Source: an uncultured Acidimicrobiia bacterium (GTDB lineage Bacteria > Actinomycetota > Acidimicrobiia > IMCC26256 > JAENVU01). From it: a stretch of DNA of 64,000 bases. The notes beneath the pieces were generated by a model. The model saw only the letters and a program-made list of their open reading frames with translations, did no database searches and was not told the DNA's origin. Location: the NCBI GenBank assembly GCA_963796755.1, contig CAWCMX010000001.1:1558556-1622555 (forward strand), read 5' to 3'. Positions 1 through 64,000 of this stretch are shown here, piece by piece. The position numbers and the translations under genes were made by a program. The stretch's first letter is position 1. Each line of letters begins with the position of its first letter.

Positions 1-621
1 CAGCACCGGGAGCCCGTACCGGACCTCGACGTCGGTGAGGACCTCACGCGTGTGGCGGGTCCGGCCGTCGAACATCGTGGCCACGGCACCGAGCACGCCG
101 AGGTCGGGCTGCGTGTAGGCGCGCACGTCGGCGACGGTCTCGAGGAGCTGGCCGACGCCACGGTGGCTCAGCGTCTCGCACTGCAGCGGGATCAACACGA
201 AGTCGGCCGCCGTGAGCCCGTTGATCGTGAGGATGCCGAGCGACGGTGGGCAGTCGAGGAGCACGACGTCGTAGCTGTCCTTGACCGGCTCGAGCGCGCG
301 GCCGACCGCGTGCTCTCGCCCGACGCGCCCGACCAGATGCACCTCGGAACCGGCCAGATCGATCGCCGCGGGCAGCACCGAGACGTCGCCCGCGACCACG
401 GTCACCTCGGCTGCCTTGTTGCGCCCCACCAGGACGTCGTGCAGCGAGAGCGGCAGCGACTCGGGGTCGAGCCCGACCGAGTAGGTCAGGCAGGCCTGCG
501 GGTCGAGGTCCACCAGGAGGACGCGCTGGCCCGCCCGAGCGAGCGCGACGCCGAGCGTGTGCACCGTGGTGGTCTTGCCGACGCCACCCTTTTGGTTCGC
601 TACCGCGATCACGCGAGCCAT
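1..621 (-). CDS. ParA/Soj family ATPase (3' end runs off the window)
   Basis: Read from ATG at 621: MARVIAVANQKGGVGKTTTVHTLG (deviant Walker A), VDLDPQA, LLDCPPSLGILTIN; not in the ORF track because the stop is outside the window. Confidence 0.93.
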   Translation of the reverse strand, partial: MARVIAVANQKGGVGKTTTVHTLGVALARAGQRVLLVDLDPQACLTYSVGLDPESLPLSLHDVLVGRNKAAEVTVVAGDVSVLPAAIDLAGSEVHLVGRVGREHAVGRALEPVKDSYDVVLLDCPPSLGILTINGLTAADFVLIPLQCETLSHRGVGQLLETVADVRAYTQPDLGVLGAVATMFDGRTRHTREVLTDVEVRYGLPVL

Positions 622-909
622 CGCGCGGAGTGTACCGACGACGACCTCCGGGACCACCGGGCGCGCGTCGGGCGATCCGCGCGTCCTCATGCGCGTGCAT
701 GAACCCGGGGATCGAGGTGGTGACCGAAACGCGGAGCGCGGTCACAGAAATCGGTACTCGTCACCCATTTCCGTTTTGGGCCGACGGTGCTAGGTTGAAT
801 ACACCACCTGGAACGTGCGAGACGTTACGCTCCTGGGAGCAATCGGACAGCAGCACCGGGGAAGAGAAACGCCGCTCGACGATCGCTCGACCGGTCGACT
901 GGAGGAAAC

Positions 910-1110
910 ATGCAGGGACAGCCCGAAAACGACGCGCTGCTCACGCCGTCAGAGGTGGCTGCCATGTTCCGGGTCAATCCCAAGACCGTGACCCGCTGGG
1001 CCAGGGCAGGGAAGATCTCGGCAATCAGAACGCTTGGCGGCCACCGCCGGTTCCGTGCTTCGGAGATTCGTCGCTTCCTCGAGCAGGTCGAGGAGCACGA
1101 AGAAGCCTGA
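910..1110 (+). CDS. bldC: BldC family MerR-like HTH transcriptional regulator
   Basis: LLTPSEVAAMFRVNPKTVTRWARAGKISAIRTLGGHRRF matches the BldC signature; GGAGG RBS. Confidence 0.93.
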   Translation: MQGQPENDALLTPSEVAAMFRVNPKTVTRWARAGKISAIRTLGGHRRFRASEIRRFLEQVEEHEEA

Positions 1111-1200
1111 TCAGCGCCGCGCCGCGCCTCAGCGATGCGGGCGCGTGCGCAACGGACCCGGGCGGGGGTGACGCCGGAGTCCGACCACCACGAGTCATAC

Positions 1201-1231
1201 GAGAAGCCCGGTCTGAGGAGGCCGGGCTCTC
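1201..1231. terminator. GC-rich hairpin downstream of bldC
   Basis: gagaagcccggtct-gagg-aggccgggctctc inverted repeat. Confidence 0.55.
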
Positions 1232-1330
1232 GCAATTCTGGGGCCCGGTGCGGATTCTTGGGAACCTCGTCGGCCGTCGCGCGCCTCTTGACCCTGATCG
1301 ACCAGGCGGTCGGGGACGAGGAGGACGGAC

Positions 1331-2507
1331 ATGGGTGGAGCACTGACAGTGATCGGCGGTGGCCTGGGCGGGCTGACCGCCGCGGTCGCAGCCGGCGAAG
1401 CGGGCTGGACCGTCCGGGTCTTCGAGGCCAGGTCGGAGCTCGGCGGCCGGGCCCGGACCACCGGCAATCCCTACCGGGCCAACTGGGGACCGCACGTCGT
1501 CTACTCCGACGGGCCCCTCTGGCGCTGGTTGCACGAACGCGACCTCACCACCGGCGCGTTCCGTGCACCCCGGATGCCTCGGATCGTGCTGCGCGTGGAT
1601 GGACGCGGCCGGCGCACCCCCCCGGCCGGCCTCGTGCGCGCCTTCCTGGCGATCCGGCGCGCCCCCGCCCCGGTGGACCTCGGCTTCCGCGAGTGGGCGA
1701 GCCGGATCGTCGGAGACGCTCACGCCGGACGCCTCGCGGCCTTCGTCGGCGTCGCCACCTTCGACCATGATCCGGGACGGCTCGCCGCGGCGTTCGTCCA
1801 CGCGCGCCTGTTCGCGCGCGACGGCATTTCCCCCGACGGTGCGCTACTTCCCGGGCGGCTGGTCGACGCTCGTCGCCCGCCTCGAGCAACGGGCGCGGTC
1901 ACTCGGTGCGAGCATCGAGACGAGCGCGCCGGTGGATTCGATGCCCGGGGGACCGACGATCCTCGCGGTACCGATGCGCGCCGCCGCCGGACTGCTCGGA
2001 ACGATGCCGGCGGGTGACGGGAACGGCACGACGACCGCGCTGCTGGATCTCGCGCTTCGTCGTCGCCGAGCCGACCCGTACGTGGTGTCCGACCTCGACG
2101 CGGCCGGCTTCTGTGAGACGTTCACGAAGGCCGACCCGTCGCTGGCCCCGAAGGGTGAGCACCTCGTGCAGACTCAGGCCGGGATGCGACCGGGAGAGAC
2201 GCTCGAGGATGCGGTGCTCCGACTCGAGGCGCTCGTCGACGTGGGGTTCGACGGCTGGCGCGACCGGGAGACCTGGCGCCGGCGGGCGCGAATCCACGAT
2301 GAGACGGGGGCCCTTGATCTCCCCGGCCGAACCTGGCGCGATCGTCCCGCGGTTCGTCGGGGCGACGACGTCTGGTTGGTGAACGACGCCGTTGCCGCAC
2401 CGGGCCTCCTTTCGGAGGTCTCCCATCACGCGGCGCTCGCGGCGGTTGCGGAGCTCGGCGTCCCCGGCCGCCGGACCACGACGCGAGGGTTGGTGCGCCC
2501 GGCGTGA
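1331..2507 (+). CDS. FAD/NAD(P)-dependent oxidoreductase, phytoene dehydrogenase-like (frame slip near 1815)
   Basis: VIGGGLGGLTAA...VFEARSELGGRA FAD-binding motif in ORF 1331; continues in ORF 1563..2507 (YFPGGW, GLLSEVS). Confidence 0.8.
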
Positions 2508-3007
2508 TCCCGGAGGCCGTCGTTCGCCGCGCCCAGCGCGGAGACCCGATGGCACTGGAGGCGCTCGTGCGCCTCGTCACACCCGCGATCGCACCGGTCT
2601 GCGGGGCGATCGCGCTCGACGCGGGCGAGGACGCGATGCAGGAGAGCCTGATCGTGATCCTCCGCAGGATCTCGACGCTGCGTGAACCACAGGCGCTGAG
2701 CGGATGGGCTCGGCGGATCGCGACCCGGGAAGCGGTGCGCGTGGCACGGGCCCGGCTGGCGGTGGTGGACGACGTGACGCTCGAGCGGGTGAGCCCGACG
2801 GCGGAGCTCGGCGATCTCGCCACGGCGCTCGACGTGCGCGCGGTGCTGGCGGAGCTCGGGCCGGAACAGCGCGCGGTGCTCGTGCTGCGCGATCTCGAAG
2901 GTCTCGGCGAAGCCGAGGTCGCCAACATCCTCGAGGTGCCGGAGGGCACGGTGAAGTCACGCTTGCACCGTTCGCGAGCCGCGTTCGGCCGGAGGTGGAA
3001 CCCATGA
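2504..3007 (+). CDS. ECF RNA polymerase sigma factor
   Basis: Region 2 (EDAMQE...WARRIATREA) and region 4 (EVANILEVPEGTVKSRLHR); start overlaps the upstream stop. Confidence 0.9.
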   Translation: MIPEAVVRRAQRGDPMALEALVRLVTPAIAPVCGAIALDAGEDAMQESLIVILRRISTLREPQALSGWARRIATREAVRVARARLAVVDDVTLERVSPTAELGDLATALDVRAVLAELGPEQRAVLVLRDLEGLGEAEVANILEVPEGTVKSRLHRSRAAFGRRWNP

Positions 3008-3504
3008 GCCCGCAGATCGCCTGGCCGACCGCTGGTCTCGACCCGCTGACCCGCGTGCGCGTGCTCGCGTCGGCGATGCCCGGCGCCGCGTTCGCGGAGC
3101 AAACGGTCGACGCCCCGTTCGCCGTGACCTGGGGGTGGATCGAGGACCTGCCCCGATCGGTGCCGACCTTCGACCGCGACGTCTCGGCGATCCGGATCCG
3201 GACCCGGGTGGATCGCGGCGCCGGGGTGCAGGACCTGACCGCGACGGTGCGAACGCACGGGATCCCGTATCCCTTCACGATTCGGCTCGAGCCGGGCTTC
3301 TGCCTCATGCAGGCCCGGGCCCGCGCGTACGTCGTGATGATGGCCGCCGCGCCGGTCGCGGGCGACCCGTCTCGCACCCGCCTCGTGCACGCCGAGGGTG
3401 TGCCGCTTCCGGGCGCGGGGCTCCTCCGACCAGTGCTCGCCCGGCTCGTCGAGGGCGACGTCAAGCGCATCGCGCAGCTCGCGCGCAACGGCTTCCGCGG
3501 ATGA
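3004..3504 (+). CDS. SRPBCC/START-like hypothetical protein
   Basis: ATG at 3004 overlaps the sigma stop; EQTVDAPFAVTWGWIEDL resembles an SRPBCC N-terminus. Confidence 0.55.
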   Translation: MSPQIAWPTAGLDPLTRVRVLASAMPGAAFAEQTVDAPFAVTWGWIEDLPRSVPTFDRDVSAIRIRTRVDRGAGVQDLTATVRTHGIPYPFTIRLEPGFCLMQARARAYVVMMAAAPVAGDPSRTRLVHAEGVPLPGAGLLRPVLARLVEGDVKRIAQLARNGFRG

Positions 3505-3505
3505 C

Positions 3506-3535
3506 GAGAGGCCCGGTCCTGAGACCGGGCCTCTC
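3506..3535. terminator. Perfect hairpin, bidirectional terminator between the islet and the tRNA operon
   Basis: gagaggcccggtc-ctga-gaccgggcctctc. Confidence 0.8.
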
Positions 3536-3546
3536 GGAGGTCGGGG

Positions 3547-3619
3547 TGGCCGGGACCGGCGTCGATCCGGTGACCCCACGCTTTTCAGGCGTGTGCTCTG
3601 CCGACTGAGCTACCCGGCC
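3547..3619 (-). tRNA. tRNA-Phe(GAA)
   Basis: GGCCGGGTAGCTCAGTCGGCAGAGC...CT GAA AA...CCCGGCCA cloverleaf. Confidence 0.95.
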
Positions 3620-3649
3620 GTGCAGGACGAGCCCCCGTGGCTCGTCCAG

Positions 3650-3724
3650 CGGTCCTGACGGGATTTGAACCCGCGGCCTCCGCCTTGACAGGGCGGCGTG
3701 CACTCCAAACTGCACCACAGGACC
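3650..3724 (-). tRNA. tRNA-Asp(GTC)
   Basis: GGTCCTGTGGTGCAGTTTGGAGTGCACGCCGCCCT GTC AAGGCGG...GGTTCAAATCCCGTCAGGACCG. Confidence 0.96.
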
Positions 3725-3760
3725 CGATGCACCACCATGAGAGAACCGCACGGTGGCAAG

Positions 3761-3833
3761 TGCCCCCAGGGGAGTTCGAATCCCCGTTACCGCCTTGAAA
3801 GGGCGGCGTCCTGGGCCACTAGACGATGGGGGC
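3761..3833 (-). tRNA. tRNA-Glu(TTC)
   Basis: GCCCCCATCGTCTAGTGGCCCAGGACGCCGCCCT TTC AAGGCGG...GATTCGAACTCCCCTGGGGGCA. Confidence 0.96.
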
Positions 3834-4054
3834 TCGCTCCTCTGAGAGGCAGCGCATCCTAGCAGTCGCTCTCTTTGGCCGAGCTTGAGACACTTCCGTC
3901 CGGGGCAGAACCTTGGGGATCGCTTCACACGATCTTTGCGTTCGCCACAGGCTGTGCTGAGGTGAGCGACGTACCATCACGGTGGCACTTCGTCGGTGAC
4001 CGCCGGCGAAGAGGAGAGGCGGTCGGGGCGACCCGGTCGAGGAAGGCACCGTCA

Positions 4055-4976
4055 ATGGCCCCGAACGCCTTTGACGTGGTGATCGCCGGTGTGAACAAGG
4101 CCGGGACCACCTCGTTGTTCGTCTCCCTTGCCACCCATCCACAGATCGCGCCGTCGGAGGTGAAGGAGACCCGGTTCTTCCTTCCCGCGCGCTACGGGCT
4201 GCCGGTCGGCTCGCGCGGCGACGTACGACCGCTACTTCGAGGGGTCGATCGGCGCCGTGGCGCGCCTCGAGGCGACCCCGTCCTACTTCTACGGCGGCGC
4301 GGCCGTCGCCGGGGTCATCGACGAGACGCTCCCCGAGGCCCGGGTCATCGTCGTGCTCCGGGAGCCGGTCGCGCGCGCGGTCTCCTTCTTCCAGTACCAG
4401 AAGACCCGGCTCCGCCTGCCGGCGGAGCTCACGATCGAGGACTACCTCGCCCACGCCGACTCCTTGACCGACGAGGACTTCCTCGACCCGGACAACGAGC
4501 GCTACTTCGCGGTGGGGGGCGGGCGGTACGCGGACTTCCTTCCCGCGTGGTTCGAACGGTTCGGCCCCGACCGGTTGCTCGTCCTCACGTTCGAGGAGCT
4601 GACCGCCGAGCCCGCACGCGTGCTGAACGAGACCGTGACGTGGCTGGGCCTGGACCCGGTCATGCTGCCGAACGACGCGCTTGCGGCGGAGAACCGCACG
4701 ATGGGGTTCAAGAGCCGGCGCATCCAGCGGCTCGCGCTCGGGGCCAACGACCGGTTCGAACGGCTCCTGCGGCGCCATCCCCGGATGAAACGACGGGTCC
4801 GTTCCCTGTACCTGCGGCTCAACGGCCAACCCGCCGGGAGCCACATCAGCGGTGAGGTTCGCCGCGAGCTCGCCGAGCGCTTCCGGGAGCCGAACGCGCG
4901 CCTCGCCGACCAGCTCACCGATGCCGGAGTCGCGCTGCCGGCCTGGCTCGCCGACGCACGCATCGGCATCGCGTAG
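4055..4976 (+). CDS. PAPS-dependent sulfotransferase family protein (frame slip near 4215)
   Basis: 5'-PSB motif IAGVNKAGTTSL, KETRFF, EATPSY, and 3'-PB motif LREPVARAVS. Confidence 0.88.
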
Positions 4977-5048
4977 CCCTCGGCGATCCCGCCGGCGCGC
5001 TCGAGATGACCACGGATTCGCTGCGGGGCCGCGGGTTATCGTGCTCCG

Positions 5049-5124
5049 GGGTCGCTAGCTCAACAGGTAGAGCACCGGGCTTTTAACCCGATGGTTCAGG
5101 GTTCGAGTCCCTGGCGGCCCACCA
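5049..5124 (+). tRNA. tRNA-Lys(TTT)
   Basis: GGGTCGCTAGCTCAACAGGTAGAGCACCGGGCT TTT AACCCG...GGTTCGAGTCCCTGGCGGCCCACCA. Confidence 0.96.
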
Positions 5125-5160
5125 GCGCGGCGCCGACTCGACGAAGGTCACGGTGCAACG

Positions 5161-5376
5161 ATGTTCTGGATCTGGTGGCGCGGTGGTCCGCAGGCGGTGC
5201 TCGCGTTCGTGCTGGTCGTCGCCGTCTTCGTCGTGCTGTACGTCGTGGGATCACGCGTCGCCGTGTGGTTGCCGCCGTTCCTCATCATCCCGGCCTTCGT
5301 GCTCTTCGCCCTGGCCGTCGGCCGATCGGTGAAGCACGACGGCGGAGGCGACTCCGGCGAGCCCGACTCCCCGTGA
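5161..5376 (+). CDS. Small two-TM membrane protein, hypothetical
   Basis: Two hydrophobic stretches, GC3-rich codons. Confidence 0.6.
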   Translation: MFWIWWRGGPQAVLAFVLVVAVFVVLYVVGSRVAVWLPPFLIIPAFVLFALAVGRSVKHDGGGDSGEPDSP

Positions 5377-5437
5377 GGCCCGACTCCCGGTGAAGGAGGA
5401 CTGAGGCAACGGCACCGCGCAGGTACGATCCGAGCCG

Positions 5438-6064
5438 ATGCCCCCAGAGTCTCCGATCGGCGTCGTCGCGGACGGCACCCCGATGCTGCGTGCCGGCGTG
5501 GCGGGCACCCTCCGCGCCGCGGGGTTCGAGATCCCGGCCGAGACGGCGGTGGCCGCCGACGTCGTCGAGCTGGTCGACCGGCACCACGCGGAGCTCGTGG
5601 TGATCGGCGCGCTCTCCGACCTGCCCGTGGTCGAGCTCGTCCGCCGGCTGCGGGCCCAGTCGGCGCCCGCGAAGGTGGTCCTGTTGCTCGGCCGCGTCGC
5701 GCCCGACGCGATCGCCGAGCTCCTGAGCCTCGATGTCGAAGGGCTGGTCCCGCGCGTCATCGACGCGGTTGCGTTCGTCGATGCGGTGCGACGGGTTCGG
5801 GACGGTGAGCGGGTCGTCGACGCGGGCATCCTCGTGAGCGACGAGCCGGCGGCCGTCGAGTCCGAAGGGTCGAGTGGGCTGACCGCCCGCGAGCGCGAGG
5901 TGCTCGTGCTGCTTGCGGCCGGCCACTCCAACCGCGAGATCGCCTCGTCGCTGTACGTCTCGCTGCCGACGGTCAAGACCCACCTCGCGCACATCTACGC
6001 GAAGCTCGACGCGAAGAACCGCAACGAAGCGCTCGGTCGTGCGGTCGCTCGGGGTCTGCTCTGA
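5438..6064 (+). CDS. NarL/LuxR-family response regulator with degenerate receiver
   Basis: LTAREREVL...SNREIA...TVKTHLAHIYAKL LuxR HTH; receiver-like N-terminal domain. Confidence 0.88.
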   Translation: MPPESPIGVVADGTPMLRAGVAGTLRAAGFEIPAETAVAADVVELVDRHHAELVVIGALSDLPVVELVRRLRAQSAPAKVVLLLGRVAPDAIAELLSLDVEGLVPRVIDAVAFVDAVRRVRDGERVVDAGILVSDEPAAVESEGSSGLTAREREVLVLLAAGHSNREIASSLYVSLPTVKTHLAHIYAKLDAKNRNEALGRAVARGLL

Positions 6065-6219
6065 GCCGAGGCGGCGCCACGCGATTCACGGCGGTGTGAT
6101 TGACGGCGCTTTTGTCAGGGAGTGGGAGCGAACGCGCAGCTTCGACATCCGCGGAGTTGCAGGTCGGTCGCCTTATGCTGACCGACAGGCGGATCTGCGT
6201 TCCACGGAAGGAGTTCCGG

Positions 6220-6402
6220 GTGCTCGTGCTCACACGGCGATCCAACCAGAGCATCATGATCGGGACGGACATCGTGGTGACCGTGCTCGAGGTGCGAGGT
6301 GAGCAGGTTCGCATCGGCATCAAGGCTCCCCGCGAGGTCGAGGTCCATCGTGAAGAGGTCTTCGAGGTCCTCCACGAGACCGAAGCCCCTCCCTCGGCCT
6401 GA
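6220..6402 (+). CDS. csrA: Carbon storage regulator CsrA
   Basis: [15 protein letters not shown]...[18 protein letters not shown]; GGAAGGAG RBS before GTG at 6220. Confidence 0.95.
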
Positions 6403-6516
6403 CGGCCCGGTCTTTCTGACCGGTTCCTGAACATCTGACCGGTCCCGGCAGCGTTCGCGCTCCGTTCACGTTGACGTCGCGTCCCCGTGACCTCGCCCGG
6501 TGACGATGGTGCCTGC

Positions 6517-6582
6517 ACGAACCGCCGAGCGGCGGTGGGGCCGGCCAATCCCCCCGGTCGGGCCCACCGCCACCCGGTTCGT
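6517..6582. terminator. Long hairpin between convergent csrA and ald
   Basis: acgaaccg..ggcggtggg.ccggcc-AATCCCCCC-ggtcgg.cccaccgcc..cggttcgt. Confidence 0.6.
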
Positions 6583-7724
6583 CATCCGGAGAGGGCGACC
6601 TCGAGCGGGACCGGGCGGCGGCCCAGTGCTTCGGCCACCGTCGGGTGCGTCACGGCACCCGCGACGGTGTTGACCCCCTGGCGCAGGGCGGGATCCGAGG
6701 CCACGGCGTCGGCGACCCCGTGGACCGCGAGGGTCAGTGCGTACGGCAGCGTTGCGTTCGTGAGCGCGTAGGTCGACGTGAACGGCACCGCGCCGGGCAT
6801 GTTGCCGACGGCGTAGTGGAGCACGCCGTGGACCTCGTAGACCGGGTCGGCGTGGGTGGTCTCGTGGGTGGTCTCGACGCAGCCGCCCTGGTCGACCGCG
6901 ACGTCCACGATGACCGCGCCCGGCTTCATCGTCCGCACCATGGCGTCGGTGACGACGATCGGGGCGCGTCCCGCCGGCACGAGCACCGCCCCGATGACCA
7001 GGTCCGCGTCGGCGACGGCCCGGCTCACCGCGCCGCGGTTGCTCGCGAGCGTCACGATCCGGCCTTGATGGATCTGGTCGACCCAGCGCAGGCGGTCCAG
7101 GTTCTTGTCCAGGAGCAGGACCTCCGCTTCCATGCCCTGCGCGATCCACGCCGAGTTCCAGCCGACGTTGCCCGCGCCGAGCACGACGACGCGCGCGGGA
7201 CGGACCCCGGGGACCCCGCCGAGCAGCACGCCGCGCCCGCCGAGCTCACGCTCGAGGAACCGCGCGCCGACCTGCGTCGCCATCCGACCCGCGACCTCGC
7301 TCATCGGCGCGAGCAACGGGAGGCTGCGATCCTCGGGCTGCACCGTCTCGTACGCGATGCCGACGACCTGGTGCTCGAGGAGCGCGTCCGCGACCTTCGG
7401 GTACGCGGCGAGGTGGAGGTACGTGAAGAGGACGAGTCCGGGGCGCAGGTAGCCCAGCTCCTCCACCTGGGGCTCCTTCACCTTCAGGATCATCCCGGCG
7501 CGCGCCCAGACGTCCGCCGCAGTGGGGACGATCTCGGCGCCGGCCGCGTGGTACTCGGCGTCCGCGATCGACGAGCCCACGCCCGCGTCGTGCTCGACGA
7601 TCACCGCCACGCCGTGCGCGGTGAGCTCGTGCACGCCGTCGGGCGTGATCGCGACGCGGTTCTCCCCGTCCTTGATCTCGCGCGGGATGCCGACGACCAG
7701 CGCGGCGGGCGGGATCCGGCTCAC
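6582..7724 (-). CDS. ald: Alanine dehydrogenase
   Basis: [58 protein letters not shown]. Confidence 0.96.
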
Positions 7725-7812
7725 CCTTCCCGCTCCTGGCCCTGCGGGCCGGGCCGCTCGGGCCACGCTCCGCTGGTCCCACGGCCGCGTGCGCGTCGTG
7801 CCGCCGCTTCGC

Positions 7813-9225
7813 TCACGCGCTCTGCATCCGCTTCCACGCCTCGGTCAGGCAGGTCCGCAGCGTCGTCTCGATGACCTCGAACTCTTCCGGTCCGGCGATC
7901 AGCGGCGGTGACAGCTGCACCACCGGGTCGCCCCGGTCATCGGTGCGGCAGATCAGCCCGGCCTCGTACAGTCGGGGCGCAGAGGAAGCCGCGCAGCAGG
8001 TCCTCGCCCCGCTTCCTTGGTGAAGCGGGCGCGGGTGTCGGGGTCGGCCACGAGCTCGAGCGCGAGGAAGTAACCCGCGCCGCGCACGTCGCCGACGATC
8101 GGCACGTCGCGCAGGCCGTCGATGCGGGACCGGAGCTCGTCCTGGTGGGCCCGGACGTGCGCGAGGATGCCCTCTTCCTCGAACAGCTCGAGGTTGCGCA
8201 GCCCGACCGCGCAGCTCACCGGGTGGCCGCCGAAGGTGATGCCGTGCAGGAAGCTCGCCTTCCCCGAGAGGAACGGTTCGGCGATCGCGTCGCGGCAGAT
8301 GACGGCACCCAGAGGCGAGTAGCCGCTCGTGAGCCCCTTCGCGGTGGTGATGATGTCGGGGAGGTAGTCGTAGCGCTCGCAGCCGAACATGTGACCGAGC
8401 CTTCCGAACGCGCAGATGACCTCGTCCGAGACGAGCAGCACGCCGTACCGGTCGCAGATCTCGCGCACGCGTGTGAAGTAACCCGGGGGCGGGACGAAGC
8501 AGCCGCCCGCGTTCTGCACCGGCTCGAGGTAGAGCGCGGCGACGGTCTCGGGGCCCTCCGCGAGGATCTGCCGCTCGATCGCGTCGGTGGTCAGCTGCAT
8601 GAACGCGGCGTCGTCGCCTTTGAGCTCGTGCCGGAAGCGGTTGGTGTTCATGACGTGCGAGGTGCCCGGGGTCAGGGGCTCGAACGGTGCTTTCAGCGCC
8701 TCGACGCCGGTGATCGCGAGCGCGCCCATCGTCGTCCCGTGGTACGCGGTGTCGCGGGCGATGACCTTGAAGCGGCCCGGCTGGCCGATCGCCTGGAAGT
8801 ACTGGCGGGCCAGCTTCCACGCCGACTCGACCGCCTCCGACCCACCGGTCGTGAAGAAGACCCGGTTGAGGTCGCCGGGCGCGAGCTCGGCGAGCTTCGC
8901 CGCGAGCTCGATCGCGGGCGGGTGCGCGTAGCTCCAGATCGGGAAGTACTCGAGCGTCTCGGCCTGCGCCGCGCGCGGTCTCGGCCAGATCCGCGCGCCC
9001 GTGACCGAGCTGCACGGTGAACAGGCCCGAGAGCGCGTCGAGGTAGCGGTTCCCGCGGGCGTCCCAGAGGTAGCAGCCCTTGCCCTCGGCCATGATCGGG
9101 ATCTCGCCGCCGGTGTACGCGCCGAGCCGGCTGAAGTGCATCCAGAGATGACGCTGCGCCTGCTCGTTGAGCCGGTCGACGTCGTAGGTGTGGCGCGGTC
9201 GGTGGTCCACTATCGGGTACCCCAT
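7813..9225 (-). CDS. Class III PLP omega-amine aminotransferase (polyamine/beta-alanine:pyruvate type; frame slips near 8970 and 8000)
   Basis: HLWMHFS, YLDALSGLF, FFTTGGSEA, EPVQNAGG, SDEVICAFGRLG, TTAKGLTSGY, HGITFGGHP. Confidence 0.9.
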   Translation of the reverse strand: MGYPIVDHRPRHTYDVDRLNEQAQRHLWMHFSRLGAYTGGEIPIMAEGKGCYLWDARGNRYLDALSGLFTVQLGHGRADLAETARGAGRDARVLPDLELRAPARDRARGEARRARARRPQPGLLHDRWVGGGRVGVEAGPPVLPGDRPAGPLQGHRPRHRVPRDDDGRARDHRRRGAESTVRAPDPGHLARHEHQPLPARAQRRRRRVHAADHRRDRAADPRGGPRDRRRALPRAGAERGRLLRPAPGLLHTRARDLRPVRRAARLGRGHLRVRKARSHVRLRALRLPPRHHHHREGAHERLLASGCRHLPRRDRRTVPLGEGELPARHHLRRPPGELRGRAAQPRAVRGRGHPRARPGPPGRAPVPHRRPARRADRRRRARRGLLPRARARGRPRHPRPLHQGSGARTCCAASSAPRLYEAGLICRTDDRGDPVVQLSPPLIAGPEEFEVIETTLRTCLTEAWKRMQSA

Positions 9226-9705
9226 GCGTAGGTCTGCTTGTAGAGCCGGAGATAGGTGAAGGTCTCGGTGCTGCGCACTCCGGAGATGGAGCGCACCTTG
9301 TCGTTGAGCAGTGCGAGCAGGTGCTCGTCGTCTTCGCAGACGACCTCCATCAGCAGGTCGAACGAGCCGCTCGACGACGACCACGTAGGAGACCTCGGGG
9401 ATCGCGGCGATGACGTCCGCGACGCCGCGCAGGTCGCCCTCGATCTTCAGCCCGATCATCGCCTCCCGCCGGAACCCGAGGGTGAGCGGATCCGTGACCG
9501 CGACGATCTGCACGACCCCCGACTCCACGAGGCGCTGCACGCGCTGGCGCACCGCCGCCTCGGAGAGCCCGACCGCGGTGCCGAGCTTCGTGTACGGGAG
9601 CCGGCCGTCCTCCTGGAGCTGCTCGATGATCGCCTTGTCGACGTCATCGATGACGACGGCGCGTTCGGAGCTGGTGCGCTCGCCACTCCGGCGGGTGTTG
9701 GGCAT
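9210..9705 (-). CDS. Lrp/AsnC family transcriptional regulator (frame slip near 9375)
   Basis: IDDVDKAIIEQLQEDGR...GLSEAAVRQRVQRL HTH; C-terminal GSFDLLMEVVC...STETFTYL. Confidence 0.92.
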
Positions 9706-9758
9706 GCGGTCCCTCCCTTGGCTGCCGGGATTCTCGCCCGCCGGTTGCCGCGGCTGCA

Positions 9759-9831
9759 AGGGAATCCGTCGTGTTCACCGGCTGAATCTGCGGATTCCAG
9801 AGTCCTGACCCGTTCAGGCTACGGGATCCAG
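9759..9831. promoter_or_regulatory. Phased putative Lrp operator boxes
   Basis: AGGGAATCCGT (9759), GCGGATTCCAG (9790), ACGGGATCCAG (9821) at 31-bp spacing. Confidence 0.6.
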
Positions 9832-9846
9832 AGGGATCCCCACGGA

Positions 9847-10484
9847 TCAGCCGGGCGCGAGGAGCCCCGGCGAGCTCGGCCGGCGCGGTGACCAGACGGA
9901 GCCCCTCGCCGGCCAGCCATCCGTGGTTGCGGCGGTGGAGGTCGTCTTCGCCGTCGAAGCGGTTCGAACGCGACGAGCACGGTCGGCTCGTTCGGCAGCG
10001 CGTGCAGTGCGGCCGTCGCCAGCCGTACCGCGTTGATCGTCCCGAGCCCGGCCGGGGCGACGAGGACGACCGCGTCGACCTCGAGCGCGCGCCCGAGGCT
10101 CACGGTGTCGCCGTCGGAGGCGAGGGTGAGCGGGGCCCGCCCGCACCCTCGACCACCGTGATCGCTCCCGGCGGTGAGGGCGCGATCTCCGCGACCAGCT
10201 CCGCGATCGTGAACGGGGCCAGACCGAGCACGTCGGCCGCCATCGGCGGTGCCATCGGCACCGCGTACCAACGGTGACGCGGGCACACCGTCTCGGCCGG
10301 CTCGCCGCTCGCCCGCCCGAGGATCTCTGCATCGGTCGTGCCGAGCTCCTCGGGCGCGTAGGACTGCACGGGCTTGCGCGCCGCGACCGGTGACACCACT
10401 CGCACGCAGGGCGTCGACCGTGGCCCGCCCCCACCAGGTCTTGCCGACCTCGGTCTCGGTGCCGGTCAGCAGGACGCTGGTCAC
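9847..10484 (-). CDS. bioD: Dethiobiotin synthase (several frame slips)
   Basis: LTGTETEVGKT, ARKPVQS, PMAPPMAA, VVEGAGG, GLGTINAV. Confidence 0.9.
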
Positions 10485-11616
10485 GCGAGGTCGAGGCCTT
10501 CGAGCGCGCGCGTCGCAGCATGGCGACCTGATCGACCGAGTGCGCGGCCGAGAGCGCGATCCGCAGGCGCGACGTGCCCGCCGGCACCGTCGGGGGCCGG
10601 ATCGCGGGGACGAGCAACCCGAGCTCGAGGAGGGCCTGCGCGGCCGCCACCGCCCGGGCTTCGTGGCCGCACAGGGCCGGGACGATCGGCGACGGATGGC
10701 CGGGTCGGAGCTCGTCCACGTTGGCCCGGAGCCGCGCCCGCAGCACCTCGCCCTCGGACCCGCGCACGACGCGCAACGCCGCGAGCGCCGCGGCGGCGTC
10801 GGCGGGTGAGGTCGCGGTGGTGAAGATGTAGGTGCGCGCCCGGTTGACGACGAGCTCCGTGAGCGCGCGTGGACCGGCGACGAAGCCGCCGAGCGCGCCC
10901 AGCGTCTTCGAGAGGGTGCCGATGCGCAGCACCGTCGGGCCGGGGTCCGCGAGCTCGGGCCCGAGGACCGCGTGGGCCTCGTCGAGGACGAGCAGCGCGT
11001 CGTGGTGGGCGCAGAGCTCGGCGAGACCGTCGACGTCCGCGACGTCACCGTCCATCGAGAACACGGTGTCGCTGACCACGAGCGCCCGCCGGCCCTCGGT
11101 GCGCTCGCGCAGGAGGGTGTCGAGCACGTCGAGGTCCCGGTGCGGGTACACCGCGACCTCGCCGCGCGCGAGCGGCGTGCCGTCGATGATCGACGCGTGG
11201 TTGAGCTCGTCCGAGCAGACGAAGGTGCCGGGGCCGCCGAACGTCGTGAGCACGCCGAGGTTGGTCGCGAACCCGGTGGGGAAGAGCACCGCGGCCTCGG
11301 CGTGCTTCCAGTCCGCGAGCTCACGTTCGAGGTCGGAGTGGATGGGGCGGGAACCGACGATGAGCCGGGCCGCGCCGGATCCCGTGCCCCACCGGTCGAT
11401 CGCGGCGTGGGCGGCCTCGATGACCGACGGGTGCTGGGTCAGGCCGAGGTAGTCGTTCGACGCGAACGACGATGACGGCCCGACCTTCCGGCGCGAGCTT
11501 GCCCTCGGGACCTGCGGCGTCGAAGTCCACCGGCGCCCGCCATTGACCCGCGCTCCGGATCATCCGGGCCTGGGCCTCGGACCAGTCGGTCCAACCCGAC
11601 GATCGGGGTCGCTCAC
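10481..11616 (-). CDS. bioF: 8-amino-7-oxononanoate synthase (frame slips)
   Basis: [60 protein letters not shown]. Confidence 0.92.
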
Positions 11617-12927
11617 GAGACGGCCGCGCCGAAGTCGGTGACCTCGTCGATCGACTCGCCGAGGACGTGCGACGATCCGGTGGATCTCCTCGGAGGTGAC
11701 GGTCAGGGGCGGCATCAGGACGACGACGTCGCCGAGCGGGCGCAACAGCACGCCACGCTCGACCGCCGCGGCACAGACCTTGCGTCCCCACCGCAGCCCG
11801 TCGGTCGGGGGCGCGAGCTCGACACCGCCCATGAGGCCACGCAGCCGGACGTCGGCCACCTCCGGCAGCGACACGAGCCGATCGTCGAGCAACCCGCGCA
11901 GCTCGTCCGAACGGGCGCGGACGTTCGCGAGCACGTCGTACGCCTCGATGAGCTCGAGGTGGCGGAGCGCGACCGCAGCCGCGAGCGCGTTCCCGCTGTA
12001 CGAGTGGCCGTGGTACAGCGTGCGCGTCCGAGAGGTCCGGGCCGAGGAACGCGTCGAACACCCGCCCCGACGCGACGGTTGCAGACATTGGCAGGTACCC
12101 GGCGGTCAAGCCCTTGCCGAGGCAGAGGAGGTCGGGCCGCGATCGCGGCTTGCTCCGAGGCGAACAGCGTCCCGGTGCGACCGAAGCCCGTCGCGACCTC
12201 GTCGCAGATGAGCAGGACGTCGTGCTCGCGACACGTCACCGCGAGCCGCGCGAGGTCGTCGGGTCGCCGCGAGCTGCATCCCCGCCGCGCCTTGCACCAG
12301 CGGCTCGATGATCACGGCGGCCAGCTCGTGCGCGTGCTCGGCGACCATCGCGCCCGCCACCGCGAAGCACTCGGGTTCGGTGAACGCGGGCGCCCGGAGG
12401 ACCGGAAAGCGCAGCGGGTCGAAGAGGTCGGTGCCGAACCCGCCGGCGCCGACGGACAGGGCGCCGATCGTGTCGCCGTGGTACGCGTCGCCGAAACCGA
12501 GGAAGGTGTTCCGGCCGGTGATCCCGCGGTTCACCCAGTACTGGAACGCGATCTTCAGCGCCTGCTCGACCGCGGAGGCCCCGTCGGACGCGTAGAGGAA
12601 GTGCGCGTCCTCGACCGGGACGACCTGGGCGAGTGCTTCCGAGAGCTCGACCACGATCCGGTTGCCGTTGCCGAGCATGGTCGTGTGCGCGCCGCGGGCC
12701 AGCTGCCCACGGATGGCCTCGTCGAGCTCCGGGACCGCGTGACCGAGGGTCGTGACCCAGAGCGACGAGATCGCGTCGAGGTAACGGCGCCCGTCGACAT
12801 CGATGACGTCGTGGCCCTCGGCGCGGTCGACGACCACGGGCGCGTTGTCCGCGTAGCTCGACATCTGGGTGAAGCCGTGCCACACCACTGCCGCGTCACG
12901 CGCCACCCACTCGTCATGCTGGCCCAC
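11613..12927 (-). CDS. bioA: Adenosylmethionine-8-amino-7-oxononanoate transaminase (frame slips)
   Basis: [55 protein letters not shown]. Confidence 0.92.
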
Positions 12928-13007
12928 GACCCGGATGCTACGACCCGCGTGATTCTCCGGTTCGTGCCGGTCCCCGTCGCCGGCACGGGTCGGCGTACCG
13001 ACGGGGC

Positions 13008-14362
13008 TCAGGCCTTTGCGAGCTCGGCGCAGAAGTCGGCGAACTGGTCGACGTAGCGGTCGATGTCCGCCTCGGTGTGCTGGACGGAGATCGTCCACTG
13101 CTCCTCGTCGCCCGGCGTCATGAAGACCCCGCGGTTCATGGCCCACGGGTACGACGCGAGGTAGAGGTCCGGGTTGGTCTCGAGGAAGTCGCGGTAGTTC
13201 CGCAGGGGCTCGGGCCGGTAGGACACGCAGCCCTTGGCGCCGAGGTCCACCGCGTGACCGGGGATCGCGTTCTCGGCCATCGCCCGCGCGCAGCCCTCGG
13301 CGAGGCGGGTGCCGAGCTTGGCGAGCCCCTCGTACGCGTCGGGCGTGAGGACCTCGGTGAGCGTGGCCAGCCCGGCGGCGGCCACGAGCGGGTTGCCGTT
13401 GAAGGTCCCCTGCTGGGCCGCGCCGTGGTCGATGGCGTCCATGACGTCGGCGCGACCCCCGAACGCCGCGGCCGGCGTGCCGCCGCCGATCGCCTTGGCC
13501 CAGCACGCGAGGTCGGGGAGGACGCCGTAGCGCTCCACCGCGCCACCGGACGCGATCGTCGCGCCGCTCTTCACCTCGTCGAAGATCAGGAGCGCGCCGT
13601 GCTTGTGCAGCAGGTCGGCGAGACCCTGGAGGTACCCGGGCTCGGGCTGGCAGATGCCGATGTTCATCATCACGGGCTCGAGGATCAGGCACGCGATCTC
13701 GTCGCCACGCGCGTCGAGGAGTGCGCCGAGGACCTCGAGGTCGTTGAACGGCACGACGTGGGTGTACTGGCTCATCACCGCCGGGATGCCGTTGGACATC
13801 GGGGTGGTCGCGGGCGCCTCGCGGCCGCCCATCATGTCGGAGTTGGGCACGACGGAGAACATCACCGCATCGTGGTGCCCGTGGTACGAGCCTTCGATCT
13901 TCACGATGTGCTCGCGTCCCGTCGCCGCGCGCGCGACGCGGATCGCGCTCATGGTCGCCTCGGTGCCCGAGTTGCAGAACCGCACCGACTCGGCGCGGAA
14001 GCGCCGGCACAGCTCCTCGGCGAAGCGGACGGTCGACTCCGTCGGCGCGGCGAAGTGCGTGCCGGTGCGCGCTGCGCGCTCGATCGCCTCCGCGACCTTG
14101 GGGTGCGCGTGACCCACGACCATCGAGCCGAACCCGTTGTGGAAGTCCAGGTACTCGTTGCCGTCCACGTCCCAGACCCGGCTCCCCTTTCCCTCGCGCA
14201 GGTACACCGGATAGGGCTCCCACGCCTGGAACGACGACGGGACCCCCTGGGGCATGTGACCAGCGCGCGGTCGAACAGCGTCTTCGACCCGGTGGTGCGC
14301 GCCCAGAGCCGGGTGTTCTCGGCCTTGGTGATCTCGGCCGCTCGAGCGTTCAGGTCTGCCAT
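13008..14362 (-). CDS. Class III aminotransferase, HemL/GSA-like paralog (frame slip near 14258)
   Basis: GVPSSFQ, FCNSGTEAT, EGSYHGHHD, FDEVKSG, WAKAIGGG, GTFNGNP; true hemL lies elsewhere (53430). Confidence 0.85.
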
Positions 14363-14403
14363 GGCGATCTCGATTCGTTTCGGGGGCGGTGAGAGTGGCG
14401 TGA

Positions 14404-15827
14404 TCAGTGCTTGATCATCACGTGCTTGAGCTCGGTGTACGCCTCGATCGCGTAGATCGACATGTCCTTGCCGTAGCCGGACTGCTTGAAGCCGCCGTGG
14501 GGCATCTCCGAGACGATCGGGATGTGGTCGTTCACCCAGACGCACCCGAAGTGGAGTGCCTGGCTCATCCGCATCGCACGCCCGACATCGCGGGTCCAGA
14601 CGCTCGCCGAGAGCCCGTAGTCCACGTCGTTGGCCCACGCCAGCGCCTGCTCCTCGTCGGAGAACCGCTGCACGGAGACGACCGGGCCGAACACCTCGCG
14701 CTGGACGATCTCGCTGTCCTGGGTCGGGTTGGCGACGATCGACGGCTCATAGAAGAAGCCGGGGCGGTCCATCGCGTGGCCGCCGACGGTGACCTCGGCG
14801 CCGGCGTCGACCGCGCGCGACACCATCCCCTGCACCCGCTCGAGCTGATCACCGGAGATGACCGGGCCCATCGCAGTCCCTTCGTCGAACGGGTCACCGG
14901 TCACGATCCCGCCGACCGAGTCGGTGAGGCCGCTGACGAGATCGTCGAAGACCTTCGGTCCGGCCATGAGCCGGCACGGCGCGGTGCAGTCCTGGCCCGA
15001 GTTGTAATAGGCCATGTCGGTGAGGATCACGATCGCCGACTCGATGTCCGCGTCGTCGAAGATCACGACGGGCGCCTTGCCGCCGAGCTCGAGGTGGACG
15101 CGCTTGAGCGTCTCGGCCGCGGTGCGGGCGATGAGCTTGCCGGTCTCCACGCTCCCGGTCAGCGAGACCATCGCGACCTCCGGGTGGCGGACGAGCGCGT
15201 CGCCCGCGGTCTCGCCCTGACCGGTGACGACGTTCAGCACGCCGGTCGGGAGGATGTCGGCGGTGATCTCGGCCAGCCGCAGCGCACTGAGCGGCGTCAG
15301 CTCCGACGGCTTGAGCACGACGGTGTTGCCGGCGGCCAGAGCGGGCCCGAGCTTCCACGTCGCCATGTTGATCGGGTAGTTCCACGGCGCGATGCGAGCC
15401 GACGACGCCGAGCCGCGTCGCGGCGCACGTAGCTGGTGTGGTCCTCCAGGTACTCGCCCGCGGCCCGGCCCTCGAGGAAGCGGGCCCCGCCGGCGAAGAA
15501 CCGCCAGTTGTCGACGGTCAGGTCCATCTCGAACTCGATCATCGAGGCGGGCTTGCCGCAGTTCTCCATCTCGATCCGCTTGATGGTGTCGAGGTCGGCC
15601 TCGATCGCGTCGGCCACCTTGTGCAGGCGCTCGCTGCGCTCCCGGGGCGTCATCGTGGCCCACTCGTCGAACGCCGCGGCCGCGGCCCCGACCGCCGCGT
15701 CGACGTCCTCCGCCCCGCTCGCCGGGACCTTGGCGAGCACCTCGCCGGTCGCCGGGTTCAGGACCTCGTCGGTGGCGCCACCGCGGGCGTCGACCCAGCT
15801 GCCGCCGATGAAGTTCTGGTCGGGCAT
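14404..15827 (-). CDS. Gamma-aminobutyraldehyde dehydrogenase (PatD/YdcW-like; frame slip near 15410)
   Basis: [54 protein letters not shown]. Confidence 0.9.
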
Positions 15828-15892
15828 GGCGTGGCTCCCTCTGTCCGGACGGTTTCGACCACGATGTTGCGCTGCGCGTCAGGCGCTGCGCA

Positions 15893-15934
15893 AGGGATTC
15901 CGTTGCGATCGTGTAACAAGGTTACGGATTCCGT
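15893..15934. promoter_or_regulatory. Putative Lrp operator pair in the divergent dehydrogenase/potA promoter
   Basis: AGGGATTCCGT (15893) and palindromic ACGGATTCCGT (15924), 31 bp apart. Confidence 0.6.
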
Positions 15935-16047
15935 GCCTCGGGTATTGCATCGCCGGGGCCCATCTGCGAGCCTCGGCCGATCGGTCTGCGGGGGTACCGC
16001 GCTGAGGAGCACGAGCGGTTCAGGAGGCGAGAGCGCTGACGGGGGCA

Positions 16048-17214
16048 TTGGCGGCCGGAAACGACGTCGTCATCTCGATCGACAAGGTCACGAAGCGGTT
16101 CGGGGCCTTCGTCGCGGTCGACGACGCCAACTTCGACATCCGCCGGGCCGAGTTCTTCTCGATGCTCGGCCCCTCCGGCTGCGGCAAGACCACGACCCTG
16201 CGCATGATCGCGGGCTTCGAGCAGCCCTCGGAAGGCCAGATCCGGCTCGAGGGCAGCGATGTCTCGAAGGTCCCGCCGTACAAGCGCAACGTCAACACCG
16301 TCTTCCAGGCGTACGCGCTGTTCCCGCACATGTCGGTGCACGACAACGTCGCCTTCGGCCTGAAGGCCAAGAAGGTCCCCAAGGCGGAGATCGAGAAGCG
16401 GGTCGTCGAGCTCCTCGCGATCGTGCGGCTGGCCGACTTCGCGTCGCGCAAGCCTGCGCAGCTCTCCGGTGGTCAGCAGCAGCGGGTCGCGCTGGCCCGG
16501 GCCCTCGTGAACTATCCGAGCGCGCTGCTGCTCGACGAGCCCCTCGGCGCGCTCGACCTCAAGCTCCGCCAGGCGATGCAGCTCGAGCTGAAGCGGATCC
16601 AACGTGAGGTCGGCATCACCTTCATCTTCGTGACCCACGATCAGGAAGAGGCGCTCACGATGAGCGACCGGATCGCGGTCATGAACGAGGGACGGGTCGA
16701 GCAGATCGGCTCGCCCGAGGAGATCTACCACGAGCCCGAGACCGAGTTCGTCGCCGGGTTCATCGGCATGGCCAACCTGCTCCCGGCCCGGATCGAGGGC
16801 TACGAAGGTTCGCTCTGCGTCGCCCGGGTCGCGGGCGAACGGGTGGTCCGCGCGCCGGCCGTCGAAGGGTTGGACGTCGGTGGGGTCGCGACGCTGATGA
16901 TCCGGCCCGAGCGGATGCACCTGCAGATCGACGAGCCCGCGAGCGGGAGCGCGTCCGTGCCGGCCGAAGTCGTCGACCTGGTGTTCCAGGGCCCGTTGGT
17001 CCGGTTCGACCTGCGCGCCCTCGACGGCAGCCCGCTCGTCGCCCACGTCGGTCCCGAAGACGATCTGCCCCTGCTCCGCCCGGGCGATCGGGTGTGGGCC
17101 GCGTGGGAGCCGGAGGCCGGCCGGCTGTTGCGCCGTTCCGAGCGCGTCGCGGCCGACCCGACCCTCCAAGAGATCGAAGCGCTGAAACCTGTGAGCACGA
17201 GGAGCGAGCCATGA
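16048..17214 (+). CDS. potA: Spermidine/putrescine ABC transporter ATP-binding protein
   Basis: [48 protein letters not shown] tail. Confidence 0.93.
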
Positions 17215-18391
17215 GCAACCGTGATGACCGGATCCGCCGCGACCAGGTGCGTCTCGCGCGCCTGGGCATGTCCCGCCGGCAGTTCCTCGGGCGCGGCGGC
17301 GCGCTGCTCGGCGGGCTCGCCGTCGCGCCGGCCGTCCTCGCCGCGTGCGGGGGAAGCAGTGGCGGCTCGAGCTCCGGATCGGGCAAGAGCGTCTCCATCT
17401 CGAACTGGACGAGCTACATCACGGAGCAGTCGAAGTCGGACTTCACCAAGGACACGGGCATCAAGCTCACCTACACCGAGGACATCAACGACAACGACGA
17501 GTACTTCGCCAAGATCCGCCCGAACCTGAGCCAGCGACCAGAGCATCGGTCGCGACGGCTTCGTGCTGACGGACTGGATGGCGAACCGCATGATCAACCA
17601 GGTCAAGTGGGTCGAACCCCTCGTCACCGCGCAGTTCCCGAACAAGACGAACCTGCGCGGCCCGCTGAAGGCCCCCGGCTTCGACCCGACCCGCAAGTTC
17701 AGCGCGCCGTGGGCGAGCGGGGTCACGGGGATCGCCTACAACATCAAGACGACCGGGAAGGAGATCAGGACCGTCCAGGACTTCCTCGACGTGCCCGGAA
17801 CGAAGACGGCGCTCGACCGAGATGCGCGACACCGTCGGGCTGTTCATGCGCTCGCTGGGCATCGACACGGCGCACCCCACGTACAGCAAGGCTCAACCGG
17901 CGTTCGACGCGCTGCAGAAGGCGGTGAGCGACGGCAAGATCAAGGGCTTCAACGGCAACGAGTATGTGAGCGACCTCGGAGCCGGCAACCTCTCGGCCGC
18001 CTTCGCGTGGTCCGGTGACGTGGCCCAGATCACCCTCGACAACCCCGATGTCCGCTTCGCCGTGCCGGACTCGGGCGGGATGCTCTGGTCCGACAACTTC
18101 ATGATCCCCAAGACCACGGACAAGGCCAACCTCGCGACCGATTTCATCAACTTCTTCTACGACCCGAAGAACGCCGCGGTGCTCACCGCCGGGATCAAGT
18201 ACATCTCGCCGGTCGAGGGAGTCAACGAGGAGCTCACCAAGATGGGCGGGAAGGCGGCGGCCCTCGTCAACAACCCGCTCGTCGTTCCGACCGACGAGTT
18301 CCTCGCGACCCTGGCGATCTTCGGTCCGCTGGACTCGGCCGAGGAGGTCAAGTTCGACAAGCGGTTCTCCCAGATCCTCGGGTCGGGCTGA
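17211..18391 (+). CDS. potD: Polyamine ABC substrate-binding lipoprotein, Tat-exported (frame slips)
   Basis: SRRQFLGR Tat motif, LAAC lipobox, [21 protein letters not shown]. Confidence 0.88.
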
Positions 18392-18418
18392 GCCGGTCGG
18401 TCGAAGAGGGGCCCATCG

Positions 18419-19289
18419 GTGAACGAGCGGGACGACCAGGGACGCAAGCGGGCGCGCTGACGCACCGTGGCTCCTGCTCGGCCCGGGGATGCTGTTCCTG
18501 TTCCTCTTCTTCTTCTTCCCGTTGTACACGCTCGGGCGGATGTCGCTCTCGTACCGGCCCAGCCGGTTCGCGAACCCGCAGTTCGGATGGCAGTGGAGCA
18601 ACTTCTCCAACGCGTTCTCGCAGTACGGCAGCCAGTTCACGCGATCGTTCGTCTACGCCGCGCTGGCGACGCTGCTCGCGCTGATCATCGGCTACCCGCT
18701 GGCCTACGTGATCGCGTTCCGGGGCGGTCGGTTCCGCAACATCCTCCTCGGGCTCGTCGTCGTGCCGTTCTTCACGAACTTCCTCATCCGCACCTTGGCG
18801 TGGAAGACGATCCTCGGCGACCAGGGGATGGTCGTCGGGTTCCTGCGTGACGTGGGGATCCTCGGTCCGACCGGGACCCTGCTGCGCACGCCGATCGCGG
18901 TGATCGGCGGGCTGACCTACAACTTCCTACCCTTCATGGTGCTGCCGATCTATGTGGCGCTCGAGAAGATCGACCCGCGCCTGGTCGATGCCGCCCGTGA
19001 CCTCTACTCGAACACGTGGCGTGCGTTTCGCAAGGTGATCGTGCCGCTTTCGATGCCCGGCGTGTTCGCGGGGAGCCTGCTGGTCTTCATCCCGGCGGCC
19101 GGCGACTTCGTCAACGCGTACTACCTGGGCAACGCACAGACGTCGATGATCGGCAACGTCGTGCAGGACCAATTCCTGGTGCAGACCGACTACCCGGTTG
19201 CCGCCGCGCTCTCGTTCGTCTTCATGGCCATCGTGATGGTGATCGTCGTCATCTACGCCTTCGTGCTCGGCACCGAGGACATCGCGTGA
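18419..19289 (+). CDS. potB: Polyamine ABC permease (5' frame slip)
   Basis: IGYPLAY, PFFTNFLIRT, YNFLPFMVLP, EAA-like loop DAARDL. Confidence 0.88.
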
Positions 19290-20188
19290 CCGCCACCGCA
19301 ACCCGTTCATCGGGAACGGACCGCGTCGCGCGCGACGACCGGAGCGGCACGGTGACCTCGACCGGCGGTCGGATCGGGCGGGGCCTCATCGACCTCGCCG
19401 CAGGACTCGGTCTGCTCTACCTCTTCCTGCCGATCTTCGTCATCGTGATGTTCAGCTTCAACAAGCCCATCGGTCGATTCAACGCGGTCTGGCAGCAGTT
19501 CACGTTCGACAACTGGCTGGACCCGTTCAAGGACAAGGCGCTCGTCGACGCGTTGAAGCTGAGCCTGGAGGTCGCGTTGATCGCGACCGTGATCGCAACG
19601 GTGCTCGGCACGTTCGTCGCACTCGCGCTCGTGCGCTACCGGTTCCGCGGTGGGCAGTCCGTGAACTTCCTGCTGGTGCTGCCACTGACTGCGCCGGAGA
19701 TCGTGCTGGGTGCATCACTGCTCACGCTCTTCCTGGAGCCGCATCTCGTGTTGATCAACCACAACTTCGCACTGGGCTTCACCACGATCGTGATCGCCCA
19801 CATCATGTTCTGCGTCAGCTACGTCGCGTTGACGGTCAAGGCGCGCCTCCGCGGATTCGACTGGACCCTGGAGGATGCGGCGATGGATCTCGGTGCGCCG
19901 CCGACGCGCACCTTCATGAAGGTCACGCTTCCGCTCATCACCCCTGGCATCCTCGCGGCGGCGCTGCTCTCGTTCGCACTCTCGATCGACGACTTCATCA
20001 TCACGTACTTCGTCTCGGGTCCGTCGACGACGACGTTCCCGATCCGGATCTTCGGGGAATCGCGCACCGCGACCCCGCCGCAGATCAACGTGCTCGCGTC
20101 GATGATCCTGTTCGGCAGCATCATCGTGCTCGCGGTGGGAACCTTGTTGGGCCAGCGGCGTGAGCGCCGGCTCAACCAGGCGGCCTGA
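19286..20188 (+). CDS. potC: Polyamine ABC permease
   Basis: LFLPIFVIVMFSFN, PEIVLG, LEDAAMDLGA, SIDDFIIT. Confidence 0.9.
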   Translation: MTATATRSSGTDRVARDDRSGTVTSTGGRIGRGLIDLAAGLGLLYLFLPIFVIVMFSFNKPIGRFNAVWQQFTFDNWLDPFKDKALVDALKLSLEVALIATVIATVLGTFVALALVRYRFRGGQSVNFLLVLPLTAPEIVLGASLLTLFLEPHLVLINHNFALGFTTIVIAHIMFCVSYVALTVKARLRGFDWTLEDAAMDLGAPPTRTFMKVTLPLITPGILAAALLSFALSIDDFIITYFVSGPSTTTFPIRIFGESRTATPPQINVLASMILFGSIIVLAVGTLLGQRRERRLNQAA

Positions 20189-20220
20189 CCCGGTCACACC
20201 GGGCCGCGAAAGGACCACCG

Positions 20221-21705
20221 ATGCGCACCGTGCAGCACTGGATCGACGGCAAGCCGTGGGACGGGACCCCGACGCGCACGGGCGACGTCTTCGACCCGTC
20301 GACCGGGGCGGTGCAGGCCGAGGTCGCCCTGGCGGGACCGCCGGAGATCGACGCGGCGGTGCAGAGCGCCGTCCAGGCCTTCGGGGAGTGGCGCGAGGTC
20401 TCGTCGTCGCGCCGGGTGCGGATCCTGTTCGCGTTCCGGGAGGCGTTGGAGCGGCGCAAGGACGAGCTTGCCGCGACGATCAGTGCCGAGCACGGCAAGG
20501 TGCTGTCGGACGCGCTCGGCGAGGTCGGTCGGGGCCAAGAGGTCGTGGAGTTCGCGTGTGGCATCCCCCACCTGTTGAAGGGTGGGTACTCCGAATCGGT
20601 GTCGACCGGGACGGACGTCCACTCGATCCGCCAACCGCTCGGGGTCGTCGCCGGCATCACGCCGTTCAACTTCCCCGCGATGGTGCCCATGTGGATGTTC
20701 CCGGTGGCGATCGCCTGCGGGAACTCGTTCGTGCTCAAGCCGAGCGACCGGGACCCGTCGGCGTCACTCCTGATCGCCGAGCTCTGGGCGGGAGCCGGGC
20801 TGCCCGCGGGCGTGTTCACCGTGCTCCAGGGGGACAAGGAGGCGGTCGACGGCCTGCTCACCCATCCGGACGTCCGGGCGGTGAGCTTCGTCGGCTCGAC
20901 GCCCGTCGCGCGCCACGTCTACGAGACGGCGGCGGCGAACGGCAAGCGCGTGCAGGCCCTCGGCGGGGCGAAGAACCACATGGTCGTGCTGCCCGACGCG
21001 GACCTCGAGGACGCGGCCGACGCCGCGGTCAGCGCCGGGTATGGGTCGGCTGGTGAGCGCTGCATGGCGATCTCCGTCGTGGTCGCCGTCGGTGACGTCG
21101 CGGACGCCCTGGTCGAGGCGATCGCGGTCCGCACCCGCGCGGTGCAGATCGGCGCCGGCAACGAGCCCGGTGCGGAGATGGGACCGCTCGTGACCGCCGG
21201 CCACCGCGACCGCGTGCGCGGGTACGTGGACGGCGGGCTCGCCGAAGGTGCGCAGCTCGTCGTCGACGGGCGCGCGGCGACCGTGCCCGACTCCGGGTTC
21301 TTCCTCGGCCCCTGCCTGTTCGACCGGGTCACCCCGGCGATGGCGCTGTACCGCGACGAGATCTTCGGGCCGGTGCTCTCGGTGGTGCGGGTCGAGACCT
21401 ACGACGACGCGGTGCGACTCGTCTCCGAGAACCCGTACGGCAACGGGGTCGCGATCTTCACCCGTGACGGCGGCGCGGCGCGACGGTTCGAGCACGAGGT
21501 CGACGCGGGGATGGTCGGGGTGAACGTCCCGATCCCGGTGCCGATGGCCTACTACTCGTTCGGCGGTTGGAAGCAGAGCCTCTTCGGTGACACGCACGTG
21601 CACGGCCCCGAGGGTGTCCACTTCTACACGCGGGGCAAGGTCGTCACGAGCCGCTGGACCGACCCCGCAGCTCGTGGCCCCGACCTCGGCTTCCCCACTT
21701 CCTGA
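20221..21705 (+). CDS. mmsA: CoA-acylating (methyl)malonate-semialdehyde dehydrogenase
   Basis: ITPFNFPAMVPMW, ALGGAKNH, AGERCMAIS, GVNVPIPVP. Confidence 0.95.
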   Translation: MRTVQHWIDGKPWDGTPTRTGDVFDPSTGAVQAEVALAGPPEIDAAVQSAVQAFGEWREVSSSRRVRILFAFREALERRKDELAATISAEHGKVLSDALGEVGRGQEVVEFACGIPHLLKGGYSESVSTGTDVHSIRQPLGVVAGITPFNFPAMVPMWMFPVAIACGNSFVLKPSDRDPSASLLIAELWAGAGLPAGVFTVLQGDKEAVDGLLTHPDVRAVSFVGSTPVARHVYETAAANGKRVQALGGAKNHMVVLPDADLEDAADAAVSAGYGSAGERCMAISVVVAVGDVADALVEAIAVRTRAVQIGAGNEPGAEMGPLVTAGHRDRVRGYVDGGLAEGAQLVVDGRAATVPDSGFFLGPCLFDRVTPAMALYRDEIFGPVLSVVRVETYDDAVRLVSENPYGNGVAIFTRDGGAARRFEHEVDAGMVGVNVPIPVPMAYYSFGGWKQSLFGDTHVHGPEGVHFYTRGKVVTSRWTDPAARGPDLGFPTS

Positions 21706-21779
21706 GGGTCTCCGCCGGCCGATCGCCGGACCGCGGCCGGCTGGTGGCCGGCGGCGGCTTTTCGCTGCGGCACGCGTGC

Positions 21780-22664
21780 CTAGGCCTGGCGTATCGCGGG
21801 GGCGACTTCCTCCATGAACTGGGCGACGGTCTCGGGCTGCCCGAAGTCGGTGAGCTGGATGACGAAGCCATCGACGCCGGACGCGGCCTCCGCGGCGAGC
21901 GCGTCGGCCACCTCGTTCGCCGTGCCCGCGACGAGACCACCCCAGCTGCCGAAGCGGCGCTGCGCGAGCGCGACCGTCTCGTCGCGCGTGGCGGGACCGC
22001 CAGCCAGCCCGACCGGGTGCTGCACCGAGACCCGCGCGTCGCCGGCCAGCGGGCGCAGCTCGTCGAGCCGCTCGACCGCGTAGGTCGGGCAGTTCCACCA
22101 GTCGGCGTGGTCGCGCACCATCGGCATGGTGAGCTGCGGGCCGGCACCGCCGATGTGCAGGGGCGGGCGGGGCAGCTGGCGGGGGCGGGGCCGGCCGATC
22201 GCACCGTGCAGCTGGTGGGCGGCACCGTCGTGGTCGAACGGCTCCCCCGCGAACATCAGGTCGAGGATCTCGATCGTCTCCCGCATGCGGTCGGCACGCG
22301 CGCGCGGCGGGCCGGCACCGATGCCATAGGTCTCGAGCTCGCGCTCGACCGAGCCCCAGCCGAGCCCCAGCTCGAGCCGGCCCTCGGAGAGAACGTCGAC
22401 GGTCGCCGCCATCTTGGCGAGGACGGCCGGGTGCCGGAAGGGATCGCAGGTGACCAGGTGCCCGATGCGGATGCTCGTGGTGCGCACCGCGAGCGCGGCG
22501 GCGAGGGTCCACCCTTCGAGCGTGTCCACCTCGGGCATGGCCGGCGCGGCGAGGTGGTCCATGAGCCAGACCGAGTCGAAGCCGGCCGCTTCGGCGGCGA
22601 GGGTCCGCTCCAGGATCGTGGGGAACGACATCCGCAGCTGCGGCAGGAAGAGCCCGAGCATCAT
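21780..22664 (-). CDS. LLM class flavin/F420-dependent oxidoreductase
   Basis: AEAAGFDSVWLMDHL, FRHPAVLAKMAATVDVLSEGRLELGLGWG. Confidence 0.9.
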   Translation of the reverse strand: MMLGLFLPQLRMSFPTILERTLAAEAAGFDSVWLMDHLAAPAMPEVDTLEGWTLAAALAVRTTSIRIGHLVTCDPFRHPAVLAKMAATVDVLSEGRLELGLGWGSVERELETYGIGAGPPRARADRMRETIEILDLMFAGEPFDHDGAAHQLHGAIGRPRPRQLPRPPLHIGGAGPQLTMPMVRDHADWWNCPTYAVERLDELRPLAGDARVSVQHPVGLAGGPATRDETVALAQRRFGSWGGLVAGTANEVADALAAEAASGVDGFVIQLTDFGQPETVAQFMEEVAPAIRQA

Positions 22665-22680
22665 CTCCGCCCCGCGCCGG

Positions 22681-23256
22681 TCAGCCGGCGTTCGCGATGA
22701 GCTGGTCGAGCTTGGATTCGAGCCGTTCGATGTCGCCCCGGGTCGTGTTCTCGTCGGCATCGTTCAGCTGGACCACGATCGCGCCACCGGGCTCGATCGA
22801 CGCGCGCTTGACCTCTCGGATCGAGCCCGCGCCCTGCCGACGGATCGCGGTCTCGACGTCACCATGGCGGAGGCCCAGTCTCATGAGCTCCTGCTCGTCG
22901 TACTTGCCGTTCGTGACGATCGTGTTCTGCTTGCCCTCGAAGAGATGGTCGAGCCACGGCCAGCGCTTGGACACGCGCACCACGATCATGTTGAGGAACA
23001 GCAGGGTCGCGGCGCCGAGCAACCCACCCCAGAGCGAGTTGTCCGGGCCGATGATCGCGTTCTGCACCACGTTGCTCAGCAACAGGAGCACGACCAGGTC
23101 GAACGAATTCAGCTGCGCGAGCTCCCGCTTCCCGAAGATCCGGAGCAGGACGACGATCGCGAAGTACACGACCGCGGTGCGCAGGATCTTCACCGCGATG
23201 TCCCCGCTTCCGAACTGCCCGAGCCGGTTCCCCAGCGACGACGCGATCACGACCAC
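22681..23256 (-). CDS. DUF421/YetF family membrane protein
   Basis: GKRELAQLNSFDLVVLLLLSNVVQNAI...IEPGG; GAGGAGG RBS. Confidence 0.88.
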   Translation of the reverse strand: MVVIASSLGNRLGQFGSGDIAVKILRTAVVYFAIVVLLRIFGKRELAQLNSFDLVVLLLLSNVVQNAIIGPDNSLWGGLLGAATLLFLNMIVVRVSKRWPWLDHLFEGKQNTIVTNGKYDEQELMRLGLRHGDVETAIRRQGAGSIREVKRASIEPGGAIVVQLNDADENTTRGDIERLESKLDQLIANAG

Positions 23257-23290
23257 GACACCCTCCTCGTCGAATGGTGTCGTCAGCCTG

Positions 23291-24065
23291 TCACGTGACT
23301 GTGGCGCCCCCGTCGACTGCGAAGACCTGACCGGTGACGTGGCGCGCGCGTCGTCCGAGAGCAGGAAGCCGGCGACGCTGGCGATGTCCTCGGCCCGGGC
23401 GACGCAGCCGAGCGGGACCGTGCGCTTGAGCCGGGCCCGGGCTTCGTCCGAGCTCCAGCTGCCGGCAGCCATCGGCGTGTCGACGCCGCCCGGGCAGATG
23501 CAGTTGGCCCGGATGCCCTGCGGCCCGCCCTGCACCGCGACGAGCCGGGTCAGCGCGGCGACGCCGCCCTTGCTCGCGGTGTATCCGGCGCCGAAGCCGT
23601 GGCCGCGGATCGCCGCAGTCGACGCGACGGTCACGACGCTGCCCGTGTGCTCGCCCTCGTCGCGCCGGAGGTGGGGCAACGCGTGCTTGATCGCCAGGAA
23701 CGTGCCCGCGAGGTTCACCCGCAGCACCGAGAGGAACGTGTCGAGCTCGATGTTCTCGAGCGGTCGGAGGTCGTCGCCCGCGAAGATCCCGGCGCACGTC
23801 ACGACGCCGTCGAGCCGACTGAACGCACCGACCGCGGCGCGACGGCCCCGGCCACGACGTCCTCGTCGCCGACATCACCGACCGCGGCGCTCCATCGCAC
23901 CACCCGCCGCCGCGACGAGCGCGGTCGTCGCCTCGAGCCCGGCTCGTCGCGGTCGAGCCCGAGCACCGAGCCCCCGCGTCCGGCGACCTCGACCGCGGTC
24001 GCCTGCCCGATGCCGCTCGCGGCCCCAGTGACCAGGACCACCCGTCCCGCCAGGTCTCCGCTCAT
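23291..24065 (-). CDS. SDR family oxidoreductase (frame slips)
   Basis: VTGAASGIG, VNLAGTF, YTASKGG, NCICPG. Confidence 0.88.
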
Positions 24066-24115
24066 GCACGGGACGGTAGCGTGACGGCTCGGCGCAGACG
24101 AACGAGGGAGCGTGC

Positions 24116-24892
24116 GTGACTGACTCGGCGAACGCGATGCACACGATCGCGGACAAGGTCATCATCGTCACCGGCGCGGGCCGGGGTGTCGGCAAGGGCA
24201 TGGCGGTGCACCTGGGCCGCGGCGGGGCGAAGGTCGTGGTCGCGGAGTGGAAGGCCGACCTCATGACCTCCGCCGTCGCGGAGCTCGAGGGGCTCGGGGT
24301 CGAGGCCCTCGGCGTCCGGTGCAACATCATGGAGCGTGACGAGATCGAGGCGATGGTCGCGGCGACCGTCGACCGGTTCGGCCGGGTCGACGGGCTCATC
24401 AACAACGCGCAGACCTTCCGCGCGCTCTCGCCGATGGCCGAGGTGAGCGGTGACGACCTCGACGTCTTCTACGACTCCGGGGTCAAGGGATCGCTGTGGG
24501 CGATGCAGGCGGTGTACCCGCACATGCGCGACCAGGGCTGGGGGCGCATCGTGAACTTCGCGTCGTCGATGGGGATCACCGGCGGCAAGGGCTTCGGCGC
24601 GTACAACGCGTCGAAGGAGGCGGTGCGCGCGCTCACTCGCACCGCGGCGCGGGAGTGGGCGCCGGACGGGATCGTCGTGAACTGCATCGCACCGGCCGCC
24701 GCGGACCATCACGGTGACGCCGGCAAGCAGAGCGAGGGCTACCGGATCTTCATCGAGAACTGCCCGATGGGCCGCCAGGGTGATCCCGAGCTCGACATCG
24801 GACCGCTGGCGTGGTTCCTCTGCTCCGACGCATGCCGCTACCTCACCGGCCACACCTTCATGGCCGACGGCGGCGCGTTCATGTGGGCATGA
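24116..24892 (+). CDS. SDR family oxidoreductase
   Basis: VTGAGRGVG, NNAQ, YNASKEA, NCIAP, ADGG. Confidence 0.93.
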   Translation: MTDSANAMHTIADKVIIVTGAGRGVGKGMAVHLGRGGAKVVVAEWKADLMTSAVAELEGLGVEALGVRCNIMERDEIEAMVAATVDRFGRVDGLINNAQTFRALSPMAEVSGDDLDVFYDSGVKGSLWAMQAVYPHMRDQGWGRIVNFASSMGITGGKGFGAYNASKEAVRALTRTAAREWAPDGIVVNCIAPAAADHHGDAGKQSEGYRIFIENCPMGRQGDPELDIGPLAWFLCSDACRYLTGHTFMADGGAFMWA

Positions 24893-25968
24893 CCCAGGGC
24901 GACCGGACCACGCTGGCCGAGTACCTCCGGCTGGAGGCCGTCGGCCTGGGCGAGATCGGTTCGCCGTTCTACGCGGAGCTCGAGCGAAGCATGGCCGAGG
25001 ACGTCGAGACGGGTGGACCGGTCTGGGACATCCTCGAGTCCCGCGCGGGTTTGCGGTTCGACGACGCGTCGCGTCTGCGACTGCTCGGTGGTGTGCACCG
25101 GATGGTGCTGGCCGGAACCGTCCCTGAGCTCGCCCGGCACTACCCGTCGACCGGTGGTGACGGGGACGCCGCTGTCCGTGTGGTGGCACTTCCGCGACCT
25201 GGTGGCGACCCGGCCGCCCGAGGTGCTCGATGCGTTGGCCCGGCCAGCCGCAGACCAACGAAGTCGGCCGGTCGGCGTCACTGGTCCCCGGGTTCCTCGA
25301 CGTCGCGGACGTCGACCGGCCTCCCGTTGCGCCTGCTCGAGCTCGGCGCCAGTGCCGGCCTCAACCTCCGCGTCGACCGCTACCGCTACGAGCAGGGCGG
25401 CGTCGGTTGGGGTGACCCGGGGTCGGCGGTCCGCTTCGACGACCTCTGGCCGGACGCGACGCCGCCGCTCGGAGCAACGGCGTCGATCGCGTCACGTGCC
25501 GGTTGCGACCACGATCCGATCGACGCATCGCAGCCGGAGGCCGTGCTCGACGCTGCTCTCGTACATCTGGCCCGATCAGCAGCACCGGCTCGACCGGCTC
25601 CGCGCCGTCGCTCGACATCGCCGCGCGGGTTCCCCGTCGACGTCGCCCGGGCGAACATCGAGAACTGGCTCGGCCGAGCAGCTGGCCGGGTCGGTCCCGG
25701 GGGTCACGACGGTCGTGTTCCACTCGATCGTCTGGCAGTACCTGGCCGAACCGATCCGGGCGTCCGTGCTCGCCACGCTCGATGCGGCCGGGCGCCCGGG
25801 CCACCGAGGACGGCGCCGCTCGCGTACCTCCGGCTCGAGCCCTCGCCGAGACCTACTTCCCCGCCGAGCTGCAGGCTGACGATGTGGCCGGGCGGCGACG
25901 AGCGCGGCGACGAGCCACCGGCTCGCGACCAGCGGCTTCCACTACGGCCCGTCACCTGGTCGGGCTGA
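24889..25968 (+). CDS. DUF2332 family protein (several frame slips)
   Basis: GSPFY, LRLLGGVH, PQTNEVGRSA, LLELGASAGLNL, SYIWPDQ, FHSIVWQY, YLRLEP. Confidence 0.85.
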   Translation: MTQGDRTTLAEYLRLEAVGLGEIGSPFYAELERSMAEDVETGGPVWDILESRAGLRFDDASRLRLLGGVHRMVLAGTVPELARHYPSTGGDGDAAVRVVALPRPGGDPAARGARCVGPASRRPTKSAGRRHWSPGSSTSRTSTGLPLRLLELGASAGLNLRVDRYRYEQGGVGWGDPGSAVRFDDLWPDATPPLGATASIASRAGCDHDPIDASQPEAVLDAALVHLARSAAPARPAPRRRSTSPRGFPVDVARANIENWLGRAAGRVGPGGHDGRVPLDRLAVPGRTDPGVRARHARCGRAPGPPRTAPLAYLRLEPSPRPTSPPSCRLTMWPGGDERGDEPPARDQRLPLRPVTWSG

Positions 25969-26782
25969 GCGGCTCCGGCGGAGGCGGTCGACGGCCGCCG
26001 GGGACACCGCCGACGCTGGTAGCCCTCGGCCTCGATCGCGGGGCCGATGAGCTCGAGGTCGAAGCAGCCGTGCGTAGCCGGCGTCGAGCACCTCGCCGAT
26101 GATGCGCGCGAGCGGGATGTCGCCGTCGCCGGGGACCAGCCGGTTCGGGGTCGAGAGCGTCCCGACCGCGAAGTCGCTGACCTGTACGAGCCGGATCCGG
26201 TCCACGCCGCCGCGATCGTCGGCTCCGAGCCCCCGTTCGGCCCAGCACGCGTTGATCTCCATGCAGACGCCGACGTCGAGGCGGCGGGCGAGGTCCACGA
26301 CGTCGGCCAGGGTGTGCACGAACCCGACGTCGACCCGCAGCGAGTTGGTGTGCTCGAGCGCGAACGGGAGCGACCGCGGAGCGGGCCTCACCGAGCACCG
26401 GCGCGAGTGCTTCCTCGAGCGCGTCGGCGGCCGCTTCCCAGCTCAGTGGGCCGGCGGGACCGGTGGTGACGACGAGGCATTCGGCGCCCACCGTCACCCC
26501 GGCGTCGAGCGCATGCATCAGCCGCTCCCGCTGCTGCCCCATCTGTCCGGGTGGGCGAGGTGGAACGGGCCGAGACCGATCAGGTTGCTCACCCGCAGTC
26601 CCGCGTCGCGGACGCCGTGCGCGAGCCCTCGACCCAGCCGTGACGTTCGAGCTTCACCAGCGAGATGCCCACGTTCGTGATGCCGTGCGCGGCGTAGAAC
26701 GCGAGGTCTTCCTCGAGTGACCAGTCGAAGGTGCAGATCGCGCTGACCGAGACGCGGTCCGCGGCGCCGTCGGAGTGCTCAC
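25942..26782 (-). CDS. Sugar phosphate isomerase/epimerase (xylose isomerase-like TIM barrel; frame slips)
   Basis: VSVSAICTF, ALEHTN, LVQVSDF, RLVPGDGDIPL, DLELIGP. Confidence 0.8.
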
Positions 26783-27553
26783 CCGAGCACGAGGCCGCGG
26801 GCGGCGCTGCTGCCGCCGTCGAGCGGGAGGTTGATGCCGGTCACGAAGCCGCTCTCGGGCTCGCGAGGTACACCGCGGCGTAGGCGACGTCGTCGGCGAC
26901 ACCGAGCCGGGTCAGGTGCTGGGACTCCCGACGGGCGCGGGTCGCCGCGTCCATCGCCGCGTCCCGCCGCTCGTTGACGATGTACCCGGGACTGATCGTG
27001 TTGCACCGGATGCCGACGCGCGCGTAGTCCACGGCGATGGCCCGGGTGAGTCCGTTCAGCCCGGACTTGGATGCGGCGTACGCGGTGAGGCCGGGCGACG
27101 ACCGCTCGGCCTGGCGGCTCGAGATGTTGACGATCGCGCCGTGCCCCGCGTCGATCATGTGCGGGATCGCCCGCCGGCTCAGCCAGAACGGTGCGGTGAG
27201 GTTCACCCGCAGGCTCGCCTCCCACGCCGCTCGTCGTGAGCTCGGTCACCGGCCCGTCCGTCTCGTCGACGACGGTCGCGACGGCGTTGTTCACCAGGAT
27301 CGTGAGACCGCCCAGGGCAAGTGCCGCACCGTCCACCACGGCGTCGCAGGCCGCTTCTTCGGAGAGGTCCGCCGCGACGAACACCGCGTGGCCGCCCGCG
27401 TCCCGGATCTCCCGCACCACGGCGTCGCCGCGGGTCTGGATCGCGCCCGTGCACGGCCACGAGCGCGCCTTCGGCGGCGAAACGCCGCGCGATTGCGCGG
27501 CCGATGCCGGACGTGGAGCCGGTCACGAGCGCGAGCTCCCCCTCGAGGCGCAT
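26779..27553 (-). CDS. SDR family oxidoreductase (frame slips)
   Basis: VTGSTSGIG, LVNNA, YAASKSG, NTISPG, LPLDGG. Confidence 0.88.
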
Positions 27554-27975
27554 CTACTCCGCCACCCCGGTCGCGCCCGCGTGCGCGCAGCGCGCTCCGG
27601 AGCTTCGCCGCGGCGTCGGCGAGCGCCTCGGGGCTGGCTTCACCCGCGTTGCCGAAGTCGAGATCGTGCATGCCGTCGATGGGCACGACGTGGAGATGCA
27701 CGTGGGGCACTTCGAGCCCGGCGATCATCAGCCCCACCCGGGCCGGCGAGAACGCGCGCTGCTGGCGCGGAGCCGAGCTCCTGGGCCACGCGCATGAGGT
27801 GCGCGTTGACCTCGGGCTCCAGGTCGATCCAGTGGTCCACCTCGGCGCGGGGCACGACGAGCGTGTGGCCGGGTTTCAGCGGTGCGATCGAGAGGAACGC
27901 GACGCACACGTCGTCGCGCCAGACGAACGTCCCCGGGAGCTCGCCCTCGATGATGCGAGTGAAGATCGTCGGCAT
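27554..27975 (-). CDS. HIT family nucleotide hydrolase (frame slip)
   Basis: [28 protein letters not shown]. Confidence 0.92.
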
Positions 27976-28030
27976 CCCCCCAGCCTGGCCCAAGCGCGGT
28001 GGTGACCGCAGGTTCGGGTGGGTGCTGTGG

Positions 28031-29106
28031 TCAGAGCGCGGGTGTCGGCACCGCTTCGGTGGGCCGGGCGCGCCGGGGCGCCGGTGGCGCGCGCGAGTCG
28101 TGCGCCCGCCGCGATGACGAGCCCGGTCCCCAGGCCGAGCGCGAGGGTGACGGTGAGCCGGGCGAGGGCATCCGGCAACGTGGTCGGGATCTGCGAGCGG
28201 GTCAGCGCGGTGACGTCTGCGAGCCCGCCCGCGATGAGGACGAACAGTCCGGCGATCAGGACCGTGGGAGTGGCCGCCCAGGGATCGCGCCGGCGCATCC
28301 AGATCAGCGCCACGACGCAGACGATGATGCCGCCGATCGAGTAGATGCTGGAGACCGTCCGGCTCCCGACCGACGCGGTGGTCGCCTGCCACGCGCCGAC
28401 GACGTGGATGGTCTCACTCACGATGAGCACCGCGAGCGCGATCTGGATGACACCGACCCAGCGCCGGGTCCGCGCCAGCGCCACCAGGAGTGCGGCCAGC
28501 GCGATCGCGCCGATGATCCACGGCCACGGTGACGGGCCCGGCACCCACACCGCGTTGCCGGTCACCGCGAGCATCCGGTCGCCGTCGCGCAACGGGACCT
28601 TCCAGTCCCGGATCACGACGTGGCTGCGCCCGGGATCGCGCTGGACCTCGGGCGGATCGGCACCGCCCATCCAGTGGCTCCGGTGGTCGTGCCAGATGGT
28701 GACGGGCGTGTCCGAGATCTTCTGCCACTGCGGGGCGGCCTTGGCGTCGTACTGGCCCGGAGGCGCGGAGATCGTCGGGATGGCCGTGCGGTTGAGGAAG
28801 ACCGCCGGGGATCGCTGGTTGCGCCAGACCCCGCCGGGCCCGATGCGCAGGTACGGCTCGTTCTGGTAGCCGAGCACGATCACCTCGTGGCGGGTGTCGT
28901 TGCGCAGCTCGATGCTCGTGCCGAGGTCGACCGCGCGGGCGTGCAGTCCGGGCACCGGTGGCACGATGCCGCGGACCGTCGTCGTGTAGTTGCTGGGTTG
29001 CAACCCACCGACGCCGTGGGCCGACGCGGGGGCGGCAGTGACGACGACGAAGCCGAGCGCGAGTGCCGCGGCCGCGGCCGCGGCGCGTGAGCGCGCGTCG
29101 GGTCAT
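28031..29106 (-). CDS. Hypothetical exported multi-TM protein divergent from copCD (frame slips at both ends)
   Basis: Signal peptide ending in [22 protein letters not shown], then about five TM helices. Confidence 0.7.
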
Positions 29107-29365
29107 GGGGCGTGGGTGGCGGGCACCGGCACGAGCCGAGAGGACCGGGCCCGTAGACCCCGGAACGGGGCGGTCACCAGCCGTCGCGCGAGCTCGTCCA
29201 CGTTCGTCGACGATACTGGTCGGTCCTCCCCGAGCAGAGGTCGGGAGCTTGAAGAAATTCGGGAACCAAACGACGGCGACGGACGACCAAGGGACGTTGG
29301 CAGTGCAGGCCATGGCGGGTACGTTGCGCGGGCGGGCAGCGCGAGCGATGAGCGGGGGGAGCTGA

Positions 29366-31226
29366 ATGCGGTCGATGCGGCGAGTCCTCGCAGTGGCCGT
29401 CCTCGCGTTCGTGATCGTCGGCGTCTGGGCCGTCCCCGCGTTCGCGCACGCGGTGCTCGAGGGGACGAGCCCCGGGGCGGGAGCCACCGTGGCGCACTCG
29501 CCGAAGGCCATCACCCTGACGTTCGGCGAGCCGGTGGAGGCCACCCTCGGTGCGATCCGGGTGTTCGACTCCCGGGCCGAGCGCGTCGATGTGGGAGCTC
29601 CGGAGCATCCCGGGGGCAAGGGCAGCGAGGTGAGCGTCTCCACCCCGACGCTCGCCGACGGCACCTACGTCGTCACGTGGCGGGTCATCTCGGCGGACTC
29701 GCATCCGGTGCGCGGCGCGTTCACCTTCACGGTGGGGACGTCGGCGACGACCACGAAGCAGGCGCAGGGGCTCGCGGCGCGCCTGCTCACGGACGAGGGT
29801 GGCAGCGCGGCGGTGGGGGTGCTGTTCGCCATCGCGTGGTTCGGTGCGTTCGCCGGCCTCGCGGTGTTGCTCGGGGCGGCCGCATTCCTGGCCTACGTCT
29901 GGCGGACGGGCCGGGCCGACCGGCGCGCGCGCCGCATCCTCTGGATCGCATGGGCCTCCGCGCTCGGCTTCACGCTCGCGGGGTTCGCGCTGCAGGGTCC
30001 GTACGCCGCAGCACTCGGCCCGGTCAAGGCCCTCGACCCCAAGCTCTGGGCCGACGTCTGGCACACCCGGTTCGGTCACGTCTATCTCGGACGGGTGGTC
30101 CTCCTCCTGCTCGCGCTCCCGCTGATCCGGTTGCTGCTCCCGCGGCGCGGCCCGGTGATCGAGCACCCACTCCCGCGATGGTGGCCGTACGTGGCCGGTG
30201 TGCTCGGGCTCGCGTTGGCAGCCACGCCCGGGCTCGCGGGCCACGCCTCGCAGGGACCGCTCGTGCCCCTCGCGATGCCGGCCGACACGTTGCACATCGC
30301 GGGCGTCGGCATCTGGCTCGGCGGGCTCGTCGTGCTGTTTGCCGCGCTCATGCCGCGCGTGGACGAGGCGACGCTGCGCGACGTCGTGCCGCGCTACTCG
30401 AAGTACGCGCTCGTGGCCATGGGGGTGATCGTCGTCACCGGGGTGTTCCAGGCGTTCCGCCAGGTCGACCGCCTCGGCGCACTGCTCGACACGGACTACG
30501 GGCGCCTCCTGCTCATCAAGATCGTCGTGTTCCTCGGCCTCATGGTCGTGGCCGCGATGAGCCGGGACATCGTGAACCGGCGCTGGCGGATCCCCGAAGA
30601 CCTGCTCGTCACCCCGGTGCCGGTGGGCGCGCTGGCCACGTCCGGTCCGGCCGCGCCTGGTGGCGGCTTCGGTGGGGGTGGCGCGGTCGGGACGCTCGCG
30701 GTCGGCGGCGGTGGTGAGGACGGGCGCGACGGCGACGAGGACGACGACGAGGAGTACCCCGAGGGCTACGTCCTGGACGAGCCAACCGCGGAACGGCGGC
30801 TCCGCCGGTCATTGCTGCTCGAGGTGTTGATCAGCATCGTGATCCTCGCGGTCACCGCGCTCCTGGTGAACTCCGCGCCGGCCCGCGGCCTCGACACCGG
30901 GCCGTACATCGGGACCCTCAACGCGAAGCAGGTCTCGTTCAACGTCACGATCGATCCCGCGAGCCGCGGCGCCAACGTGATGCACCTCTACACGCTGACG
31001 CCGAGCGGCGCGGTCTCCGACCCGGTCGACGTGACGGCGGAGATGAGCCAGTCAGCGAACAACATCGCGCCGATCAAGGTCAACCTCATCCGCCTCGGTC
31101 CCGGCCACTACACGTCGAGCGGGTTCACCGTGCCGTTCGCCGGTGACTGGCAGCTCACGGTCAAGGCCGTCGTCAACCAGGTCGACGAGGCCAGCGCGAC
31201 CCGCGACCGTCCCGATCCACTCGTAG
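29366..31226 (+). CDS. CopC-CopD-FixH/YtkA fusion copper transport protein (YcnJ-like)
   Basis: AFA-HAVL mature His1, WRVISADSHPVRG, GHA and LH..WLGGL CopD motifs, C-terminal LGPGHY...GDWQL; true stop reconstructed at 31226. Confidence 0.9.
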
Positions 31227-31247
31227 CGACGAAGAGACTGGAGCACC

Positions 31248-31918
31248 ATGATCCGCAAGCTGGCGGTCGTCGGCGCCATCGTGACGGGGGTCGTCGGGTT
31301 GGTGGCCGGGCCCGCGTTCGCGCACGTCGAGATCGAGCGCGACGGTCAGGTCGGCGCGGACGGCGTGGTCTCGACGACGCTGCACGTGCCGAACGAGGAG
31401 ACCAACGCCGGCACCGAGAAGGTCGAGCTGGTCTTCCCCGAGTCGCCCGTGCTCGACACCGCGATGCCGACGGCCGTCAGCGGCTGGACCGCGAGCGTGC
31501 AGAAGAGCCCCTCGGGTGCAGTCACGGGCGTCACCTGGACCGGCGGCCCGCTCACGGGGAGTCAGGCGGTCGCGTTCCCGCTGCGCCTCGGCACGATCCC
31601 GGCCAACGTCAGGACCGTCCAGTTCAAGGCACTGCAGACGTACAACAACAACACCGTGGTCCGCTGGATCGAGGTCACGCCGGCCGGAGGCGCCGAGCCC
31701 GAGCACCCGGCGCCGGTGCTCACCGCGGCGGGGCCCAGCCGGTGGACGACGATGCCGCGACACCGTCGGCTCCGGCCACCGCGACGAAGTCCAGCTCCGA
31801 CGACGGGCTCTCGACGGGTGCGATCGTGGCCATCGCGGTGGGGGTCGTCATCGTCCTCGCGTTGCTCGGCTTCATCCTGAGCCGGACCCGCCGGAACATG
31901 CGAAGCCCGACCGATTGA
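31248..31918 (+). CDS. YcnI/DUF1775 copper-binding membrane protein (frame slip near 31740)
   Basis: AFA-HV, VPNEE, FKALQTY...VRWIE, PEHPAPVL, C-terminal TM anchor. Confidence 0.88.
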
Positions 31919-31937
31919 CCCGCCGCGGGCGGCGTTG

Positions 31938-32061
31938 GTGACGGGGAACCGCTGCCGGCCGGTGCTCGGTCGCGGCCCGGCGATCGGCCGGCGGAGATCG
32001 TGACGGGGAACCGCCGCCGGCCGGTGCTCGGTCGCGGCCCGGCGATCGGCCGGCGGAGATC
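31938..32061. repeat. Tandem duplication, 2 x 62 bp
   Basis: Units at 31938 and 32000 differ at one base (gctg/gccg); each ends in GGAGATC. Confidence 0.95.
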
Positions 32062-32524
32062 ATGAAGGAGAGGTGGGGATACGTCACGTTCCTCGCGCGG
32101 CTGGTGCTCGCGGGGATATGGGCGTGGGCGGGGTGGGCGAAGATCGCGGACCCGGACGTCGCGAACGCGGGCGGTGCGCGCGTACCAGATCTTCCCCGAG
32201 ATCCTCGTCAAGCCGATTGCGTGGGGTCTGCCCTTCGTCGAGCTCGGGCTCGCCGTGCTGCTGCTGATCGGGCTGGCCTGCCGTCCGGCCGCGTGGGTCT
32301 CGGCGGTACTGTTCGTCGCGTTCATCGCCATGATCGGCTCGGCGTGGGCGCGTGGTCTCTCGATCGACTGCGGCTGCTTCGGCGGCGGTGGTGCCTCGAA
32401 CGGGGTCGACGCCGCGAAGTACGCACAAGACATGGTGCGCGATCTGGCATTGCTCGGACTGGCGCTCTTCGTCGCACTCGGTCCGAGCTCCGTGTTGTCA
32501 CTCGACAGAAAGATGACCAGCTGA
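32062..32524 (+). CDS. MauE/DoxX family redox membrane protein (frame slip)
   Basis: AGWAKI, VRAYQI, LPFVEL, GLSIDCGCFG. Confidence 0.88.
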
Positions 32525-33345
32525 TGGCCTCCGGGAAGTCCGGGAAGTCCGGGAAGTCGGGAACGCCGAGAGGGCCCAAGCCCCAGCCCGGCGCGCCGAA
32601 GCGCGCGGCCGGCTCCGGGGTGCGTCCACCGCGGGGAGCCGCGGCGGCGACGTCGCGCGCCGGGCTCAAGTGGCAGTGGTGGGTGGTCATCGGCGTGTTC
32701 GTCGTCCTGATCGTGATCGGAGTCGTGGTGCAGTCGAGTCGCTCGAAGAACGAGAACCTGAAGGTGGTCGCGCCCAAGCATGCGCTCGGCCCGAACGACT
32801 CCGAGCTCGAGGGCAAGGCGACGGCGCCGGTCCTGGTCCAGGAGTACGCCGACTTCCAGTGCCCGTCGTGCAAGGCGTTTCACGACCGCATGAACGCCAC
32901 GGTGAACGCCCTCGTCCAGACGGGCAAGATCCGCTTCGCGTACACGTACTTCCCGTTCATCGGGGACGAGTCGGTGCAGGCGGCGGCCGCGGCGGTCTGC
33001 GCCGGTGACCAGGGGAAGTTCTTCCCGTTCGCCGATCTGCTCTACAACGAGCAGCGTCCCGAGAACTCCGGGTTCCTGACCACGAAGCAGCTCCTGGCGT
33101 TCGGTCAACAGGCCGGGATCACCGGCCCCGCGTTCGCCACGTTCGAGAAGTGCGTGCGGGCCGGGACCTACGAGGGATTCGTGCGCAGGTCGGCGGACAA
33201 CGCGTCCAAGCGGGGCGTCAACCAGACGCCCACGCTGTTCATCACCGGCCCCAACGGCAAGACCGCCCAGATGACCGACACCCAGATCCTCACCCCGGAC
33301 CAGTTCAAGGGCGCCGTCGCCGACACCGCCGCCGGGAAGACCTGA
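32524..33345 (+). CDS. Membrane-anchored DsbA/thioredoxin-fold protein
   Basis: EYADFQCPSC active site, GVNQTPT cis-Pro loop, N-terminal TM. Confidence 0.9.
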   Translation: MASGKSGKSGKSGTPRGPKPQPGAPKRAAGSGVRPPRGAAAATSRAGLKWQWWVVIGVFVVLIVIGVVVQSSRSKNENLKVVAPKHALGPNDSELEGKATAPVLVQEYADFQCPSCKAFHDRMNATVNALVQTGKIRFAYTYFPFIGDESVQAAAAAVCAGDQGKFFPFADLLYNEQRPENSGFLTTKQLLAFGQQAGITGPAFATFEKCVRAGTYEGFVRRSADNASKRGVNQTPTLFITGPNGKTAQMTDTQILTPDQFKGAVADTAAGKT

Positions 33346-33354
33346 CCCGGTCCC

Positions 33355-34167
33355 GTGGATTCATCCCGTGACGCGGCCTGGAGCGAACCCACCGCTCGGT
33401 TCACCGCGCTGCTGGCCCAACCCGAGACCGATCTCCCGCTCGATGAGGGCGCGTTCCTCATCGCCGGTCACGCGCATCCCGGGCTCAACCTCGACGAGTG
33501 GCTCGTGCGCCTCGACGAGATCGCGGGCCGCTGCGTCGCGCACCGGACGCCCGCCGCACTCGCCGAGGCGTTGTTCGTCACGGATGGCTTCGCCGGCAAC
33601 CTCGAGGACTACTCCGACCCACGCAACTCGCTGCTCGACGACGTCATCGACCGGCGGCTCGGGATCCCGATCAGCCTCAGCATCCTGATGATCGAGATCG
33701 GTCGGCGCACCGGGCTCGGGCTCCACGGCGTCGGCATGCCCGGACACTTCCTCGTCGGCGTCGACGAGCAGCCCGGAGTCTTCGTGGACCCTTTCTACGC
33801 GGGACGCGTCCTCGACGTCGACGGCTGTCGCGAGGTCTTCGCCGCGCTCCAAGGTCCGGACGAGCCGTTCTCCTCCACCTTCCTCGAGCCGACCGGACCG
33901 CGCGCGATCCTGCTGCGCGTCCTCAACAACCTGCAGCGCGCGTACGTCGAGCGCAGCTCGGTCAACGCGGTCTGGGCGGCCCGGTTGCGCCTGCGGTTCA
34001 CCGAGCTCCCGCTCGCGGACCGGCGCCAGACTGCGGCGCTGCTCGGATCCCTCGGTCGGTTCAAGGAGGCGGCAGCAGCGCTCGACGCGCTGGCCGCGGA
34101 TCTCGACGGGACGAACGCGGCGAAGGTCAGCGCCGAGGCCCAGGCGCTGCGCGCCCGCGAGAACTGA
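33355..34167 (+). CDS. SirB1/transglutaminase-like protein
   Basis: GFAGNLEDYSDPRNS, GIPISLS, GMPGHF, FVDPF. Confidence 0.88.
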   Translation: MDSSRDAAWSEPTARFTALLAQPETDLPLDEGAFLIAGHAHPGLNLDEWLVRLDEIAGRCVAHRTPAALAEALFVTDGFAGNLEDYSDPRNSLLDDVIDRRLGIPISLSILMIEIGRRTGLGLHGVGMPGHFLVGVDEQPGVFVDPFYAGRVLDVDGCREVFAALQGPDEPFSSTFLEPTGPRAILLRVLNNLQRAYVERSSVNAVWAARLRLRFTELPLADRRQTAALLGSLGRFKEAAAALDALAADLDGTNAAKVSAEAQALRAREN

Positions 34168-34172
34168 GCCCG

Positions 34173-34797
34173 ATGGCCCACCGGAGCCTGCCGATGTTCC
34201 CGCTCGGGTCCGTGCTGTTCCCGCACGCCGCGCTGCCGTTGCACGTCTTCGAGCCCCGGTACCGCGCGCTGGTCGAGCACTGCCTCGCGGGTGAGCCCGA
34301 GTTCGGTGTCGTGCTGATCGAACGGGGCTCCGAGGTGGGCGGCGGCGACACGCGGTTCGCCGTCGGGACCGTCGCCGCGCATCGTCGAGGTGAGCCAGTT
34401 CACCGATGGCCGCTACGCGCTCGTCGCGGTCGGCGCGGCGCGACTCCGGGTGCACGAGTGGCTCCCGGACGACCCCTATCCGCTCGCGACCGTCGAGGTG
34501 ATGGACGAAGCCTCCGGGTCGCCGGTCGCGGTGGCGGCGAGGTCGGCGGTCGAAGTGCAGCTGCGTCGGGTGCTCGCGCTGGCCGCCGAGCTGGGGGCGT
34601 CAGTGCCGCCGAGCGATGTCCACCTGGACGACGACGCGGTGCGCGCCGGGTTCGAGGCGTGCGCCCTCGCGCCGATCGGGTCTCTCGATGCCCAGCGGCT
34701 CCTGGAGCTCGACGACCCCGCCGACCGCCTCACCCGGCTCGAGGCGCTCCTCGTCGACACCGCCGAGCTGCTCGAGCTGCGCCTCGGGGAATCCTGA
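34173..34797 (+). CDS. LON peptidase substrate-binding domain protein (frame slip)
   Basis: LPMFPLGSVLFP, LHVFEPRY, RGSEVGGGD, PDDPYP. Confidence 0.9.
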
Positions 34798-34820
34798 CCG
34801 GCCGCCGCTAATCTCCCGGC

Positions 34821-35168
34821 ATGGATCCTGAAGCGGCACGCCGGCAGCTCGAAGCGGAGAAGGCGCGGATCGCGGCGCTGATCTCCGAGCAGCACACCGA
34901 GGTGGACGAGGAGTCCGCGAGCGACGAGGTCGAGGCCACGACGTACGACAACGCGGACTCCGGCTCGTCCACGTTCGAGCGGGAGAAGGATCTCGGCATC
35001 CTGGACGACCTCGAGGTCGAGCTCGCGGAGGTCGAGGCCGCGATCGAGCGCATCGACAACGGCACCTACGGGATCGACGAGGTCACCGGCGCGCCGATCG
35101 ACCCGGCCCGGCTCGAGGCGGCGCCGGCCGCCCGGACGAACGTGGACACCGTCCCGCCCGAGGCGTAG
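34821..35168 (+). CDS. TraR/DksA family regulator, cysteine-free
   Basis: DNADSGSSTFERE coiled-coil tip, AIERIDNGTYGIDEVTG...RLEAAPAA. Confidence 0.85.
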   Translation: MDPEAARRQLEAEKARIAALISEQHTEVDEESASDEVEATTYDNADSGSSTFEREKDLGILDDLEVELAEVEAAIERIDNGTYGIDEVTGAPIDPARLEAAPAARTNVDTVPPEA

Positions 35169-35247
35169 GAGCGGCACCAGGCTCGCCTCCGCTCCCTCGC
35201 AGTACGATCCCGTCGGCCACGAGGAACGCGTCGACGAGGAGCACGCC

Positions 35248-36099
35248 ATGGGGTTCGCGATCGAGAAGCTGGGGCAGTGGACGGAGGGGCCCGAGTTCAA
35301 GGTCGACGCCGAGCGCACCAAGGCGTACGCGGCGGCGACGAACGACCCGATCCCCGCGCACCTGAGCGGCGAGGTCGCGCCGCCGGTCTTCGCGGTCGTC
35401 CCGATCTGGGACACGATCGCCGGCGCGATGGCCGCGGTCGTGCCACCGGAGGTGCTGATGCTCGTGGTGCACGGCGAGCAGGACATGCGCCTGTACAAGC
35501 AGATGACGCCGGGCATGGTGCTGAGCTCGCGCGCCGCGCCGGTGGGCATCCACGTCAAGCCGAACGGGACCACCGTCGTGGCGAAGGTCGAGACCCGCGA
35601 CCAGGCGGGTGACCTGGTCGCCGAGCAGTACATGACCTCGTTCTTCCGCGGGGTCAGCGACGGCGAGAGTGCGGGCGAGGAAGCACCGAAGCACAAGCTC
35701 GACGGGCCGACGAAGGCCGGCGAGCCCGTCGGCACGATCACCCAGCAGCTGGACCCGGACCAGACCTACCGGTACGCCGAGGCGTCGGGTGACAACATGC
35801 CGATCCACCTCGACGCGGAGATCGCGAAGTCGGTGGGCCTGCCCGGGATCATCATCCACGGCCTCTGCACCATGGCCTTCACGTCGTGGGGTGCGATCCA
35901 GGTCGTGGCGGACGGCGACCCGTCGAAGCTCAAGCGGCTCGCGGTGCGCTTCTCACGGCCGGTGCTGCCCGGTCAGACCATCACCACCACGTTCTGGCGT
36001 GCGGGTGAAGCCGACGGCAACGCGGTGTTCGGCTTCGAGACCCGCAACGGGGACGGCGAAGTCGTGATCAAGGACGGCCTCGCCGAGATCTCGCGTTGA
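35248..36099 (+). CDS. Double hot-dog MaoC family dehydratase
   Basis: VHGEQD; YAEASGDNMPIHLD...IIHGLC, VRFSRPVLPG. Confidence 0.9.
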   Translation: MGFAIEKLGQWTEGPEFKVDAERTKAYAAATNDPIPAHLSGEVAPPVFAVVPIWDTIAGAMAAVVPPEVLMLVVHGEQDMRLYKQMTPGMVLSSRAAPVGIHVKPNGTTVVAKVETRDQAGDLVAEQYMTSFFRGVSDGESAGEEAPKHKLDGPTKAGEPVGTITQQLDPDQTYRYAEASGDNMPIHLDAEIAKSVGLPGIIIHGLCTMAFTSWGAIQVVADGDPSKLKRLAVRFSRPVLPGQTITTTFWRAGEADGNAVFGFETRNGDGEVVIKDGLAEISR

Positions 36100-36109
36100 T
36101 CCAGCCGAG

Positions 36110-36355
36110 GTGACGGTACGGCTCCGGCTGTTCGCCCGGGCGCGCGAAGCCGCGGGGACATCCACGGTCGAGCTGGACGCCGCCACGCTGGGCGCGCTGC
36201 TGGACGACGCGTGGGCGAGCCTCGGGGCGGAGTTCGTCGCGGTCCTCGCGTCGTCGCGCGTGTGGATCAACGGCGACGAGCCGGCCGACGGTGATGCGAC
36301 CGTGTTGGAGGACGGCGACGAGGTCGCCGTCCTCCCTCCGGTCAGTGGCGGGTGA
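36110..36355 (+). CDS. MoaD/ThiS sulfur carrier
   Basis: LFARAREAAG...EVAVLPPVSGG C-terminal GG. Confidence 0.9.
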   Translation: MTVRLRLFARAREAAGTSTVELDAATLGALLDDAWASLGAEFVAVLASSRVWINGDEPADGDATVLEDGDEVAVLPPVSGG

Positions 36356-36365
36356 GATCCTCGGG

Positions 36366-36977
36366 TTACAGGAGCTTGAGCTTCCGGGCCCGCTCGAAGC
36401 GCGACGAGACGTCGGGCCAGTTCACGATCTCCCAGAACGACTTCACCCAGTCGGCCTTCACGTTCTTGTACTGCAGGTAGTACGCGTGCTCCCACATGTC
36501 GAGCACGAGCAGCGGCGGAGCGCCCTGACCGACGTTGCTCTGGTGGTCGTAGACCTGCTCGACGATCAGGCGCTGGCCGAGCGGTTCCCAGGTGAGCGCG
36601 CCCCAACCGGAGCCCTGCACCGCGAGCGAGGATTCGGTCAGCTGGTTCCTCAGGCCCTCGAAGCCGCCGAACCCGTCGTCGATCGCGGCCGCGAGATCAC
36701 CCTCGGGCTTGCCACCACCGTCAGGTGAGAGGTTCTGCCAGAACATCGAGTGCAGGACGTGACCGGACAGGTGGAATGCGAGGTTCTTCTGCAGCTGGTT
36801 GATCGTGCCGAAGTCGTCCGAGGTTCGGGCCTGGTCGAGCTTCTCGAGGGCGGTGTTGGCGCCGGTGACGTACGCCGCGTGGTGCTTGTCGTGGTGCAGC
36901 TCCAGCACCTCGGCCGAGTAGTGCGGCTCGAGGGCGGCGTAGTCGTACGGGAGCTCGGGGAGCGAGTAGACGGGCAT
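36366..36977 (-). CDS. sodA: Fe/Mn superoxide dismutase
   Basis: [31 protein letters not shown]. Confidence 0.96.
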
Positions 36978-37087
36978 GGGGGTCTCCTTACGGCGGGAAC
37001 TCCGACCGTACCCCCGGAACCCGGGAGTAATCGCAGCCCGGAAGCCTCGCCGGGACCGCGGAATCGGCGAGGTAGCCTGACCGGACC

Positions 37088-37603
37088 ATGGCTCAGCACC
37101 AGCGTCGCATCGATCGGGTCCTCGGCCCCGACTATCTCGACGGGCTCGACGGCCGGTCCATCGACGAGGTCCGCCAGATGGACCGCGAGTGCGCCGAGAT
37201 CGAGACCGAGCTCTCCTACATCCGGCGCCTGGCCCAGGGGCGGATCGACATCATCGACGCCGAGGTCGACCGGCGGGGCGCCGGCGGCTCGCTCGGCGAC
37301 CTGATCGCGGCCCTGCCGAAGATCCTGGCCGACGACTCCCCCCGCCCGGATCCGGCGGCCACCCGGTTCTCGGACCCGAGCACCCCGGCATCCGAGATCG
37401 AGTTCAAGCGTGGCCTCGAGTCGCTGATCTCGGACGCGACGCTCGCGAACCTCCCAACCCTCTCCGACGAAGAGCTGCAGACCACGCTGGAGCAGCTCCG
37501 TTCGCTCGAGCACGAGGTGTCCGCGAACCGCAGCGCGCTGCACGCGGTCATGGACACGCTCGCCCGCGACCTCGCGCAGAGGCTCTCGGTCGGGAAGGCC
37601 TGA
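37088..37603 (+). CDS. rsiG: RsiG/AmfC family c-di-GMP-binding anti-sigma factor
   Basis: RRIDRVL..YL; motif [16 protein letters not shown]; second motif [16 protein letters not shown]. Confidence 0.85.
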
Positions 37604-37605
37604 GG

Positions 37606-38004
37606 GTGCCGCCCACGCCGGCGGACGCCGCCGACGCGGTCGAGTCGCGGCTGCGCGACCTGGGCGAGTTCATCCGGGAGCAGCGGCGGCGGGACCGCCT
37701 GTCGTTGCGCAAGCTGAGCGAGCTCGCGGGGATCTCGAACCCCTACCTGAGCCAGATCGAGCGCGGCCTCCGCAAGCCGAGCGCCGAGATCCTGCAGGCG
37801 ATCGCGAAGGGGCTGCGGATCTCCGCCGAGACGTTGTACGTCCGGGCCGGGATCCTCGACGAGCGGGAAGAGGATGCGGACCTGGTCGCCCGGATCCTCG
37901 CCGACCCCAGCATCAACGAGCGCCAGAAGCAGGCGCTGGTCGACGTCTACCGGTCCTTCCAGCACGAGCGGGAGCAGACCGGATCGGTCGACCTCGGCGC
38001 CTGA
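37606..38004 (+). CDS. XRE-family HTH transcriptional regulator
   Basis: LGEFIREQR...GISNPYLSQIERGLRKPSAEIL. Confidence 0.92.
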   Translation: MPPTPADAADAVESRLRDLGEFIREQRRRDRLSLRKLSELAGISNPYLSQIERGLRKPSAEILQAIAKGLRISAETLYVRAGILDEREEDADLVARILADPSINERQKQALVDVYRSFQHEREQTGSVDLGA

Positions 38005-38060
38005 GCGGCGCGGCGGCCGGCCGGGAGCCGGTGGGACCCCAGGGTTAGGATCCGACCGCT

Positions 38061-39296
38061 ATGCCCTTGCGCCGTCTCGCCGTCCTCAGCGTGCACACGT
38101 CGCCCCTCGCGCAACCCGGCGCGGGCGACGGTGGTGGGATGAACGTGTACGTGCGGGCGCTCGCGTCCGCCCTGGCGCGCGCCGGGGTCGAATGTGACGT
38201 GCTGACCCGCCGGGATCATCCGGGGCAGCCCGATGTGGTCGAGATCGAGCCCGGGTTCCGCGTGGTGCACCTGGATGCCGGCCCGCCCGTCGCGTTGCCG
38301 AAGCACGCGCTGATCGACCTCATCGAGCCGCTGGGCGAGGCGACGTTGGAGCACCTCGCGCAGGAGGATCTCCGCTACGACGCGCTGCACGCGAACTACT
38401 GGGTCTCCGGCGCGCTCGGGCACCGGATGAAGCACGAGCTCGACGTTCCGCTGGTCGCGACGTTCCACACGCTGGCCCGGGTCAAGGCGGACGCGGGGGT
38501 GGACGACGACCCCGAGCAGCGGGCGCGCGTCGAGCAGGAGACCATCAGCTGCACGGATCTGATCCTCGCGTCGACGGCGGACGAGCGCGAGCAGCTCGTC
38601 GGTCTCTACGGCGCGGATCGCGACCGCATCGAGATCGTCCCTCCGGGGGTCGACCACGAGATCTTCAACCCGGGAGGCCCGGGGGCGCGGGAGGCCGCGC
38701 GCGCTGCGCTCGATCTCGACGACCGGCCCGCCCTGCTCTTCGTCGGCCGGATCCAGCCCCTCAAGGGCGCCCGGCTCGCGGTCAAGACGCTGGCCGCGCT
38801 CGGCGACCCGCGGGCGGTCCTGCTCGTGGTCGGTGGGCCGAGCGGCGTGGCCGGCACCGCGGAGCTGGAAGCGCTGCACGGCCTCGCCCGTTCCCTCGGC
38901 GTCTTCGATCAGGTCCGCTTCGTCCCCCCGCAGCCCCACGAGCGCCTGGCCACCTTCTACCGGGCGGCGGACGTCTGCCTGGTCCCGAGCCGCACGGAGT
39001 CCTTCGGGCTCGTCGCGCTCGAGGCCGCGGCGTGCGGCACGCCGGTCGTCGCCGCCGGCGTCGGCGGCCTCCGCTCGCTCGTCGACGACGGAAGCACCGG
39101 GTTCCTCATCGACGGCCGGGACCCGGTCGACTTCGCGGTCCCGGTGTCGATGCTCCTGTCGGATTCGGATCTCGCGGGGGCGATGAGCGCGAACGCCGAA
39201 GCCCGTTCGCGACGCTACGCGTGGAGCATCACAGCGGCGCGCCTGCGGCGGCTCTACGCCGACCTGCTGGCGCGCGAGCTCGTCTCGTGTCAATGA
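38061..39296 (+). CDS. mshA: D-inositol-3-phosphate glycosyltransferase (mycothiol biosynthesis)
   Basis: HTSPLAQPGAGDGGGMNVYV, FVGRIQPLKG, ESFGLVALEAAACGTPV; followed by YbjN gene. Confidence 0.9.
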   Translation: MPLRRLAVLSVHTSPLAQPGAGDGGGMNVYVRALASALARAGVECDVLTRRDHPGQPDVVEIEPGFRVVHLDAGPPVALPKHALIDLIEPLGEATLEHLAQEDLRYDALHANYWVSGALGHRMKHELDVPLVATFHTLARVKADAGVDDDPEQRARVEQETISCTDLILASTADEREQLVGLYGADRDRIEIVPPGVDHEIFNPGGPGAREAARAALDLDDRPALLFVGRIQPLKGARLAVKTLAALGDPRAVLLVVGGPSGVAGTAELEALHGLARSLGVFDQVRFVPPQPHERLATFYRAADVCLVPSRTESFGLVALEAAACGTPVVAAGVGGLRSLVDDGSTGFLIDGRDPVDFAVPVSMLLSDSDLAGAMSANAEARSRRYAWSITAARLRRLYADLLARELVSCQ

Positions 39297-39748
39297 CGCC
39301 GTTGGAGTCCGATCTCGACGCCGCACACGCGCTGATCGACTCTCACTTGTGGGGACCGGTGCGCGAGCAGCCGTCGGTGCAGCACGTCGAGTACGACGCC
39401 GAGCTGCGGCGCTGGTACGTGCGGTTCGGTTGCGACGGGCGCGACGCGGCGACCATCTACTTCGACCTGCATCAACGCACGTTGCGCTACGAGCTGTACT
39501 TCCTGCCGAGTCCCGAGAACGACGAACGGCGCGCGGAGCTGAACGAGTTCCTGTTGCGGCGCAACCACGACCTCTACGCGGCCCGCTTCTCGCTCGGGCC
39601 CGATGGTGACGTGTATCTCACCGGCCGCACTGCGCTCGAGCACCTCACCGAAGGGGAGCTCGACCGCATCATCGGCGTGCTCTTCGAGCTGACCGAGCGT
39701 TGGTTCCAGGCTGCGGTCGCGATCGCGTACCGCCCGCGCCCGAGCTGA
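39293..39748 (+). CDS. YbjN domain protein
   Basis: RRWYVR, FLLRRN, GDVYL, ELDRIIG; usual neighbour of mshA. Confidence 0.8.
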   Translation: MTPLESDLDAAHALIDSHLWGPVREQPSVQHVEYDAELRRWYVRFGCDGRDAATIYFDLHQRTLRYELYFLPSPENDERRAELNEFLLRRNHDLYAARFSLGPDGDVYLTGRTALEHLTEGELDRIIGVLFELTERWFQAAVAIAYRPRPS

Positions 39749-39801
39749 GGCCGACACCTCAGAGACTCCGGTTCCGTCCCGAATCGTCGTCTTGCCTCCG
39801 T

Positions 39802-39830
39802 TTGCATTCGCGCAGCGAGGTCGGTACGGT
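39802..39830 (+). promoter_or_regulatory. Housekeeping sigma-type promoter
   Basis: TTGCAT-N17-TACGGT. Confidence 0.6.
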
Positions 39831-39836
39831 GACCCC

Positions 39837-39942
39837 GGTCGGCGCCGACGGGTGCCGGCAGGGTGCGGCCCGAGGTGCAGGAAGCTGCTTCGTTCGGGGA
39901 AGTGCGAAGCCGGCCGAGCGTTCCTCGGGCCCACCCGTTTTT
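39837..39942 (+). ncRNA. Candidate structured sRNA or attenuator leader upstream of proC
   Basis: Follows the promoter; stem GGGTGCGGCCCGAGG/CCTCGGGCCCACCC encloses inner hairpins and ends in GTTTTT. Confidence 0.45.
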
Positions 39943-39993
39943 CTCAGTGATTGGCAGGGTGCGAGCAACGCGCGCCGGTACCCTCGCTGCGTG

Positions 39994-40795
39994 ATGCGCA
40001 TCGCGTTGCTCGGTGGTGGGCGCATGGGTGGAGCCCTCGTCGCCGGTCTCTTCGATGCGGGCTACGAACCCGATGGGATCGCCGTCGCCGAGATCGATCC
40101 CGAACGCCGCCGCGAGATCGAGGAGCGGCACCCGGGCATCCGGGTCGTGCCGAGCCCCGCGTGGGCGGTGGCCGACGCCGACGTCGTGATCGTCGCGTTG
40201 AAGCCCCAGCACGTGTCGGCGGCGCTCGAGTCCGCGGCCACGTCACTGCCCGAAGGCGCACTCGTGCTCTCGATCGCGGCCGGGATCACGATCGCCGAGC
40301 TCGAACGGGCCGCGCCCGGCCGACCGGTGATCCGGGCCATGCCCAACACCCCGGCGGTCGTCGGACGGGGTGCGTCCGCGATCGCGGCCGGGACCGACGC
40401 CACCGAGTCGGACCTCGAGCTGGCCGAACGGTTGCTGGGCGCGGTGGGGATCGTCGTGCGGGTGCCCGAGAAGATGCTCGACGCGGTCACGGGGCTGTCG
40501 GGGTCAGGTCCCGCCTACGTCTTCCTGCTCGCCGAGGCGATGATCGAAGGTGGCGTGCTCAACGGCCTGCCCCGCGACGTCGCGACCACCCTCGTGCTGC
40601 AGACGATCTTCGGCGCCGGCGCGCTGCTGGTGGAGAGCGAGGAGGGTCCCGAGGCGCTGCGCGCCGCGGTGACCTCCCCGGGCGGCACGACCGCCGCCGG
40701 GCTGCACGCGCTCGAGCAGGGCTCGATGCGCGGTGCGGTGCTGAACGCGGTGACCGCGGCGACCGAACGGTCGCCGCGAGCTGGGCCAGACCTGA
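39994..40795 (+). CDS. proC: Pyrroline-5-carboxylate reductase (3' frame slip)
   Basis: LGGGRMG, RAMPNTP, TGLSGSGPAY, VTSPGGTT. Confidence 0.95.
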
Positions 40796-40808
40796 TGCGG
40801 GTGCCCGG

Positions 40809-41645
40809 ATGAGCAAGCGCGCGACCCACCGGCCCCCCCACCTCGAGCCGGCGCCGCGTCCGGCCCGCCCGGTGCACCGCGAGCTTCGCCGCCCGAGCCC
40901 GCGGGCGCGGGTGGTGAAGTCACGCGTGGCGGGCCGCCATGATCGGCTCGGCCGGGCCGAGATGCACTCGGTGATGCGTCGGATCGTCAGCGGTGATCCC
41001 GTCGCGCTGCTGGGGCTCGAGCGCTTCGGTGGCGCGGACCTCCCCGAGCTCCGCACGGTGGCTGCGGACGTGTGGGGCTGGAACAGCGCCGAACCGACCG
41101 TCTCGATCGAGCCCGATCGTCTGCTGGCCGGACTCGTCGCGGCGCGGGACCGCGTCATCGACGTCGCGCGCCGAGGTGGTCGGATCCTGGTGGCGACCGG
41201 CCGGCCCGCGTCGCTGCTCCCCCTCCACCAGCACTTCGCGCGCCTGACCGTCGCGGCCGGCGGGCACCTGCTCGACTCCGGCGAAGCGGGTCCGATCGCG
41301 GCCGCGGGTCGGGCGTCGCTGCGGCTGTGGTGGTTGGGTGGTGTCGCGGTGCTGACCGACGGCGACGTCCTCATCGCCGATCCCGGGATCGAGGCCATCG
41401 ACGAGCTGCTGTTCACCGTGCCCTTTCCCGATCTCGTCGTCGCCGACCGGGGCTTCGCCGGCGGCGCGCTGCGCGCCGGGATCGAGGTGGTCGCGCTCGC
41501 GGACCTGGACGCCCTCGCGCTCGGGGTCGCCTCCTCCCGCGGTCTGCCGGTCACGGTGGTCCCGATGCACGAGCGGCGCCCGGCTGCCGCGTACACCGCG
41601 CTCGAGCCGCTCCTCGCGCTCCCAACTCCCACCGAGACCACCTGA
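40809..41645 (+). CDS. Actinobacterial putative phosphatase family protein
   Basis: ILVATGRPASLL, PDLVVADRGFAGGA; usual position before the Rv0500A-like HTH gene. Confidence 0.6.
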   Translation: MSKRATHRPPHLEPAPRPARPVHRELRRPSPRARVVKSRVAGRHDRLGRAEMHSVMRRIVSGDPVALLGLERFGGADLPELRTVAADVWGWNSAEPTVSIEPDRLLAGLVAARDRVIDVARRGGRILVATGRPASLLPLHQHFARLTVAAGGHLLDSGEAGPIAAAGRASLRLWWLGGVAVLTDGDVLIADPGIEAIDELLFTVPFPDLVVADRGFAGGALRAGIEVVALADLDALALGVASSRGLPVTVVPMHERRPAAAYTALEPLLALPTPTETT

Positions 41646-41723
41646 GCCACAGCGGCCACACTCGACAGCGTGGGTACCAGGCGCATACGCTCACGATTCG
41701 GACGGAGAGAGGGGTCAGGCCGC

Positions 41724-41912
41724 GTGGCGCAGTCGTTCTCGACATCGCGCTTTCTGACGGTGCAGGAAGTCGCAGAGCTGATGCGGGTGTCGACCATGAC
41801 GGTCTACCGACTCATCAAGGCAGGCGACCTTCCCGCCGTCCGGGTGGGCCGGTCCTTCCGCGTCCGCGACGTCGACGTCGACGCCTATCTCGGCGACCGC
41901 TACACCCAGTAG
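41724..41912 (+). CDS. Excisionase-like HTH_17 DNA-binding protein (Rv0500A-like)
   Basis: FLTVQEVAELMRVSTMTVYRLIKAGDLPAVRVGRSFRV. Confidence 0.92.
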   Translation: MAQSFSTSRFLTVQEVAELMRVSTMTVYRLIKAGDLPAVRVGRSFRVRDVDVDAYLGDRYTQ

Positions 41913-41964
41913 CGCCCGCCACCCCGCTGCGGCCGCGGCCGACGACCCGACGTATCCTCCGGCC

Positions 41965-42797
41965 GTGCCCGAGGTCCCGAAGTTCGTCTCGTTCCTGTCC
42001 GACTACGGGCTCGTGGACGAGTTCGCCGGGGTGTGCCGGGCCGTGATGCTGGGCCTCGCGCCCGGGCTCACGATCGTCGACGTGAGCCACGACATCCCGG
42101 CCCACGACGTCAAGGCCGGCGCGCTCGACCCTGGTGCGGGCGGTGCAGTACCTGCCCGACGGCATCGTGCTCGCGGTGGTCGACCCGGGTGTGGGCACCG
42201 AGCGGCGCGCGATCGCGGTGGAGACCGAGACGGGCTACTTCCTCGGCCCGGACAACGGCCTGCTCGCGCCCGCGGTCGCGATGATCGGTGGCGCCGGCCG
42301 CGCGGTGTCGCTCACGAACGAGGAGTACCACCTCGCCGTCGCCGGGCCCGACCTTCGCCGGGTCGCGACATCCTGGCGCCCGCGGCGGGCTACCTCGCTC
42401 GCGGCGTGCCCGTTCGACGAGCTCGGTGAGGCGATCGACCCGATCGGCATGGTGCCGGGACTGGTGTCGCTGCCGACCGAGGAGGACGGCACGATCGTCG
42501 GAGAGGTGTGGTGGGTGGACCACTTCGGCAATTGCCAGCTGAACATCGATCCCGGCCGAGCTCCAGCGGCTCGGCGTGGACATCGGGGGATCGCTCGAGC
42601 TGCGCCTCGGCGGTCAGGCGCGCATGGCGCGCTGGGTGCGCACGTACGCCGAGGCGAAGCCGTCCGAGCTCGTCCTGCTCGTCGACTCGTACGGGCTCGT
42701 GTCCCTGGCGCTCGATCGGCGCTCGGCCGCCGCCGAGCTCGGGCTGCACGGCGGCTCGGGCATCACAGTCGTTCCACCACCCGGAGGTGCTCGGTGA
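41965..42797 (+). CDS. DUF62 SAM hydroxide adenosyltransferase/halogenase family (frame slips)
   Basis: FLSDYGLVD, DVSHDI, AVVDPGVGTERR, GPDNGLL, TFAGRD, VDHFGNCQLN, DSYG. Confidence 0.88.
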
Positions 42798-42879
42798 GAC
42801 CCGGAACCACGATCGCGCTCGCAGTCCTGCTCATCCTGATCCTGGGGCGGCGGTGCTGCAGTTCGTCTTCCGCGTCTGA
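42794..42879 (+). CDS. Small single-TM peptide of about 28 aa (one-base slip in a G run)
   Basis: GGAGG RBS, GTG overlapping the upstream TGA; reconstructed MRPGTTIALAVLLILILGAAVLQFVFRV. Confidence 0.55.
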
Positions 42880-43270
42880 GGGCCGGCGCCGGATCGGCGA
42901 AGAATCGGGCCCGAAATTGCCGGGGGCGCAGCCAGTGCCCACGACCGGGTGGCGTGCGGACCGGCCGCGCACTCCGCGGCGGTGAAGACGGGGCTCCGGC
43001 AGCAGACGCAGACGTGCTTGGGGCGGGCTGGGAGGCTGGTTCCATAAGCACCTCGGAGACGAGGGTCGCCTCGTCGGTGCTCACGCCGCCTGTGCCCACG
43101 TACCGGAACCCCGGACCTGTGAGATCGGTGGAGAAGAAGTCCCCCGTGCCTCCCTGTTTGTGCACCATTGCGTTACTTTGTGCATCGGCCGTACCGCCGA
43201 AATGCTTGAGCAGAAATCTCACTGAGGGTGAGATCTCCCGCTCGGCCCCGCAGGCTGCGAGAATCCCGCC

Positions 43271-44743
43271 GTGAATTTGGTGTCGTTGCTGCTCCGCCAG
43301 GCCGAGGAGAACCCCGAAGCGGTGGCGCTCATCGAGCGGGACCGGTACGTCTCGTTCGCCGAGCTCGAGGGCCTGGCCGCCCATGACCGCCGGCGGGCCT
43401 GGCCGCGGCTCGGCGTCGAGCCGGGCGACCGGGTGGCGATCGCGTGCCACAACGACGTGGCGTTCGTGTCGGCGTACCTCGGCGCGCTCTGGGCGGGTGC
43501 CGTCGCGGTCCCGCTGAACCCGCTGGCGCCCGCGTCGGTGCTCGCCGGCCAGGCGGAGCGGGTGCAGGCCCGGGTGCTCCTGTGCGGGCCCGGCACCGAG
43601 GACCTGCTCGAGCTGCCCGGCGCGGTCCGCGGCGAGCCAGATCCCGGCGAGGCCGAGCCGATGCGCCGCCGAGGTCGAGCGCGACGACGACGGAGCTCGC
43701 GGTGCTCCTCTTCACATCGGGCACCGCCGGCGCGCCACGGGCGGCGATGCTCAGCCACGGGAACCTCGCCGCGAACATCGGTCAGGTGCAGGGTCATCCG
43801 GGGCTCGCGGTCCGGTCCGACGACGTCGGGCTTGGCGGCCCTGCCGTTCTTCCACGTCTTCGGCTTGAACGTCGGGCTCGGCGTCGGGCTGCAGGCCGGG
43901 CTCGACGATCGGTGCTGCTCGACCACTTCGACGCCGGCGCGCGCCGCGGAGCTGATCCGCGTGCACAGCGTCACGATCGTCGCCGGGGTGCCGACCATGT
44001 TCGGCGCCTTCCTCGACCTCCCCGACGAGCTCGCGTCACCCGTGACCTTCGCGACGGTGCGGCTCGCGGTCTCGGGCGCGGCCGAGCTCTCGGTCGAGCG
44101 CGCCGAGGCGTTCCGGACCCGGTTCGGGATCACGATCTACGAGGGGTACGGGCTCACCGAGGCCGCGCCGATCGTGAGCACCACGGCCGTCAAGGAGTCG
44201 CCGCACTGGGGGTCGATCGGCCCGCCGCTGCCGGGCATCGACGTGCGACTCGTCGGCGACGACGGCGAAGACGTGCTCGCCGGCGACCCGGGCGAGATCT
44301 GGGTGAAGGGCCCGAACGTCTTCTCCGGCTACTGGAGCGACCCCGACGCGACCGAACGCGTCCTGGTGGACGGCTGGCTCCACACCGGCGACGTCGCGAT
44401 CGCCGATGACGACGGCTACCTCAGCCTCGTCGACCGCAAGAAGGATCTCGTCATCGTCTCGGGCTTCAACGTCTTCCCCGCGGAGGTGGAAGAGGTGCTG
44501 CTCGCCCACCCGGACATCGCCGACGCGGCGGTGATCGGCATCCCCAACCCGCGCACCGGCGAAGCGGTTGCCGCGTGGGTGGTCCTCGAACCCGGCGCGA
44601 ACCTGACGATCGAGCAGGTGCGGGAGCACACCGCGCGCCACCTCGCGCGCTACAAGGTGCCCGCGGTGGTCGAGATCGTCGACGCGCTCCCGCGCAACGA
44701 GGCGGGCAAGCTCCTGCGCCGCGAGCTGCGGGTCGCCGGCTAA
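43271..44743 (+). CDS. Long-chain acyl-CoA synthetase (AMP-binding; internal compensating slips)
   Basis: LFTSGTAG (off-frame), YEGYGLTE, WLHTGD, DRKKD, PRNEAGK. Confidence 0.9.
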   Translation: MNLVSLLLRQAEENPEAVALIERDRYVSFAELEGLAAHDRRRAWPRLGVEPGDRVAIACHNDVAFVSAYLGALWAGAVAVPLNPLAPASVLAGQAERVQARVLLCGPGTEDLLELPGAVRGEPDPGEAEPMRRRGRARRRRSSRCSSSHRAPPARHGRRCSATGTSPRTSVRCRVIRGSRSGPTTSGLAALPFFHVFGLNVGLGVGLQAGLDDRCCSTTSTPARAAELIRVHSVTIVAGVPTMFGAFLDLPDELASPVTFATVRLAVSGAAELSVERAEAFRTRFGITIYEGYGLTEAAPIVSTTAVKESPHWGSIGPPLPGIDVRLVGDDGEDVLAGDPGEIWVKGPNVFSGYWSDPDATERVLVDGWLHTGDVAIADDDGYLSLVDRKKDLVIVSGFNVFPAEVEEVLLAHPDIADAAVIGIPNPRTGEAVAAWVVLEPGANLTIEQVREHTARHLARYKVPAVVEIVDALPRNEAGKLLRRELRVAG

Positions 44744-45466
44744 GAGCGCGCGGGCGCGGGGGTACCGACGCTCGCGGGCCGTTCGCGCCGCGCGCCGGCC
44801 CCCGACGCGACGAGGAAGCCGATGTAGATCACGACGATGCCGGACGCGAGCGTGATGACGAACGCTTCGTCCTTGCCCGCGAAGCCCTGGATCAAGCCGC
44901 CGCTCGAGAGCACCAGGGTGCCCAGCGCGATCAGGACGTTCGCGGCGGCGCGGCGCCCGTTGCCGGCCTGCGACCGGTTGCGGGCGAAGCGCCACGCGGA
45001 CCACGAGCGCGCCGCCGATGATCACGACCGCGCCCACCCCGCTGCCGACCGCGGCGAGCACTCGGGGGAACGCCCCGAACACCTCGCTGCCGACGGGGAT
45101 CGCGGTGCCGTGGATGGGACCGTCGAGCGGTGCGCTGAGCGCGACGCCGGCGGCGAGCCCCGAGAAGAGCACGAGGCCCCACTGCACCCGCCGGCCGCGC
45201 TCCTTGCCCCAGAGCAGGTAGACGGTGCCGAGCGCGAGCCAGGGGACGGTGAGGATCGCGCCGAAGAGGAAGAAGAGCCGGAACAGGCCGTTGTCCCAGC
45301 CGGTCGAGACCCCCGTCGCCAGGAACGCCGAGGCGAGGGCGAACATCGCGAGCGAGAGGGTCCAGGCCAGGTCCTGGGGCCGGTGGTCCTTGGTGAAGCG
45401 CACCAACGTCGCCTGCGCGAACAGGGTCGCCACCGCCGTCGCGAGGAACGCCAGCCCGATCACCAT
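44740..45466 (-). CDS. Hypothetical multi-TM membrane protein (frame slip)
   Basis: About seven hydrophobic helices, GWDNGLFRLFFLFGA, VPWLALGTVYL. Confidence 0.72.
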
Positions 45467-45599
45467 ATGGGTAGGAGCGTAGGCAGGAGCGGGCACGAAG
45501 TGCGCATGCTGGAGCGACCCGAAGAGGAGTGCGTGCCGCGAGGTCGCGACCGGGCGGGATCGGGGAGACGGCGACGAGCGGGTGTCGAACGGATCCCCG

Positions 45600-46475
45600 T
45601 CAGCGGGACGCGCGGGCGATGGTGATGAAGGCCTGGGCGGCAGGCGAGACGGGCCCGCGGCGCCAGATGAGGCCGACCCCCCGGCGCAACGGGGGCGAGA
45701 GCGCGACCGTGACCGCGCCCGAGGCCCGGGCGCCGTCGGCGAGCGGTGCGGGCAGGATGCTGGCGCCCGCGCCGGCGAGCACGAGGGCCACGATCGCCTC
45801 GCGGTGCTCGGTCTCGACCGCGAGCGACGCGGTCGCGCCCGCGTCGTCGAAGGCCCCGTCGATGAGCCGGCGCATCGGCGTCCCCGGTGGCGTCATCACG
45901 AGCGGGACCGCGGAGAGGTCCGTCATCGTGAGCCGGCGGCGCCGGACGAGCGGGGACGACGGGGGCAGCACGACCATCAGCTCCTGGACGAGGAGCTGCT
46001 CGCTCACCAAGCCGGGCTCGTCGATCGGCAGCTCGGCCAGGCCGATCTCCGAGCGGCCGCTGCGCACCCGGGTGGTGACCGCAGCCGCCTCCTCGGGCTG
46101 CTCGATGTGCACGACGACCCCCGGGTGGGCCCGGCGGAACGCGCCGACCAGCGGTGAGAGCGGCACGACGGCCAGGGTCGGGAGCGCGACCAGGTCGAGC
46201 CGCCCGGCCTGCAGACCCACGACGGCGGCGACGGAGGTGGTGAGCACGGCCCGGTCGCGCAGGAGCTGGCGGGCCGGCTCGAGGAACGCCTCTCCCGCCG
46301 CGGAGATCACGGCGCGGCGGCCGACCCGGTGGAACAGCTCGACGCCCAGCTCCGCCTCGAGCCGGCCGATGCCCTCGGACAGGGCGGGCTGGGTCACGTG
46401 CAGCGCCACCGCGGCCCGGGTGAACCCGCCGTGCTCGACCACTCCGACGACGTACTCGACCTGACGTAGCTCCAT
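45600..46475 (-). CDS. LysR family transcriptional regulator
   Basis: MELRQ..GGFTRAA..TQPALS..LEAELGVELFHR. Confidence 0.95.
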   Translation of the reverse strand: MELRQVEYVVGVVEHGGFTRAAVALHVTQPALSEGIGRLEAELGVELFHRVGRRAVISAAGEAFLEPARQLLRDRAVLTTSVAAVVGLQAGRLDLVALPTLAVVPLSPLVGAFRRAHPGVVVHIEQPEEAAAVTTRVRSGRSEIGLAELPIDEPGLVSEQLLVQELMVVLPPSSPLVRRRRLTMTDLSAVPLVMTPPGTPMRRLIDGAFDDAGATASLAVETEHREAIVALVLAGAGASILPAPLADGARASGAVTVALSPPLRRGVGLIWRRGPVSPAAQAFITIARASR

Positions 46476-46488
46476 AGGGCAAGCCTAT
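46474..46488. promoter_or_regulatory. LysR recognition box
   Basis: ATAGG-GCAAG-CCTAT (T-N11-A palindrome) overlapping the LysR start. Confidence 0.65.
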
Positions 46489-46577
46489 GGTTTTCATCAG
46501 AACAATCTCTTGGACCTTGCGAAGTTTCCGGGTTGCAATGGCGAAGTGCGATCCCCCCGTGAGCTGCGCAACATCCG

Positions 46578-47333
46578 ATGAGCACCGAGACGATGCTCGC
46601 CGTGGCGCTGATCGGGGCGTTCGTCGGCTTTCTGGGCGGACTGTTCGGCAAGGGCGGCTCCGCGATCGCCACCCCGCTGCTCGCGCTGATCGGCATCCCG
46701 CCGATCATCGCGGTGGCCTCGCCGCTCCCCGCCACCGTCCCGTCGACGCTCGCGGCGTCGTACGCGTACTGGCAGGAGCGCATGATCGACTGGACGGTGT
46801 TCCGCTGGTGCCTCCTGGTGGGGGTGCCGGCGACGGTCCTGGGCGCCTACTCCACCCGGTGGATCGGCGGCGATCTGCTCGTCGTCGCGACCGAGGTCGT
46901 GCTCACGGGGCTCGGGGTCCGGTTCCTCGTTCGACCCGGAGATCCCCATGAGGTCGCCGAGGAGCCTCGGGGCTACCGGACCCGCGTGGTCCTGGTCGCC
47001 GCGGCCGTGGGCGTGATCTCGGGCCTGCTCGCGAACGGCGGGGGCTTCCTGCTCGCGCCGCTCTTCGTCGTGGTGCTGCGACTCTCGCTCAAGCAGTCCT
47101 TCGCCACGTCGCTGGCCGTCGCGGCCGTGCTGGCCGTCCCGGGCACGATCGTCCATGCAGTGCTGGGCCACATCGACTGGGAGCTCGTCGCGATCTTCGG
47201 GGCCACGTCCATCCCCCTCTCGTACGTCGGCGCTCGCACGGCCCTGCGCACGAATCCCGTGCACCTCGAGCGGGTCTACGGGGCGGGCCTGGCCCTGCTC
47301 GGGGCGAGCCTGTTGGTGGCCGGCCGCTTGTGA
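46578..47333 (+). CDS. TauE/SafE sulfite exporter family protein
   Basis: GLFGKGGSAIATP and GLLANGGGFLLAP repeats. Confidence 0.88.
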   Translation: MSTETMLAVALIGAFVGFLGGLFGKGGSAIATPLLALIGIPPIIAVASPLPATVPSTLAASYAYWQERMIDWTVFRWCLLVGVPATVLGAYSTRWIGGDLLVVATEVVLTGLGVRFLVRPGDPHEVAEEPRGYRTRVVLVAAAVGVISGLLANGGGFLLAPLFVVVLRLSLKQSFATSLAVAAVLAVPGTIVHAVLGHIDWELVAIFGATSIPLSYVGARTALRTNPVHLERVYGAGLALLGASLLVAGRL

Positions 47334-47345
47334 AGAGTTGCACGA
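47328..47345. promoter_or_regulatory. Rex operator (ROP)
   Basis: TTGTGAA-GAGT-TGCACGA versus consensus TTGTGAA-N4-TTCACAA, upstream of rex. Confidence 0.75.
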
Positions 47346-47413
47346 GGGCGGGTGTAGGGTGTTCCTCCCGGCCCGCCCCATACGCGGGCCCCGTCGAGAG
47401 GACCTCGCGGACC

Positions 47414-48100
47414 GTGCCCGACCGCCCTGCTGGCAGCGCAGACGGGAGCCCGAGGCGGATCCCGGAAGCCACCGTGGCGCGGCTTCCGCTCTACTACCGG
47501 GCCCTCCTCGAAGCGGCGGACCAGGACGTCGGCACGGTGTCCTCCGAGCGCCTGGCCGAGCTCGCCGGCGTCAACGCGGCGAAGGTCCGCAAGGACCTCT
47601 CCTACCTCGGCTCCTACGGCACCCGGGGGGTCGGCTACGAGGTCGAGTTCCTCGTGGACCGGATCACCGCCGAGCTCGGGTTGACCGCAGACTGGCCGGT
47701 GGCCATCGTCGGGCTCGGGAACCTGGGCCAGGCGCTGGCCAACTACCGGGGCTTCGGTGCCCGCGGGTTCCGCGTGCTCGCGCTGGTGGACGCCGACGCG
47801 GCGAAGGTCGGGGAGAAGATCGGCGACCTGGCCATCGAGTCGATGGACGACCTCTCGACCGTCGTCCGCGACCGCGGCATCAAGATCGGCATCATCGCCA
47901 CCCCGGCCGCGGCCGCGCAGGAGGTGGCCGACCAGCTCGTCGCGGCCGGGGTCTGCTCGATCCTCAACTTCGCGCCCGCGGTCGTCGCGGTCCCGGACAC
48001 CGTGTCGCTGCGCAAGGTGGATCTGGCGATCGAGCTCCAGATCCTCTCCTTCTACCAGTCGCACCCCCAGCGCTCCCGCGCCAAGCAGAAGATCTCGTGA
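47414..48100 (+). CDS. rex: Redox-sensing repressor Rex
   Basis: IPEATVARLPLY, KVRKDLSYLGSYGTRGVGY, GLGNLG, ILNFAP. Confidence 0.96.
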   Translation: MPDRPAGSADGSPRRIPEATVARLPLYYRALLEAADQDVGTVSSERLAELAGVNAAKVRKDLSYLGSYGTRGVGYEVEFLVDRITAELGLTADWPVAIVGLGNLGQALANYRGFGARGFRVLALVDADAAKVGEKIGDLAIESMDDLSTVVRDRGIKIGIIATPAAAAQEVADQLVAAGVCSILNFAPAVVAVPDTVSLRKVDLAIELQILSFYQSHPQRSRAKQKIS

Positions 48101-48747
48101 GCACCGGGAGCGCCGAGCCGCGACCCTCGTTGGTGGGGTACCCGGTGAACCTGCTCGTCGCCGGTCGCCGCTGCATCGTGGTGGGCGCCGGGCGGATCGC
48201 CGCCCGCAAGATCGAGTCCTTGCTGGCCGCCGGCGCGGACGTCGTCGTGGTCGCTCGCGAAGCCGGGGCCGAGGTGCGGGCCTGGGCCGACGCGGGCCGG
48301 CTCACGCTGGTGGAGCGGGCCTTCGAGCCCCCGGACGTGGAGGGTGCCTGGCTCGTCGTGACCGCGACCGACGTGCCCGAGGTGAACCGGGCCGCGTTCG
48401 AAGCCGGCGAGGCCCGGCGCATCTTCGTGAACTCGGCCGACGACCCCGCGAACTGCTCGTTCACGCTCATGTCGGTCGTCCGACGTGGGGATATCGTGGT
48501 TTCCATCGGCACCAACGGTCGAAGTCCTGCGCTCGCGACCTACCTGAAGGAGCACGTGCGCGACGAGATGGGACCGGAGTACGAGACGCTGCTGGAGCTC
48601 CTCAGCGAGGCCCGCGAGGAGATCCGCGCCACCGGGAGCTCGAGTGAGGACTCCGATTGGCGAGCGGCGATTGATTCCGGCATCCTCGAGCTGATCCGCG
48701 AGGGTCGGGAGTCCGAGGCGAGGGAGCTGCTGCGCTCGTGTCTGTGA
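48097..48747 (+). CDS. Precorrin-2 dehydrogenase/sirohydrochlorin ferrochelatase (CysG-N/SirC/Met8)
   Basis: YPVNL, VVGAGRIAARK, VNSADDP, GTNGRSPAL. Confidence 0.9.
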   Translation: MSTGSAEPRPSLVGYPVNLLVAGRRCIVVGAGRIAARKIESLLAAGADVVVVAREAGAEVRAWADAGRLTLVERAFEPPDVEGAWLVVTATDVPEVNRAAFEAGEARRIFVNSADDPANCSFTLMSVVRRGDIVVSIGTNGRSPALATYLKEHVRDEMGPEYETLLELLSEAREEIRATGSSSEDSDWRAAIDSGILELIREGRESEARELLRSCL

Positions 48748-50029
48748 TTGTGGTCGGGCTCAACCACCGCACTGCGCCGGTCGAGATGCGCGAGCGCGTC
48801 GCGGTTCCGGCCTCGCGCCAGATCAAAGCGGTGCACGACCTCGCGATGCGCGAGCACCTCGCGGAAGTGGTGTTGCTCTCCACCTGCAACCGCATCGAGA
48901 TCTACCGCGCTGCACCAAGTTCCACGCCGCGGTGTCGGACATCCTCGAGTTCCTCGCCGAGCAGGCGTCGGCCGAGCCGGAAGACTTCTCCGAGCACCTG
49001 TACACGTACTACGACGACGGTGCGGTGGCGCACCTCTTCGGTGTGACCGCGGGTCTCGACTCGATGATCATCGGTGAGGGCGAGATCCTCGGCCAGGTGC
49101 GCGACGCCTGGCAGCTCGCCGAGCACGAGGGTGCGTCCGGTCAGCTGCTCGACCGCGTGTTCCGCCAGGCGCTCGTCGTCGGCAAGCGGGCTCGGACCGA
49201 GACCGCGATCGGTCGCCAGGCGCTGTCGATCGCGTCGGCCGCGGTCGCGCTCGCCGAGCAGACGATGTTCTCGTTGCGGGGCCGGTCGGTGCTCGTGCTC
49301 GGCGCCGGCGAGGTCGCGCAGGGGATCGGGCGTTCGCTGCTCGGCGCCGGCGTCGGCGAGGTCGTCGTCGCCAACCGCACCCACGCGCGCGCGGTCGACC
49401 TCGCGGCGAAGCTCGGCGGCCGGCCCGTGTCCCTCGGTGAGCTGCCCGACGTGCTCGCGTCGGTCGACGTGCTGCTCACCGCGACGGACTCGACCGAGGT
49501 GCACGTCGAGCGGGAGGACATCGAGGCGGTCATGGAACGGCGGGACGGCGCGGCCCTGCTCGTCGTGGACGTCGCCGTGCCCCGCGACGTCGACCCGGGC
49601 GCGCGCCAGGTGCCGGGCGTCACGCTGCTCGACATGGACGACCTCAAGCGCTTCACCGAGAGCTCGCTGCAAGGTCGCCGCCGTGAGGTCAGCCGGGTCC
49701 AGTCGATCATCATGGACGAGCTCGAGCGGTTCCAGACCGACCGCACCGCACGCGAGATGGCACCGATCGTGACGTCGTTGCGCCAACGCGCCGATGCGAT
49801 CCGCGTGGCCGAGCTCGAGCGGTTCCGGGCCAAGCTCGACGTTCTCGATCCCGACGCGCGCAACGCGGTCGAAGCTCTCACCCAGGGCATGATGAACAAG
49901 CTGCTCCACGAGCCGACCGTCCGCCTCAAGGACGCGGCCGGCACCGCGCGCGGCGAGCTCTACGCCGACGCGCTCGCGGCGCTCTTCGACCTGCCGGACG
50001 GCATCCCGGACGACCCTGCCCCGGAATGA
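48738..50029 (+). CDS. hemA: Glutamyl-tRNA reductase (frame slip near 48905)
   Basis: GLNHRTAP, STCNRIE, GLDSMIIGEGEILGQ, LGAGE, DVAVPRD. Confidence 0.95.
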
Positions 50030-50922
50030 CCCGGGCGTTGCGAATCGCCACCCGGGGCAGTGCACTCGCCCGGTGGCAGGCGGAACGGATCGTCGCCCTC
50101 CTCGCGCGACCGGCCGAGCTCGTCGTGGTCTCGACCCTCGGGGATCGTGACAAGGCCTCGACGATCCACGCCCTCGGTGGGACGGGCGTGTTCGTGAAGG
50201 AGGTGCAGGACGCAGTGCTGCGCGGCGACGCGGACGTCGCGGTGCACTCCGCGAAGGACCTCCCGCCGATCGGGCCGGCGGGGCTGAGCTTCGCCGCGGT
50301 GCCGGAGCGGGCCGACCCGCGCGACGCGCTCGTCGGGTCGCGCCTGGACGACCTGCCCACCGGCGCGCGGATCGGGACCGGCAGCGTCCGTCGCCGCGCG
50401 CAGCTCGCGGCGCTGCGACCGGATCTCACGTTCGACGAGCTGCGGGGCAACATCCCGACCCGGTTGGAGCGCGCCGCGAGCTTCGACGCGATCGTCGTCG
50501 CCGCCGCCGCACTCGACCGGCTCGGGATGTCCGAGCGGGTGACCGAACGGCTCGCCCCGTCCACGCTCCTGCCGCAGGTGGGACAGGGCGCGCTCGCGGT
50601 CGAGTGCCGCGAAGACGACGCCGAGGCGCAGCGCGCGCTGGCCGAGATCGACGACGCTGACGCACACGGGGAGATCCGGGCCGAGCGCGCCTTTCTCGCG
50701 CAGCTCGGGGGCGGGTGCAGCCTGCCGTGCGGCGCACTCGCGCGGCGCCAGGCGGACGGGTCGCTCACGCTCGAAGCGCTGTTGGCGTCGCTCGACGGCC
50801 GCATCGTCCTGCGGATCGCGGGCCGAGGGTCCGACCCGGAGGCACTCGGCTTGGAGATCGCCCGCCGGCTGCTCGACGAGCAGGGCGGCCGCAGCATGCT
50901 GGACATGGAGCAGATCGGATGA
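50026..50922 (+). CDS. hemC: Hydroxymethylbilane synthase
   Basis: IATRGSALA, AVHSAKD, RGNIPTRL, GGGCSLP. Confidence 0.95.
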   Translation: MTRALRIATRGSALARWQAERIVALLARPAELVVVSTLGDRDKASTIHALGGTGVFVKEVQDAVLRGDADVAVHSAKDLPPIGPAGLSFAAVPERADPRDALVGSRLDDLPTGARIGTGSVRRRAQLAALRPDLTFDELRGNIPTRLERAASFDAIVVAAAALDRLGMSERVTERLAPSTLLPQVGQGALAVECREDDAEAQRALAEIDDADAHGEIRAERAFLAQLGGGCSLPCGALARRQADGSLTLEALLASLDGRIVLRIAGRGSDPEALGLEIARRLLDEQGGRSMLDMEQIG

Positions 50923-52403
50923 CCGTCTACCTCGTGGGCGCAGGTCCCGGTGATCCGGGGCTGCTGACCCGGCGCGGCGCGGCACTGCTCGAGCAGGCGG
51001 ACGTCGTCGTCTACGACCGGCTCGCTCACCCGTCGCTCGTGGACCTCGCGCCGCGCGCCGCGGAGCGGATCAACGTGGGCAAGGCACCGGGCGCGGTCGA
51101 GATGGACCAGGACGGGATCAACGCGGTGCTCGTCGACCGGGGTGCCGCGGGCAAGACGGTCGTGCGCTTGAAGGGCGGCGATCCGTTCGTCTTCGGCCGC
51201 GGGGGTGAGGAGGCCGAGGCGCTGGCCGCCGCCGGGGTCGCCTTCGAGGTCGTCCCCGGGATCACGAGCGCGATCGCCGCACCGGCGTACGCCGGCATCC
51301 CGGTGACGCACCGCGGGCTCTCGACCCACGTCACGGTGGTGACCGGGCACGAAGACCCCGCGAAGGGCACGACCGACACCGACTGGGCGGCGCTTGCGCG
51401 CGCCGGTGGCACGCTCGTGATCCTGATGGGCGCGGGGCACCTGGCCGACATCGCGGCGCGACTGATCGACGGCGGTCGCCCGCCGGACACGCCGGTGGCC
51501 GCGGTGCGCTGGGGCACCCTGCCGGCGCAACGGACGATCCGCGCGACTCTCGCTACGGTTGCCGACGCGGGCGTGCGGGCGCCGAGCGCGATCGTCGTCG
51601 GCAAGGTGGCGGCGCTCGACCTCGCGTGGTTCGAGTCGCGGCCGCTGTTCGGTCGCACCATCGTGATCACACGGGCGCGAGAGCAGGCCAGCGTGCTGCG
51701 GACGCGACTCGAGCTCCTCGGCGCGGAGGTGGTGGAGCTCCCGACGATCGGCCTCGAGCCGATGGAGTTCGTCCTGCCCGAGCTCGGGAGCTACGCGTGG
51801 TTGGTCCTCACCTCGGCCAACGGGGTCGACGCGTTCTTCGATCGCGGGCTCGCGCCCGCGGGGCTCGACGCCCGGGCGCTCGCGCACCTCGAGGTCGCGG
51901 CGATCGGGCCGGGCACCGCCGGCGCCCTCGCGCGGCGCGGGATCCGCGCCGACCTCGTCCCCGAGCGCTTCGTCGCGGAGTCCCTGCTCGAGGCCTTCCC
52001 CGACCCGGACGTGGCGGGGTCCGAGCCCGCGCGGGTGCTGCTGGCCCGGGCCGAGCAGGCCCGCGACGTGCTCCCCGAAGGACTCGGGGCGAAGGGCTTC
52101 GCGGTGGACGTCCTCGCCGTCTACCGGACCGTGCGCGCGGTGCCCGCGCCCGACGAGCTCGAACGGGTGCAGGCGGGCCGGGTCGACGCGATCACGTTCA
52201 CGTCGTCGTCGACGGTGAGCGGGTTCTGCGATCTCGTGGGCCCGCTGGCGGACCCGCAACCCCGCGTCGTCTCGATCGGTCCGGTGACGTCGCGGAGCGC
52301 GGTCGAGCGTGGGCTGCGCGTGGACTTCGAGGCCGATCCGCACTCGATCGACGGGCTCGTCGAGGCCCTGCTCGGCGCGCTCCGAGCCGATGCCCCGAAC
52401 TAG
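50919..52403 (+). CDS. cobA: Uroporphyrinogen-III methyltransferase/synthase fusion (CobA-HemD)
   Basis: VGAGPGDPGLLT, RLKGGDPFVFGRGGEE; HemD half TSANGV, FTSSSTV, SIGPVT. Confidence 0.93.
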   Translation: MTVYLVGAGPGDPGLLTRRGAALLEQADVVVYDRLAHPSLVDLAPRAAERINVGKAPGAVEMDQDGINAVLVDRGAAGKTVVRLKGGDPFVFGRGGEEAEALAAAGVAFEVVPGITSAIAAPAYAGIPVTHRGLSTHVTVVTGHEDPAKGTTDTDWAALARAGGTLVILMGAGHLADIAARLIDGGRPPDTPVAAVRWGTLPAQRTIRATLATVADAGVRAPSAIVVGKVAALDLAWFESRPLFGRTIVITRAREQASVLRTRLELLGAEVVELPTIGLEPMEFVLPELGSYAWLVLTSANGVDAFFDRGLAPAGLDARALAHLEVAAIGPGTAGALARRGIRADLVPERFVAESLLEAFPDPDVAGSEPARVLLARAEQARDVLPEGLGAKGFAVDVLAVYRTVRAVPAPDELERVQAGRVDAITFTSSSTVSGFCDLVGPLADPQPRVVSIGPVTSRSAVERGLRVDFEADPHSIDGLVEALLGALRADAPN

Positions 52404-52436
52404 GACAAAGCGCAGACCGCAGGTAGCCTTGCGGGC

Positions 52437-53417
52437 ATGGGATTTCCGGAGCACCGGTCGCGGCGCCTGCGTCGAAGCGATCCGCTGCGCCGCCTGACCG
52501 CGGAGACCCGGCTCTCGGTCGACGATCTCGTCGCCCCGCTCTTCGTGAAGGAGGGCATCGACCATCCCGAACCGGTCGCGTCGATGCCGGGCGTCGTGCA
52601 GCACACGCAGGAGAGCCTGCGCAAGGAAGTCCGCGCGCTCGCCGAGCTCGGAGTCCCCGGGGTCATGTTGTTCGGCGTCCCGTTCCGGAAGGACTCGCGC
52701 GGGTCGGGTGCGGATGACCCCAACGGCGTGGTCCAGGTTGCGTTGCGCCACCTCCGTGACGAGGTCGGTGACTCGCTCGTGCTCATGGCGGACACCTGCC
52801 TCGACGAGTACACCGACCACGGGCACTGCGGCCTCCTCGACCGCAATGGCGAGGTCGACAACGACGCGACGCTCGAGCGCTACGCGAGCATCGCGATCGC
52901 GCAGGCCGATGCCGGCGCCGACGTCATCTCGCCGAGCGGGATGATGGACGGGCAGGTCGGCGCGATCCGTGCCGCGCTCGACGGTGCGGGCTACTCGGCC
53001 GCGGCGATCCTCGCGTACTCGGCGAAGTACGCGTCCGCGCTGTACGGACCGTTCCGCGATGCGGCGGAGTGCGCGCCCGCGTTCGGTGACCGTCGCGGCT
53101 ACCAGATGCAGGCGGCCAACGCGCGCGAAGCGATCACCGAGACCGCGTTGGACATCGAGCAGGGCGCGGACATGGTGATGGTGAAGCCCGCGCTGGCATA
53201 CCTCGACGTCATCTCGGCCGTGCGCAACGAGTTCGACGTGCCGGTCGCGGCATACCACGTGAGTGGCGAGTACGCGATGGTGATGGCGGCCGCGGCGAAC
53301 GGCTGGATCGACGGACGGGCGGTGGCGATCGAGCATCTCCTCTCGATCCGCCGGGCCGGCGCCGACTTCGTGCTCACGTACTTCGCCCGGGATGTCGCCG
53401 AGCTGCTCCACGCGTGA
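52437..53417 (+). CDS. hemB: Porphobilinogen synthase
   Basis: CLDEYTDHGHCG, PSGMMDG, YGPFRDA, MVKPA, AYHVSGEY. Confidence 0.96.
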   Translation: MGFPEHRSRRLRRSDPLRRLTAETRLSVDDLVAPLFVKEGIDHPEPVASMPGVVQHTQESLRKEVRALAELGVPGVMLFGVPFRKDSRGSGADDPNGVVQVALRHLRDEVGDSLVLMADTCLDEYTDHGHCGLLDRNGEVDNDATLERYASIAIAQADAGADVISPSGMMDGQVGAIRAALDGAGYSAAAILAYSAKYASALYGPFRDAAECAPAFGDRRGYQMQAANAREAITETALDIEQGADMVMVKPALAYLDVISAVRNEFDVPVAAYHVSGEYAMVMAAAANGWIDGRAVAIEHLLSIRRAGADFVLTYFARDVAELLHA

Positions 53418-53429
53418 CGAGGCGCACAG

Positions 53430-54725
53430 GTGCGTAGCCGCGACGAGCTCTACCGGCGGGCGCTCGCGCGCATCCCCGGTGGCGTCAGCTCCCCCGTGCG
53501 GGCGTTCAACGCGGTCGGCGGCACGCCGTTCTTCGTCGAGCGGGCCGAGGGCGCGTACATCTACGACACCGAGGGCCACCGCTATCTCGACTTCGTGCAG
53601 TCATGGGGTGCGTCGATCCTCGGCCACGCCGACCCCGGCGTCGTCGAGGCGATCCAGCGCGCGGCAACGGCCGGCACCTCGTACGGCGCGCCGACCGAGC
53701 GCGAGGTCGAGCTCGCCGAGCTGATCGCCGAGCGGATGCCGAGCGTGGAAAAGGTGCGCCTCGTCTCGAGCGGGACCGAAGCGACCATGACCGCGGTGCG
53801 GTTGGCCCGCGGCTTCACCGGTCGCAACAAGGTGCTGAAGTTCGCCGGCTGCTACCACGGCCATCTCGACGCGTTGCTGGTCGCCGCGGGGAGCGGTCTC
53901 GCGACGCTCGGGCTCCCGGGGTCGGCGGGCGTCACCCCGGGCGCGGTCGCCGACACGCTCGTGGTGCCCTTCAACGACATCGATGCGCTCGACGCCGCGT
54001 TCGCGGCGAACGGCGCCGACATCGCAGGCGCGCTGGTCGAGCCGGTCGCCGCCAACATGGGTCTGGTCCCTCCCGATCCGGGCTTCCTCGAGCACCTCGC
54101 CCAGCGCTGTGCCGAGCACGGCGCGCTGTTCGTCTGTGACGAGGTGATCACCGGGTTCCGGATCGGACCCGGCGGGGCACAGGGTCGCTTCGGCCTGCGC
54201 CCGGACCTCACGATCCTCGGCAAGGTCATCGGTGGCGGCCTTCCGCTGGCCGCGGTCGGGGGCCGGGCGGAGGTCATGGACCATCTCGCGCCCCTCGGCG
54301 ACGTGTACCAGGCGGGCACCCTCTCGGGGAACCCGCTCGCCACCGCGGCCGGGCTCGCGGCGCTGCACGCGCTCGAACCCGCCGACTACGAGACGCTCGA
54401 GCGCCGGGTCACCGGGTTCACGACCGCGTTGCACGATGCGATCGCGGGCACTGGTCTCGACGTGCAGGTCCCGCGCGCCGCGACGCTGGCCGGCCTGTTC
54501 TTCGCGTCGAGCCCGGTCCGGAGCTACGCAGACGCGAAGGCCGGCGACCACGCGGCGTACGCGCACTTCTTCCACGCCATGCTCGACCGCGGGGTGTTCC
54601 TCGCGCCGAGCAGCTACGAGGTGATGTTCGTGAGCCTCGCGCACACCGACGACGAGCTCGCGCGGACCGTCGTGCTCGCGACCGAGGCCGCCGGAGACGT
54701 GTCGCGCGCGCTCACACAGGCCTAG
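53430..54725 (+). CDS. hemL: Glutamate-1-semialdehyde 2,1-aminomutase
   Basis: PGGVSSPVRAF, SGTEAT, GCYHGH, DEVITGFR, YQAGTLSGNP. Confidence 0.96.
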   Translation: MRSRDELYRRALARIPGGVSSPVRAFNAVGGTPFFVERAEGAYIYDTEGHRYLDFVQSWGASILGHADPGVVEAIQRAATAGTSYGAPTEREVELAELIAERMPSVEKVRLVSSGTEATMTAVRLARGFTGRNKVLKFAGCYHGHLDALLVAAGSGLATLGLPGSAGVTPGAVADTLVVPFNDIDALDAAFAANGADIAGALVEPVAANMGLVPPDPGFLEHLAQRCAEHGALFVCDEVITGFRIGPGGAQGRFGLRPDLTILGKVIGGGLPLAAVGGRAEVMDHLAPLGDVYQAGTLSGNPLATAAGLAALHALEPADYETLERRVTGFTTALHDAIAGTGLDVQVPRAATLAGLFFASSPVRSYADAKAGDHAAYAHFFHAMLDRGVFLAPSSYEVMFVSLAHTDDELARTVVLATEAAGDVSRALTQA

Positions 54726-54742
54726 GCGATCGAGGCGCACCG

Positions 54743-55669
54743 GTGACCCGTCCGTTCCGCTTCGGAGTCTCCCTGGCCGACGCGCGCGACCGGGCGGCGT
54801 GGCGGGAGCAGGCCCGCACTGCGGAAGCGCTGGGCTACGACGTGCTCCTGGTCGCGGATCACCTGACCGACTCGCTCGCCCCGGTGCCGGCACTCATGGC
54901 CGCCGCCGACGCGACGACCACGCTGCGGGTGGGGTCGTTCGTGCTCGCGAACGACTTCCGTCACCCGGCCCTGGTGGCCCGGGAGGCGGCGACCGTGGAC
55001 CTGCTCACGGACGGCCGCTTCGAGCTCGGGCTCGGGGCCGGCCACATGCGCTGGGAGTACGACGAGGTGGGAATCCCCTTCGTCCCGGCCGGGGATCGGG
55101 TGGGCCGCCTCGAGGAGTCCGTCCAGGTCGTGCGGGCCCTCCTCGACGGCGAGCCGGTCGAGTTCTCCGGTGAGCACTACGAGATCTCGGGTCACCGGTC
55201 GTACCCGCCCCGCCCGCACGTGCCGCTGCTGATCGGCGGGAACGGCAACCGGGTGCTCGCCCTCGCGGGCCGCCACGCCGACATCGTCAGCTTCGTGGGG
55301 TTCCATCAGGTCGACGGCAGCGCGGATGTCGCGCTGAGCCACTTCCGCGCTGCGGGCCTCGAGGATCGGCTGGCGGTCGTGCGCGCCGCGGCCGGCGATC
55401 GGTTCGGCGACCTCGAGCTGAACGTCCTCGTCCAGTCGGTGACGGTGACCGAAGACCGCGCCGGCGCGGCCGACGAGCTGAGCCGCCGGGTCGCCGAGCT
55501 CTCACCCGAGGATGCCGCCGAGTCGCCGTTCCTGCTGCTCGGCACCCACGACGAGATCGAGCAGGACCTGCTCGATCGACGCGACCGCTTCGGGATCTCC
55601 TACGTCGTGGTCTTCGGTCCGGCGATGGAAGCGCTCGCTCCCGTCGTGGACCGTCTGCGCGGCCGCTGA
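54743..55669 (+). CDS. F420-dependent LLM class oxidoreductase (TIGR03621-like)
   Basis: RPFRFGV, VADHL, NDFRHPALVAREAAT, GRFELGLGAG. Confidence 0.88.
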   Translation: MTRPFRFGVSLADARDRAAWREQARTAEALGYDVLLVADHLTDSLAPVPALMAAADATTTLRVGSFVLANDFRHPALVAREAATVDLLTDGRFELGLGAGHMRWEYDEVGIPFVPAGDRVGRLEESVQVVRALLDGEPVEFSGEHYEISGHRSYPPRPHVPLLIGGNGNRVLALAGRHADIVSFVGFHQVDGSADVALSHFRAAGLEDRLAVVRAAAGDRFGDLELNVLVQSVTVTEDRAGAADELSRRVAELSPEDAAESPFLLLGTHDEIEQDLLDRRDRFGISYVVVFGPAMEALAPVVDRLRGR

Positions 55670-55688
55670 CCCGGCCGCGGCCCTCGGA

Positions 55689-55913
55689 TCACTCGTCGGG
55701 CGTGCGGCGCTTCCGGACGCGGTCCATGTAGAAGATCGCGGCGATGAAGATCCAGAAGAAGACCGCGAGCAGCACGAACGCGAGGCCACCGGCGCCGTTG
55801 TCACCACCCGCGTCGACGAGCTGACCGTTCGTGCAACCGCTGGCGAGCACGACGAGCATCGCCAGCGCGGCGATGCGGGTGGCGCGCATCCAGGATCCGG
55901 GGGTGCGGGTCAT
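55689..55913 (-). CDS. Small lipoprotein-like/TM accessory protein, last gene of the Rieske/cyt b operon
   Basis: LASG-C lipobox, then one TM and a basic tail. Confidence 0.65.
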   Translation of the reverse strand: MTRTPGSWMRATRIAALAMLVVLASGCTNGQLVDAGGDNGAGGLAFVLLAVFFWIFIAAIFYMDRVRKRRTPDE

Positions 55914-55922
55914 CCGAGGCTC

Positions 55923-56813
55923 CTAGACCTTCTCTGGGATGCGTTCGACGTCGGTGCCGGCCTTGGCGTCCGCCTCGGCCTGCGCGGCGGCGGCCTGCTC
56001 CTGCAGGTCCCGCTCCCGCCAGTGCAGGCTGAGCAGCGAGAGCGTGAACAGGATCGCCGACGCGCACAGCGCCACGAACGGCGGCACCCGCACCGAGCCG
56101 AGGTCACGCTCGAACACGAGCGTGTTGATGGGCTTCGACGCGTCGCACTTCGGGGTCGGCGGCGGGTCGCCGAACGGAACGATCTGCGCCTCCTGGTCGA
56201 TCGGGCAGATGTTCACGACCGCGTAGTGCGGCTTGTGCAGGCTGATGTGGACCAGCGGGAACTGGCCGTTGACGTCGAAGGTCTTCTGGCTGAAGAGGTT
56301 CCCGCCCCCGACCTCGTAGTAGGTCGGCACGAGGTAGTCCGTCGACTCGGTGTAGAGCGTGTACTTGTTGCCCGCGGCCACGGCGGTGGACCCCGGCGTG
56401 CCGGCGGGGGTCACGACGACCTGGTCGACCGTTGCCTTCACGTTCGACTGCTCGGTCGGGTCTGTGACCTCGTCGGCCTTGGTGATGGCGCGCACCGCCG
56501 GGATCTTCGACTTGGAGAGATCCCCGCCCTTGATCGACTCCACGGCCTTCCAGGTCGGGACGCGTCCCTTGAGGGTGTTGAGCGGCGACGCGGTGGTGAG
56601 CCAGAGGCACGAGAGCAGCACCATGAAGCCGGAGAGCCCGGCCGCCGCGACGAGGAAGCCGAGGCGCGCGCCGAGGTTCGTGGCCAGCAGCAGGTAGACG
56701 CTGCCGCAGAACAGGCTCACGCCCGCCACCACCACGAGCACCCCGAGGATGGTCGGGTACCAGAGGTCGCGGTTCGGGATCCCCGCCTCCGCGGCCAGGA
56801 CGAAGAGTCTCAC
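55923..56813 (-). CDS. Hypothetical three-TM protein with extracytoplasmic domain
   Basis: FCGSVYLLLATNLGARLGFL, Cys pair (NICP...PKCD), RDLGSVRVPP. Confidence 0.8.
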   Translation of the reverse strand: MRLFVLAAEAGIPNRDLWYPTILGVLVVVAGVSLFCGSVYLLLATNLGARLGFLVAAAGLSGFMVLLSCLWLTTASPLNTLKGRVPTWKAVESIKGGDLSKSKIPAVRAITKADEVTDPTEQSNVKATVDQVVVTPAGTPGSTAVAAGNKYTLYTESTDYLVPTYYEVGGGNLFSQKTFDVNGQFPLVHISLHKPHYAVVNICPIDQEAQIVPFGDPPPTPKCDASKPINTLVFERDLGSVRVPPFVALCASAILFTLSLLSLHWRERDLQEQAAAAQAEADAKAGTDVERIPEKV

Positions 56814-56826
56814 GCGTGCTCCCCCA

Positions 56827-58092
56827 CTAGAGGTTCCGCTCGTACTTGATGATCGCGTCGATCTGTTCTTTCGACAGGATGTTCCCGAAGTGCGCCATGC
56901 CGCCGCTCGAGATGCCGCGCACGCCGTAGCCCTTCTCCGCCACCGCGCCGTTCGCGACCCAGTCGTACTGCTTCTCGAAGCCCGGCGTGCTGGTGTCGTC
57001 CGCCGGCAGCCCCGGGAACTGCTCGAGGACCGCCCCGCCGCGCAGCGACGGACCGAACGCCCCGCTGCCCGCCGGTGACGGGGGCGGCACGGTCGGCTTG
57101 GCGGGGTCGTTGTAGGACCAGCCCTTGGTGTGGCAGCGGGCGCAGTTGACGTCGAAGAGCAGCTCGCCCTGGCCGGCGCTCGCGATCTGGGTCTCGAACG
57201 CCTTCGAGTTCACGATCGCCTGCTGGGCGGCGGTGATGATCAGCTCGGCGGCCTCGCGGCCTTTGGGCGTCTCGGCGAGCGGGAGCGCCTTCTGCGCGGT
57301 CGCGAGGTTGGCCTCGGCGTCGGCGACTGCGGTCTTGGCCTGGAGCTTCAGCGCGGCCACGTTCTGGAGGACCTGGGCCTTGGCCTTGGCCGGCGAGAGC
57401 TGGATGCTCTTGAGGTAGGCGACGATGTCGCTGATCGCCTGGTCGTTCTTCGGCCCGCCGCCCTCGATGCCCCAGGCGGGCATCGGGGTGCCGGCTCTCC
57501 CGTAGGTGATGATCTGGGTGACCTGTTGCTCGGTCCGGATGCAGTTCGGGGCCTTGGCGGCGACCTCTTCGTCGGTGCAGTCGTTGAACCGGTACATCAC
57601 CGTGTTGAGCGCCGGCGCCTTCCAGGTGACCGAGACCGGTCGCGCCTTCAGGTCACCGATCGCGTCGGGGGTGATCGTGTAGACGGCCGACCCGCCCCCG
57701 GCGTCCGTGCCGTGGCAGTCCGCGCAGAGCAGCGACTTCGTCGGGTCGTACGCGGGCATCTGCGCGTTGGCGAACAGCGTCGCGCCGCGCGCGACGGCCC
57801 GTTCGTCGAATCCCTGCGCCTCGGCCGTCTGCCGGCCGGGCTCGAGCACCCAGTACACCGGCAGGACGATGGCGATGATGGTGGAGAAGAGCAGCGTCCA
57901 GCGGAGCACGCGCTCGAGGTGCTGGCCTTCGAGCGTCTCGTCGTCCAGGAACGGCGTGAGGTTCTGGGCCGGCTTCTCCTTGGGGACGCGCCGGACGCTG
58001 AACACCTTGTACCCGATGACCACTGCGATCACCGCGACCGCGGCGACGTTGATGATCACGAGAATGGTGCGGAAGGTCAGGGCCAGGATCAC
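56827..58092 (-). CDS. Membrane-anchored di-heme c-type cytochrome
   Basis: CADCH with TPMPAWG; CARCH with GGMAHFG; two N-terminal TMs. Confidence 0.92.
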   Translation of the reverse strand: MILALTFRTILVIINVAAVAVIAVVIGYKVFSVRRVPKEKPAQNLTPFLDDETLEGQHLERVLRWTLLFSTIIAIVLPVYWVLEPGRQTAEAQGFDERAVARGATLFANAQMPAYDPTKSLLCADCHGTDAGGGSAVYTITPDAIGDLKARPVSVTWKAPALNTVMYRFNDCTDEEVAAKAPNCIRTEQQVTQIITYGRAGTPMPAWGIEGGGPKNDQAISDIVAYLKSIQLSPAKAKAQVLQNVAALKLQAKTAVADAEANLATAQKALPLAETPKGREAAELIITAAQQAIVNSKAFETQIASAGQGELLFDVNCARCHTKGWSYNDPAKPTVPPPSPAGSGAFGPSLRGGAVLEQFPGLPADDTSTPGFEKQYDWVANGAVAEKGYGVRGISSGGMAHFGNILSKEQIDAIIKYERNL

Positions 58093-58138
58093 GGTTTCCT
58101 CTTCGGCTCTGTGAGGGCGGGAGCGGGACGGGTCCGGG

Positions 58139-59012
58139 TCACCCGACGCAGAACGGGCCTTCGGCGCCCTGTCCGGTCGTGTCGGTGCCGATGGGCGGGC
58201 CGGTGACGGGCAGACCCGAGGTGTCGATCACGACCTTCTGGCCGCTGATGCTGACGACCCAGTGGTCGAGGCCGCGGGGGGCCGGGCCACCCCGCTTCTC
58301 ACCGACGCGGTTGTACTTCGAGCCGTGGCAGGGGCACTCGAACCATTGCGACTGCTGGCACCAGGGCACCCGGCAGCCGAGGTGGACGCACTTCTGGTAC
58401 AGCGCCACCATGCCGAGCTCCATGCCGGGCAGCACCTTCTGGTACTGCGCGATCTTCGCGGCCTTCTTGACGTCGGCCTTCGGGTACGGCTGCAGGTAGG
58501 TCCGGGCCTCGGGCACGTAGAACGGCGCCTTCTTGCTCGCCCAGTACGCCTCGATGTCGGAGAGCGCGGCGCCGGCGTCGATGCGGCCACCGAAGCCGCC
58601 GGCCGACGAGGCGTACAGGAAGCTGATCGCCGCGGCGCCGAACGCCCCGAGGCTGAGGGCCATCGTGATGAGGATCCCCCGGTTGAAGAACTGGCGGCGG
58701 CTGATCCCGAGCTCTTCCTCGTCGACGGGGGGCCGCTCCATGACCGCGGTGGAGCCCCGCGTCGCGGGGGCGGCGCCGCCCGAGCCGATGGCCTTGCGGG
58801 TGTCATCGGCGCGCTCGCGCGCTTCGCTGGACTCGTCGTCGGCCTCGCCCGGCGGCGCCGACGCTCTGGTCGGTCTGGCGGGTCTCCGCGCTGAGGGTCC
58901 CGGTGACCCGCCCCTCGGGGTCCGAGGCGGCCCGCTTGCGACCGGTGGCGATGATCATCACGGCGGCCAGGATGAGCAGGACCGGGATGGCGATGATGAG
59001 GGCGGTGGACAC
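58139..59012 (-). CDS. Rieske 2Fe-2S subunit (frame slip near 58850)
   Basis: ISRRQFF Tat motif, CVHLGC and CPCHGSKY boxes, GPAPRGL; extra N-terminal TM. Confidence 0.93.
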
Positions 59013-59024
59013 GGAAGTCTGCTC

Positions 59025-59865
59025 CTACAGCTCGAAGAAGATGCCGTCGTTCCAGGGGAACACGAAGTTGAAGCCCGGCCCCCGGAAGAACGACCCGATG
59101 ATGACGAGCACGGCCCAGAACATGAGGAAGATCGTGAAGATCGAGATCACGAACTTCCGGTCCTCGGGCTTGTTCGACGGGTTCTTGTCGATGTACGGAG
59201 CCACGATCAGCAAGAAGATGCCCATGCCCGGGATGGTCACGCCCGCGACCATCGGGTGGAACATCGTGAGGAGCTCCTGCAGACCGAGGAAGTACCACGG
59301 AGCCTTCGACGGGTTCGGCGTCTGGTTGACGTCGGCGAGGCCGAGGAGCGGGGCGCGCACGATCGCCGAGAAGATGAGGAGGACCGCGGTCATCGCGAGG
59401 ATCGCCGCGAACTCGACGACGAGCAGGTGCGGCCAGGTGTGGACCTTGTCCTGGGCCTCGGCGCGGGTCTGCTGAATCGAGCCGGACTTCACGACGGTCA
59501 GCAGCCGCTGGGTGTGGCCGCCCGGGCCGGTCATCGTCGGGACCGGCGCCGCCTTGACCGCGGTCGCGGTGGCGGTACCGCCGGCTGCCGCGGCCGCCGG
59601 TGCGCCGGCGTCGCCCGACAGCGCCGCCTTCCGGCGCCGGGACCGCTCGAGGAGGTGGGCGGGGACGCCACCCTTGTCCTCGGTGACCGCGTCGGCGTCA
59701 GCACTCGCGGCTGCGGCCGGAGCGGCCTGCCTCGGCCGGGGCTTCCGCTTCGCCGCCTTCGGGCGCGGCGGCCTCGGCCGCTTCGCCTTCCTCGCCGGTC
59801 GGCAGGCCGAGCTGCTTGCGCCGCTCGGCGCTGCGCTTCAGCAGGTGTTCGGGGATCTCGGGCAT
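59025..59865 (-). CDS. Cytochrome b6f subunit IV-like protein with N-terminal extension (frame slip near 59725)
   Basis: HTWPHLL, TPNPSKAPWYFLGLQELL, APYID; N-terminus MPEIPEHLLKRS. Confidence 0.88.
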
Positions 59866-59881
59866 CGAAGTCGTCCTCCCC

Positions 59882-60685
59882 CTACAACGGCCCGGAGAGG
59901 CCGCCGTCCTTGCGGACTCGCCAGAAGTGGACTGCCATGAAGATCACGATCACGAAGGGCAGCAGCAGGACGTGCAGCGTGTACCACCGCAGCAGCGTGT
60001 CGCCGCTGATCTCCTTCGAACCGAGCAGTGCGTACCGGATCTGGCCACCGAACACCGGCGTGTAGCCCATCATGTTCGTGCCGACGGTCACGGCCCAGAG
60101 CGCCAGCTGGTCCCACGGCAGCAGGTAGCCGGTGAACGAGAGCAGCAGGGTGAGCGTGAGCAGGATCACGCCGATGACCCAGTTGAACTCACGCGGTGCC
60201 TTGTAGGCCCCGTGGTAGAAGACGCGGCTCATGTGCAGGAACACGGTGAGCACCATGAGGTGCGCGCCCCAGCGGTGCATGTTGCGCACCAGCGAGCCGA
60301 ACCACACCGCGGTCTCGAGCTGCTGCACGTTCGCCCACGCGAGCGCTTCGGTCGGGCGGTAGAAGAACATCAGGAAGATGCCCGTGACGGTGAGCAGGAT
60401 GAACAGGAAGAAGCTCAACCCACCCAGGCAGAGCGTGTAGCTCACCTTCACCGCGTGCCGCTTCACCTTCACCGGGTGCAGGTGGTACAGCACGTTGTTC
60501 ATGATCACGTACGAGCGGTTCCGGGGGCTGTCGGTGTAGCCCTTCCGGAAGATGGAGCCGGGCCGGAAGATCGAGGTCATGACCTGCGAGTTGCCGACGG
60601 TGTCACCGACCTTCTTGCCGCGCTCGCGCAGCTTGACGCCGATGCCTCCGTGCCCGTTTCCGTTGCTCCCGTTGCCGTTGGCCAC
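59882..60685 (-). CDS. Cytochrome b6-like short cytochrome b
   Basis: YTLCLGG, HRWGAHLMVLTVFLH, FTGYLLPWDQ, LHVLLLP...VHFW, C-terminal GLSGPL. Confidence 0.93.
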   Translation of the reverse strand: MANGNGSNGNGHGGIGVKLRERGKKVGDTVGNSQVMTSIFRPGSIFRKGYTDSPRNRSYVIMNNVLYHLHPVKVKRHAVKVSYTLCLGGLSFFLFILLTVTGIFLMFFYRPTEALAWANVQQLETAVWFGSLVRNMHRWGAHLMVLTVFLHMSRVFYHGAYKAPREFNWVIGVILLTLTLLLSFTGYLLPWDQLALWAVTVGTNMMGYTPVFGGQIRYALLGSKEISGDTLLRWYTLHVLLLPFVIVIFMAVHFWRVRKDGGLSGPL

Positions 60686-60760
60686 GAGCGCTCTCTCCTT
60701 GGTGTGCGCGTGATGGGCTTCGCGTTGCTGGTGTCCGGCCGCGAGCCGGACCGGGTGTTG

Positions 60761-61174
60761 CTAGAACCGAACGCCGTATGCGTAGCCGTTGCGGTTGGTG
60801 CGGGTGTGCGGGTCGCCGGCTGCGACCTGCGGAGCGAGCTTGCCGAGGATGATCACGCCGGTCGGGCACCGGTCGACGCAGAGTGCGCACCGCGTGCACA
60901 CGTCCTCGTCCACGATGAACGCGACATGGTCGTGCGGGTCCTCCCCCGGTTGTTCGGTGCCGACGGCCTCGTCGATGGCCGAGACCGACACCATGTGGAT
61001 GCACTTCCAGGGGCAGATGTCGACGCAGCCCTCGCACAGGATGCACTCGGCCTGGTCGATGTGGAGGAATTGCTTCGGCTTGACCGCCTGGGTGAGGAAG
61101 CTCGGGTCCACCTCCTGGAGGAGGTAGTCCGTCGCGAAGTCGGGCATCGGCGGGTTGGCATCGTTTCTCGCCAT
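60761..61174 (-). CDS. 2x[4Fe-4S] ferredoxin
   Basis: CILCEGCVDICP and CTRCALCVDRCP. Confidence 0.93.
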   Translation of the reverse strand: MARNDANPPMPDFATDYLLQEVDPSFLTQAVKPKQFLHIDQAECILCEGCVDICPWKCIHMVSVSAIDEAVGTEQPGEDPHDHVAFIVDEDVCTRCALCVDRCPTGVIILGKLAPQVAAGDPHTRTNRNGYAYGVRF

Positions 61175-61178
61175 GTCC

Positions 61179-61674
61179 CTAGACCTTCGCCTTCAGTGGT
61201 CGACCGAACCGCGAACGACCGACGACCGCCGGCTTCTCTTCGCTGCTCCTCGGTCTTGGTCTTGCGGTCCTGCCACTTGACGATGATCGCGATCTCGCCC
61301 GCGAAGAACACGAGGTAGATGCCGACGACGATGAGGTCGCGCAAGGACTGCAGGTTGATGCTCGTCGGCCAGTTCCAGCTGTGCATGAACGGGATCTGGG
61401 TCGTCGACTTGATCAGGTACTTGTCCGTCGACCACTGCAGGTACTTGTCGGAGAAGGTGATGTACTCGTGCGGGATGATCGTGTAGCCGAGCAGCATCAG
61501 GCCGAACGTGTAGAAGGCGCCGAACATCGCCTGGGCCCAGGTCGTGGGCTGCTCCTGCTTCGGGCGGCGGAGCATCACGATCACCGGGATCAGCAGGATG
61601 ATGAAGATGATCGAGAACCAGATCAACCGGCCCGCCGGCCGGAGAAAGTGCCAGTCAGGTAGCAGCTGGGGCAT
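61179..61674 (-). CDS. Hypothetical three-TM protein, first gene of the Rieske/cyt b operon (3' frame slip)
   Basis: TWAQAM, YTIIPHEYITFSDKYLQW, LRDLI, reconstructed end SRFGRPLKAKV. Confidence 0.75.
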
Positions 61675-61840
61675 TGGGCCCTCGGTCCTCCATCGGCACC
61701 GGGTCACGCACCCCACGGCTGCGCTCCCCGAAGCCCCTCTGTGGGGTATTTCTCTACCACGCTAGATGGCGCAGGGACACATCGGAGTGCAGGCGGCGAA
61801 TGGGCCACCGGTGCACTCCCGCCGAGCGTTGTGCGCGACG

Positions 61841-63134
61841 ATGCTGGCCATGGAAAGCGCACGCTACGACGCGTTGGTCGTGGGAGCCGGACCGGCCGGT
61901 GCATCGGCCGCCTTCTGGCTCGCGCAGCACGGTCACTCGGTGCTCGTGGTGGACAAGAAGCGCTTCCCGCGCGAGAAGACCTGCGGCGACGGTCTGACGC
62001 CGCGGGCGGTCCGCCAGCTCGACGACATGGGCCTCGCGTCCGGCGCTCGAGGGGTTCCAGCGCTACGAGGGCCTCCGGTCGATGGCCCACGGCGTCACCC
62101 TCGAGCTGCGTTGGCCGCGGCACCCCGACTTCCCCGACCACGGGTACGTGGTCCGGCGCCGGGACCTGGACGAGATGGTCGCGGACCGGGCGGTCAAGGC
62201 CGGCGCCACCCTCTGGCCGGCGAGCGAGGCGGTCGCCCCGCTGGTGGAGGGCGGGCTGGTCACCGGGGCGACGATCCGCCGGGCCGAGAGCGGGGTCACG
62301 GAGACGGTCCGGGCCCGGGTGGTCGTCGTCGCCGACGGTGCGAATTCCCGGTTCGGGCGGGCCCTCGGGACCCAGCGGGACCGGTCGTACCCGATGGGCA
62401 TGGCGATTCGCGGCTATTTCACCAGTCCGTACCACGACGAGCCGTGGATCGAGAGCCACCTGGACCTGCGGGACCGGGATGGGAACTACATGCCCGGATA
62501 TGGGTGGATCTTTCCGGTTGGTGACGGGACGATCAACGTGGGGGTCGGCCTCCTGGACACCTACACCGGGTTCAAGGCCGTCAACACCACCAAATTGATG
62601 GACGCCTTCATCGCCACCGCGCCGGCCCGCTGGGGCATCTCGCCGGAGACGTCCTGCGGTCCCCCGACCGGCGGCAAGCTGCCCACGGGCGGATCCGTGA
62701 CCCCGAAGGCAGGCCCCACCTGGATCGTCGCCGGCGACGCCGCCGGGTCGATCAACCCGTTCAACGGCGAGGGCATCGCCTACGCGTACGAGACCGGCCG
62801 GATGGTCGCCGACGCGGTCCACGAGACCCTGGTGACCGGCGACGGCCTGGCGCTCGCCCGCTACCCGGACCAGCTCGACGCCCGCTACGGCGAGTACTTC
62901 AAGGTGGCGCGCACGTTCGTGAAGGTGATCGGCAACCCGGCGGTCATGCGCGAGCTGACCCGGGTCGGGATGCAGTCCCACACGCTCATGGAGTGGGTGC
63001 TGCGGATCATGGCGAACCTGCTGCGCCCCGACGAGATCGGCCCGGCCGAGGCGGCGTACAAGGTGGTCGAGCGGCTCGTCGCGGTCATGCCCGACCCGTC
63101 CCCGGTCGGGCTCGGTGCCGCGCGGCGTTCGTAG
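61841..63134 (+). CDS. menJ: Geranylgeranyl/menaquinone reductase (MenJ-like; frame slip near 62045)
   Basis: VVGAGPAG, FPREKTCGDGLTPRAV, GYGWIFP, GDAAGSINPFNGEGIAYA; upstream of nuoA. Confidence 0.82.
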
Positions 63135-63242
63135 GGCTCCGGGCGCGCCGCGGTCGCGATCCCGAGAACTTGGGGGCGGCCGGTTCCCGCGAGGTAGCCT
63201 CGCCCCGAACTGTCCGGACGTGTCGACGAAGGGGAGCGAGCG

Positions 63243-63708
63243 GTGGCGCAGTACCTGCCGATCCTCACAATGATCGTGCTGGTCATGATCTTCGTGGCGG
63301 CGTCGTTCTTCGCCTCGAAGCTGCTGACGAACAAGCGCCCGACGAAGGCGAAGACCGCCTCCTATGAGTGCGGCATCGTCTCCGGAGCAGGAGCCCGTCG
63401 AGCGCTTCCCCGTGCGCTTCTACCTCGTCGCGCTGACGTTCATCGTCCTCGACGTCGAGATCATCTTCCTCTACCCGTTCACCACGATCTTCCGCACGCT
63501 CGGCGGCTACGGCCTCGCGCTGATGGGTACGTTCCTGCTCATCCTGATCGTGCCGTTCGCGTACCTGCTCTCCGTCGGCGCGCTCGACTGGGGACCGGTG
63601 CGTCAGGTCGCAGGTCGCGTCGCCGGTCCGATCCTTCGCACGACGGCCGTGCCGACCGGGATCCCGGCCGATGACGACCTGGACGCGAGCGAAGACGAGG
63701 CCGCGTAG
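63243..63708 (+). CDS. nuoA: NADH-quinone oxidoreductase subunit A (frame slip near 63382)
   Basis: YECGI, RFPVRFYLVA, LDVEIIFLYP, GALDW. Confidence 0.92.
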
Positions 63709-64000
63709 ATGCCGCTCGACGCGATCCCGCACAACTTCGCGACGGGCCGGCTCGAGGACCTCGTGAAGTGGGCCCGACGCAACTCGGTGTTCCCCGCGAC
63801 GTTCGGGCTCGCGTGCTGCGCGATCGAGATGATGGCCACCGGTGCCGCGCACTACGACATGGCGCGCTTCGGCATGGAGGTCTTCCGGGCCAGCCCGCGC
63901 CAGGCCGACCTCATGATCGTCGCCGGCCGGGTGAGCCAGAAGATGGCGCCGGTGCTCCGCCAGGTCTACGACCAGATGGTCGAGCCCAAGTGGGTCATCT
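63709..64000 (+). CDS. nuoB: NADH-quinone oxidoreductase subunit B (runs off the window)
   Basis: Read from ATG at 63709: [35 protein letters not shown]. Confidence 0.95.

Follow-up and report, generated by a model that had tools for sequence, protein, structure and literature searches.

Kao and Hunte (2014) described an 'APWY clade' of split cytochrome b, no member of which was characterised according to the available sections of that paper (PMC4122944). Both the APWY/CxGG clade itself and the occurrence of split cytochrome b in Actinobacteria, an Ilumatobacter strain among them, are already published, and non-standard or reverse operation of APWY complexes was discussed in the same report. 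The clade would correspond roughly to subfamily G of Dibrova et al. (PMC5600118, available text). Cytoplasmic FeS oxidoreductases joined to such complexes have also been published (PMC5600118; PMC12954380). The Rieske/cytochrome b complexes of Kuenenia include a putative cytoplasmic NAD(P) oxidoreductase (PMC12954380; PMC5600118), and oxidoreductase subunits were reported within these complexes (PMC5600118, citing de Almeida 2016). In the available text of PMC12954380, AlphaFold3 models made by its authors gave a path leading from haems bN/cN through FeS clusters, and NAD(P)H production by bifurcation was proposed.

In this study, we analysed a stretch of 64,000 nucleotides (the window) from an uncultured Acidimicrobiia bacterium. 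A sequence-only reading of the window had described eight tightly packed genes on one strand. This operon is real: all eight genes are co-directional on the minus strand at 55689-61674, coordinates that were confirmed, and the extents of three of them (protein A, subunit IV and Rieske) were corrected. GC3 exceeded 0.9 in the coding frames. In 74 loci of relatives, the median gap was 3 nt from the stop of A to the start of the ferredoxin and 23 nt from the ferredoxin stop to the cytochrome b6 start. The products were assigned to families by Pfam and NCBIfam searches (Table 1). Genes for haem synthesis, a geranylgeranyl-reductase-like gene and nuoB lie around the operon, with nuoA named by position only.

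Table 1. Genes of the operon, with positions in the window
Product	Coordinates	Strand	Basis
Protein A, ~164 aa, 3-helix membrane protein	61179..61674	-	no known family; frame and GC3; intact orthologues
2x[4Fe-4S] ferredoxin, 137 aa	60761..61174	-	Fer4 Pfam families
Cytochrome b6-type subunit, 267 aa	59882..60685	-	PF00033 1.8e-46
Subunit IV, APWY Qo motif, N-terminal extension	59025..59865	-	PF00032 6.5e-9
Rieske [2Fe-2S] protein, extra N-terminal TM helix	58139..59012	-	PF00355 6.6e-8
Membrane-anchored dihaem cytochrome c, 421 aa	56827..58092	-	PF13442 and PF00034; two CxxCH
Protein G, 296 aa	55923..56813	-	no Pfam/NCBIfam family
Protein H, 74 aa	55689..55913	-	sequence, GC3 0.91; no Pfam/NCBIfam family

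The short cytochrome b, subunit IV, Rieske protein and dihaem cytochrome c named in the sequence-only reading were borne out by Pfam/NCBIfam matches and motifs. H135, H149, H236 and H251 of cytochrome b6 were invariant in the orthologue alignment, as was C84-x-G86-G87, a CLGG motif of the haem-cN type. Subunit IV has a cytoplasmic N-terminal extension of ~115 aa with two PxHLLxRS motifs, and this twin motif is unique to it within the genome. Cytochrome b6 also carries a conserved cytoplasmic N-terminal extension, and these stretches of both proteins were near-invariant among orthologues. APWY was found in 73 of 80 Acidimicrobiia loci, which are all the loci with a subunit IV match. In the Rieske protein, an extra N-terminal TM helix is followed by a cytoplasmic linker and a twin-arginine-like anchor helix; it scored 68 bits against PetC-like NCBIfam models, under their cut-off. 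Of the 72 Acidimicrobiia loci with a Rieske match, 69 have Ser-x-Tyr after box II and two more have Ser-x-Phe there. This Ser/Tyr pair was tied to high potential in papers on the Kuenenia complexes (PMC12954380, available text). PF13442 and PF00034 each matched two stretches of the cytochrome c, which was found in 68 of the 80 loci. The operon core matches the uncharacterised APWY clade.

The operon had also been taken to encode a quinol-oxidising complex distinct from QcrCAB. Its products scored 110.9, 19.8 and 23.1 bits against the QcrB, QcrA and QcrC models, far under the cut-offs of 500, 275 and 200, and a search of the genome located a separate canonical qcrCAB (C5:549154-552138) in a qcrCAB-ctaE locus. 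The sequence-only reading placed split b6 plus subunit IV in cyanobacteria, heliobacteria and Bacillus; the arrangement is unlike QcrCAB, but it had already been reported in Actinobacteria (PMC4122944, available text). The ferredoxin and membrane-protein genes stay together with cytochrome b in relatives, the ferredoxin lying directly upstream of cytochrome b6 in 78 of the 80 loci surveyed in Acidimicrobiia, as it does in 20 of 20 loci of a wider-phylum sample (15 coded families; 17 loci outside Acidimicrobiia). Within Actinomycetota, to which the distribution survey was confined, the ferredoxin was matched in 157 of 401 genomes. Among 121 Acidimicrobiia genomes, 109 had the ferredoxin and 19 had QcrB above the cut-off (ferredoxin only, 96; both, 13; QcrB only, 6; neither, 6), and haem-copper oxidase subunit I was present in all five ferredoxin-only genomes examined. 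On these counts, the ferredoxin-bearing b6-type complex predominates among the Rieske/cytochrome b complexes of Acidimicrobiia and occurs widely across the phylum, and is no peculiarity of one actinobacterium.

The ferredoxin matched Fer4 families with E down to 6e-11 and has two CxxCxxCxxxCP motifs, the eight cluster cysteines being invariant in 50 orthologues. Mean column identity across these orthologues was 79%, compared to 40% in protein A and 26% in protein G, and the N- and C-terminal extensions outside the clusters were conserved. Its sequence shows neither a signal peptide nor a TM segment, and Pfam gave no FAD/NAD(P) domain. The protein shares homology with the C-terminal domain of a GltD-like oxidoreductase, P0081 (hhalign 99.3%, E 1.8e-20, 52% identity, 69 columns). 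GltD-like NAD(P) oxidoreductases of ~600 aa lie directly upstream of cytochrome b6 in 33 of the 38 metagenome loci in which 1200 nt or more of sequence follows downstream, and one such sister operon is present in the same genome. The sister cytochromes are without the CxGG cysteine in the four loci inspected, so the analogy to the GltD-linked operons fails in some features. No ferredoxin-cytochrome b6 fusion occurred in 74 Acidimicrobiia loci; most of the apparent fusions among database proteins seem to be products of frameshifts, with a single clean one (P0030).

Complex prediction for binding of the ferredoxin gave a score of 0.33 (runs 0.33, 0.02 and 0.35; best of three controls 0.00), in a range, up to 0.60, where the mark was reached by 7 of 80 solved complexes and by both of the mismatched pairs that reached it at all; over all scores, it was reached by 58 of the 80 complexes and 2 of 110 mismatched pairs. 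The runs shared at least 29% of contacts, and partner pLDDT was at least 55. The prediction hints weakly at binding to the complex. Taken with the homology, it suggests that the ferredoxin may exchange electrons at the Qi/haem ci site.

Three unassigned membrane proteins had been put forward as new structural or assembly subunits of the complex. Proteins A and G are kept with cytochrome b6, A in 74 of 80 loci and G in 66 of 80 Acidimicrobiia and 14 of 20 wider-phylum loci, but H is limited to close relatives (tblastn match in 19 of 80 loci). Orthologues of A are intact in the relatives L005, L006 and L007 and share a C-terminal SRFGRP tail; its AF2 model has three long helices (pLDDT 87), and Pfam, NCBIfam, PDB-sequence and fold searches gave no match. 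The AF2 model of G also has three long helices (pLDDT 85, pTM 0.71); two of G's helices are N-terminal and one is C-terminal, and between them lies a beta-rich, probably extracytoplasmic domain. Pfam/NCBIfam, PDB-sequence and fold searches gave no match for G, the best Foldseek E being 0.51. Protein H begins with a lipobox-like signal (ASGC), after which comes a single hydrophobic helix. A and G may be lineage-specific membrane subunits or assembly factors.

On balance, we consider it probable that the product of the operon is a b6c-type Rieske/cytochrome b complex with an n-side-bound ferredoxin and a respiratory role replacing QcrCAB, with electron entry as the favoured direction. Cytochrome b6 (haems bP and bN and probably a covalent haem cN), subunit IV, Rieske and the dihaem cytochrome c would act as a respiratory menaquinol:cytochrome c oxidoreductase instead of QcrCAB in most Acidimicrobiia and many other Actinomycetota families. 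The 2x[4Fe-4S] ferredoxin would most likely be a bound subunit on the cytoplasmic side, forming an electron link between the bN/cN haem pair and the cytoplasm. Electrons from low-potential cytoplasmic donors could then reach the quinone-reduction site, giving a built-in ferredoxin:menaquinone route. We prefer this inward direction only slightly over the reverse.

The same architecture might work in the opposite direction, as proposed for the anammox complexes. Quinol would be oxidised at Qo, the high-potential electron passing through Rieske and cytochrome c to an oxidase and the low-potential electron by way of bP, bN/cN and both 4Fe-4S clusters to a low-potential acceptor in the cytoplasm. 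The homology of the ferredoxin to a domain of NAD(P) oxidoreductases encoded beside sister cytochrome b6 genes is in keeping with such bifurcation, as are the published proposal for Kuenenia (PMC12954380), the Ser-x-Tyr pair and the discussion of non-standard modes in PMC4122944, as far as the available text of these papers goes. However, this complex is the sole Rieske/cytochrome b complex detected in 96 of the 121 class genomes, and routine diversion of the low-potential electron would cost aerobes Q-cycle yield. The FAD/NAD(P) domain is absent, and the scheme is without a named acceptor. We regard bifurcation as rather unlikely.

Still less probable is that the ferredoxin and proteins A, G and H serve as maturation factors, for example in attaching haem cN or inserting FeS clusters, and not as stable subunits, or that the ferredoxin is a co-transcribed soluble carrier for other enzymes. 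We know of no mechanism for haem cN attachment outside oxygenic phototrophs, A and G are without a recognisable family or fold, H is poorly conserved, and the complex prediction for the ferredoxin is weak. Nevertheless, the ferredoxin is very strongly conserved even outside its clusters, and a domain homologous to it occurs in oxidoreductases whose genes take the same place in their operons. The oxidoreductase subunits reported in Kuenenia complexes (PMC5600118, available text) also argue against this explanation.

The reading frame is broken in three genes of this assembly. In protein A, one extra base near 61246 masks the natural stop at 61179-61181, and the ORF as read extends to 60853, overlapping the ferredoxin gene. 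Subunit IV, with its true start at 59865, is shifted within 59704-59753 (net -11 nt compared to the intact orthologue of ~284 aa in L005). The Rieske gene, with its true start at 59012, is shifted near 58844 (-5 nt compared to the intact ~292-aa L005 orthologue), and contigs of three runs cross the site with one letter fewer. If these frameshifts were real, the operon would be decaying here and respiration would run via the canonical QcrCAB; the three frame-breaking indels compared to L005, the qcrCAB-ctaE locus and the presence elsewhere in the genome of another long Rieske gene, which is intact, fit this explanation. However, relatives have no such frameshifts, and metagenome contigs of three runs (94-98% alike) cross the breaks and have the numbers of letters needed for intact frames, so the frameshifts are probably assembly errors. 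GC3 stays above 0.9 on either side of each break. Other conserved genes are split as well, namely ctaD, the second cytochrome b6 and the GltD-like gene (four pieces), and the genome is only 74% complete yet in 6 contigs, which points to consensus indel errors. We consider decay very unlikely.

A module like Geobacter ExtOPQ, serving periplasmic or extracellular reductions and not an oxidase, is hardly credible: cytochrome b6 clears the cut-off of the ExtP equivalog NF040969 (304.8 against 290 bits), but the ExtQ model reached 56.5 against a cut-off of 150, the operon is without the multihaem cytochromes (ExtKLMNS), ExtI porin and rhodanese of the ext cluster, and a ferredoxin is not part of that cluster as described in the available text of PMC5877670. 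Since the ExtP cut-off is passed while ExtQ and the other Ext parts are missing, automatic annotation may misname this cytochrome b6 as ExtP.

Literature, PDB-sequence and fold searches gave no characterised complex that matches the operon in all subunits, and the literature search found no experiment on any member of the ferredoxin-linked complex. The operon resembles the APWY clade in its split cytochrome b6 and subunit IV, APWY Qo motif and CxGG motif (PMC4122944). It differs in having LCLGG in place of the typical WCMGG, and the available text of PMC4122944 and PMC5600118 describes neither a stand-alone ferredoxin gene nor A, G and H. With Kuenenia (Kuste4569-4574 and Kustd1480-1485) it shares a b6-like cytochrome b with subunit IV and a cytoplasmic FeS partner, there proposed to accept electrons from haems bN/cN (PMC12954380, available text). 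Compared by description only, the partner here is a small two-cluster ferredoxin without an FAD/NAD(P) domain, the operon has a dihaem cytochrome c whereas that of Kuenenia is hexa- or octahaem, and haem-copper oxidase genes are present in some of the host genomes.

Cyanobacterial and chloroplast b6f also has a split b6 and subunit IV and the CxGG cysteine, and the nearest solved sequences in the PDB are plant and cyanobacterial cytochrome b6 (178 bits). The long-debated ferredoxin-to-haem-cN route of b6f would be a functional analogue. In contrast to b6f, a dihaem cytochrome c replaces cytochrome f, the Qo motif is APWY, the ferredoxin is operon-encoded, no PetG/L/M/N genes were recognised, and a PDB search with the subunit IV profile did not recover PetD at E 0.001. 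Actinobacterial QcrCAB of the bcc-aa3 supercomplex has the same presumed task, from menaquinol through cytochrome c to an oxidase, and likewise a dihaem cytochrome c; unlike it, the complex described here has a short, split cytochrome b and a ferredoxin. The two coexist in this genome, whereas across the class sample they mostly replace each other.

Eight genes, all on the minus strand, make up the operon at window positions 55689-61674, and reading frames, Pfam and NCBIfam matches agreed with the gene list and coordinates of the sequence-only reading. True frames were told by third-position G+C above 0.9; since the genome has about 70% G+C, this value marks them sharply. The cytochrome b is split into a four-helix cytochrome b6 and a separate subunit IV, and PF00033 and PF00032 fell on two distinct ORFs, as had been claimed. 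Three products, designated A, G and H, had no Pfam or NCBIfam match.

Genes of the operon and the number of loci that hold a match to each (tblastn; best 80 of at least 583 cytochrome b6 relatives)
Product	Position in window	Strand	Family match	Loci matched
A	from 61674	-	no family	74/80
Two-cluster ferredoxin	60761-61174	-	Pfam/NCBIfam	78/80
Short cytochrome b (cytochrome b6)	59882-60685	-	PF00033, 1.8e-46	
Subunit IV	ORF 59025-59534	-	PF00032, 6.5e-9	73/80
Rieske protein		-	PF00355	72/80
Cytochrome c, two haem motifs	56827-58092	-	PF13442 + PF00034	68/80
G	55923-56813	-	no family	66/80
H	55689-55913	-	no family	19/80

Three operon genes (A, subunit IV and Rieske) are out of frame in the source assembly and intact in the closest relatives, loci L005, L006 and L007, whose cytochrome b6 is 97%, 91% and 88% identical to that of the window. 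In L005, A has 164 aa and stops just ahead of the ferredoxin gene; in the window, the ORF continues over that gene as far as 60853 owing to an additional base near 61246. Subunit IV of L005 has 284 aa with an N-terminal extension of about 115 aa that carries two PxHLLxRS motifs. Its first part appears in the window as a stray 55-aa ORF (59698-59865), with a net -11 nt against L005 within 59704-59753. The Rieske protein of L005 has 292 aa including an additional N-terminal helix, and this part lies in the window on a stray 69-aa ORF (58803-59012), 5 nt being missing near 58844 compared with L005. Metagenome contigs from three runs (94-98% alike) crossed the frameshift sites with frame-restoring letter counts; the best run shared only 0.36 of words, so these contigs do not stand for reads of the source organism itself. 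They had one letter fewer across 58584-59123, 58386-59313 and 58621-59276, two more across 59568-60097, and one fewer across 61112-61446. Other conserved genes of the source genome (6 contigs, completeness only 74%) were also broken by frameshifts, namely ctaD, a second cytochrome b6 gene and a GltD-like gene. The operon frameshifts are very probably consensus errors of the assembly. The assembly appears to be indel-rich, and the window gene calls should therefore be taken with that caution. Contigs of RNA library X15 matched the cytochrome b6, ferredoxin and subunit IV parts with at least 90% likeness, which does not demonstrate transcription in this organism and is not counted as evidence.

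The haem-ligating histidines of cytochrome b6 form two pairs on two helices (H135/H149 and H236/H251), which were invariant in 50 orthologues and have what we take to be the b6-type spacing. C84, G86 and G87 were invariant in the same set. The window cytochrome b6 has the sequence CLGG, and CxGG was found in 80/80 loci among the best 80 of at least 583 relatives and in 20/20 loci of the wider phylum; from this motif, the cysteine is predicted to be the attachment site of haem cN. The Qo motif APWY is present in the window subunit IV and in 73 of the best 80 loci; no locus with a subunit IV match lacked it. The nearest solved sequences to cytochrome b6 in the PDB were plant and cyanobacterial cytochrome b6 (178 bits), with none closer. 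The subunit IV profile reached one bc1 cytochrome b alone in the PDB (E 2.4e-4), and PetD was not reached. In the N-terminal extension of subunit IV (window 59534-59865; L005:7814-8160), an Ala/Glu/Pro-rich linker lies between the two PxHLLxRS copies. Within the first copy, P5, H7, L8 and R11 were invariant in 50 orthologues, and the twin motif had no other occurrence in six frames of the source genome. Judged by motifs, the core agrees with the 'APWY clade' that Kao and Hunte described in 2014. Their paper (PMC4122944) gives five actinobacterial split pairs, one from an Ilumatobacter strain, and no member as characterised in vitro or in vivo.

We then considered other Rieske/cytochrome b systems. 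The cytochrome b6 passed the NCBIfam equivalog 'selenite/tellurite reduction operon b-type cytochrome ExtP' (304.8 against 290 bits); despite this match, an Ext module was ruled out because ExtQ was not reached (56.5 against 150 bits) and the operon contains neither the multihaem cytochrome genes nor the porin gene of the Geobacter ext cluster. Since its score lies over the ExtP cut-off, automatic annotation may misname this cytochrome as a selenite/tellurite-reduction protein. The QcrB, QcrA and QcrC models of NCBIfam gave 110.9, 19.8 and 23.1 bits against the operon, all far below their cut-offs of 500, 275 and 200, which supports the earlier view that the complex is distinct from QcrCAB.

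The source genome holds three Rieske/cytochrome b systems. Besides the operon, a search for qcrCAB found a canonical qcrC-qcrA-qcrB set adjoining ctaE on contig C5 (C5:549154-552711), with QcrB at 671.5 bits against the cut-off of 500 and ctaD nearby. The third is a second b6-type cluster (C5:401977-405914), in which a GltD-like NAD(P) oxidoreductase gene is followed by a cytochrome b6-like gene, subunit IV, Rieske and a cytochrome c. The cytochrome b of this cluster lacks the CxGG cysteine. Its GltD-like gene, in four reading-frame pieces, has a C-terminal ferredoxin domain and is 53-59% identical to the GltD-like oxidoreductase P0081. A cupredoxin-like ORF lies directly upstream of the cluster. 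Elsewhere on C5 (223915-224784), an intact second copy of the long (292-aa) Rieske protein of the operon type, 86% identical to that of L005, stands alone among unrelated ORFs; it could be a paralogue serving the same complex.

Relatives of cytochrome b6 were collected by scanning one genome per species, which gave at least 583, of which the 80 best loci were retained. Their titles named mostly Acidimicrobiia groups, for example Ilumatobacteraceae and Microthrix; others named Actinomycetota or Actinomycetes only, and three (L044, L052, L080) bore other taxon labels. Gene order was constant throughout these loci. The expectation that the ferredoxin and the unassigned genes stay with cytochrome b6 in Acidimicrobiia held for the ferredoxin, A and G, but not for H, which was limited to close relatives. 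Two loci from Ilumatobacteraceae MAGs (L032 and L076; cytochrome b6 82-84% identical) gave no tblastn match to the ferredoxin or other operon genes. The neighbours in L032 (7001-7741) were unrelated on reading the locus, so that it represents a lone cytochrome b6 copy.

At a threshold of E 1e-15, the ferredoxin HMM had matches in 157 of 401 genomes of Actinomycetota, 13 of the 157 being flagged as unpublished. Within the class, 28/30 other genomes matched. Among coded families outside the class, matches were found in 25/26, 17/21, 17/19, 18/21 and 21/22 genomes, and three large coded families had none (0/31, 0/13 and 0/28). A wider-phylum sample covered 15 coded families with 20 regions, of which 17 lie outside the class. 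In all 20, the ferredoxin gene was directly upstream of cytochrome b6, and the cytochrome was 62-75% identical to that of the window. Subunit IV, Rieske and cytochrome c came next in 16, the contigs of the remaining four ending earlier. G could be found in 14 of the 20 regions and A in eight.

Cross-tabulation of the ferredoxin and QcrB lists was performed for 121 genomes of the class, 120 of which have a completeness of 90% or more. Ferredoxin was found in 109 and QcrB over the curated cut-off in 19: 96 had ferredoxin only, 13 had both, six had QcrB only and six had neither. In a genus whose genomes measure about 1 Mb, the ferredoxin was present in 12/12, and haem-copper oxidase subunit I was present in 5/5 ferredoxin-only genomes tested. 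Therefore, the operon encodes the usual and mostly the sole detected Rieske/cytochrome b complex of Acidimicrobiia. QcrCAB is not the rule for the phylum, which changes the textbook picture. We infer that the task of the operon is ordinary menaquinol:cytochrome c oxidoreduction, menaquinone presumably being the quinone used by these bacteria.

In the ferredoxin (137 aa), all eight cluster cysteines are invariant, and its sequence shows neither a signal peptide nor a hydrophobic stretch. Mean column identity was 79% for the ferredoxin, compared to 83% for cytochrome b6, 40% for A and 26% for G. Its longer relatives, of about 600 aa, were GltD-like NAD(P) oxidoreductases that matched at their C-terminal domain, and hhalign aligned the ferredoxin with this domain at 99.3% (E 1.8e-20, 52% identity, 69 columns). 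We fetched 80 metagenome loci of GltD-like enzymes and evaluated the 38 whose downstream sequence was 1200 nt or longer. A cytochrome b6 gene, 44-55% identical to that of the window, lay directly downstream in 33/38, followed by subunit IV, Rieske and a cytochrome c; the other 5/38 carried the most distant enzymes. With the GltD-like gene upstream of the sister cytochrome b6, the ferredoxin gene takes the position of a flavoprotein with a homologous ferredoxin domain. In a cytochrome b6 tree built by a quick method, 32 ferredoxin-linked cytochromes clustered together (SH-aLRT 97), with six GltD-linked cytochromes beside them (98) and thirteen further out; the tree gives no direction of evolution because its root lies on the very long QcrB branch. 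Four GltD-linked cytochromes examined had APWY and lacked the CxGG cysteine, so the analogy to the ferredoxin-linked complex is incomplete.

A and G gave confident AF2 models (pLDDT 87 and 85). A is modelled as three long helices, and G as a beta-rich domain preceded by two helices and followed by one. Their sequence profiles yielded chance-level rows only against the PDB (E 1.4 and 4.1), Foldseek found no match there (best E 0.51 for G and 3.3 for A), and the ESM Atlas returned unannotated Actinomycetota clusters only. The A gene ends a median of 3 nt ahead of the ferredoxin gene, and this spacing suggests that their expression is coupled.

Binding of the ferredoxin was examined by one complex prediction, with cytochrome b6, subunit IV and A against the ferredoxin as partner and a 50-row alignment for each. 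The score was 0.33 (runs 0.33, 0.02 and 0.35; best of three controls 0.00), in a range (0.60 or under) where only 7/80 solved complexes reached the prediction mark, together with both of the mismatches, the mark being reached overall by 58/80 solved complexes and 2/110 mismatched pairs. The runs agreed in at least 29% of contacts, and partner pLDDT was at least 55. The prediction is thus weakly consistent with binding to cytochrome b6/subunit IV/A. No ferredoxin-cytochrome b6 fusion was found in 74 Acidimicrobiia loci. Among five database fusions examined, P0005, P0027, P0037 and P0041 were discarded as probable frameshift artefacts with out-of-frame-looking stretches. The sole clean one, protein-collection entry P0030 (407 aa, on a 2.7-kb JGI contig), joins a ferredoxin and a cytochrome b6 of these families in frame and serves as a lead only. 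On balance, we lean towards a ferredoxin that is bound to the complex.

A ferredoxin:quinone reductase role has long been postulated for b6f in cyclic electron flow, and electron exchange between ferredoxin and haems bN/cN in b6-type complexes is a long-standing question of photosynthesis; a corresponding proposal exists for anammox complexes. Our favoured reading is that the operon encodes a Q-cycle-type menaquinol:cytochrome c oxidoreductase, to whose n-side the two-cluster ferredoxin would be bound so that it exchanges electrons with bN/cN. The parts, motifs, conservation and homology are shown by the data, whereas binding, haem cN and the direction of flow are inferred. Electrons might leave by this route, bifurcation serving to reduce a low-potential acceptor in the way that has been put forward for anammox. 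The homology of the ferredoxin to the domain of the oxidoreductase-linked complexes speaks for such an exit, as does Rieske box II, which is followed by Ser-x-Tyr in 69/72 Rieske-matched loci and by Ser-x-Phe in two more (best 80 of at least 583 relatives). The Ser/Tyr pair is tied to a high Rieske potential in cited papers. Alternatively, electrons would enter from the ferredoxin to menaquinone at the reduction site. Entry is favoured by the need for an efficient Q cycle, the complex being mostly the only one of its kind in these genomes. We regard the two directions as close to evenly matched, with entry slightly ahead.

Tentatively, and with somewhat less than even confidence, we propose a respiratory Rieske/cytochrome b6 complex, standard in much of Actinomycetota, with a two-cluster ferredoxin permanently bound on its cytoplasmic face, the complex being held together by the two membrane subunits A and G, whose folds have no solved match. 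Such a complex would link the quinone cycle directly to the low-potential electron pool, either as a ferredoxin:quinone reductase or, in aerobes, as a bifurcating enzyme that reduces ferredoxin at the expense of quinol. The question of electron exchange between ferredoxin and haems bN/cN becomes testable here: the ferredoxin is operon-encoded and strongly conserved, and its hosts are aerobes with members in culture, so that the complex could be purified and studied by cryo-EM, EPR and activity assays.

The flanks of the operon were read at 50715-55669 and 62082-63999. One side has hemD/methylase, hemB (ALAD), a class-III aminotransferase at the hemL position and a luciferase-like monooxygenase. 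The opposite, divergent side has a flavoprotein resembling geranylgeranyl reductase and the first part of a nuo operon (NuoB match).

In the literature searched, we found no characterised complex equal to this one in all subunits. The operon differs from cytochrome b6f sensu stricto in that it lacks cytochrome f, its c-type subunit matching PF13442/PF00034 with two haem motifs instead, and has no recognised Pet small subunits (no match to the PetG/L/M/N families in Pfam or NCBIfam among the eight products). This cytochrome b family, and likewise the idea of a cytoplasmic FeS partner, are already known from comparative genomics and anammox work (PMC4122944, PMC5600118 and PMC12954380). The stand-alone ferredoxin form, the linked A and G, and the standard status in Acidimicrobiia and many other Actinomycetota were not found in the literature searched; the neighbourhood supplements of PMC5600118 and PMC4122944 may show the gene. 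An oxidoreductase beside cytochrome b has been published for subfamily G and anammox bacteria, and the Kuenenia complexes include a putative cytoplasmic NAD(P) oxidoreductase (section 9 of PMC5600118 and passages of PMC12954380). The AlphaFold3 models of the Kuenenia authors, as described in passages of PMC12954380, place a path from haems bN/cN via FeS clusters to FAD. Compared to these anammox-type complexes, the partner encoded in the present operon is a ferredoxin that has Fer4 domains only (Pfam), without an FAD/NAD(P) domain, and that is homologous to the C-terminal ferredoxin domain of GltD-like oxidoreductases.
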